The notes under the pieces were generated by a model. It did not search any database and was not told the origin of the DNA. It was given only the letters and a program-made list of their open reading frames with translations. The translations under genes and the position numbers were made by a program. Shown one piece after another: positions 1 to 38,112 of a stretch of DNA of 38,112 nucleotides; within the stretch, counting starts at the first letter, position 1; the number at the start of each line of letters is the position of its first letter. The DNA lies in contig JAOAAU010000054.1 in assembly GCA_026418695.1 (NCBI GenBank), positions 1 through 38,112 of the forward strand, in the 5' to 3' direction. This stretch comes from Clostridia bacterium. GTDB taxonomy: Bacteria > Bacillota > Clostridia > Acetivibrionales > JAFADI01.

Positions 1-819
1 ATAAAAGGACATATTCTCTTTTTCTTTGATACTGTCTATGACTTCTGCAACATCACGTACACGAATTTCGGTACCATTCCGTACTGCCACAAGAATATCA
101 TTAAAATCCTTGACCTGCTTGATACTTGCATTCGTTTTAAGTGAGATCTCACGGTCTCCATTGGCAACCTTCCCTCCGGGAGCCTCTATATTATCGCTTT
201 TCAAACTATTGATCACCTGTGCTGTAGTTAGGCCGTAAGCCGCTAACCTTTCTTTATCCAGCTTGATGTGAATTTCACGTTCAACACTGCCGAAGGTATT
301 TACCGCGCCGACACCTTTGAGCGTCTGAAGCTTTTTGGTGATTACATCCTCCGTTAATTGCGAAAGCTCCAGGTTTTCAAGAGAACCGGTAACTGCAAGG
401 GAAATAATAGGATGCGCTCCTATATCATACTTCGCAATGACCGGCTCCTTGATATCCTGCGGAAGCTCTCCCCGCACACTGCTGATTTTATCTCTGACTT
501 CCTGTGCTGCCACATCCGGTGACTTATCAAGTACAAATTCAATAACGGTGGTGCTCACATTATCCTGAATAATTGATTGAATGTGTTTGACACCCGAAAT
601 CTGTCCGACGGCTTCCTCAATTTTTTTCGCAACTTTAGACTCCAGCTGGTCGGGAGATGCACCAATCTGTATAACGGTTGCTGTAACATAGGGGAAGTCC
701 GCCTGCGGCATATCATTGATATTTAACCCGGTATAGCATAGAATACCCACAACTAAAAGTGCAATAATGATAACTGTGATAAATACCGGCCGCTTCAAGC
801 TAATGTCTGCTAAAACCAT
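1..819 (-). CDS. RND-family (HAE1/AcrB-like) efflux permease, N-terminal part; the gene runs off the window start
   Basis: Minus-strand translation from the ATG at 817-819 reads MVLADISLKRPVFITVIIIALLVVGILCYTGLNINDMPQADFPYVTATVIQIGASPDQLES..., a typical RND permease N-terminus. A GGAGGAAGA SD sits 6 nt upstream, and the gene lies directly downstream of the membrane-fusion gene. Confidence 0.75.
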   Translation of the reverse strand, partial: MVLADISLKRPVFITVIIIALLVVGILCYTGLNINDMPQADFPYVTATVIQIGASPDQLESKVAKKIEEAVGQISGVKHIQSIIQDNVSTTVIEFVLDKSPDVAAQEVRDKISSVRGELPQDIKEPVIAKYDIGAHPIISLAVTGSLENLELSQLTEDVITKKLQTLKGVGAVNTFGSVEREIHIKLDKERLAAYGLTTAQVINSLKSDNIEAPGGKVANGDREISLKTNASIKQVKDFNDILVAVRNGTEIRVRDVAEVIDSIKEKENMSFY

Positions 820-831
820 CTCTTCCTCCCC

Positions 832-1989
832 CTACTCTGTTACCGAACTGATCGCATCACCGTCTTGTAACGAATTCACATTGGTACAAATCACTTTTTC
901 ATCTTTTCTCAAGCCAGTTTTGATTTCTACTGTATCCTTGAGCACTTCACCAATATCCACCTTTTTTCTAATAGCTTTTCCGTTCTCATCAACAAATACG
1001 GAATAGCTTCCTTCTTTTCCTGACAAAGCCTCTAGAGGGATGAGGACTACTTCACTTTTCCGGTCGGCAGAAACCTCAACTTTAACAAATATTCCAGGCT
1101 TTAACCGGCCGTCTTTATTTTCGATCCGAACCTTGCATTGGAATGATCTGGCGTTTGGATCTGCTGACAGATCGATACTTTTTACAACACCCTCATATAC
1201 ACTTTGGTCACTTTCCGTAAGCTTAACCAATGCCTTTTGCCCCACTTTTACACTGCGTATGCTGTCCTGCTCTACCTGAATCACTGCATCCAGGGGAGAA
1301 ATCACCTTCACCTTTCCTAAAACCGCTCCCGGTGATACAAGCTGCCCGATGTTTACATTCTTTTCGTCAATTACACCATTCATTGGCGCTTTAATCACCA
1401 TATTCGACAGTGAATTGCTGATGTTGTCAATATTCACCTGTGCTGCTTCATGATTTGCTTTCACTGCTTCCACATCCGCTTTTGCCATTTTCAGAGAAGA
1501 ATCTGCAGCCTCAAAGTTTGCTTTGGACGTCCCTCCCTGGTCATATAGCTCTTTCAACCGGTTATTGTTCAGCTGGCTGGCTTCAAGATTTGCAGCCAGT
1601 TTTTGCAGGCTTGCCCCGATTGCTTTTTTTTGACTTTCTGCCGATCTTAATTGGTTCTGAATGTCCTGTGCATCCAGAATAATTAAGTCCTCCCCCGCCG
1701 AAACAGATTTGCCGTTTTCAAAGAGGATCTTTGACACCTTTCCTCCGACTTTAGCACTTACAATCCCTTCTTCCGAAGGTTTCAAGGTAGCTTTGAAGGC
1801 CAGTACAGAAGCCTTTTCTGTGGCTTTTACAGGCTGTACTTTAACCGAGACCTTTCTTTCCGGCGCTGAAGAAGTTGTTTTTTCTTTTTGCTTTTCAAGG
1901 GAAAATCCCTTGCTGCTAAAAAAGAAAACGCATCCTCCCAGAACAATTAAAACAATGATTGATAAAACTACTCTTTTTCCAATTTTCAT
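832..1989 (-). CDS. efflux RND transporter periplasmic adaptor (membrane fusion protein, HlyD family)
   Basis: The ORF has a lipobox-type signal (MKIGKRVVLSIIVLIVLGGC) followed by coiled-coil and beta-barrel MFP regions. Start is assigned at MKIGKR because an AGGAG SD sits 8 nt upstream of it. Confidence 0.8.
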   Translation of the reverse strand: MKIGKRVVLSIIVLIVLGGCVFFFSSKGFSLEKQKEKTTSSAPERKVSVKVQPVKATEKASVLAFKATLKPSEEGIVSAKVGGKVSKILFENGKSVSAGEDLIILDAQDIQNQLRSAESQKKAIGASLQKLAANLEASQLNNNRLKELYDQGGTSKANFEAADSSLKMAKADVEAVKANHEAAQVNIDNISNSLSNMVIKAPMNGVIDEKNVNIGQLVSPGAVLGKVKVISPLDAVIQVEQDSIRSVKVGQKALVKLTESDQSVYEGVVKSIDLSADPNARSFQCKVRIENKDGRLKPGIFVKVEVSADRKSEVVLIPLEALSGKEGSYSVFVDENGKAIRKKVDIGEVLKDTVEIKTGLRKDEKVICTNVNSLQDGDAISSVTE

Positions 1990-2041
1990 AAATAATACTC
2001 CTGTCATACTTTCTCTGTCATTAACATCCTAATGGACCCCA

Positions 2042-2467
2042 TTATCGTACACCTGAAAAGAACCCGTGGATCCTGTGCAAGCCCGACCCCAAGGTCATCA
2101 TGGGACAAGCCACTGCCGTTTCGATGCCCATTTTCCTGCACTGATCCAACGTAGAAGGGTGAACCGTTTTGGAACTGTGAAATAGTATTCTTCGAACCCC
2201 GTTTTCAGCCAACTGCTGAATGATTGCCTCCGCATTGTCCGCATTGATTAGAAGATATGCACACTTTGGAATCTTCGGCAGTTCGGCCGGTCTTTTGTAA
2301 ACCTTGATATCAAAGCGGACATTTTCCTTTCTGTTCAAAGGGTATACCTTGATGCCCTTATTGGTAAAAGCATTAAAAATTTCTTTGCTCAATCTGATAT
2401 CCCTGGAGGAATACCCTACGAAAAGTACCTCATTGTTTATGAAAAACTCTTTGCCTAATTTTTGCAT
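2042..2467 (-). CDS. CoA-binding domain protein (YccU-like)
   Basis: A ~141 aa product with the CoA_binding_2-type motif (VLFVGYSSR...GIKVYPLN). Start is set at MQKLGKEF, which has a GAAAGGA SD. Confidence 0.6.
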   Translation of the reverse strand: MQKLGKEFFINNEVLFVGYSSRDIRLSKEIFNAFTNKGIKVYPLNRKENVRFDIKVYKRPAELPKIPKCAYLLINADNAEAIIQQLAENGVRRILFHSSKTVHPSTLDQCRKMGIETAVACPMMTLGSGLHRIHGFFSGVR

Positions 2468-2526
2468 TATAATACGTCCTTTCATTTTTTATTTGCGAAT
2501 AAGCCGCTCGCTTTTCATGTAAAAAA

Positions 2527-3168
2527 TTAATACCCAACTGTAAAACGCTGACGAATGAATTGAGGATGCTCAATCTCATCCAGTATGGCAATTGCCAAAT
2601 CTCCGACTGAAATCCTGTTTTCACCCTTTTCATCCACAACGGGGTGGTCCTTACCGAGCCTGAACTTTCCGGTTTTAGTTTCATTGGTTAAGTTAAGCGC
2701 AGGGCTAATGAAAGACCAGTTCAGTTCCTTTTCCTCTTTTAGTTCTTCCAATAGCTCCAGAGGGCTCTGCACAGCGAGTTTGAATTTATCCGGGATACCC
2801 ACATCATATACTCTTTCACCAGTGGGTAAAATCAGGCTTGCCGCACCACCGACTACCAATAGCCGTTTCACATTTGCTTTTTTAGCTGTTTGCAGGATAG
2901 ATGCATACCCTCGTTTATAATCCATATAAAGATTTGGATTCCTCCAACCGGAATTGAACGCACTGATGACTGCATCCTGTCCTTCCAGTACAAGCTTTAG
3001 TGCATTACTGTCATATACGTCCATTTCAGCAGGAATAAGTCCTTTCCCTTGCACAGTTATTTTTCCGGTGTGCCGGCTGATTGCCGTAACCTCATGCCCC
3101 CTGTTTAGGGCTTCTTCAAGTACTCTAGACCCTATAAAACCAGTAGCTCCTATGAGCGCAATTTTCAT
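2527..3168 (-). CDS. NAD(P)H-binding oxidoreductase (NmrA/atypical SDR-like)
   Basis: N-terminal MKIALIGATGFIGSRV Rossmann motif and an AGGAGG SD at 7 nt spacing. It is divergently paired with an HxlR regulator. Confidence 0.8.
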   Translation of the reverse strand: MKIALIGATGFIGSRVLEEALNRGHEVTAISRHTGKITVQGKGLIPAEMDVYDSNALKLVLEGQDAVISAFNSGWRNPNLYMDYKRGYASILQTAKKANVKRLLVVGGAASLILPTGERVYDVGIPDKFKLAVQSPLELLEELKEEKELNWSFISPALNLTNETKTGKFRLGKDHPVVDEKGENRISVGDLAIAILDEIEHPQFIRQRFTVGY

Positions 3169-3322
3169 TGTAACCCCTCCTTGTATAACGCTTCATGGTC
3201 CTCCGTTGATTTTTCTATTTTTTACAAGTATAATAGTAAAACAGCTGAATACATCTAACAAGTACGCACATTTACATGACATAGTCACATCAATATGACT
3301 ATTGTGAAAGGAGGATATTTAT

Positions 3323-3733
3323 TTGGATGACTATTCCAAACTCTGTCCTGTAACCGTAACCCAGAATGTCCTCATGGGAAAATGGAAGCTGTCCATTTTA
3401 TGGATGCTGCATAAAAAGACAAGACGGTTCAATGAAATTCAAAGGCTTATGCCGTCAATCTCACGCGGTGTTTTGACAAATCAGCTGCGCGAACTGGAAA
3501 ATGATAAGCTTATTTTGCGGAAGGTATACAATCAAGTGCCTCCAAAGGTAGAATATTCCTTGACACAGACCGGCGAAAGTTTTATTCCGATCATGATGCA
3601 TATTATTGAGTGGGGTATCGGCTATGTCAAGGAAATAGCCAATTGTGATTTTGAAGTTTGCAAAGCAAATAAATTTCCCTGCAACAAATGTCATGAAATG
3701 TATAAACCGGAAGAACCCCAATTGAATACATAA
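3323..3733 (+). CDS. HxlR-family (winged-helix) transcriptional regulator
   Basis: The CPV...LMGKWKLSILWML...RRFNEI...P.ISRGVLTNQLRELE signature is diagnostic of the HxlR/DUF24 family. It is divergent from the oxidoreductase, which is the usual arrangement. Confidence 0.8.
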   Translation: MDDYSKLCPVTVTQNVLMGKWKLSILWMLHKKTRRFNEIQRLMPSISRGVLTNQLRELENDKLILRKVYNQVPPKVEYSLTQTGESFIPIMMHIIEWGIGYVKEIANCDFEVCKANKFPCNKCHEMYKPEEPQLNT

Positions 3734-3859
3734 TTTGAAATAGGATAGAAGACGCAGTAAAGGAAAGGGAACATGAAGTGGCGTCCCTTTCCTTTAAAAT
3801 TGAAAACTCGTTTGATAGAATATAAGGATCTCTTGCTGTGGAGGCATGCGTTCCATCAA

Positions 3860-4735
3860 TTATTTTATTGGAAAATAGATATCAATTTCCGATTGATTAT
3901 TATCCGGGCCAAGAAAACGTTCATCATACCGCTCATAATCATCTCTCATGTCCATCTCGTACCCTGAACAGGAAATCCAGGTCCCCCAGATATAATCATA
4001 GGTTAGGTTTAACGTCTTCAAGCTGCCCTTATGCGTAAATACTGCGTATTTTCCACCCTTTAGCAATTTAGTCTCCATACCGCCAGGAATATCTTTAAAG
4101 TCTAGAACTTCAATCCCCACAAACTCGCAATACTGGGTGTTTTCACTGAAAAACAACATATCAAAAGCAGGGTCTACTTCGCATATCCCATATCCCCTAA
4201 AATTCGGAACGCGGTTTTTGATCTCCGATACCTTGAGGTTAAATTTCTCCCACAACTGAGGTATCATGTTCTGCTTGAGGGTAGTACTTCCGCGGATTCC
4301 TACGATCTTAACGTCCTTTGTTTCAACAATTTGAGGAACTATAGTAATGCCGTTTTTAAGGTGCATCAGACTAGAGAAGGTTAGCGGTTTCCTATTCCCA
4401 AGAATAATATCCATTCTACTTTTTCTAAAAGCTCCGGGACTTTTATGGTAAACTTTCTTAAATGCTCTTGAAAAAGCCTCCTGAGATTCAAATCGGTACT
4501 CAACAGCAATATCAATAATTCTTTTATTGGTATAACTCAGGTCATATGCAGCCTGTGCAAGGCGTCGCGAGCGTAGGTAGTTGCCGACGGGCTCTCCCAC
4601 CAAGGCCTCAAAAATCCTGTGAAAGTGGAAATAGGAGTACCCGGCATAGCGAGCGATCTCCTCAACCTTTAAATCTTCTTTCAAATTGTTTTCAATAAAG
4701 ATGACTGCCTTTTCCAATTGACTGAGGTAATTCAT
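3860..4735 (-). CDS. AraC-family transcriptional regulator with C-terminal GyrI-like effector-binding domain
   Basis: N-terminal AraC HTH (IEEIARYAGYSYFHFHRIFEAL...SRRLAQAAYDL...AFSRAFKKVYHKSPGAFRK) and a C-terminal GyrI-like domain. Confidence 0.8.
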   Translation of the reverse strand: MNYLSQLEKAVIFIENNLKEDLKVEEIARYAGYSYFHFHRIFEALVGEPVGNYLRSRRLAQAAYDLSYTNKRIIDIAVEYRFESQEAFSRAFKKVYHKSPGAFRKSRMDIILGNRKPLTFSSLMHLKNGITIVPQIVETKDVKIVGIRGSTTLKQNMIPQLWEKFNLKVSEIKNRVPNFRGYGICEVDPAFDMLFFSENTQYCEFVGIEVLDFKDIPGGMETKLLKGGKYAVFTHKGSLKTLNLTYDYIWGTWISCSGYEMDMRDDYERYDERFLGPDNNQSEIDIYFPIK

Positions 4736-4743
4736 TGCCCCCC

Positions 4744-5856
4744 CTATATCATTTCCATGATTTCCTTCCCCATGGTCCCTTTTCTAAGTGTAACCGGGTA
4801 TATCCCCTGTAATATTTCGCCATTTACCTTTATATTATACCATGGATTAATATCTGGCGAACCAAAACACAGTTTTGCCGTGCATTCATTACTATCAAAT
4901 ACAATTGATCTCAACGTACCAAAAAATTCATCGTAATAATCGAAACATAACCCTTCTGGATAATGTGTAGTGAGTAATTCTTTAATGTCTTCCTCTGAAA
5001 CTTTGTCTTTTGATGAAAGCTTTTTGTCAATTAGCTCATATCTAAGAACAGAGTGCTTGAGTTTTTTTTCTTCCAGCTGTGTTAATTCAGGAAGACACAC
5101 ATGATTCGTTGAAAATATGTATTGCTCCTCTGTGCTGCTATTGATTTCTTTAATTGCTTTTCTTCCGTCGAAAGTTTCAATCAGTACCGCCTTCCCAGTC
5201 CGATCTGCAGCCATCAGGTTTATATTGAATGCAATAGGCATATCTCTTATAAAGCGGATTGTTTCATCACAATCCGCGCAGTTCTCCAAAACGGAACGTA
5301 TGACAGCCCAGAAGTTTAAGCCCTCGATTGCCGGCTTCCGAAATGCAGGATTCATATTACTCACCGGCAAACCAGCGGAGGTTTGGCTTACTGCAAGTCC
5401 ACACTCATTCATTCCATCTCCCCGTCCAAAAAGCACGGCGGATGAGGATAGGTGTGCATATCTTCCAGTTACCCTTGTTGTCGTAATTGTCATATCATCA
5501 AGTTTCTCACTGAAATCATAGTTCCTCGCCAGTATTGTATGCCCATTCTCAGATTTTGAAGGAAGAATTGCCATTTGGCTGCAGCCAGGCCTCAAAAATG
5601 TCAATGCATAATATAAAACTTGTCCCTTATCAACTTTGAATACGTCACTAAATCCTTCAATTTCTTCATTCAACCCAGGACAAAATTGGTTAAACAACTT
5701 TATTATCTTTTCCCCTTCCGTTTGTGAAAAGGATGCCTGAGGTAAGATATGCGCCTCCTTAAATCCCGGTGAATTACTTACCATTTGCCCAAGCGTTTGT
5801 CCGATGTGATAATTGTCTCCTTCCAGCATTAAATGATACGCATTTGTATTCAGCAT
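4744..5856 (-). CDS. C45-family Ntn-hydrolase (acyl-CoA:6-APA acyltransferase / choloylglycine-hydrolase-like)
   Basis: A 370 aa product with an ARNYDF motif and an internal GMNECGLA site that is a candidate autoproteolytic Cys nucleophile. Family assignment is by motif only. Confidence 0.5.
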   Translation of the reverse strand: MLNTNAYHLMLEGDNYHIGQTLGQMVSNSPGFKEAHILPQASFSQTEGEKIIKLFNQFCPGLNEEIEGFSDVFKVDKGQVLYYALTFLRPGCSQMAILPSKSENGHTILARNYDFSEKLDDMTITTTRVTGRYAHLSSSAVLFGRGDGMNECGLAVSQTSAGLPVSNMNPAFRKPAIEGLNFWAVIRSVLENCADCDETIRFIRDMPIAFNINLMAADRTGKAVLIETFDGRKAIKEINSSTEEQYIFSTNHVCLPELTQLEEKKLKHSVLRYELIDKKLSSKDKVSEEDIKELLTTHYPEGLCFDYYDEFFGTLRSIVFDSNECTAKLCFGSPDINPWYNIKVNGEILQGIYPVTLRKGTMGKEIMEMI

Positions 5857-5911
5857 AGTGAGTTGCCTCCTTGTGTTTTATATAGAAATTTTACATGCAC
5901 AAATAAAGTAG

Positions 5912-5930
5912 ATTTTGATATTTTCTGCTA
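5912..5930. repeat. 19-nt motif ATTTTGATATTTTCTGCTA, copy 1, in the promoter region of the C45 hydrolase gene
   Basis: An exact 19/19 match to the copy at 8350-8368 (see the second copy below). Confidence 0.6.
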
Positions 5931-6008
5931 CTTTTTTGTTTTCCTTGATTGATCTCTTATGTTTTTGGGATAAAAATTATATTAATTTATAGACATAAAA
6001 ACTTGTTT

Positions 6009-8279
6009 CTAGCATAAGCACGCACTTGCGTCAAGATCTTTTCTCAAGTATTCCGCTGTTATTCCGGTTCCTTTTTGTACCATCTCCAGCGGAGTTCCTT
6101 CGAAGATAATCTGTCCCCCGTTTTTTCCTCCGTCAGGTCCTATATCAATAATCCAATCTGCCTGCTTTACTACATCAAGGTTATGCTCTATAACGAGGAT
6201 GGTATTGCCACTGTCCACCATTGAGTGAAAAAGCTTGACTAATTTTTCTATATCCGATAAATGTAGTCCTGTAGTCGGCTCATCCAAAACAAAAATACTC
6301 CCCTTGTTGTTTAGATGTTTTGCAAGCTTGATTCTTTGCCGTTCTCCCCCGGAAAGGGTGCTCAGAGGCTGTCCCAATGTCATGTATCCGATTCCAACCT
6401 TTTGAAGCGCTTCTAATTCATAAATAATTTTTGTCTCTTCAAAGAATTCCATCGCATCGGTTACATTCATTTCCAAGACCTCTTGAATGTTTTTTCCTTT
6501 ATACCTATGCGATAAGCTCTCATCGCTGAATCGCTTCCCTTCACACATTTCACAAACAGTTGTCACCGGATCCATAAATGCCATCTCAGTAACAATGACC
6601 CCCTTCCCACTGCACATAGGGCAGGCCCCCTTTGAGTTAAAGCTGAAATACCCGATATCTACACCATTCTCCCTGGCAAATAAATTCCGTATATCATCCA
6701 TAAACCCAAGATAGGAAGCAGGTGTGGATCGGTTGTTGGCTGTGATAGCGCCCTGGTCTACCCTGACTACATCCGGGCAATGATTTGAAAACACCCTGGA
6801 TATCAGTGTGCTCTTGCCTGACCCAGCCACACCGGTTATGACAGTAAATATTCCTAAAGGTATATCCACATTGATATTTTTCAGATTATGAAGGTTTGCA
6901 TTCCTGATCGGATAATAACTTTTCGCTTTTCTGGGACTGCCGTTCACCGGAAAATGATGTTTCAGATACCGGCCAGTGAGTGTATCGCTTTTCAGCATGT
7001 CCCCATAACTGCCCTGAAAGCAAACGCGTCCCCCCTTTGATCCTGCTTGAGGACCAATATCAATAATTTCGTCACCGATTCGGATTACATCCTTATCGTG
7101 TTCAACAATCATCACGGTATTTCCTTTTTCACGCAGGCTTAGCAGCAGCTGATTCAGCCTGTTTACATCTCTGGGGTGCAAGCCGGTACTGGGTTCATCA
7201 AAAATATAGGTCATTCCGGTCAGACTGCTTCCCATAAAGCGTACCATTTTCAAGCGCTGTGCTTCTCCTCCCGACAGGGTTGAAGCTTCACGGTTCAAAT
7301 GAAGGTAGGGCAATCCGATGTTGATGATTCTGTTAAGTCCATTGACCAGTGAATCAATGATGGTTTGTACATGCGGAGCAGTGATTTTCTTGAGTTCTTC
7401 CACCAGGTCATTCAACTCCATGTTGGAAAGTTCAACGATGTTTTTTCCATTTATTTTTGAATTCAATGCTTTTTCATTCAACCTCATTCCATGGCAATCC
7501 GGACATTTCACTTCTGTTAAAAGAGATGCCATTTTATCCTTGCTGTGTTGGCTCATACCGCTCAAGTCGCGCTTCAGATACAATCTGGTCAATCTGCTGG
7601 CAACACCTTCAATCTTAGGATCTACAGGTTCGGAAACACCATCCGGCGAACCATAAAGCAGCAGGTTTAATTCACATTCATTGTATTCTTTGATTGGTTT
7701 ATCCATATTAAACAAACCTGAATTTGCATACTGCAGCCATAACCATTTGTTTACAGTGAAAGTAGATTCCAGGATCGCTCCCTGATTTAAGGATTTAGAC
7801 CAATCAATAATCAGGTTCAGATCAATACTGGTAATTCTCCCCAAACCGGAACAACGCTTGCACATTCCGTCCGGTTCATTAAAGGAATATGCGGATGAAC
7901 TTCCTGCGCATGGCTCGCCCAATCTTGAAAAAAGCAGGCGCAGCTCGGAATACAGGTCCGTCATTGTTCCCACCGTTGAACGGGCATTCCCTCCGAATGG
8001 CGACTGGTCCACGACGACAGAAGGTGTTAGATTTTGTATGGATTCAGCTTTTGGTTTTTCATATTTGGGAAGTCTGCCCCGGATAAATGCCGTATAGGTT
8101 TCATTCAGTTGTCTTTGAGATTCGGCCGCAATCGTATCAAAAACAATACTTGATTTTCCGGATCCGGATACTCCTGTAAAGACAACAATTTTCCCCTTGG
8201 GAATATCAAGGGATATCCGTTTCAGATTATTTTCCTCCAGACCTCTGATCATTATTTTATAGTCAACATTGTTTTCCAT
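6009..8279 (-). CDS. truncated UvrA paralog (class II UvrA / UvrA2-like ABC ATPase lacking the UvrB-binding domain)
   Basis: At 756 aa it is shorter than canonical UvrA (~940 aa). It has two ABC ATPase modules (GVSGSGKSS, GVAGSGKST), Zn-finger Cys pairs, and signature LSGGE motifs. Confidence 0.8.
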   Translation of the reverse strand: MENNVDYKIMIRGLEENNLKRISLDIPKGKIVVFTGVSGSGKSSIVFDTIAAESQRQLNETYTAFIRGRLPKYEKPKAESIQNLTPSVVVDQSPFGGNARSTVGTMTDLYSELRLLFSRLGEPCAGSSSAYSFNEPDGMCKRCSGLGRITSIDLNLIIDWSKSLNQGAILESTFTVNKWLWLQYANSGLFNMDKPIKEYNECELNLLLYGSPDGVSEPVDPKIEGVASRLTRLYLKRDLSGMSQHSKDKMASLLTEVKCPDCHGMRLNEKALNSKINGKNIVELSNMELNDLVEELKKITAPHVQTIIDSLVNGLNRIINIGLPYLHLNREASTLSGGEAQRLKMVRFMGSSLTGMTYIFDEPSTGLHPRDVNRLNQLLLSLREKGNTVMIVEHDKDVIRIGDEIIDIGPQAGSKGGRVCFQGSYGDMLKSDTLTGRYLKHHFPVNGSPRKAKSYYPIRNANLHNLKNINVDIPLGIFTVITGVAGSGKSTLISRVFSNHCPDVVRVDQGAITANNRSTPASYLGFMDDIRNLFARENGVDIGYFSFNSKGACPMCSGKGVIVTEMAFMDPVTTVCEMCEGKRFSDESLSHRYKGKNIQEVLEMNVTDAMEFFEETKIIYELEALQKVGIGYMTLGQPLSTLSGGERQRIKLAKHLNNKGSIFVLDEPTTGLHLSDIEKLVKLFHSMVDSGNTILVIEHNLDVVKQADWIIDIGPDGGKNGGQIIFEGTPLEMVQKGTGITAEYLRKDLDASACLC

Positions 8280-8349
8280 TATTCAGCACTCCCATCTTAA
8301 ATTCACTTTTAAGCCTCATCAAGAAATTGTAGATCAATTCCTAAGGGAA

Positions 8350-8368
8350 ATTTTGATATTTTCTGCTA
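8350..8368. repeat. 19-nt motif ATTTTGATATTTTCTGCTA, copy 2, about 70 nt upstream of the uvrA-paralog start
   Basis: An exact repeat of 5912-5930. Both copies lie upstream of minus-strand gene starts. Confidence 0.6.
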
Positions 8369-8378
8369 TATTTGGTTA

Positions 8379-8427
8379 TAAAAAAATGAAAAATGAAAAA
8401 GCAGAAGCTATTTAAACAACTTCTGCT
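8379..8427 (-). terminator. rho-independent terminator after the SPL-like radical SAM gene
   Basis: An 8-bp perfect stem AGCAGAAG/CTTCTGCT with a 12-nt loop. On the minus strand it is followed by TTTTTCATTTTTCATTTTTTT. Confidence 0.6.
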
Positions 8428-8482
8428 CATCATTTGAAAGCCAATAATCTCGATTATAGAACTGTTCCAATCTCCTGATGGA

Positions 8483-9376
8483 CTAATCCATCCCCAAGTG
8501 CTCCAGTCCGGGCAGCATTAACTGCTCGTGCTGATTTTTCTCTTCAAATTCATGGAGATATTTGAAGCATTCATTAACATCACATAATATCCCATGGGAT
8601 TTACACGTGCTTTTCATCAACCTCATCAAACGGTCATTGTCGGAGCTGTGCAGCTGATATGAATTCCCATACCTTGCAATATATCGAGCCTTCATTCCCG
8701 GAAAATGTTCATCCAGCTTTTTATAGAAATATTCCCGGTTTCCTTCTCTTAAGGTTAAGCCTATGCCAAAACAAATAATGCCATGTACCTTTGCCTCAAT
8801 ACAATACTCCAGAAGTCCCCGGATGTTTTCCTCCGTATCATTGATAAACGGTAAAAAAGGACATAACCAGACTATCGCAGGAATTCCGTTATCCCGCATG
8901 GTCTTCAGCACCTCAAACCGCTCTCTTGTAGTGCTCACACTGGGTTCTATGATTTTGCACAGTGCTTCATCGTACGTAGTAAGGGTCATCTGCACCACAC
9001 ACTTTGCCTTCTCATTGATTTTTTTCAGTAAATCCAGGTCCCTCAGAATTCTTGCAGACTTGGTCTGGATAGCCAGCCCAAATCCGTAGGAATAGATAAG
9101 TTCCATGCACTTTCTGGTATTCCCCAGTTTTTCATCCAAATGAATATATGGATCACTCATTGCCCCCGTACCGATCATGCACTTCTTCCTTCTTCTGCGC
9201 AGGGCGTCCTCCAAAACTTTGGGTGCATTCACCTTTACCTCGATATCCTCGAAATCATGATGCATCTGATAACACTTGCTTCTTGAATCACAATAAATGC
9301 AGCCATGGGTGCAGCCGCGGTATATATTGATCCCATTCTGAGCTGATAAGATGCCTTTTACGTCTGTTTCATGCAT
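8483..9376 (-). CDS. radical SAM protein, SPL (spore photoproduct lyase)-like DNA repair family
   Basis: CTHGCIYC (CxxxCxxC) radical-SAM cluster motif near the N-terminus. Start is set at MHETDV, which has an AGAGGG SD. The 25-codon upstream extension in the ORF track has no SD. Confidence 0.65.
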   Translation of the reverse strand: MHETDVKGILSAQNGINIYRGCTHGCIYCDSRSKCYQMHHDFEDIEVKVNAPKVLEDALRRRRKKCMIGTGAMSDPYIHLDEKLGNTRKCMELIYSYGFGLAIQTKSARILRDLDLLKKINEKAKCVVQMTLTTYDEALCKIIEPSVSTTRERFEVLKTMRDNGIPAIVWLCPFLPFINDTEENIRGLLEYCIEAKVHGIICFGIGLTLREGNREYFYKKLDEHFPGMKARYIARYGNSYQLHSSDNDRLMRLMKSTCKSHGILCDVNECFKYLHEFEEKNQHEQLMLPGLEHLGMD

Positions 9377-9471
9377 GATGTTGCCCTCTTTGCATTTAAT
9401 TGGTATTACAAGGATAATTATATACCATGAACTCTGACAACAATATGTCATATTTATTTGTAAAAATCACT

Positions 9472-9519
9472 TTTTAAGCAAAAAGAAAAGCAAATGGCTT
9501 TTTTATAATAGCCATTTGC
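9472..9519 (-). terminator. rho-independent terminator downstream of the Cho-like, tag, small-membrane-protein transcription unit
   Basis: A perfect 10-bp stem GCAAATGGCT/AGCCATTTGC with a 10-nt loop. On the minus strand it is followed by TTTTCTTTTTGCTT. Confidence 0.6.
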
Positions 9520-9699
9520 CTAAGCATCGGAGGATTCAAGTATTGTGTACTGTCACTTTCATATTATACCTACCACTTTTTGGATATTCAAAACAAATAA
9601 ATTTACATTTAAAACCAATTCGTTCTTATGTAATGTATTTTTTTATTTCAGAGTATTTTTTATACTTCCTTGTACTGAAGAGGCATCAAAACTTCAGAC

Positions 9700-9921
9700 T
9701 CATTTCATTTCTTCTTTCCTGGGTTCAAAAAAAGACAAAACGAGGGATACACAGCATAATGCAATAGCGCTGTAAATGAAGGCCCTGTTATTCGTTACGG
9801 GACAGACACCGGAAGGGAGATTCCTTCCAAGTATATAGATGTTTATGAGTGCGTATCCCCCAATCATTGCTCCTAATATTAATGTTCCATAGCTTAAGTA
9901 AGAAATTATCCTGTTTTTCAT
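9700..9921 (-). CDS. small hydrophobic membrane protein (two predicted TM helices), hypothetical
   Basis: A 73 aa ORF with two hydrophobic segments. It sits between tag and the terminator on the same strand. Confidence 0.35.
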   Translation of the reverse strand: MKNRIISYLSYGTLILGAMIGGYALINIYILGRNLPSGVCPVTNNRAFIYSAIALCCVSLVLSFFEPRKEEMK

Positions 9922-10088
9922 CGATGATGGTCACCTTTCCAGATCCAAATTTCATTTGCAATACTCACCTTTCTTCACTAACGGGCATAGAATAAACTGG
10001 AGGTGAGCACAATGTCCCAGGTCACTATTATACAATCCAGTCAAAACAACTCTGTTGCGTTTTTAGGATATCTTGTATTGGCATTAGG

Positions 10089-10700
10089 CTATTTCATATT
10101 GGCATTCTCTTTTGTCCAATCCTCTAAAGATTGCAAATGCTGATAGTTTAGAGACTTCTTACAGCACGCATTGATATGATCGTCAACGATCCCGACAGCC
10201 TGCAAATAAGAGTATATTGTAATGGAACCTAAAAATTTAAAGCCCCGTTTCTTAAGGTCCTTGCTTATTTGATCCGATAAAGCGGATGTTGCAGGAATCT
10301 CGGATACTTTTTCATAACGGTTGACGACAGGCTTGTGGTCCACAAAGCTCCATATATACCGGTCAAAGCTGCCAAATTCCTTTTGGATTTCTATGAATCT
10401 TTTCGCATTGTTGATGGAGGATTCGATTTTGCTCCTGTTTCTGATAATCCCAGGGTTCGAAAGCAGCTCATTGACCTTCTTTTCCCCATACTGCGCTACC
10501 TTTATGGGATCAAAGCCATCATAGGCTTTTCGATAGTTCTCTCTTTTTTTGAGGATCGTGATCCAGCTTAATCCGGATTGTGCCGACTCTAAAACCAGAA
10601 ATTCAAAATGCACCTGATCGTCATGGACCGGTACTCCCCACTCCTCATCATGGTATTGGACATAGATGTCCTCTGATTTGCACCAATCACATCGTTCCAT
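10089..10700 (-). CDS. tag: DNA-3-methyladenine glycosylase I
   Basis: MERCDWC...YHDEEWGVP...ESAQSGLSW...IIRNR.KI motifs match Tag. Start is set at MERC, because E. coli Tag begins MERCGW. Confidence 0.85.
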   Translation of the reverse strand: MERCDWCKSEDIYVQYHDEEWGVPVHDDQVHFEFLVLESAQSGLSWITILKKRENYRKAYDGFDPIKVAQYGEKKVNELLSNPGIIRNRSKIESSINNAKRFIEIQKEFGSFDRYIWSFVDHKPVVNRYEKVSEIPATSALSDQISKDLKKRGFKFLGSITIYSYLQAVGIVDDHINACCKKSLNYQHLQSLEDWTKENANMK

Positions 10701-10710
10701 TGCCTTAACC

Positions 10711-11790
10711 TCATTTCTGTAAGAGTAGTTCAATCAACCTTCTATAGTTTATTGTATCCATCCTGGATGCGGGGATATGAACGCTCCGTATCCCGTTATT
10801 CTTATTCTTCAGATAGGAATGAATAATCTGAGCTTCATCAACGTCCTCCTGGCTTAACCCGCCTTCCTTCTCCTTTTTAAAAGGTTTCAGGCACCCGGCA
10901 ACCAGATTTCTCAGCTTTTCTTCCAGCACAGCATCATCCTTCTCAAGTGTAGGAATGGATTCCACCTGGAGCAGCTTGTTCCCTTTTATTAGGAATAGCT
11001 TGACTCCATTTTCACCATACTTTTCAGCCGCAAGAATGTTGCGCCCGTACCGGGAGACTTTGATGATTCTCTGCTTGTTCAATACATGGCGGATGCCTCT
11101 GATCTGGTCTCTAAATTGGGCAGCTTTTTCAAATTCCAGATTATTGGCAGCTGCTTTCATCTTAGCATGCAGATCTTTGATTGGCGCGTAATCCTTCCCT
11201 TGCAGGAATTGGATGATGATGCTGATCTGGTTTCCGTACGACTCTTTGATATCCATCCCCCTGCATGGTCCCAAGCATTTTCCAAGATGGAAATTGAGAC
11301 AACCGGATGAACTGCTGTTCAATGCTCCACTGCTGCATTTCCGGATGGGATAGAAGTCCTTGATAAACTGTATGGTATTTTCTACCGAACCCTCACTGGT
11401 AAAAGGGCCAAAGTATAAAGCCCTGTCCTTCTTCTGTTGGGCGGTCATCGTGACCTTCGGATAATCTTCCTGAATAGAAATCTTAATATACTTGTACCCT
11501 TTGAAGTTTTTCAGCTGACGATTGTATTTAGGCTTTAATTCCTTTATGGTTTTACATTCCAGCAGAAACGCTTCAAGCTCTGTGTCTGTTGTGACAACTT
11601 CAAAGGAATCGATGTGTTCGATCATTTCATCGATCTTGGGTGAGTTATTCCGATTTTTCTGAAAATATTGAGAAACCCGGGCTTTTAGATTCTTCGCCTT
11701 TCCCACATAGATGATGGTGCCCAATGAGTTTTTCATGAAATAGATTCCCGGCTGTTCCGGTAGTTTTTTTAGGGATTCCTTCAGTTCCAT
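10711..11790 (-). CDS. GIY-YIG nuclease with UvrC-N-terminal-like region (Cho-like excinuclease homolog)
   Basis: GIYFMKN...IIYVGKAKNLKARVSQYF is a GIY-YIG motif. A Cys-rich UvrC-like region follows (CLNFHLGKCLGPC). No C-terminal RNaseH/HhH endonuclease domain is present, as in Cho. Confidence 0.65.
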   Translation of the reverse strand: MELKESLKKLPEQPGIYFMKNSLGTIIYVGKAKNLKARVSQYFQKNRNNSPKIDEMIEHIDSFEVVTTDTELEAFLLECKTIKELKPKYNRQLKNFKGYKYIKISIQEDYPKVTMTAQQKKDRALYFGPFTSEGSVENTIQFIKDFYPIRKCSSGALNSSSSGCLNFHLGKCLGPCRGMDIKESYGNQISIIIQFLQGKDYAPIKDLHAKMKAAANNLEFEKAAQFRDQIRGIRHVLNKQRIIKVSRYGRNILAAEKYGENGVKLFLIKGNKLLQVESIPTLEKDDAVLEEKLRNLVAGCLKPFKKEKEGGLSQEDVDEAQIIHSYLKNKNNGIRSVHIPASRMDTINYRRLIELLLQK

Positions 11791-11981
11791 CGTTTATCCT
11801 TTGCCTTTTGCCATATATAATCATTATATCATGTTTGCACATCAAAAAATGCTCCAAAAAGATACAAGAGAAGAGTTCAGATAGTGATGTCCCAGTGTAT
11901 ACTTCAACTTCTTTTTACTAAAGCTATGGTTGAAATCAAACGAAGCATAAATCACGGATAAGAAAGGTGTACAAGTATTCT

Positions 11982-12620
11982 ATGGAAACTCACAATCAAA
12001 ATGTTGCATTCAATCCTGAAACATCCTATAACTCCGATAAGGATTTCCCTTCTATCGATCCTACTGCCTATATTCACCCTCAGGCTTCAGTAATCGGGGA
12101 AGTAAAAATAGGGCAAGAGGTTTTCGTTGCTCCATTTGCCTCAATTAGAGGGGATGAAGGACTGCGAATTTACATAGGTGAGCACTGCAACGTTCAGGAT
12201 GGCGCAGTGCTGCACGGTCTTAAAAACTTTCATCTTGGGGAAAACAACTTTGACAACTCCATATTTATTGGGGGAGAACCATTTTCTATCTATGTAAGCA
12301 AACGTGTTACCATGGCCCATCAGTGCCAGATCCATGGCCCGGCCCATATTGACTCGGATGTTTTTGTAGGCATGCAGGCATTAGTTTTTAATTCTATTGT
12401 AAATGAAGGTGCCGTGCTGGAACCGGGCTGTAAGGTGATGGGAGTAGTGATTCCGAAAAACAGCTATGTCAGAACAGGGCAAATCATCACCTCCCAGGAA
12501 GATGCCGATGCTTTACCTCAAATCACGCAGGAATACAAGTATAAGGATTTCAATCAAAAGGTAGTGGATGTAAATATAGAATTGGCACGCGGATATATGT
12601 GCAATCAATACAAGCAATAA
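11982..12620 (+). CDS. hexapeptide-repeat (left-handed beta-helix) protein, gamma-carbonic-anhydrase-like
   Basis: Hexapeptide repeats (IGEVKIGQEVFVAPFASIRGDEG...HGPAHIDSDVFVGMQALVFNSIVNEGAVLEPG) with the His ligand pattern of Cam-like proteins. The ATG at 11982 has an AAAGGTG SD, whereas the 11967 start is a GTG abutting the SD. Confidence 0.6.
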   Translation: METHNQNVAFNPETSYNSDKDFPSIDPTAYIHPQASVIGEVKIGQEVFVAPFASIRGDEGLRIYIGEHCNVQDGAVLHGLKNFHLGENNFDNSIFIGGEPFSIYVSKRVTMAHQCQIHGPAHIDSDVFVGMQALVFNSIVNEGAVLEPGCKVMGVVIPKNSYVRTGQIITSQEDADALPQITQEYKYKDFNQKVVDVNIELARGYMCNQYKQ

Positions 12621-12736
12621 AATGCAATACACCGTCAATGGGCCTTTGTCTTTCCATCGATGAATAAAGGCCTGCCAATGAGAATGATGTCATCAGGCTT
12701 TTTAAATTCCGATATCTTCTGAGGATTGAATTGCAG

Positions 12737-13984
12737 ATGAAAATTATTGAGATGATAAAATCAAAAACAGCCGCCTACTTTCCAGCTTTGGAATCAGAAA
12801 ACTTCGGATTTTTTTGGATTAGCCAGTGTGTTTCCGTCATCGGTTCATGGATTCAAAGCGTTGGTCAGTCGTGGCTTGTATTCTCCCTTACAAAATCGCC
12901 TTTTCTGCTTGGCATCATTGGCGCGCTGCAATACATTCCTGTCCTTTTGTTTTCAGTTTTCGCAGGTGTATTCATTGATAAAACTTCAAAGAAAACAATC
13001 CTGATACTGACTCAAACAGCCTATATTCTCCTGTCGCTCCTCCTTGCCCTCTTGGTATGGACAGGGTATATCAGAATTTGGCATATTATTTCCGCAGGCA
13101 TTTTGCAGGGTTTTATCAATACATTGGATATGCCTGCCAGACAGGCAATTGTCAGTGAACTGGTCGAACGCGAACACGTATTGAGCGCTATTGCACTGAA
13201 CTCTTCCGTTTTCAATGCCGCAAGGATTATCGGCCCTGCATTGGCCGGCATCCTGATGGGTTACTTTGGGATCGCCGCCTGCTTTCTTATTAATGCTTTT
13301 GGATTCATCCTGGCACTTCTGCTTACGGTCAAAATACAACCGGAAACTGTCAGAAAGGACATCCTGCAAACGAGCAGCCCTTCATTTTTTTCTGATATGC
13401 GTATGGGACTAGCCTATCTTTCTGAAAACAAGATGCTCTACAAGATTTTATTATTGGTTGCTGTTATGGGAATTTTCGCATTAAACTTCAATGTCTTAAT
13501 TCCTGTATTGTCCAGTGATGTATTTCATCAGGATGAAGCTGGTTTCGGCTTTCTCATGTCTGCAATGGGGATTGGCTCTTTTGCAGGCGCAATCTTCCTG
13601 GCTGCAAAAGGCAGAGCAGTAACCGGGATTACACCCCTCGTCATTTTACCTTTTATCATGTCCCTGCTTTTGGCCCTTACAGCTTTTGTGACCAACTATT
13701 CTATGATGATTATGCTTCTTGCACTTTCAGGGTTAGTTAACACCATGTTTTTTACTTCAGCCAATTCATCCCTACAACTTATGACGCTTGATGAATACAG
13801 GGGTAGGATCACCAGCTTGTACACGCTGGTATATGGCGGAACCGCTCCGATCGGTAATTTCTTTGTCGGGTGGATTACAGAAGGTTATGGAATCCAATCT
13901 GGATTCTTATGGAGCGGAATCTTAAATCTTATCTTCGTAATTCCAATTGTTCTGATGAGGAGTGGGAAGGAATTCTCTCATTAA
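12737..13984 (+). CDS. MFS transporter (EntS/MFS_3-like)
   Basis: 12 predicted TM segments with the FWISQCVSVIGSWIQ pattern typical of this MFS subfamily. Confidence 0.8.
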   Translation: MKIIEMIKSKTAAYFPALESENFGFFWISQCVSVIGSWIQSVGQSWLVFSLTKSPFLLGIIGALQYIPVLLFSVFAGVFIDKTSKKTILILTQTAYILLSLLLALLVWTGYIRIWHIISAGILQGFINTLDMPARQAIVSELVEREHVLSAIALNSSVFNAARIIGPALAGILMGYFGIAACFLINAFGFILALLLTVKIQPETVRKDILQTSSPSFFSDMRMGLAYLSENKMLYKILLLVAVMGIFALNFNVLIPVLSSDVFHQDEAGFGFLMSAMGIGSFAGAIFLAAKGRAVTGITPLVILPFIMSLLLALTAFVTNYSMMIMLLALSGLVNTMFFTSANSSLQLMTLDEYRGRITSLYTLVYGGTAPIGNFFVGWITEGYGIQSGFLWSGILNLIFVIPIVLMRSGKEFSH

Positions 13985-14119
13985 ACTTGTTACTCATCAC
14001 AGATAACCGCAATTTCTCTCAAAGCAGTTGAGAGAAAGTATTCATCGAAAAAGACTTTTTATAGAACTTCGTCGTATAATCTTAGGATTTCTTTGATAAA
14101 TGCCATGAAGCAAAGAGGA

Positions 14120-14887
14120 TCATCTGAACACATCCCATAAAACCTTGGCAAGCAGCAAGGCCATGACCCCAACCAGCACCGGCTTTATCACCCTTGCTCC
14201 GTTTCGTACAGCCAATCCCGAACCAATCCAGTTCCCAAGGATGCCGGCGATCGCAGCAGGTATCCCAACCGCATAAGTCACACTACCGCCAATGATAAAC
14301 GCCGTAAGCGCAGCGATATTGGATGCCAGGTTGACAACTTTGGTGTTTCCCGAGGCTGTTGCAAGGTCAAAGCCCACCATGCCGGTAAAGGCCAGCGTGA
14401 GAAATGTCCCCGTTCCCGGACCGAAAAAGCCGTCATAGACTCCCAGAAATAATCCAATGAATACGCATAAAGCAATCAGCTTGCTGTTTGATAATTCCAA
14501 AGCTGTATTTTTCTCGCCATAGCCTTTCCTGGTGATCAGCAAAACCGCAGCTGCAGGTAAAAGGATTACCATACACAGTCTCAAGTACTGATCACTCAGC
14601 AACAGAGCCAGCTGTGCACCAAAAAACGAGCCCACAAGTGCAGCCCCGGCAGAAATCATCGCAGATTTATAGTGGATCTGCTTGTTTTTTGCATATCGAA
14701 TTGTAGAGAACAGCGTCCCCAAAGAGGAGGAAAACTTATTGGTCCCCGCCGCCAGATGAGGGGAAAGTCCGATTAACATATAAGACGGGAGAGAAATCAA
14801 ACCTCCGCCTCCCGCGATAGAATCAATAAATCCTGCCAGAAATGTCAACGGGCAGATTATTAAGATCATTTGGAGTGTAACTTCCAT
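14120..14887 (-). CDS. sulfite exporter TauE/SafE family membrane protein
   Basis: Two-fold repeated 4-TM architecture with Gly-rich motifs (GFIDSIAGGGGLISLP and GVYDGFFGPGTGTF). Confidence 0.8.
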   Translation of the reverse strand: MEVTLQMILIICPLTFLAGFIDSIAGGGGLISLPSYMLIGLSPHLAAGTNKFSSSLGTLFSTIRYAKNKQIHYKSAMISAGAALVGSFFGAQLALLLSDQYLRLCMVILLPAAAVLLITRKGYGEKNTALELSNSKLIALCVFIGLFLGVYDGFFGPGTGTFLTLAFTGMVGFDLATASGNTKVVNLASNIAALTAFIIGGSVTYAVGIPAAIAGILGNWIGSGLAVRNGARVIKPVLVGVMALLLAKVLWDVFR

Positions 14888-14996
14888 TATAATATCCTAT
14901 TCATTCTAGTATAAGTTTAGCTAACTTACAATTGTTTCCAATGATTCCATCCGTGACCAGGACTGTATTGCCTTTAAGGCTCATATTCTGCCTCGT

Positions 14997-15722
14997 CTAT
15001 TTGGGCGAAATCAATTCCTCAAGCCTTTGATGGATGTTTTCATTAAAAACACCGCCATGATAGCAGATCACGGTTTGTATATCATACTTCAGCAGCTTCT
15101 TTAGGGACTGCATTGCTGTTTCCATATTATGTGTAAACTGTGGATTAGGACCAACCAACCGGCCATTCACGACATTCAGTGCATCCCCTGAGATCAGCGT
15201 CTTATATTTCTTCAAATACAGAGATTGATGTCCCGGTGTGTGCCCCGGAGTATGTATGATTTCAATCCCGCCGCAAACATTGAATTCTTCCCCGTCTTTT
15301 ACTGCGATATCTACCCTTGCTTTGAATGCTTCTTTCGCCGATTTATGGGGTGTCCCTGATAAACCCGCCTCCATTTTAGCCAAGCGTTCAGGGGTTAATT
15401 TGAGTGGTATTTTCTCGAATTCAATATAAGGCCTCTCATCCATGTGAGACACCACTTTTACATCTTCAAGCATTCTCTGTACGCTGGCTAGGTTTCCGAT
15501 ATGATCCATGTCCTGATGGGTTATTATAACCATATTCAACCGATCAAATGCAATCCCGACCTTCTCAATTTCCTCCCGAACAAGCTCAAGCTGTCCCGGC
15601 AGCCCAGTGTCAACTAATACCGCAGTATCTTCATCCCATAGGAGTATCGGATTGATGTACATCTTTCCGTCGGGAATATTCACAGGCAATTCTAGCATTT
15701 CCAAACCTTCTGCAATTTTCAT
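14997..15722 (-). CDS. MBL-fold metallo-hydrolase
   Basis: HQDMDHIG (HxHxDH) motif with downstream His and Asp ligands. The product is 241 aa. Confidence 0.8.
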   Translation of the reverse strand: MKIAEGLEMLELPVNIPDGKMYINPILLWDEDTAVLVDTGLPGQLELVREEIEKVGIAFDRLNMVIITHQDMDHIGNLASVQRMLEDVKVVSHMDERPYIEFEKIPLKLTPERLAKMEAGLSGTPHKSAKEAFKARVDIAVKDGEEFNVCGGIEIIHTPGHTPGHQSLYLKKYKTLISGDALNVVNGRLVGPNPQFTHNMETAMQSLKKLLKYDIQTVICYHGGVFNENIHQRLEELISPK

Positions 15723-15730
15723 TTTGATCC

Positions 15731-15752
15731 GAAGCTCTCAATTGAGCTTCCT
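15731..15752. promoter_or_regulatory. 22-bp perfect palindrome GAAGCTCTCAATTGAGAGCTTC between the SD and start codon of the MBL hydrolase gene
   Basis: Directly read: the minus-strand mRNA is AAGGAGGTGAAGG, then the palindrome, then GGATCAAA, then ATG. This is either an operator or an SD-to-AUG bridging hairpin. Confidence 0.5.
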
Positions 15753-15862
15753 TCACCTCCTTCAATGTACTACAAGAGAGTCCTCTTCAGTTCCGATTTC
15801 TATCAATAATTCTATCTTTAACAGGTTTCTTAATGAAATTATACCAGAAATATACAAAAATA

Positions 15863-16072
15863 CTATTTCAGAATCTTTGATAATTCTTCCCCCCACTTCA
15901 TTACATACTTGCCGGTAGCCCATTGGTTAAGAACGATCCGTTCATTCCCATCCATCGGAATTTCCATTTCAATATCTCCAAGCCTGCCTTGAATGACCCT
16001 ATAAGCCTTCATTGCTTTACTTGTTTGAATAATAATCAGTTTCTTATCCGGTGATGATACTGCGTCTATCAT
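15863..16072 (-). CDS. hypothetical small protein (69 aa)
   Basis: The ORF overlaps the upstream small ORF by ATGA, which suggests translational coupling. No family was recognised. Confidence 0.35.
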   Translation of the reverse strand: MIDAVSSPDKKLIIIQTSKAMKAYRVIQGRLGDIEMEIPMDGNERIVLNQWATGKYVMKWGEELSKILK

Positions 16073-16302
16073 ATCAGGTTCTGTTTTTTCAGTTCGTCCC
16101 AGCTCAAGGATAGACGATCATGAGAAACTAAGCTTGGCGGAACCTCACCCTCTATTTCTTTGAATGTTTTAATGAAGTTATGGGAGTCCTTCCAATTGCT
16201 GAACATAATCGGCACTGTTAATCTCCATCGTCCATTTCTTCTTTCAAGAGACAAGTTCTCCTCGGAAACAAATTCTCTATCCTGATCACTTTCAACAGTC
16301 AC
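16069..16302 (-). CDS. hypothetical small protein (77 aa, GTG start)
   Basis: ORF downstream of rtcB. The SD is weak and the GTG start is uncertain. Confidence 0.3.
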   Translation of the reverse strand: MTVESDQDREFVSEENLSLERRNGRWRLTVPIMFSNWKDSHNFIKTFKEIEGEVPPSLVSHDRLSLSWDELKKQNLI

Positions 16303-16473
16303 AGTTTTATCGAATTCCTTTTTATATTGCTGAATCTGTTGATCAATGATGAACCGGCTTTTTGTATAAAATTGTTAATCTATTAATCTCCTCAACATAG
16401 AGTTCCATCCATTTTACTTTACTCGAATTTAACTCAATGTTTGAGTAAGCTTTGTCGTATTTGATTATCTTAA

Positions 16474-17664
16474 TTATTCTGCCGCTTTAAAATTATAGAT
16501 CGGCTTGATAACCTCCACAATCTCAACGGTATCCTGAATATTGCTCACGATTTCATCCATGGGCTTATACGCCAGTGCACATTCGTCCAGCGTAGACCGG
16601 TTCACGGTTGTTGAATAGATCCCTTCCATGGATTTCTTGAACTCTTCAAGGCTGATCACTTCCTTGGCTTTGCTCCGGCTCATCAACCTTCCGGCGCCAT
16701 GAGGCGCTGAGTAATTCCAGTCTTCATTCCCCTTCCCAATACAGATCAAACTTCCGTCACGCATATTAATGGGGATGAGAACCTTTTCACCCTGATGTGC
16801 AGAAATGGCGCCTTTTCTTAAAATCATTCCCTCAAGATCAATATAGTTATGAATGGTTGTAAACTGCTCCTGTACTTCCAGCTGCATTCTTTTTACGATC
16901 TCATTCACAATGGCCTTACGGTTGAATACCCCAAACTTCTGAACAATCTTCATATCATTTAAATAGTCCTGGTAGTTTTTCCCCTGCACATAGGCTAATT
17001 GCTTATTGATTTTCACAGGCTTTACATTTGTGATTTCCTTCTGGATATCCTTCTCTCTGCCTTCGGCTTTCAGCTTCCTGATGGTCGCAGCAACTTCTCC
17101 ATTAGCTTTCATCAGCTCTTTATAGCCTAATTCCTGATAATGCTCCGCGACCTGTTTCCCTAGATAACGGCTTCCGGAATGCACTACGAGGTATAAAGCG
17201 CCCTCTTTGTCTTTATTCACTTCAATGAAGTGATTTCCGCCACCGAGGGTGCCTACACTCAATCTAGCCCTGTCCAGGCTGACCTGCTTTTTGCAGATAA
17301 GTCCATCAAAATCGATCTTGCTCACATACTCGTGCTGCTTCTTTCTTATATCAAATCCCGAAGGAATGTATTCGTGAATGGTCTTATCCAGCTTTTCCAG
17401 ATCTATATCTTTATTCTTAAGTTTTATTGTTTCCATACCGCAGCCGATATCTACGCCCACCAGATTCGGAACTACTTTGTCCGAGATCGTCATGGTTGTA
17501 CCGATTGTACAGCCTGCTCCCGCGTGGGTATCGGGCATAATTCTGATGATGCTGTCCTTCACAAACTCCTGGTTGCAGAGTTCCATGATTTGAGCAAAGG
17601 CAACATCTTCCACGTTATCTGTGAATACCTTGGCAGTATTGAACTTTCCCCTGATTTCTAACAT
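16474..17664 (-). CDS. rtcB: RtcB-family RNA 3'-phosphate/2',3'-cyclic phosphate ligase (short bacterial form)
   Basis: MPDTHAGAGCTIGTT, GVDIGCGM and HSGSR motifs. An extended -10 (TGATAAAAT) lies upstream. Confidence 0.85.
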   Translation of the reverse strand: MLEIRGKFNTAKVFTDNVEDVAFAQIMELCNQEFVKDSIIRIMPDTHAGAGCTIGTTMTISDKVVPNLVGVDIGCGMETIKLKNKDIDLEKLDKTIHEYIPSGFDIRKKQHEYVSKIDFDGLICKKQVSLDRARLSVGTLGGGNHFIEVNKDKEGALYLVVHSGSRYLGKQVAEHYQELGYKELMKANGEVAATIRKLKAEGREKDIQKEITNVKPVKINKQLAYVQGKNYQDYLNDMKIVQKFGVFNRKAIVNEIVKRMQLEVQEQFTTIHNYIDLEGMILRKGAISAHQGEKVLIPINMRDGSLICIGKGNEDWNYSAPHGAGRLMSRSKAKEVISLEEFKKSMEGIYSTTVNRSTLDECALAYKPMDEIVSNIQDTVEIVEVIKPIYNFKAAE

Positions 17665-17775
17665 TTTCTCACCACATTTCCGATGAACTCACTGTCCATC
17701 TTGCACATTATCTTAGCTTGATTATTTTATCATACTTTGTCCTGAAAAATATTGCGTATCTTTCTGAAAATATTT

Positions 17776-17814
17776 AGAACAAACAGCCTATAGCAACAAT
17801 AGGCTGTTTGTTCT
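17776..17814 (-). terminator. terminator hairpin downstream of the SPFH gene
   Basis: A perfect 16-bp stem AGAACAAACAGCCTAT/ATAGGCTGTTTGTTCT with a 7-nt loop, starting 6 nt after the stop codon. The following U tract (TAAATATTTTC) is weak. Confidence 0.5.
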
Positions 17815-17819
17815 ATTCA

Positions 17820-18932
17820 TTATGCCCCTTTAGTTTTATTTGAAAGCAAAGCATTCAACTGTTCAATCAGGCTGCCTCCACCCAGTAGAGAAACATTCCC
17901 GATCTTGTCACAGATTTTTTCGAGGAATTCAAGTTCCTTCAACCGGTACAGCGTCTGGTTTTCTTCCATCAGCTTAGCGGTATTCAGCAGGCTTCGTGTG
18001 GAGGCGATTTCCTCCCTGCGTGTAATCACATTTGCCTGAGCCTTCTTTTCAGCGATCAGAACTGTATTCAGAATCTCTCGAATATCCCCAGGCAGGATAA
18101 TATCCTTCAGACCTGCATAGAGGAACGCAATACCGAAGTCTTCACTCTTTTCTTTCAAACGTTCGAGAACATATTCGCCGACTTCCTGCTTTTTTGACAG
18201 CAAGTCATCCAGCTTCAGTGAACCCACATATTCCCGAAGAATCAGCTGCAAAAGAATATACATCTGTTCTTCAAAGGATTTAATTTCAATCACCTTGAGC
18301 GGGTCCACAATTTTATAATGACAAACGAAATTCAACCGCAGGGTAATTTTATCCTCTGTCGTGATTTCCTGACCGGTCATGTCGATCTGCTGCTTCCGCA
18401 TGTCAACATTTTTAACAGTAACATGGGTAGGGCTCTTCCAGAAGAAGTACCTTCCAGGTTCAAGGATTTTCTGGATTACGTTATTGTAGTAAAGAATACC
18501 CTTTTCATGGCTGGCAACTTCGTAGTAGCCCACATATCCTGCAAGCTTGGAGTTATTGTAAATCGAAGGATCGATCTCCGGCTTCACCCCGGGCTCCCTG
18601 GTATCAATCATAATGAAGTCATGCTTCTTCAACACCTTCCAGAAAGCATACTTTCCTGCTTTCAAAACCTCTGTCAGCTTGCCGTCTTCAAAATGGATCG
18701 CAATTTCAAAGTCCTGAACATCCACAACTGTCAGTTCCTTCACAAGTTCTTGATCTTCCATGTAAATGTTTATATTCTTGCCCATTATATCAAAGGGCTT
18801 ATTGATATCCTGCATGGTTACCTTGTAGTCAACAAAGGGGTTCAGGTAGTACTTCCCGGGCTTCAGGGTCTTAACATAGTTGCCGTCCTTGAACAGCAAA
18901 CCCCTTTGGTCATTCATCACAAATACTTTCAT
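17820..18932 (-). CDS. SPFH/band-7 (slipin-like) domain protein with N-terminal triple repeat and no TM helix
   Basis: C-terminal SPFH region (ITLRLNFVCHYKIVDP...ITRREEIA...). The N-terminus has three repeats (LKPGKYYLNPFVDYKV, LKAGKYAFWKVLKKHDF, LEPGRYFFWKSPTHVTV). The ATG at 18932 has an AAGGTG SD. Confidence 0.6.
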   Translation of the reverse strand: MKVFVMNDQRGLLFKDGNYVKTLKPGKYYLNPFVDYKVTMQDINKPFDIMGKNINIYMEDQELVKELTVVDVQDFEIAIHFEDGKLTEVLKAGKYAFWKVLKKHDFIMIDTREPGVKPEIDPSIYNNSKLAGYVGYYEVASHEKGILYYNNVIQKILEPGRYFFWKSPTHVTVKNVDMRKQQIDMTGQEITTEDKITLRLNFVCHYKIVDPLKVIEIKSFEEQMYILLQLILREYVGSLKLDDLLSKKQEVGEYVLERLKEKSEDFGIAFLYAGLKDIILPGDIREILNTVLIAEKKAQANVITRREEIASTRSLLNTAKLMEENQTLYRLKELEFLEKICDKIGNVSLLGGGSLIEQLNALLSNKTKGA

Positions 18933-19291
18933 TTTCTTCACCTTCTTTTTCTAATGCTATTTAACCTATAGTCTCATTCTTTGTTTGAACCTTCAATAAG
19001 AATCCTCCCGGGATCTCCGCGGAATGCTGCTTGAGATGAAGTCATTCATACCGTTGCTTGTAGATCCAGGCCAAGTTTACATGAAATTTCAGCAAAGTTA
19101 GCCTTTTCTCCATCAGCAAGGATATGCTTTTCTTCATCGGTATCTGCCCACTTCAAAGCTTCAGTTCCGGTGTCACAGCAGGAAGCCCGATGTAACAGAG
19201 GATTCTTTTAAAGGCTCTTGTTCATTACACAGTGGAAGTGTGTTAGTAGATCCCTGGTCTACCGCGTTTTCCATTTCGCCAATCAAGTCTT

Positions 19292-19356
19292 AAGCTTGAT
19301 GAAGGATTCGAACCTTCAAAAACCGGCTGAATGCTCTACCGCTGAGCTAATCACCT
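19292..19356 (-). pseudogene. degenerate tRNA-like sequence (5' acceptor, D arm and anticodon stem fused to a T arm; about 8-10 nt missing between)
   Basis: The minus strand reads AGGTGATTAGCTCAGCGGTAGAGCATTCAGCCGGTTTTTGAAGGTTCGAATCCTTCATCAAGC. The D arm and T loop are canonical, but the acceptor ends do not pair and the anticodon arm overlaps the T stem. Confidence 0.4.
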
Positions 19357-19357
19357 A

Positions 19358-19390
19358 TGGGTGATAGAGGAATCGAACCTCTGACACTTC
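19358..19390 (-). other. isolated tRNA 3' fragment (T arm, acceptor 3' strand and discriminator)
   Basis: The minus strand reads GAAGTGTCAGAGGTTCGATTCCTCTATCACCCA. Its acceptor 3' strand ATCACCC is complementary (6 of 7) to the AGGTGAT 5' end of the adjacent tRNA-like sequence. Confidence 0.4.
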
Positions 19391-19510
19391 AGTTATATGA
19401 TTAATGCTGCCGCTGCTTCCGGTATACCTTTTATGACTAAGTAAAAAGCACCGCGAGACTATACTGAAATCTCCACTTTGGAAACAGAAACAACAAGAAC
19501 CCCTAATTCA

Positions 19511-19747
19511 TTAACCTGCACTCACAGAACAAATAAAATACCTCTTTCCATTAATGATCATTCTGTGATTTCTTTTATTCAATTCGGTGAGGGACAGCAC
19601 CTTCTGTTTCCTGTCGGAAACGTCAAACACCTCGATTTTTGTGCCTTCACCGACAACCTTGTTAAAAAACAAATCGGACTTTTCACTCTTAAAGCAACGC
19701 TTGCCAATCAAAACATTCCGTACAGGCGTCACCTTTAAAACCATCAT
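19511..19747 (-). CDS. hypothetical small protein (79 aa)
   Basis: A GGGTGG SD lies 5 nt before ATGATGG. The ORF is directly downstream of the YkuK-like gene on the same strand. Confidence 0.4.
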   Translation of the reverse strand: MMVLKVTPVRNVLIGKRCFKSEKSDLFFNKVVGEGTKIEVFDVSDRKQKVLSLTELNKRNHRMIINGKRYFICSVSAG

Positions 19748-19760
19748 AATTACCACCCTT

Positions 19761-20276
19761 TCAACTTACTTTCATGTCTTTGCTGTACCTGTTTGCATAG
19801 CTGCTGGCAACGAAGGAATCCGGCTTGATCTTTGCATCGATTCCTATGCCTTCAAAATATCCTGCCATTTCCCTGATCAATGTTCTGGTTTCGCCCTTGG
19901 TTCCTACATCGATATGGGCTTCCAGCTTGCAATCAAAGTTCTTGTAATGCTGAGTAAACCCATATAAAGCGTCTATAATTCCTTCGTTTAGTGCGTGGGC
20001 TACTTCATATGTAATTAAAGTCTCTTTTGCAATTTTCTCCTTCAGGTTTTTGTATCTTTTATTCTCAACTCTTTTGCTGATACAGCACCAAGCACCCTGG
20101 CCGATCCTATGGACATGGATTCCTGTGGCAAAGCAGGTATACCTGCCTTTTACCTGGGAATCCGTTCCGACTGCGATACGATATCTGCAATCCGGATTCG
20201 CTTTAATAAAGTATTTGATGCTTGCTATCACATCTATAAAGCTCATATTCTTTTGTGTTGAATTAAAAAATTTCAT
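19761..20276 (-). CDS. YkuK-like RNase-H-fold protein (DUF458)
   Basis: 171 aa with RYRIAVGTDSQ and later acidic residues consistent with DUF458/YkuK. Confidence 0.55.
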   Translation of the reverse strand: MKFFNSTQKNMSFIDVIASIKYFIKANPDCRYRIAVGTDSQVKGRYTCFATGIHVHRIGQGAWCCISKRVENKRYKNLKEKIAKETLITYEVAHALNEGIIDALYGFTQHYKNFDCKLEAHIDVGTKGETRTLIREMAGYFEGIGIDAKIKPDSFVASSYANRYSKDMKVS

Positions 20277-20436
20277 ATTCTCACCGTCTTTCCAATATTC
20301 TCTGGAAAATTGTCAGAAGCGAGGAGAACAAGGCGCAAAGTGCAGGGAGACACGGAGTTTATACATGATAAATGAGTATTGAGCAAACTTTGCAACGCAG
20401 TAATCCGACGCTTATCACAATTTTCAAAACAAAAAG

Positions 20437-20483
20437 AGAGCAGTTAAATCCATTCACAGACTTAACCGCTCTCTTGATAAATG
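20437..20483 (-). terminator. rho-independent terminator of small-gene module 1
   Basis: The stem is AAGAGAGCGGTTAA-loop-TTAACTGCTCTCTT. It is followed by TTTTTGTTTTG on the minus strand. Confidence 0.6.
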
Positions 20484-20501
20484 CTTTTTTTAGTAATGCC
20501 C

Positions 20502-20651
20502 TTATAAAACACCGTCAGGGCACAATCGTTTTTCGCATTTAAGCAACAGAGGATCAAGCCAATGTAACCGTAAATCTATGATACTTGGTTTATGTGACAA
20601 TCCGTTCGCTATATTCATTTGTTCAAGCCAACCATTTCTAAGTAGGTACAT
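20502..20651 (-). CDS. small ORF, module 1 (49 aa: MYLLRNGWLEQMNIANGLSHKPSIIDLRLHWLDPLLLKCEKRLCPDGVL)
   Basis: An AAGGGAGG SD lies 7 nt before the ATG. A TTGACG-17-TAAAAT promoter lies about 90 nt upstream, and the terminator follows about 20 nt after the stop. The ORF is below the 60 aa cutoff of the ORF track. Confidence 0.5.
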   Translation of the reverse strand: MYLLRNGWLEQMNIANGLSHKPSIIDLRLHWLDPLLLKCEKRLCPDGVL

Positions 20652-20745
20652 TGTTAATCCTCCCTTCTGATTGTTCAAATCCTAACTTTAAAACTTTACC
20701 ATTGCTGCTTTACTCAGCAACACTTTTCAAGGCATAGTGATTTAA

Positions 20746-20774
20746 ATTTTACAACCTGCAAGACCCTTCGTCAA
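20746..20774 (-). promoter_or_regulatory. sigma-A-type promoter TTGACG-N17-TAAAAT driving module 1
   Basis: Read directly on the minus strand. The -35 element overlaps the stop codon of the upstream 41-aa ORF. Confidence 0.55.
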
Positions 20775-20896
20775 GCATTTTCCTTTTCTGTAATATTATT
20801 GTAATAATTCAACTTGTAACTAGTTTCTTGCTTTTCAATCAGTTTCATTGTGGCATAAGCCATAATAATCAATACCACTTGCAATACCATTTCCAT
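20771..20896 (-). CDS. possible small hydrophobic peptide (41 aa: MEMVLQVVLIIMAYATMKLIEKQETSYKLNYYNNITEKENA)
   Basis: A GAAGGTG SD precedes the ORF, which lies between terminator 2 and promoter 1. No promoter of its own was seen. Confidence 0.25.
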   Translation of the reverse strand: MEMVLQVVLIIMAYATMKLIEKQETSYKLNYYNNITEKENA

Positions 20897-20914
20897 CACC
20901 TTCACTTCAATACT

Positions 20915-20966
20915 TCAAAAAACAATAAAGCGGTTAAGCCATGGATATACTCTGACTTAACCGCTC
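20915..20966 (-). terminator. rho-independent terminator of small-gene module 2 and/or the ABC operon
   Basis: A perfect 10-bp stem AGCGGTTAAG/CTTAACCGCT, followed on the minus strand by TTTATTGTTTTTTG. It shares a GAGCGGTTAAGTC core with terminator 1. Confidence 0.6.
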
Positions 20967-20990
20967 GTTATTCAACCTGTAACAAGTACG

Positions 20991-21116
20991 CTAAATTTCC
21001 GTATATCGCCTGAATAGAGGATTACGCCAGTATGAGCAGGAATCTGCCGGACAATTGGATGCATATCCAAGGTCGTTATTTATTTTTTCAAAAATAGATG
21101 CAGCACGTCTGTTCAC
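20991..21116 (-). CDS. small ORF, module 2 (41 aa, GTG start: (M)NRRAASIFEKINNDLGYASNCPADSCSYWRNPLFRRYTEI)
   Basis: A GGAAGGAGG SD lies 6 nt before the GTG. It shares the TGGC.T.ATCCTCT.TT nucleotide block, encoding W-x-(D/N)-P-L, with module 1. It is flanked by promoter 2 and terminator 2. Confidence 0.4.
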   Translation of the reverse strand: MNRRAASIFEKINNDLGYASNCPADSCSYWRNPLFRRYTEI

Positions 21117-21152
21117 TGTAATCCTCCTTCCAATTTTTGTTTATTTCACTAG

Positions 21153-21183
21153 AATTCTACCGTATGGACACCGCCGGTGTCAA
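21153..21183 (-). promoter_or_regulatory. promoter TTGACA-N17-TAGAAT with an embedded 15-bp perfect palindrome GACACCGGCGGTGTC in the spacer
   Basis: Read directly on the minus strand. A palindrome between -35 and -10 is a classic repressor-operator position. Confidence 0.55.
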
Positions 21184-21230
21184 CAGAAGTATCCGTACTG
21201 TAATTTGATTGTAATGATTTGGTAATATTG

Positions 21231-22028
21231 TCATACTGCTATATCTCTTCTCTGGTATATCCAATATGCAAAAAAATTGCTGATGACAATGACAGCAAAC
21301 ATTATCCCGAGGTAAGTCGTACTAATGCTCTTATTGATTACGATTCCTACTGCATCCACATATTCATAAGGTGTAATATACTTAAGATTTTCGAACTTCC
21401 CTGAGACACTGGAAACAATATCTAAAAAATACATGACAAAAACCAGCCCAAGAGAGATTGAAACTATATTCCTGCTCTTTTTCATCCGGCTGGACAGGAG
21501 AAAAGCAATACTCGCAAATACAAGATGGAGTAAAAGCGGCGCTATTGAAAGGAGCAGGAATACGCCCATATCAAATTCAGCCTTCGTCATTTTAAATCCA
21601 ATATAGTTGGCAACGGTAATCAACAGATTAAAAATCAGCAGGTTTGTGAAGATGGCTAAAAGTTTTTGTGTGATAATTCCACTTCTCTTTACCGGGTTGG
21701 ATAATAAAAACTCGATTGTCTTTTCATTATGCTCTTTCGAGAGCATATTTCCGGCCAGCATCACTGCATAGATACTTCCAAACAGAATGATCATCAGATA
21801 TCCCTTTGTAGCATAATAGCCCATTGGGTCCGCCATACTGAGCTTATCCATTCCAAAAGCTTTAATCAAGGTCTGAGGGAGCTGCTTTATAAGCTGATCT
21901 ATGGCTGCCTGCTGCTTCGCCACATCCGGAAACATCATAAGGTTCAGAATGGTGAGCCCACCGATTACAAGCGTCCAGATAATCAATCCCTTCAGATTCC
22001 TTTGAATTTCTCGTCTGAATATCATCAT
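21231..22028 (-). CDS. ABC-2 type transporter permease
   Basis: Six predicted TM helices. A GAGGAGGGG SD precedes the gene, and its start overlaps the end of the upstream ATPase gene. Confidence 0.75.
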   Translation of the reverse strand: MMIFRREIQRNLKGLIIWTLVIGGLTILNLMMFPDVAKQQAAIDQLIKQLPQTLIKAFGMDKLSMADPMGYYATKGYLMIILFGSIYAVMLAGNMLSKEHNEKTIEFLLSNPVKRSGIITQKLLAIFTNLLIFNLLITVANYIGFKMTKAEFDMGVFLLLSIAPLLLHLVFASIAFLLSSRMKKSRNIVSISLGLVFVMYFLDIVSSVSGKFENLKYITPYEYVDAVGIVINKSISTTYLGIMFAVIVISNFFAYWIYQRRDIAV

Positions 22029-22040
22029 GCCTGCCCCTCC

Positions 22041-22916
22041 TCAATTCTCATAATAGTGCATAAAGACTTCGTCCAGGGAAGGTTCCTCGATCAGCAGGTC
22101 TCTGACCTGTACTCTGCTCAAGGTCTGAATCATATTACCGATATCTCCTCCATACAGGAGATGCACCGTATTTCCTTCCCACTCTTGCTTCTTTCCGCCT
22201 TCAATATTAAACCCGCTTTCCATTTGCCCCTCAAACGTCACGGTAACCTTCCTGAACTGGTTCTTGATCAGATTTTCTACGCTCTCAACCTTGATCAATT
22301 CACCCTCTTTAATAATCGCAACCCTGCTGCACATGCTTTGTACTTCCGAGAGAATATGGGAAGAAAAGAAAATCGCAACTCCTTTTTGGTTTTCCTCTTT
22401 CAAAAGGTCAAAGAAAACACTTCGTATCAATGGGTCCAGTCCTCCGGTTGGCTCATCCAGTATTAAAAGCTTTGGACTATGTATCAGCGCCTGAATGATG
22501 CCGACTTTCTTTTTATTCCCCAGGGATAAATCCTCAATTCTCTTGTTGAGGTTCAGATCCAGCCGCTCCGCCAGTTCTTTCATCTTCTTTGGGTTTTCAT
22601 TCCCGTAGAAAGCCTGAGAATACTGAAGAAGTTGAAAAACCCGCATGTCATCGTAGTAATTCACCTCCGAGGGCAGATACCCAATATCCTTGCGTATTTC
22701 CAGCGAGTTCTTCACAGCATTCTTACCAAAGATATAAGCTTTCCCGCCGGAGGGATAGATTAAATTCAGCAATATCCTTATCGTAGTACTTTTTCCTGCG
22801 CCATTTGGGCCTATGAAGCCAAATATTTCTCCTTCTTTTATATCAAACGTGATATTTTTAATCCCTCGATGCTTACCATAGTACTTTGTCAGATTCTGAA
22901 GCTCTATCACGGGCAT
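22041..22916 (-). CDS. ABC transporter ATP-binding protein
   Basis: Walker A GPNGAGKST, signature LSLGNKKK, Walker B LILDEPT. Start is set at MPVIEL, which has an AGGAGG SD. Confidence 0.85.
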   Translation of the reverse strand: MPVIELQNLTKYYGKHRGIKNITFDIKEGEIFGFIGPNGAGKSTTIRILLNLIYPSGGKAYIFGKNAVKNSLEIRKDIGYLPSEVNYYDDMRVFQLLQYSQAFYGNENPKKMKELAERLDLNLNKRIEDLSLGNKKKVGIIQALIHSPKLLILDEPTGGLDPLIRSVFFDLLKEENQKGVAIFFSSHILSEVQSMCSRVAIIKEGELIKVESVENLIKNQFRKVTVTFEGQMESGFNIEGGKKQEWEGNTVHLLYGGDIGNMIQTLSRVQVRDLLIEEPSLDEVFMHYYEN

Positions 22917-22933
22917 CCGATGATTCCTCCTAA

Positions 22934-22974
22934 ATAAAAAGTGCATCGAAACCATTCAAAGACGATTTGGATGC
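22934..22974 (-). terminator. possible terminator/attenuator hairpin immediately upstream of the ABC ATPase SD
   Basis: A 7-bp stem GTGCATC/GATGCAC with a large loop. On the minus strand it is followed by TTTTTATTT and then AGGAGG. The stem is weak. Confidence 0.25.
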
Positions 22975-23154
22975 ACAGGTATAATTCTATTATCTGTTGA
23001 TAAACTTTGCTTTATGTGATGCTTTGCTGTCCAATTTCATACAGTGGTTCGAACTGGAACACTTGAACTTCCCCTGGATGAATGGATATGTTTAGCTTTT
23101 GATTGCAGCAATTCACTAACTTTTGATTGAATTTGCATTTAATCGTTACGGCCT

Positions 23155-25506
23155 TTACGCTTTTATTTCCTTCCAAAAGTTGTTTAAAGCAGAGTTTAAG
23201 CTTTCAATGCCTTTTACCCCTTTTTGATGCTGCCAATGGGCGGGAAAAAGCCTTTGATAGAGAGAATCAGAAAACCTTTGATCAATTAAAAGGACAATCC
23301 CCCGGTCCGTTTCCGAGCGGATCACCCTTCCGGACGCCTGCAACACCTTGTTCATCCCCGGAAAAACGTAGGCATACTCATATCCAAGCCCGTTTTTCTT
23401 TCTGAAATATTCCATCATGATATTTCTTTCCAGGCAGATTTGAGGCAGTCCAACGCCTACGATAATAGCCCCCAGTAACCGGTCCCCTTTTAGATCAATC
23501 CCTTCGGAGAAAATCCCACCTAACACGGCAAATCCCACCAACGCTCCCTCTGCTTTCGATTTAAAGTTATCGAGAAAGGCTTCTCGTTCTTCCTCTGTCA
23601 TGATATTGGATTGCAGCAGCGTTTTTATTCCCGGATACAGTTCTTCAAATCTGAGGTTCACTTCATTCATGTATTTGTAAGACGGAAAGAAAGCCATATA
23701 GTTTCCCGGTTTCCGGTGAATTACTGCATGAATATACTTGGCAATTTCCGTATAGCTGTTTTCTCTTTCCTTATATTTGGTTGAAATCGTGTTAGATACC
23801 AGCAGGCATAGATTATCCCGCTCAAATGGCGAATTTAGCTGCATTTTGTAATCACAATCACTACCGCCTAGTATGTCTATATAATAGTCAATGGGTGTGA
23901 GGGTAGCCGAGAAAAAGATCGCGGCCTTTCCCCTTTTTAAAGCCTCTCCCAGTAAGAAGGACGGATCCAGACAGAATAGTTTGAGTTTTACACCGGATTG
24001 ATCCTTTTCGACGTAAGTAACATACCTTTCATCATACAACTCCGTCGTTTTGATAAACGCAAGAAGTTCAAAATAAAGGTTTAATAACTCCTCATAGCCT
24101 TCTGACTTATCACTTCCGGACAGCCAAGCCTCTGCCTCTTTCACCAGTTCTTTCAGTAATGGATATATTTCCTTCGGTTCCTCTTTGGACGAAGTATAAT
24201 TCTCCTCTCCACAACTCTTTTTCATTTCAAGCAGCAAGGAGTTTACGTTACTTAGTGCTTTAGAGAGCTTCGGCCTTTTTGATTTAAACACCTTCTTCAG
24301 TTGCAGGAACGGTCTCTTCTGAAGTTCCGCCGAAAACATTTCTCTCGACCGGTCCACCAGGTTGTGAGCTTCGTCGATTAAGAATATATAGTCCCCTGTA
24401 TTGAATTGAAAGAACCTTTTTAAATAGACCCTTGGATCAAAAACGTAGTTGTAGTCACAGATAACGCAATCGGACCATATCGCCAAGTCCAAAGAAAGCT
24501 CAAAGGGACATACCTGATACTTTTGAGCATATTTTTCTACAATCTCTCTTGTAAAAGACTGTTCATTGGTATAGATCTCCATAATCGCCTTGTCAACCCG
24601 GTCATAATGCCCTTTTGCATACTCGCAGTTCTCCGGATTGCAGACTGCATTTTCCTTGAAACATATCTTTTCTTTCGCTGTTAATATGATCGTTTTGAAG
24701 CTTAGTCCCTGCTCCCTCATTTTTTCAAAGGCTTCTTCCGCCACTTGCCTGGTAATGGTTTTTGCCGTCAGATAAAAAATCTTTGTCGCTTTTTCTTCTC
24801 CCATGGCCTTCACTGTAGGGAACAAGGTTGAAATAGTTTTCCCGATCCCGGTCGGGGCTTGTACAAACAGATTCTTCTCCTCTGAAATCGTTTTATAAAC
24901 GGCCACGGCCAATTCCCGCTGACCCGCACGATACTTCTCAAAAGGGAATTTCAGATCTTTAATTGAGCTGTTTCTCTGAACCTCCCAATCACGGGTGATC
25001 GTCGCCCAAACGAGATACCTGTCCATCAGCGCATAAAAAAACTCCTTGACCTCGTCAAAAGCAAAGTGTTTTCTGATCCGCTTGATCTCATCCGTATCGA
25101 TTTGGTAGTAGGTCAACTGAATGTCAATGTGAGTTAAAGCATTCTGCGCAGCATAAATATAGGCATAGCATTTAGCCTGTGCCCAATGCAAAGGATTATA
25201 GGATTCATCAATAAACTCTAATGGCATGGGAGTCGTTTTTATTTCATCGATCACTATGCTCGAGCCTTCCTGAATGACGCCGTCAATGCGGCCCTCGAGG
25301 GTCAATGAGAATCCCATATATTCAAAACAGTAAGTCAAAGGCACTTCGGCTTGGTAGCCTTCAATCCCTGACTTCTGAACCTTCTGATGTAATTTCGTTC
25401 CCTCCAGAGCTCTACTGCTGCTGATAAAACGATTGTCAATATCCCCTGAACGAAGAGTAAACTCCACCAGATTCCGTATAGATATTCTAATATCGCTTGT
25501 TGGCAT
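23155..25506 (-). CDS. XPD/DinG (Rad3)-family Fe-S DNA helicase with an additional N-terminal PD-(D/E)XK-nuclease-like domain
   Basis: Walker A APTGIGKT, an Fe-S Cys cluster (CFKENAVCNPENC...C), DEAH-like FLIDEAHNL, and C-terminal helicase motifs. The N-terminal ~200 aa has a VIDEIKT (D-E-x-K-like) motif. Confidence 0.7.
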   Translation of the reverse strand: MPTSDIRISIRNLVEFTLRSGDIDNRFISSSRALEGTKLHQKVQKSGIEGYQAEVPLTYCFEYMGFSLTLEGRIDGVIQEGSSIVIDEIKTTPMPLEFIDESYNPLHWAQAKCYAYIYAAQNALTHIDIQLTYYQIDTDEIKRIRKHFAFDEVKEFFYALMDRYLVWATITRDWEVQRNSSIKDLKFPFEKYRAGQRELAVAVYKTISEEKNLFVQAPTGIGKTISTLFPTVKAMGEEKATKIFYLTAKTITRQVAEEAFEKMREQGLSFKTIILTAKEKICFKENAVCNPENCEYAKGHYDRVDKAIMEIYTNEQSFTREIVEKYAQKYQVCPFELSLDLAIWSDCVICDYNYVFDPRVYLKRFFQFNTGDYIFLIDEAHNLVDRSREMFSAELQKRPFLQLKKVFKSKRPKLSKALSNVNSLLLEMKKSCGEENYTSSKEEPKEIYPLLKELVKEAEAWLSGSDKSEGYEELLNLYFELLAFIKTTELYDERYVTYVEKDQSGVKLKLFCLDPSFLLGEALKRGKAAIFFSATLTPIDYYIDILGGSDCDYKMQLNSPFERDNLCLLVSNTISTKYKERENSYTEIAKYIHAVIHRKPGNYMAFFPSYKYMNEVNLRFEELYPGIKTLLQSNIMTEEEREAFLDNFKSKAEGALVGFAVLGGIFSEGIDLKGDRLLGAIIVGVGLPQICLERNIMMEYFRKKNGLGYEYAYVFPGMNKVLQASGRVIRSETDRGIVLLIDQRFSDSLYQRLFPAHWQHQKGVKGIESLNSALNNFWKEIKA

Positions 25507-26239
25507 TTATTTTATCTTTTCCACCATTCCCCTGAAATCAAAAAATTTTAAACTTTTACAGGTATCACAAACATACGTTCGCATCTATATTATAAGCCCA
25601 TGGAGCTTTAGTGTAAAGGATAATCCCAGAGGACGGATTAAAAGAGAGATAAAAAAAGACTTTCCAGATTTCTCGAGAAAAATTAAGAAAGCACCCGGTT
25701 TCGGATGCTTTCTTTAATATTATACTCTGCATTTCTCCCCTTGAGATGCAGAGTAAAAAACTTATTCAACTTTATAGTTATATTATACTCCTGATGCCAT
25801 ATTTTATCAATGCTTTTGCAGAATAAAAGCCATACTATGCAACAGGGGAGAGTCGTTCCATACTATGGCTTCACTTCTGGGGAGAAGTAAACAGATATGT
25901 TTATTATAGTAAATGTTATTCTACATTTTTCTAGAGAATCCTTCTTTTTCACAAAAAATTTTTAAGAAATTTCATTCATAAGGTAAAAATTTCTTCCCGT
26001 CCCTGCAAAATGAGCTTTTTTATATAGGAAAATTTTATAAGCTGCGATACTTATTGACGAAACTATAAATAACAACAATTAAGGCTAGTGAAAACAAACT
26101 ATTAAGCCAATGAATACATTCCTTTTTGTCACACCCCTTCCACTTTAAAGGAATCATTCAACGCAATGGTCTCATCAACAAGTTCAATGGTTTGTTAATA
26201 GCCTTGAATTTGTTTGGGGACTCAAGTAATAGAATCCCA

Positions 26240-26653
26240 TCAACGAAAAACCTTTCTAATTCCCATTTGAATCGCACGATCATACAGCTCCTCGCTGAAC
26301 CCAGGATTATTAGAAACAAACTGATTGCGGATTTCATGGAATTTTCCCTCTGCTTTTTTTATGGCTTCAGGATCCTGGCGCTGCCTCGCAGCATTGCAAT
26401 CAAATAAAGCATCTGCCACATCATAGTTTTTATCAAGCAAATTATATGCTTTTGATATCCATCCCGAAACAACTCCGCGTGACTCATTCGGAAAGACTCC
26501 ATACGGATCAATAAGCTTTTCTTCTGATACCGGTGTCCAACTGACCTGCTCACGGTTATAAAAAACAATCTTGCAAATACCATCTGCCAAACCATCGGCT
26601 TTCGCTTCAGCGATAATCCTTTCTCTATAACTCAGCTCATCTTCACGCAACAT
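26240..26653 (-). CDS. hypothetical protein (137 aa)
   Basis: Start is set at MLREDEL, which has a GGGAGGG SD at 7 nt spacing. No family was recognised. Confidence 0.45.
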   Translation of the reverse strand: MLREDELSYRERIIAEAKADGLADGICKIVFYNREQVSWTPVSEEKLIDPYGVFPNESRGVVSGWISKAYNLLDKNYDVADALFDCNAARQRQDPEAIKKAEGKFHEIRNQFVSNNPGFSEELYDRAIQMGIRKVFR

Positions 26654-26900
26654 CAATATCCCTCCCGAATGGTACATCCTAAAGTAATGATTCCTTCACC
26701 CTAAACAACAGAAGATTCAAATTAATTCAAACCTGGTTTTTTTGATTTGTAAAAATTATATACAACTTTTCTAACTCATACAATAATTAACAAACTGTAA
26801 GCCTGGATATCCCCGGCTGATTCCGGAAGCTGAAATGCTTTAAATCAGCATTATGCTTGTTTTCGTAAGCAGATAGATACTTTATTCTTGTTATTTTAAG

Positions 26901-26945
26901 CAAAAAACCCTCTTTCCAGAAGTACTTCCGAAGAGAGGGTTTTGG
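26901..26945 (-). terminator. rho-independent terminator of ahcY (A tract on the other side, so possibly bidirectional)
   Basis: The stem is CCCTCTTTCC...GAAGAGAGGG. It is followed by TTTTTTGCTT on the minus strand. Confidence 0.65.
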
Positions 26946-26994
26946 TAATATATTAATTTTTTTCAAATACAACTGCCTCTTGCCGAAACACCGA

Positions 26995-28398
26995 TTAATA
27001 TTTGTAATGATCCGGCTTGTATGGTCCTTCTACGGGAACCCCAATATAATCAGCCTGTTCTTTGGTCAGCTTGGTAAGCTTGGCGCCAATCTTTTCGAGG
27101 TGGAGTCTTGCAACTTCTTCATCCAGGTGCTTCGGTAGAATATAAACTTTTGGTTCATATTTATCCTTGTTCTTCCACAGATCAATCTGTGCAAGAGTTT
27201 GGTTTGAGAAGCTGTTGGACATTACAAAGGATGGGTGCCCGGTAGCACAGCCAAGGTTTACAAGTCTTCCTTCCGCCAGGATAAATATTTCATGCCCTTC
27301 CGGGAAGATATATTTATCTACCTGAGGCTTGATGTTCACTTTCTTGATCCCTGGATAATTATTCAGCTTGGACATCTGAATTTCATTATCGAAGTGGCCG
27401 ATGTTGCAAACAATGGCCTGGTCCTTCATTTTTTTCATATGATCAATTGTAATGATATCTTTGTTTCCTGTGGTTGTTACATAGATATCACCAATGCCCA
27501 GAGTATCTTCAACAGTTTTCACTTCATACCCTGCCATGGCTGCCTGTAACGCACAGATCGGGTCAACTTCAGTTACAATAACTCTTGCTCCGAGACCCTG
27601 CAAGGATTGTGCTGAACCTTTACCTACATCGCCGTAGCCACATACAACAGCAACTTTTCCTGCGATCATGACATCGGTTGCTCTCTTTATTCCGTCTACC
27701 AAGGACTCTCTGCAGCCATAGAGGTTGTCAAATTTTGACTTGGTAACAGAGTCGTTAACATTGATGGCAGGAACGAGAAGTTCTCCTCTTTCCACCATCT
27801 GATAAAGTCTGTGAACCCCTGTGGTAGTTTCTTCGGAAACACCTTTCCATTCTTTCACTACCTTGTGCCATCTTTGACTGTCCTTTTTGAGACTTTCCTT
27901 CAGCAGCGCATTGATGATCTGAAGTTCATGGTTATCTGTAGGTTCATCCAGAATGGATGCATCGTCTTCTGCTTTATATCCCCTGTGAATGAGCAGCGTA
28001 GCATCCCCGCCGTCATCAACAATCAACTGTGGCCCAAGTCCGCCCGGGAATGTAAGCATCTGCTCTGTGCACCACCAGTATTCTTCAAGGGTTTCACCCT
28101 TCCATGCGAATACCGGAACACCTGCTTTTGCGATTGCAGCAGCTGCATGATCCTGTGTTGAGAATATATTACAGCTAGCCCATCTTACATTGGCACCAAG
28201 AGCTACCAGTGTTTCAATCAGGACTGCCGTTTGTATGGTCATATGCAGTGAACCGGAAATTCTAACGCCTTTTAACGGCTGTTCCTTTGCATACTTTTCT
28301 CTGATCGCCATAAGACCCGGCATTTCTTTTTCTGCAATTTCGATTTCTTTTCTTCCCCATTCCCACAAGCTCAAATCCGCAATTTTGTAATCTGACAT
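26995..28398 (-). CDS. ahcY: adenosylhomocysteinase
   Basis: 467 aa with an NAD-binding GYGDVGKG motif and conserved AhcY N-terminal and C-terminal (YKY) ends. Confidence 0.9.
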
Positions 28399-28481
28399 AA
28401 TGCCCTCCTCTTCAATCTATATCTCCGACTAGTGTTATCCTTTTTTTGTGCATAAAACAACAAATACTATTCTCTAGTTTC

Positions 28482-28510
28482 ATTCTATTATCAGAAACTT
28501 TATTTGTCAA
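28482..28510 (-). promoter_or_regulatory. ahcY promoter TTGACA-N17-TAGAAT
   Basis: Read directly on the minus strand, about 85 nt upstream of the start codon. Confidence 0.5.
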
Positions 28511-28798
28511 TATGTAATTGTATATGAATGAATTTAATTTACTTTGGGTTAATTATGATTTAATTTAATTACACTTCAAATGCTATCATCCATTTAATTA
28601 ACAACCTCCCAAATTCTTATATTTCTGGTTACAAAGTAATAGCATTCTGTGCGCATTGATCTGCCAATACTATTTTAAAAATAAGTCGGAAGAGAAACCT
28701 ATAATTTTTCAAAACAAGTCAAAGTTTCTTATTTGAGATAATAGGATAATGCTGTCGTAATTGATATAATAGTTTTATATCACGGAAAGGGTGATCGT

Positions 28799-29107
28799 AT
28801 GATTTTGGTATTCTTGTCGGTAGCCGTATTACTTTGTTTGTTCGTTTCCATCGTAAACTATTTTTACCAAAGACAGAAGTATAAATACTCCACCGATGAA
28901 GAAATGAAAAGTCTTTCGCTCTTCGAGTCACCCGCAACCTGGCGTATTTGCATCATTCTGTCCGCGTTAATGCTGGTAGGCACGATTGTTATCTGCAGCA
29001 AGTTTGTCATGGGTGGCCTTTCAAATATGGAGACTCAACAAAATACCATCAACCAATATCAGAATGATTCCTCCTATGAAAACACGGAAAATGGACAAGC
29101 GAATTAG
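28799..29107 (+). CDS. small membrane protein (102 aa), first gene of a two-gene operon
   Basis: An AAGGGTG SD precedes it, and an extended -10 TGATATAAT lies upstream. It has two hydrophobic segments and a Q/N-rich tail. Confidence 0.45.
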   Translation: MILVFLSVAVLLCLFVSIVNYFYQRQKYKYSTDEEMKSLSLFESPATWRICIILSALMLVGTIVICSKFVMGGLSNMETQQNTINQYQNDSSYENTENGQAN

Positions 29108-29123
29108 AAAGGAAAGTTCATTT

Positions 29124-30092
29124 ATGAAAAAGATAATAGGAATGATAGCATTCATTCTTACTGCGGTAATGCTATTTCTATTGATAAAAAATTCGATGAC
29201 ACCAAAACAATCAAATGCAATCCTCGAAAAAAACGATGTTCCGGTTCAACCACCCAGTTCAAAGCTAGCCTTTGGTGTCATCGGTGACGTTCACACCAAT
29301 GCGGCAGAACTGACGAATGCGTTAAGAGATTTTTGGAGTGTAAATCCCACAATGGATTTATTAGTGCTGAACGGAGATATTGTAGATGAGGGATTTGAAA
29401 AGGAATATACCACGATCAATGATTGTCTTACAGAAAACAAAAAACTGCTTCCCAAAACCGTCATAAAAAACATAGGAAATCATGAGTTTTTTGATTACAA
29501 AAAAGGCCAAAATTCCTTATCGGAGGCAGAAACATTCAGATCAAGATATTTGACCTTTTCCGGTGAAAAAAAAGTCTATCACGACCACTGGGTCAAAGAT
29601 TACCACTTCATATCCTTAGGCTCGGAAAGAACTTATACTTCCGATGTGAATTCCGTACAGGCATTCATTTCCGATGAACAGCTGAATTGGCTCAAGGATA
29701 AACTTGCAGAAGGCTATAAACCGGGTAAGCCGATCTTTGTCTTGCTGCATCAGCCCTATGCCGGAACAAAACAAAGGAATGAATTGAAGGATATCCTCTC
29801 CAAATATCCCGAGGTGATCTTGTTCTCCTCTCATACACATACGTATCTGGAAAATAACAACATCGCTTATCAAACCCAACCTTTCCTCGCAGTACATACC
29901 GGGGCAGTCCATCGTCCGCTTCGTTGGGAAAATAATACGGTTGGCAGAAAATCAACGGAAGTGAAAGGAAGCCAGGGACTTTATATAGAAATTGACGAAA
30001 GCAAAGTAGTGATTAAAGGCAGGAATTTTCTGAAAGGTGAATGGATCAATGATGGAGTTTATAGAGTGGACTTAAATCAAAATAATCCATAG
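29124..30092 (+). CDS. calcineurin-like metallophosphoesterase, N-terminally membrane-anchored
   Basis: GDVH, GDIVD and GNHE metallophosphatase motifs. Start is set at MKKIIGMIAF, which is a signal/anchor. The longer ORF-track start overlaps the upstream gene. Confidence 0.7.
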   Translation: MKKIIGMIAFILTAVMLFLLIKNSMTPKQSNAILEKNDVPVQPPSSKLAFGVIGDVHTNAAELTNALRDFWSVNPTMDLLVLNGDIVDEGFEKEYTTINDCLTENKKLLPKTVIKNIGNHEFFDYKKGQNSLSEAETFRSRYLTFSGEKKVYHDHWVKDYHFISLGSERTYTSDVNSVQAFISDEQLNWLKDKLAEGYKPGKPIFVLLHQPYAGTKQRNELKDILSKYPEVILFSSHTHTYLENNNIAYQTQPFLAVHTGAVHRPLRWENNTVGRKSTEVKGSQGLYIEIDESKVVIKGRNFLKGEWINDGVYRVDLNQNNP

Positions 30093-30128
30093 ATCATCCG
30101 GAGTTCTGCCTTTCCCCTCCATAAAAAC

Positions 30129-30161
30129 GAAAAAGGGAGTGCAGCCATGCATTCCCTTTTG
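30129..30161. terminator. bidirectional rho-independent terminator between the phosphoesterase (+) and glutaredoxin (-) genes
   Basis: AAAAGGGAGTGCA-GCCA-TGCATTCCCTTTT, with an A tract on one side and a T tract on the other. Confidence 0.65.
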
Positions 30162-30179
30162 TTACGCCAAGTTACCTTT

Positions 30180-30410
30180 CTATGCCTCCAGGTAACGATC
30201 AATCGCTCCCTGGTCAAACCCTACGATGATATTCCCATGAACATCAATTACCGGAACACCTCTCTGGCCGGATTTCTGCACCATTTCCATGGCTGCTTCT
30301 CTATCCTTTGATACGTCGATATCCTCAAACTCAACATTTTTAGATGACAGGTATTTCTTTGCTACCGTACACCATGGACACGTGGGTGTTGAATATACTT
30401 TAACTGACAT
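30180..30410 (-). CDS. glutaredoxin-like protein (NrdH/YruB-like, CPWC active site)
   Basis: 76 aa with TPTCPWC and a thioredoxin-fold pattern. Confidence 0.8.
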   Translation of the reverse strand: MSVKVYSTPTCPWCTVAKKYLSSKNVEFEDIDVSKDREAAMEMVQKSGQRGVPVIDVHGNIIVGFDQGAIDRYLEA

Positions 30411-30450
30411 CTTTATTCCCTCCTTCTTAAAAGTAAAATTTCTTAATAGT

Positions 30451-30473
30451 TATATACCCCCTACAGGTATATA
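30451..30473. promoter_or_regulatory. CsoR-type operator-like palindrome TATATACC-ccctaca-GGTATATA overlapping the glutaredoxin promoter
   Basis: Perfect 8-bp arms. The TTGAAA-N17-TACTAT promoter (30471-30499, minus strand) overlaps it on the -10 side. Confidence 0.5.
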
Positions 30474-30627
30474 GTAACAAAAACTTTATTGATTTTCAAT
30501 AAACTTCCAATATAGTTTATGCCTTAATTCCATGAAGAATCCATTGCAGGCACAAAAGATAAACAAAAAGACCCGAATGATTCCGGCTCTTATGATTCCC
30601 TTTTCAACTAGAAAGTTCATGATATCT

Positions 30628-30918
30628 TTAATCTACAAACCGCATAAAGCTTTGCATGGCCTTTGCAAGTTCATTCAATGCATTCTCCTTCTCCTCGCAG
30701 GAAACTGCATTTTGGATGCATGCCAGTGAATGCTTCTCCAGGATCAGACCGCCGACCTTATTGATGGCAGCCCGAACTGCCGCAATCTGCGTCAAAACCT
30801 CGGAACATTCCTTCCCCTCTTCGATCATTTTTTGAATCCCTTTTACCTGTCCCTCGATTCGTCTAAGCCTTTTTAACAGTTCTTCCTTTGATTCAACCTT
30901 GTTTTCAGTATGATCCAT
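30628..30918 (-). CDS. CsoR/RcnR-family metal-sensing transcriptional repressor
   Basis: 96 aa with the DUF156 fold signature and a Cys36...His62-x3-Cys66 ligand pattern like Cu(I)-sensing CsoR. Confidence 0.75.
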   Translation of the reverse strand: MDHTENKVESKEELLKRLRRIEGQVKGIQKMIEEGKECSEVLTQIAAVRAAINKVGGLILEKHSLACIQNAVSCEEKENALNELAKAMQSFMRFVD

Positions 30919-31115
30919 GCAAAATCTCCTTCAGTACGGGATAGGGCTATAAAAAAATTATAGTATTCAGGATGCAACTTTTCAATAGGATTGTGCGTTT
31001 GGAATGACATATTCATTCCGTAATTCCACCTTTCCATCTGTTCACAAAACCGGACATCAAAAGAGAAGATATAAAATTTTTATTGTGCTACACTTGAACA
31101 TAAGGAGGTGATGAT

Positions 31116-31973
31116 ATGGAATGGTTGAAGCAGCTGAGCCAGGCCATTGATTATCTGGAAAATAATCTGGATGGTGATATTTCCTATGATGAAGCCGCAA
31201 AAATTGCTTGCTGTTCCACCTATTATTTTCAGCGGATGTTTTCCTATGTAGCCGGCATTCCGCTATCCGACTATATTCGTCGCAGGCGAATGACAAAAGC
31301 TGCTTTTGATTTGCAGCGGAGTGAAGAAAAAGTTACGGACATTGCTTCCACGTATGGTTATGATTCCCCCACCTCATTCCATCGTGCATTTCAAAGTGTT
31401 CACGGAGTAGCGCCTACGGCTGCCCGTAAGGAAGGAACATTATTAAACGCTTATCCCCGCATTAGTTTTTCTATTCATGTTACTGGAGGTGAAGGTATGA
31501 AGTATCGGGTTGAGACAAAGGACCCTATCCGGATTGTTGGGATCAGAACTGCTATTCAAGCAGATATCGAACTAAATTTCAAAACGGTCCCTGCCTTCTG
31601 GGATGCAACATTAAAAAGCAATTTATTTTCAGAAGTATGCAAATTGTCCAATCAAAGCCCTCAGGGGATCTTAGGCGTTACAGCTTATCAAAACCCACAA
31701 GACATCTACTATTATATCGCAGCAACCACAGATGCGCCTGTACCGGAAGGAATGACGGAATTCAGCATTCCGGCGGCTACCTGGGTAATCTTCGAATGTG
31801 ACGGACACTTTCAAGAATCCGTCCAAACCATCTTCAAGCGGTTTCTTACGGAATGGCTTCCGTTTTCGGGATATCAGTATGCCGAATTACCGGATATAGA
31901 AGTCTATCCCATCAGTAACCCGAATTTAAAAGGCGGGCATTCTGAAGTCTGGATAGCTGTTAAGAAAGAATAA
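31116..31973 (+). CDS. AraC-family regulator with GyrI-like effector-binding domain
   Basis: AraC HTH (CCSTYYFQRMF...RRRRMTKAAFDL...SFHRAFQSVHGVAPTAARK) plus a GyrI-like C-terminal domain. Confidence 0.8.
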   Translation: MEWLKQLSQAIDYLENNLDGDISYDEAAKIACCSTYYFQRMFSYVAGIPLSDYIRRRRMTKAAFDLQRSEEKVTDIASTYGYDSPTSFHRAFQSVHGVAPTAARKEGTLLNAYPRISFSIHVTGGEGMKYRVETKDPIRIVGIRTAIQADIELNFKTVPAFWDATLKSNLFSEVCKLSNQSPQGILGVTAYQNPQDIYYYIAATTDAPVPEGMTEFSIPAATWVIFECDGHFQESVQTIFKRFLTEWLPFSGYQYAELPDIEVYPISNPNLKGGHSEVWIAVKKE

Positions 31974-31991
31974 TATCAAGGAGGAAAAGCA

Positions 31992-32450
31992 ATGAATTAC
32001 GAAGTAGGAGTTAAGGATATTGAGCCCATCAGAGTCGCTGTCATGCGCTACAAAGGAATTGTTACCGGCGCATCAAAAGTGTTTCCCGCCGTATTTAAAT
32101 CGATCCGGGGAAAGGCTAACGGAGCACCCTTTTTCTGCTATCATGTGGTGGACCAAGAAACCAAAATCGGTGAAATGGAATTGTGTGTCCCTACTGCGGA
32201 AACCCCAGACTGTAACGGAGTTACGGTCAAGGAAATGCCAAGAATAAAAGCCCTTAGCGTGATGCATGTTGGCCCTTATGAAACCATGCATCACGCCTAT
32301 GAAGCCATCGACCGCTACGCGCAGGAAAAGAAACTTACTTTACAGCCGCCATTCCGTGAGGTCTATATCAAAGGACCGGGAATGCTGTTCAAAGGAAATC
32401 CCAGCAAGTATATTACAGAAATCCTATTCCCAATCAAAGAGGAGGCATAG
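31992..32450 (+). CDS. stand-alone GyrI-like small-molecule-binding domain protein
   Basis: 152 aa, co-operonic with the regulator and the ABC exporter. Confidence 0.6.
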
Positions 32451-32451
32451 C

Positions 32452-33414
32452 ATGCCGGCAATTGAAGTCAACAAATTGGTCAAGCAGTATAAGAATGGCG
32501 TCAGAGCGCTGGATGATTTAAGCCTGACAGTAAACAGCGGGGAAATCTTTTCTCTGCTTGGCCCCAACGGTGCAGGCAAATCTTCGCTGATTAATATCCT
32601 CACCACCTTTTATAAACCCTCATCCGGGAAGGTCACCATGCTGGGTAAAGATTTGTGCAGGGAACCGGCCTGGGTTCGCACTCAGATTGCCTGTGTAGCT
32701 CAGCGTGTTTCGATTGATGAGCACCTGTCACTGATGGAAAATATGATGTTTCAGAGCAAGCTTTATAGAGTAGACCCGCAGGCGGCAAAAGAAAGAATTC
32801 ATTCTCTAATTGAAAGCTTTGAACTTTCCGGGTATCTGAAGTACCCTACATCCTCTTACTCGGGCGGGGTAAAACGAAGGCTGGACATCGCGATGAATAT
32901 GGTCTCGTTCCCAAAGATTCTGTTTTTGGATGAACCCACCGTAGGGATGGATGTTGATTCACGAAAAGCCATGTGGAAAATGCTGCTGAAAATACGGGAA
33001 GAATATGGCACAACGATTTTCCTTACAACTCACTACCTAGAGGAAGCAGACCAATTGAGTGATACCATCTGCATCATGAAGGATGGAAAGGAATTAGCCC
33101 AGGGAAGCCCGGCTTCCTTACGCAGCTATATCCGTCAAAACCTGCTTCGCATTACCTTCCCTGCTGCTGCAGAGGCACGAAAATACAAAGATGCCCTTCA
33201 CCATACCAGGTTCATTAAGTTCGCCAGCGTGAGGAACAATTCTGTTTTTGCAGGTGCGGAGGATGTCAGGGCGGCTTTTACTTCTGTGAACAAGTGGCTT
33301 TTGGAGCATCATGTAGAATTTGATGCAATCGAAATCACAGAACCCAGCCTGGAAGATGTCTTTCTGGCAATCACAGGTTCAGGAGAAACAAGAGAGGAGG
33401 GATGGGTATGTTAA
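32452..33414 (+). CDS. ABC transporter ATP-binding protein
   Basis: Walker A GPNGAGKSS, signature YSGGVKRR, Walker B LFLDEPT. A GAGGAGG SD lies 6 nt upstream. The longer ORF-track start has no SD. Confidence 0.85.
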   Translation: MPAIEVNKLVKQYKNGVRALDDLSLTVNSGEIFSLLGPNGAGKSSLINILTTFYKPSSGKVTMLGKDLCREPAWVRTQIACVAQRVSIDEHLSLMENMMFQSKLYRVDPQAAKERIHSLIESFELSGYLKYPTSSYSGGVKRRLDIAMNMVSFPKILFLDEPTVGMDVDSRKAMWKMLLKIREEYGTTIFLTTHYLEEADQLSDTICIMKDGKELAQGSPASLRSYIRQNLLRITFPAAAEARKYKDALHHTRFIKFASVRNNSVFAGAEDVRAAFTSVNKWLLEHHVEFDAIEITEPSLEDVFLAITGSGETREEGWVC

Positions 33415-34157
33415 ATATTCTATGGAGAAATTTGAAATGGCGTTTTCAAAATCCCATTTCCATCGCAGTTACAATGCTGCAGCCACTGCTTTGGCTCGTG
33501 ATGTATAGCGCTGTTGCAGGCCAGACAATGCAGAATACGGGAATCAGCAATTACACTGCTTTCATCCTGCCCGGTGTTATCGTGCTTGTAACGTTTTCTG
33601 CCTGCTGCAGCGGAGGGATCATCAACTATATTATGAAATCCCGCGGCAGCTTCTACAGAGTACTGATCTCCCCTGTGAGCCGAAGCTCTATCGTGCTTGG
33701 ACAAATGCTGGAAGCCACCCTGGTTTCCTTTATTGAAGTAACCGTTTTGTGCATTGTGAGTCTTTTTTTCTCGGTAAAAGTTGCGTCCGGCATTGCCGGT
33801 ATCGCCCTCATGATGCTGCTGATCTTTTTGACTGCATTTTTTTTATCGAGTCTCGCCTATGCCATCAGTCTCTTCCTGCCGAATGAAGTGATTTATGAGA
33901 CCATCATGACTGCAATTATCCTGCCTGTCTTTTTTTTGAGCTCAGCGCTTTTCCCTACCGAAAACTTACACGGAGGGCTTGCGATCGCTATCAACCTCAA
34001 TCCGTTTACACATGTTATTAACGTTCTGCGAAGCTTGATATTTGGACAAATGATCTCGTTTATATATCTTCTGCCTGTCATTGTCCTTTTTACAGCGATG
34101 TGCTGCGGAAGCTTCGCTCTGGCAATGTGGAGACTCAAAAAAGAAACTGCTCAATAA
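33408..34157 (+). CDS. ABC-2 type transporter permease
   Basis: Six TM helices. A GAGGAGGG SD precedes it, and its start overlaps the ATPase stop. Confidence 0.75.
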   Translation: MLNILWRNLKWRFQNPISIAVTMLQPLLWLVMYSAVAGQTMQNTGISNYTAFILPGVIVLVTFSACCSGGIINYIMKSRGSFYRVLISPVSRSSIVLGQMLEATLVSFIEVTVLCIVSLFFSVKVASGIAGIALMMLLIFLTAFFLSSLAYAISLFLPNEVIYETIMTAIILPVFFLSSALFPTENLHGGLAIAINLNPFTHVINVLRSLIFGQMISFIYLLPVIVLFTAMCCGSFALAMWRLKKETAQ

Positions 34158-34172
34158 TAGGAGATTATGCAA

Positions 34173-34925
34173 TTATTCCATCAGGATGTTCAACATCCTC
34201 TTCGTGTCATTGATAAAAGTGCGCATGACCTGGTAATGCTCCGTATCTTCATACTTCACAGTCTCAAATTGCTCTTTGACTTCATAGATCCGTGCATTGG
34301 GATATGCCATCAAAATTGGCGAATGGGTCGCTATGATGAATTGTGACCCATTCTTTACCAGTTCATGCATCCGGGTGATCATCGCCATCTGACGCGAGGG
34401 AGACAGCGCAGCCTCAGGTTCATCCAATATGTAGATCCCGTTGCCCCTGAACCGGTTTGAAAAGACTGCCAGGAAGGATTCCCCATGGGATTGCTCGTGT
34501 AATGAGATTCCTCCGTATGAACTTATCAAGGGTGGCCCGAAAGACGGTTCAGCATCCAGTTCATCAATGGTGGTGGCCATATTATAGAAGCTTTCTGCTC
34601 TTAGAAAGAATCCGTCATTCGGCCTTCTTGCCCCTTTCACCACCCGTATGTATTGATTCAATTCGGAATGGGTATCTCTGGATGAGAAATTAAAGTTCTT
34701 TGTTCCACCTTCTGCGTTAAATCCGTATGCAACCGCGATGGCTTCCAATACGGTTGATTTTCCGGACCCGTTTTCACCTACAATAAATGTTACGTCACGA
34801 TGGAAGTCCAATGTGCGCAGATTTTTTATTGCAGGCAGGCAAAATGGGTATTTTGAGAAATCAGGTACCTTATCCCTGTTTAATTCAATACTCCTGATAT
34901 ATTGGTAGATGCAATCTGTTTTCAT
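34173..34925 (-). CDS. AAA-family ATPase (ABC/SMC-like, AAA_21-type, stand-alone)
   Basis: Walker A GENGSGKST, Q-loop/signature-like region, Walker B YILDEPEAALS, and H-loop ATHSP. Confidence 0.65.
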   Translation of the reverse strand: MKTDCIYQYIRSIELNRDKVPDFSKYPFCLPAIKNLRTLDFHRDVTFIVGENGSGKSTVLEAIAVAYGFNAEGGTKNFNFSSRDTHSELNQYIRVVKGARRPNDGFFLRAESFYNMATTIDELDAEPSFGPPLISSYGGISLHEQSHGESFLAVFSNRFRGNGIYILDEPEAALSPSRQMAMITRMHELVKNGSQFIIATHSPILMAYPNARIYEVKEQFETVKYEDTEHYQVMRTFINDTKRMLNILME

Positions 34926-35021
34926 TCACAAACCCCTCAGTATCCTACAAACTGCTTTATTCTTATTCTACCAGTTGATTCTCCAATCTGCATTATAATC
35001 TTGAGAAATAGTATGTTTACC

Positions 35022-35375
35022 TTATTCTTCAACGAAAATTTCATTTTCCAGGTTGAAGTTTGGCGTATGTACCAATACTAATCTGGCTTCCTTTTCACTG
35101 TTGTTAACATATGAAAACTTTTTCCCTTTTTCAATCAAACAAAAGTCTCCTTCTTTAAGCATGTATTCTTTCCCCTCAATAGTGAATACCACTTCTCCCA
35201 AAATAACATAGTAGTATTTGTCAGACTGTTTTGAATAGGCTGTCTTGTGGCTGCAAAACCCGGGTACGTCGATAATTGCAAAAGAAGATTTGTTGTCACT
35301 GAGATCGGCGGTATAGTCAAATATTTTTAGTCCTCCGAAATCAATAGGTTGTAATTCGTGTCTTTCTTTATACAT
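35022..35375 (-). CDS. cupin domain protein
   Basis: 117 aa with a double-stranded beta-helix pattern (YYYVILGEVVFTIEGKEYMLKEGDFCLIEKG). Confidence 0.55.
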   Translation of the reverse strand: MYKERHELQPIDFGGLKIFDYTADLSDNKSSFAIIDVPGFCSHKTAYSKQSDKYYYVILGEVVFTIEGKEYMLKEGDFCLIEKGKKFSYVNNSEKEARLVLVHTPNFNLENEIFVEE

Positions 35376-35424
35376 AACTGATATCCTCCTCTATAAAACT
35401 TTAATAATACATAATTCTTATATA

Positions 35425-35937
35425 TTAAATGCTGGAACCAAGTCTTTTTCGCCAATAACATTGTTGATTGTTTATTTCAACCAATTCACAGCCATTATGT
35501 TCAATCACTTTTCTTGAAGCTATATTGCTTTCCCGACAAGTAATCAGTACTTCTTCTATCCCTTTTTCTTTTGCCTTTTTAAGTAATTCGCGCAGGATTA
35601 GAACGCCATACCCTTTTCCTCTCTCAGAAGGCCGAATGGTATATCCAATATGTCCGCCATTCTTTTTCAAGTTATCATTAAGGTGATCTCTTAATTTACC
35701 TGCTCCTACAGGTTTCTTATCGACGAACAGCCAGTACATCGTTTGAGGAACAAATTGCGGCTGTAGATTAATGCCTTTGGCCATATCGGAATTCATTTGC
35801 AAATACCCGGAAAATGATTGGTAATCCATATCATAACCAGTATTTGTATAACCGTTTTCTCCCGGACCTATTTCTTTTATCATGTCAAATATGTCTTTGC
35901 CATCATCCATTGATAATTCTTTTAGCTCAATGATCAT
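35425..35937 (-). CDS. GNAT-family N-acetyltransferase
   Basis: RGKGYG acetyl-CoA-binding motif with the usual GNAT surroundings. Confidence 0.75.
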   Translation of the reverse strand: MIIELKELSMDDGKDIFDMIKEIGPGENGYTNTGYDMDYQSFSGYLQMNSDMAKGINLQPQFVPQTMYWLFVDKKPVGAGKLRDHLNDNLKKNGGHIGYTIRPSERGKGYGVLILRELLKKAKEKGIEEVLITCRESNIASRKVIEHNGCELVEINNQQCYWRKRLGSSI

Positions 35938-35996
35938 TTTCTACCTCCAAATATTTCATACTATAGAATACTATGAGCCGGTTATTTTTTAATGCA

Positions 35997-36359
35997 CTAA
36001 TGTTTTCTTCTATAGTCGAACCTGTCGGCAGGCACATTTAATGTATGATCATTAATCATTACCGTATCATTATCAACCCATTTTATATTTGCAAAATCTT
36101 CTCTATAATTCCAATAAATATTTTGAGGCTTTTTCTTGATCGTATTAAAGTTCAACTCCCCTAAGACAGCGTATGAAGTAGTCGCTCCTCCATCAGATAA
36201 ATAAGCTTTTATTGTATACGTTCCGTCGGGAGACTGTGCTTCAGAAATCAGTTTACCCTTAGGCAACCGCCCCATATCAATAAATGCCCAGTAATAAGCA
36301 TACGTTAAGAGCCCAGCAATGATTAGCAAACAAATTATCAATTTCTTAAACAACTGCAT
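35997..36359 (-). CDS. DUF5412-like membrane-anchored protein
   Basis: N-terminal TM segment (LIICLLIIAGLL) followed by the SPDGTYTIKAYLSDGGATTSYAVLGEL pattern. The start position is uncertain (ATG abutting GGAGG, or TTG at 6 nt). The upstream part of the ORF-track ORF is not treated as coding. Confidence 0.45.
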   Translation of the reverse strand: MQLFKKLIICLLIIAGLLTYAYYWAFIDMGRLPKGKLISEAQSPDGTYTIKAYLSDGGATTSYAVLGELNFNTIKKKPQNIYWNYREDFANIKWVDNDTVMINDHTLNVPADRFDYRRKH

Positions 36360-36736
36360 CCTCCATGAGTCTAAAATAAATTTTAATATTATTACTTCAC
36401 CGTACAGTTCGATCAATAAAGCGTAAGGATGTCCCGTGTAATTCACATAGCCACTGCATTTGTGAAGCGATATGGTTGAGTCCACAATCCCAGCGCTGTA
36501 TTCTAGTGATAGAAATAGCATTTTTGATTAATCAAATTATATAAAAACATTCCATATTATTCAATAATTGGCACGAATAAGATAGTAACAATAAGCTATG
36601 TCCACACTGAAGCAGTTTGTGCCCGCCTTACATCAGTGTCCAAGTTGGCTAGCTTTATAAAGCATTATAAAAGCAAAGAAGTTATCAAGTTCATGAACTT
36701 GATAACTTCTTTTTATCCATTTTTCTATCACTTCAA

Positions 36737-38017
36737 CTAATCAAGCTTATACGGTTTTTCATCAATTATACTTTTAAGTGCATCCTCCACATTGTCCTGG
36801 CAATCTATGAAAGATACTTCACAATAGAAGCCATCCTCTTTCCACGTATAAACAATAACTTCCGGTCTGAGTTCATACCGAAACACTGCCTTTTCATACC
36901 CTTTTAGGGATTCTACTTTTATCATTTGTGGTGAATTGGGTCCACCATTTTTAAATACGATAGTTCCATTTCGAGCGGCTTCATCATAAACAGCACCGTC
37001 CTTTCGTTGGGTAAAGGCAATAAAACTCTTTCCATTACGGTAGACCATATTAAGCTCATACAATATTTTCTTATTCTTTATATCAGAATTCGCGGTAATG
37101 CCTACATGAGCCATAGTTGCTTTGAAATCACCGGGAATATTGATTGGAAATTTCAGATTAAACCCCAGCATGCCTTTGGCTTTTTGCAAATCTTCCTTAT
37201 CGTAAATGGGCAATTGTGCTATTTCAGTGGATACCTCAGGGCTCAACCCTTTATAAATCGAATTTTCCAGCTTCTCATCCGGATACTGAATGGATAATGC
37301 AATCCTTTCAACGTCTTTCTGGGGAAGATCCAGCCAAATCGTAGTTGTTCCGCTAGAATTTTTAATAGTCTCATTATATTTGATAGCGCACTCTGTCTCC
37401 TTATCCTGCCATACAAAATATGTACTTACGATTTCCAAAGGCTTTGGTCCCTTGAAGACCTGTTTTATTGTAAGCTTTGAACCTTTTAATGCACCGATAT
37501 CGAAAGCGGTGGAATTACTTTCAATGTCGACATTTATTTTGTCCGCTTCTCCAATAAATTGATTCCTGGCGTTTTCCGGTAAAAACTTCGAGAGGTTTAT
37601 TGTAGAGGTTAGAAACTCATAACTGAAACTGCGTTTTTTATTATTCTCGGTTCTATAAAATACTTTCAGAACATTGGCTTCTTTTGAAGCTTTCAACAGT
37701 TGAAATCCATCGGCTTTATACCCTACCGGCATATAGGCCGGTACCTTGAATTTGAATCCTGCAACCTGCTCTACCTTTTTTATATCGCTATACACTTTTA
37801 CAGCATCATCTATCAGAAACTTGCTCTCCTCTTTTTGTGGTTGTTCCTTCGGTGTTACAATGGCGGCTGTATCTTGGGTATCCATCTGATGAACTTTTTC
37901 CTTTTCGGCACTGTCAGGACTCAAAGCGATTGTAAGCGTAAATGCGCTTGCAACAATGACGCAAACGATCGCAGCAGCAGTAATTTTGTAATTATTCTTT
38001 CTAAATCTTTTGATCAT
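36737..38017 (-). CDS. membrane-anchored extracytoplasmic protein, DUF4367-like tandem domains
   Basis: Start is set at MIKRFRK, which has a GAGGA SD. It has a single N-terminal TM segment, and the two halves (VAGFKFKVPAYMP... and MLGFNLKFPINIP...) look duplicated. Confidence 0.5.
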   Translation of the reverse strand: MIKRFRKNNYKITAAAIVCVIVASAFTLTIALSPDSAEKEKVHQMDTQDTAAIVTPKEQPQKEESKFLIDDAVKVYSDIKKVEQVAGFKFKVPAYMPVGYKADGFQLLKASKEANVLKVFYRTENNKKRSFSYEFLTSTINLSKFLPENARNQFIGEADKINVDIESNSTAFDIGALKGSKLTIKQVFKGPKPLEIVSTYFVWQDKETECAIKYNETIKNSSGTTTIWLDLPQKDVERIALSIQYPDEKLENSIYKGLSPEVSTEIAQLPIYDKEDLQKAKGMLGFNLKFPINIPGDFKATMAHVGITANSDIKNKKILYELNMVYRNGKSFIAFTQRKDGAVYDEAARNGTIVFKNGGPNSPQMIKVESLKGYEKAVFRYELRPEVIVYTWKEDGFYCEVSFIDCQDNVEDALKSIIDEKPYKLD

Positions 38018-38112
38018 CGTAATCCTCTTTTCAATCTGATTTTTGGTCTCAAAAAAGCTCACCAGGGTTAGTTTCCCCGGGCTGTTCAAATAAAGCTTTG
38101 AAAGGTTAATGA

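Follow-up and report, generated by a model that had tools for sequence, protein, structure and literature searches.

The minus strand of the window, the whole stretch of 38,112 nucleotides analysed here, carries two similarly built units, A and B, in the gap between a ykuK-like gene and an ABC-2 permease gene. The preliminary description had placed two such units there, and all of their main elements were found. In both of them the order is the same: a promoter, a strong SD, a short ORF of 41 codons (A) or 49 codons (B) and a terminator (Table 1). Unit A, unit B, the ykuK-like gene, orf81, a YrlA-like RNA, SPFH and RtcB all lie on the same strand. The ykuK-like gene is adjoined by orf81 in 23 loci, as detected by TBLASTN, and no Pfam family was matched by orf81. 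The YrlA-like RNA is a candidate whose score lies below the Rfam gathering score (44.1 vs 69 bits), and in the match a T-arm, an acceptor-like stem and a D-arm succeed one another. A general association of this RNA with the ykuK operon was rejected, as it was not found in nine other loci. The gap was also said to be devoid of ORFs of 60 aa or more, but a mechanical ORF of 61 aa is present on the plus strand (20828-21013). A further ORF of 44 aa between the units (20771-20905), which overlaps the upstream box and the promoter of unit B, was treated as spurious, with a homologue in no locus and no Pfam match.

Table 1. Positions in the window of the predicted elements of units A and B and of the features downstream
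Feature	Positions	Strand	Sequence or remark
Unit A box	21199-21215	+	TGTAAT-TTGAT-TGTAAT; minus-strand reading ATTACA-N5-ATTACA, 15 nt upstream of -35
Unit A promoter	21154-21183	-	TTGACA-18-TAGAAT; 11/12 consensus positions matched
Unit A -35	21183-21178	-	TTGACA
Unit A -10	21159-21154	-	TAGAAT
Unit A palindrome	within promoter spacer	-	GACACCG-G-CGGTGTC; read directly from sequence
Unit A SD	start at 21116	-	GGAGGATTAC, then GTG start
Unit A S1	21114-21127	-	SD GGAGGAUUAC + GUG start; pairs with S2 in minimum-free-energy fold
Unit A leader ORF	20991-21116	-	41 codons, MNRRAASIFEKINNDLGYASNCPADSCSYWRNPLFRRYTEI; ORF list; family member, E = 1e-10
Unit A S2	21016-21034	-	CAUACUGGCGUAAUCCUCU, within ORF; can pair with S1 or S3 (folds)
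Unit A terminator	20917-20966	-	with U tract; inverted repeat, fold, family covariation
Unit A S3	20966-20954	-	GAGCGGUUAAGUC, in terminator
Unit A S4	20940-20929	-	GGCUUAACCGCU, in terminator
Unit B box	20789-20805	+	TGTAAT-ATTAT-TGTAAT; direct repeat, pattern match
Unit B promoter	20746-20774	-	TTGACG-17-TAAAAT
Unit B 5' leader	20665-20739	-	carries conserved CUAUGCCUUGAAAAGUG and hairpin (~20723-20701)
Unit B SD	start at 20651	-	GGGAGGATTAACA, then ATG
Unit B S1	20646-20664	-	GGGAGGAUUAACA-AUG-UAC (SD, start codon, codon 2)
Unit B leader ORF	20502-20651	-	49 codons, MYLLRNGWLEQMNIANGLSHKPSIIDLRLHWLDPLLLKCEKRLCPDGVL
Unit B S2	20547-20567	-	UUACAUUGGCUUGAUCCUCUG, switch segment
Unit B terminator	20424-20475	-	with U tract; hairpin 20475-20434
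Unit B S3	20471-20459	-	GAGCGGUUAAGUC, in terminator
Unit B S4	20451-20434	-	in terminator
ykuK-like gene	19761-20276	-	RNaseH_like, PF04308; Pfam E = 1.4e-52; first gene downstream of unit B
orf81	19511-19756	-	conserved partner of ykuK-like gene
YrlA-like RNA, candidate	19299-19409		RF02553; 44.1 bits, E = 1.7e-8 (661-nt search)

The sequence elements of the two units agree closely with each other. A promoter spacer of 17 nt had been given for both, which is correct for unit B, but that of unit A measures 18 nt and contains a palindrome; analogous spacer palindromes were found in A-type units elsewhere. Transcription of unit B is inferred to start near 20739, and across the units the motif of the 5' leader is conserved and its hairpin stem covaries. 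The terminator of unit A was missed by a simple terminator scan because its loop is 11 nt long, and its arms (20965-20953 and 20941-20929) were recovered as an inverted-repeat pair in the repeat search. The same search returned the core GAGCGGTTAAGTC in both terminators, as first described, and the nearly identical block reported in the two ORFs is indeed common to them as TGGC.T.ATCCTCT.TT. The leader ORF of unit A is a "hypothetical protein" in the source record and corresponds to P0040, while that of unit B appears to be unannotated because its best match in the protein search has at most 76% identity. The units share a further element, a 17-nt box located upstream of both -35 hexamers and reading TGTAAT-N5-TGTAAT on the plus strand. 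Besides these two boxes, the 38-kb window has no exact match to TGTWAH-N5-TGTWAH, against a chance expectation of 0.2 matches, and about 25 of the 52 units have kept the box.

The two units had been described as paralogues, and both are members of a single family, peptide A matching the family profile with an E-value of 1e-10. This family comprises at least 52 distinct copies in Acetivibrio/Pseudobacteroides-like Clostridia, its hosts being cellulolytic clostridia. Among 28 syntenic genome loci, 26 copies lie beside a ykuK-like gene; a 20-nt pattern taken from S2 retrieved about 35 more from metagenomes, independently of ykuK. The units are more than a product of chance, since homologues exist. 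Their conservation as pairs was borne out by the tandem copies kept in about 10 loci, and no copy departs from the reading frame. Throughout the family the ORFs have 41-51 codons and the predicted leader RNAs a length of ~230-320 nt. The peptide profile matches 46 protein clusters, all unnamed and all without Pfam domains, and no Pfam family was matched at E <= 0.01 by peptides A and B or by the 44-aa ORF. Searching Rfam with positions 19500-22500 returned chance-level matches only (E > 0.4), and nothing but tRNAs reached the gathering score in 11 unit-bearing loci, with no T-box, riboswitch, known leader or sRNA among the matches. In the part of the literature that was covered, no prior leader or attenuator was found upstream of RtcB, Hen1 or Thg1, and no prior description of ykuK function. 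This family of translated leader RNAs appears to be undescribed so far.

The units lie directly before genes of the RNA-repair type. Downstream are found RtcB, an AAA_33 kinase (Pnk-like) grouped with a Thg1-like gene, an Rnl1-like ligase, HD grouped with Hen1, TatD, the YkuK-like gene and tRNA arrays; in the isolates A. cellulolyticus and P. cellulosolvens, the downstream genes are RNA_ligase, HD/AAA_33 and tRNA arrays. The gap between the terminator and the next gene is reduced to 15-60 nt in about 19 units, which therefore leaves no room for a promoter, and the ykuK-like gene begins only 15-40 nt after the terminator of the unit in about 10 related loci. In the window this spacer reaches 158 nt. 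No promoter-like or consensus site was found in it by the promoter scan, but its length makes an unrecognised promoter possible there; the ykuK-like gene is presumed to be regulated by unit B. At several loci (L014, L068, L044/L071 and L075) a second unit directly follows the terminator of the first, and some second units are without a promoter of their own. In the window, unit A is in series with unit B, which also carries its own predicted promoter.

The coding character of the short ORF is apparent in the alignment of the family. From the start codon through S2, frame 0 is open in 51 of 51 units, whereas the two other frames are open in 1/51 and 0/51 and contain on average 2.5 and 4.3 stops per unit. 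Indels preserve the frame, the SD is strong, and the distance from the start to S2 is constant (84-87 nt). By all these signs the leader ORF is under selection to stay open and is predicted to be translated. The peptide is another matter. Two thirds of it, including codons 3-27, are saturated at all three codon positions, while the codons ATA CAT TGG CTT AAT CCT show a third-position diversity of about zero. Because synonymous sites are frozen in this way, RNA pairing explains most of the conserved residues (M-Y, I-H-W-L-N-P-L, K-C), and for W-x-(D/N)-P-L, which the block was first said to encode, an RNA segment able to pair with either S1 or S3 is the better explanation. A few columns look peptide-like, with variation restricted to the third position (L24, I20, I/M34, L46). 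Such columns would be expected from independent small-protein genes, whose functional product would be the peptide of 41-51 aa, acting for instance on RNA-repair enzymes as partner or regulator; the pairing would then only tune translation and the terminators would be leaky. An own promoter, strong SD and terminator in each unit, an ORF that is always open and its being called as a protein in the 46 clusters are consistent with such genes. This explanation is nevertheless rather unlikely in view of the saturation of most of the peptide. Moreover, its best-conserved residues coincide with the frozen synonymous sites, which are accounted for by the S1:S2, S2:S3 and helper helices described below, there is no Pfam match, and a unit is always followed closely by another gene, from which it is separated by its terminator, often without a promoter in the interval.

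The peptides are small, they contain Cys, and the genes directly upstream of the units in the window encode an ABC ATPase and an ABC-2 permease. They might in principle be exported peptides (RiPP precursor, bacteriocin or pheromone) handled by this transporter, a reading whose probability is very close to nil and which is already contradicted by the lack of any co-occurrence. The preliminary description had located the units downstream of an ABC transporter, but in 78 loci these genes adjoin no other copy, and the neighbouring transporter is unrelated to the units. Furthermore, neither a signal or leader motif nor a modification enzyme accompanies the peptides, which are hydrophilic and unconstrained at most positions. 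RiPP, pheromone and type I toxin were all rejected, with no co-occurring machinery and with peptides that are hydrophilic and largely unconstrained. In the leader ORF no regulatory codon run or known arrest motif was recognised, and C/N/W/Y/H are only mildly enriched in the peptide. The sensing of particular tRNAs (Q-tRNA codons Tyr/His/Asn/Asp) was considered and found to be unsupported: the NAU codons are explained by pairing and the skew is mild.

The S2 segment consists of 20 nt inside the ORF (codons 29-35, AUACAUUGGCUUAAUCCUCU), and its possible partners are S1 and S3, in a trp-like layout of the type 1:2 / 2:3 / 3:4. The complementarity between the block and the SD had been noted from the outset; it proved to be longer than first reported, covering the start codon as well. 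The S1:S2 helix is bipartite, with about 17 bp, and engages the unit's own SD, the start codon AUG and codon 2. The expected covariation in this pairing was observed. Indeed, RNAalifold predicts the helix independently and de novo, its cells are paired at 93.2% against at most 48.5% with a slid partner, and 8 compensatory cells were counted against 2.2 +/- 1.4 in shuffles (0/500), for example AUGUUU:AAACAU, AUGUAC:GUACAU and GGAGAA:UUCUC. The alternative S2:S3 helix would be made of GGCUUAAUC:GGUUAAGUC and CUCU:AGAG, and 98% of its cells are paired, a share that falls to 63% or less when the partner is slid. In 45 of 52 units no upstream segment pairs better with S3 than S2, at about -14 kcal/mol, the copies being homologous so that counts of this kind are not independent. 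All the substitutions of S3 within the pairing zone are transitions that keep the pairing with S2. Compensatory double changes in S2:S3 are absent from the family alignment, and the argument for this helix is therefore one of complementarity and conservation. The S3:S4 terminator hairpin covaries and is present with its U tract in all units, and a helper helix, AAAUGY:GCAUUU, shows compensatory changes. A pairing of GCAUUU with the 5' leader motif was dropped for this helper helix, being weak and uncompensated on inspection of the sequences.

S1:S2 forms in the full-length minimum-free-energy fold of 46 of the 52 homologous units. When the RNA is cut after S3 and the region from S1 to codon 10 is blocked, S2:S3 folds instead in 45/52 of them. 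In unit A itself either partner of S2 forms 13 bp with it, S1 when the full-length RNA is folded and S3 in the nascent fold. A segment resembling an anti-SD could also act elsewhere, and each unit is a discrete promoter-to-terminator transcript; a trans-acting dual-function sRNA of ~230-320 nt can be envisaged, whose S2 (UAAUCCUCU), able to pair generally with SDs of the GGAGGA type, would target other mRNAs at their ribosome-binding sites. This is quite improbable, as S2 is buried in the S1:S2 helix in the great majority of full-length folds, no specific trans target is indicated, and both the conserved place before RNA-repair genes and the serial units point to an action in cis. Of the original proposal of a duplicated regulatory small-protein or dual-function sRNA family, the duplicated family stands, but instead of free-standing genes the units look like cis-acting elements.

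On the basis of a constant place before RNA-repair genes, of gaps that are often promoterless and of an S2 segment with two partners, each unit is proposed to be a cis-acting translated leader working as a ribosome-dependent transcription attenuator for an RNA-repair regulon, with a probability of about 0.6. A sigma-A-type promoter, often accompanied by the TGTAAT-N5-TGTAAT box, would produce a leader RNA ending at the intrinsic terminator before the RNA-repair genes. The pairing of S2 with S1 and with S3 would be mutually exclusive. With S1:S2 formed, the ribosome-binding site would be shut and S3:S4 would be free to form, ending the transcript. S2:S3, stacked on the AAAUGY/GCAUUU helper helix, would instead constitute an antiterminator and allow read-through into the ykuK-like gene and orf81 in the window, and elsewhere into RtcB, RNA ligases, Pnk-like kinase/Thg1-like, HD/Hen1 or tRNA arrays. 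A ribosome that is slow or stalled in the first ~28 codons would cover S1 and leave S2 free while S3 is being transcribed, resulting in read-through; no ribosome, or a ribosome arriving quickly at S2 or the stop codon, would lead to termination. The leader would in this manner report a damaged or slowed translation apparatus and switch on the repair genes. As the ORF has no diagnostic codon run or known arrest motif that would reveal a stalling signal, the direction given to the switch here is a guess. A difficulty is that RNA polymerase and ribosomes work largely uncoupled from each other in Bacillus-type bacteria, so that attenuation of the classical ribosome-mediated kind is less likely there, except where the polymerase pauses.

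The switch might also be set by something other than a ribosome, such as a protein, a damaged or uncharged tRNA, a Y-RNA/Ro complex or a small molecule, the translation of the ORF being then secondary. Such a factor could bind at the 5' motif UGCCUnnAAAAGUG, in the UGGC internal loop or at the invariant GGUUAAGUC, and it is true that S3/S4 and the 5' leader motif are conserved well beyond the needs of a terminator. An analogy can be drawn with RtcR, a CARF-domain protein activator which senses tRNA fragments and, with sigma-54, controls rtcBA in Proteobacteria (PMC7790460); RNA-repair genes may plausibly respond to RNA fragments. This alternative is judged unlikely: the ORF is kept open by strong selection, the dual pairing of S3 with S2 and S4 already accounts for its conservation, and no T-box or other Rfam family was matched.

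A single conserved leader before all these operons provides a directly testable regulatory element and a means for a sequence-based definition of an RNA-repair regulon. It also offers a clue to the function of two orphan families, YkuK/DUF458 and its conserved 81-aa partner, and a clear case where the apparent conservation of a micropeptide is mostly the shadow of RNA base-pairing, a point of relevance for small-ORF annotation. A broader hypothesis, more doubtful and put at somewhat less than an even chance, is that this leader family constitutes the sensor of a Gram-positive "translation-apparatus damage response", acting by antitermination of a dispersed regulon. This regulon would gather RtcB, Rnl-type ligases, a Pnk-like kinase, Hen1 and a Thg1-like 5'-end repair enzyme, together with YkuK/DUF458, an EF-Ts paralogue, a Y-RNA-like RNA and spare tRNA gene arrays. 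The ribosome on a sacrificial ORF would then report damaged tRNAs or ribosomes, the system would be an RNA-built functional counterpart of RtcR, and the orphan YkuK family would be assigned to RNA repair.

Several known systems can be compared with these units. Upstream of the promoters, both boxes of the window match exactly the consensus TGTWAH-N5-TGTWAH of WalR (YycF) of B. subtilis, as quoted in bioRxiv 10.1101/2022.04.01.486798, about 13-15 nt upstream of -35. The known WalR regulon is however that of cell-wall metabolism, the box is found in only about half of the units, similar sites are used by other OmpR-family regulators, and the window contains no gene for a WalR-type regulator. With the amino-acid attenuators of E. 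coli (trpL, hisL, pheL, thrL, leuL, ilvL), the units share a short translated 5' leader ORF, an intrinsic terminator before the regulated genes and three predicted, overlapping helices (1:2, 2:3 antiterminator, 3:4 terminator), the ribosome's position being expected to decide which of them forms. They differ in that region 1, instead of a regulatory codon run, of which there is none, consists of the SD and start codon of the leader itself, and in that the stop codon comes after region 2; they are moreover clostridial, precede RNA-repair instead of biosynthetic genes, and show no sequence similarity. In the inhibitor-responsive leaders of Firmicutes (ermC/ermB, bmrB-bmrCD, vmlR, lmo0919 and the msrD leader MsrDL; e.g. 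PMC10314930), a ribosome slowed on a short ORF remodels the RNA and a translation-protecting gene is expressed, which is the same logic as that proposed here. Those leaders encode drug-dependent arrest peptides and serve resistance genes, whereas the units are without an identified arrest motif, their conserved "peptide" is mostly an RNA-pairing segment, and one family precedes many RNA-repair operons. In terms of the genes involved, a parallel is offered by RtcR, with its RtcB-type repair genes, a presumed response to damage of the translation apparatus and a link to Y-RNA-like RNAs and Ro, the window having its YrlA-like match next to RtcB. No such regulator is present here, and control is proposed to be exerted instead by a cis-acting translated leader with its terminator.

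Both units lie on the minus strand, between an ABC-2 permease gene and a YkuK-type gene, and all the main elements announced in the preliminary description could be located in this gap (see the table; the analysis is computational throughout, and transcript starts and ends are predicted). The terminator core and the in-ORF block common to the two units are real. Two details had to be amended: the spacer of the unit A promoter measures 18 nt instead of 17, and the gap, reported free of ORFs of 60 aa or more, contains a mechanical 61-aa ORF on the opposite strand. A box shared by both units, described below, is to be added to the preliminary description.

Features of the window and of related loci (L-numbers)
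Feature	Position	Strand	Detail
Decayed third copy	~26037-26157	minus	…ECIHWLNSLF…, TGTATTCATTGGCTTAATAGT
Helicase	23155-25506	minus	783 aa, DinG/Rad3-type
ABC-2 permease	21231-22028		
Unit A promoter	21183-21154	minus	TTGACA-18-TAGAAT
Unit A spacer palindrome	21167-21181	minus	GACACCG-G-CGGTGTC
Unit A SD and ORF	21116 to 20991	minus	SD GGAGGATTAC, GTG start at 21116, 41 codons
Unit A terminator	20966-20917	minus	
Unit B promoter	20774-20746	minus	TTGACG-17-TAAAAT
Unit B SD and ORF	20651 to 20502	minus	SD GGGAGGATTAACA, ATG start at 20651, 49 codons
Unit B terminator	20475-20424	minus	
Inverted repeat	20305-20321 / 20409-20425		17 nt, 88% complementary, arms 87 nt apart
YkuK-type gene	19761-20276	minus	PF04308 'RNaseH_like'
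orf81	19511-19756	minus	81 aa
YrlA candidate	19299-19409	minus	RF02553, 44.1 bits, E = 1.7e-8
SPFH gene	17820-18941	minus	
Hairpin	17815-17775		17 bp, strong
RtcB RNA ligase	16474-17664	minus	PF01139, E = 1.7e-65
tRNA array, L006	2749-3169		
tRNA array, L066	4634-5843		
tRNA array, L078	5412-6797		
tRNA array, L075	5255-5330 onward		
tRNA-like pieces, L075	~5330-5800		
Exact GAGGTGC-N4-GAAGACTAC, L075	5663-5682		

Homologues of the two units do exist. When one genome per species was searched with the YkuK-like protein, 28 loci came up, from Acetivibrio, Pseudobacteroides, Thermoclostridium and Clostridia MAGs. Their six-frame translations, searched iteratively with a profile, placed the family of peptide B, the product of the unit B ORF, just 5' of the YkuK-like gene in some 20 loci, frequently as two tandem copies. 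Peptide A, encoded by unit A, belongs to the family as a divergent member (E = 1e-10). Exact matching of metagenome contigs to the 20-nt motif of S2, the switch segment inside the ORF, added about 35 bona fide units, picked by this pattern alone whatever gene adjoins, for a total of 52 non-identical units; these are mutually homologous, so that counts across them are not independent. Among 5.8 billion proteins, the peptide profile matched 46 clusters, all of them unnamed and free of Pfam domains. Peptide A of this contig is among them, labelled 'hypothetical protein'; peptide B is absent from the matches and therefore appears unannotated. The S2 region is present in a third, decayed copy 3' of a 145-aa ORF; this copy has no SD partner, anti-SD core or matching terminator and is thus probably a relic.

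The units share a common layout: a box and promoter, a roughly 85-nt leader beginning with aCUgUGCCUnnAAAAgUG and followed by a hairpin, AAAGGAGGAUUAnCA-AUG-UAU at the ORF start, an ORF of 41-51 codons in which CAUUGGCUUAAUCCUCU comes 84-87 nt past the AUG, then AAGCAUUUA and a terminator GAG(U/C)GGUUAAGUC(C). The box, upstream of the -35 element in both units of the window, reads ATTACA-N5-ATTACA on the minus strand. Its plus-strand form, TGTAAT-N5-TGTAAT, fits exactly the WalR consensus that the literature quotes for B. subtilis, TGTWAH-N5-TGTWAH. Besides these two boxes the 38-kb window has no match (0.2 expected), and about half of all units carry the box. A-type units have in addition a palindrome between -35 and -10, found as ACAGG-N9-CCTGT in eight other loci (L005, L006, L008, L010, L015, L038, L059 and L068); in L005 both halves differ symmetrically (ACGGG…CCCGT). 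A second regulator may use it as an operator.

In 51/51 units no stop interrupts frame 0 between the start codon and the end of S2; the two alternative frames are open in one and none, with means of 2.5 and 4.3 stops. The leader ORF is therefore kept open by selection. The peptide is another matter. Over codons 3-27 all three positions are saturated, which means no selection on the amino acid there; only a few columns (L24, I20, I/M34 and L46) still look peptide-like. The shared block encodes W-x-(D/N)-P-L; in ATA-CAT-TGG-CTT-AAT-CCT (I-H-W-L-N-P), third-position diversity is essentially nil, and the constraint therefore acts on nucleotides. The N/D alternation seen in the preliminary description is an A/G transition opposite U.

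The proposed pairing of the SD with the in-ORF block is borne out by covariation. RNAalifold, run on 26 full units, predicted both the SD:S2 helix and the terminator unprompted. By inspection, the helix between S1 (SD and start codon) and S2 has two parts, one formed by GGAGGAUUA and UAAUCCUCU, the other by CAAUGUAU (start codon and Tyr2) and AUACAUUG (Ile-His-Trp codons), which explains the conserved M-Y and I-H-W. In an anchored alignment of 50 units and 17 pairs, 93.2% of the cells are paired, against at most 48.5% with the partner slid, and 8 cells are compensatory, as in AUGUUU:AAACAU (L030), AUGUAC:GUACAU (L068) and GGAGAA:UUCUC (L010A), against 2.2 +/- 1.4 in shuffles (0/500). The energy of S1:S2 is -18 to -20 kcal/mol.

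S2 has a second possible partner: its centre (GGCUUAAUC, then CUCU) is complementary to S3, the terminator 5' arm (GGUUAAGUC, preceded by AGAG). Here 98% of the cells are paired (at most 63% when slid), and among upstream segments S2 pairs best with S3 in 45 of 52 units, at about -14 kcal/mol against about -20 kcal/mol for the terminator. No double change, and hence no covariation support, was found for S2:S3, because both sides are nearly invariant. Inside this zone S3 changes by transitions only, keeping its pairing with both S2 and S4, the 3' arm; the remaining terminator stem covaries freely. Covariation extends to a helper helix, in which the conserved 'K-C' (AAA UGY) pairs with a conserved GCAUUU just 5' of the terminator, with compensatory variants AAAUGU:ACAUUU (L020/L022) and GAUUGU:ACAGUU (L013A/L014A); together with S2:S3 it would form a single long interrupted antiterminator stem. 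Full-length folds gave S1:S2 plus terminator in 46/52 units and S2:S3 in none. With the RNA ending after S3 and S1 to codon 10 blocked, S2:S3 appeared in 45/52 folds. These modelled results match a kinetic switch.

The genes that follow the units are of the RNA-repair type. The preliminary description had placed the units downstream of an ABC transporter; ABC genes adjoin no other unit. Apart from YkuK-like, the gene 3' of the terminator can be RtcB (PF01139; once followed by TatD), a 149-aa AAA_33 kinase followed by a Thg1-like protein, ADP-ribosylglycohydrolase and metallophosphoesterase, a T4 Rnl1-like ligase, or an HD protein followed by Hen1; in L054, a Ro60/TROVE gene lies directly upstream of the unit. 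In an Acetivibrio cellulolyticus isolate, two serial units precede tRNA-Lys and tRNA-like pieces, a 524-aa protein, two PF09414 RNA ligases and an HD/AAA_33 protein, and in a Pseudobacteroides cellulosolvens isolate a unit precedes seven tRNA genes, an EF-Ts paralogue and an RNA ligase. Arrays of tRNA genes also follow ykuK-orf81 in L006 and L066. The terminator lies 15-60 nt from the next start in about 19 units, and promoterless second units begin 50-95 nt past the first terminator (L014, L068, L044/L071, L075), so that expression must come from terminator read-through.

In several relatives the same-strand arrays, placed after the unit or after ykuK-orf81, hold 5-9 tRNA genes, most beginning with tRNA-Lys(UUU); ARAGORN also calls tRNA-Asn(ATT) upstream of the units in L010 and tRNA-Tyr(ATA) in L059. 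The motif GAGGTGC-N4-GAAGACTAC, which matches no Rfam family, occurs once exactly, within the tRNA-like pieces of A. cellulolyticus (L075). Looser variants are found there and, in L006, L010 and L068, between tandem units after A-type terminators. It may represent an atypical interrupted tRNA or a structured RNA of another kind.

In the window, the units are followed on the same strand by ykuK-like, orf81, a YrlA-like match, SPFH and RtcB. The inverted repeat spans the spacer from the unit B terminator to the ykuK-like SD and, as RNA, could shut it off entirely. YkuK/DUF458 is in the literature only a predicted RNase H-like protein; orf81, directly 3' of it and kept beside it in 23 related loci, has no Pfam match and is thus an uncharacterised partner of this family. 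The YrlA (Y RNA-like) candidate, from a 661-nt search, scores below the Rfam gathering score of 69, is permuted in its arrangement (T-arm, acceptor-like stem, D-arm), and receives no ARAGORN tRNA call. Its position between orf81 and SPFH, upstream of RtcB, recalls the rsr-yrlA-rtcBA arrangement. The SPFH-RtcB gap of 155 nt contains a hairpin, and no unit directly precedes this RtcB, unlike in L038 and L060. The helicase, which has an N-terminal PD-(D/E)XK nuclease domain, also lies on this strand, upstream of the ABC transporter.

By analogy with the trp attenuator, we infer that the ribosome sets the switch. Without a ribosome, S1:S2 would close the ribosome-binding site and the terminator would form. 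A ribosome loaded but slow in the first ~28 codons would occupy S1 and leave S2 free to capture the emerging S3, giving read-through, and one that rapidly reaches S2 or the stop codon would prevent S2:S3, so that the terminator forms. Such a leader would report in a general way that the translation apparatus is slowed or damaged, in keeping with the genes that follow. Codon-pattern and composition analysis identified no stalling signal in the leader ORF. The polarity may also be opposite, with translation itself switching read-through on, or a non-ribosomal ligand may set the switch.

As neither units nor peptides match an Rfam or Pfam family, and no prior description was found in the searchable literature, we rate the units as an undescribed attenuator family of known logic, that of leader-peptide attenuators and of the drug-responsive leader ORFs of Firmicutes. 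Its layout is rated unusual, region 1 being the leader's own SD and start, and so is its regulon, whose function parallels that of RtcR-controlled rtcBA (PMC7790460).
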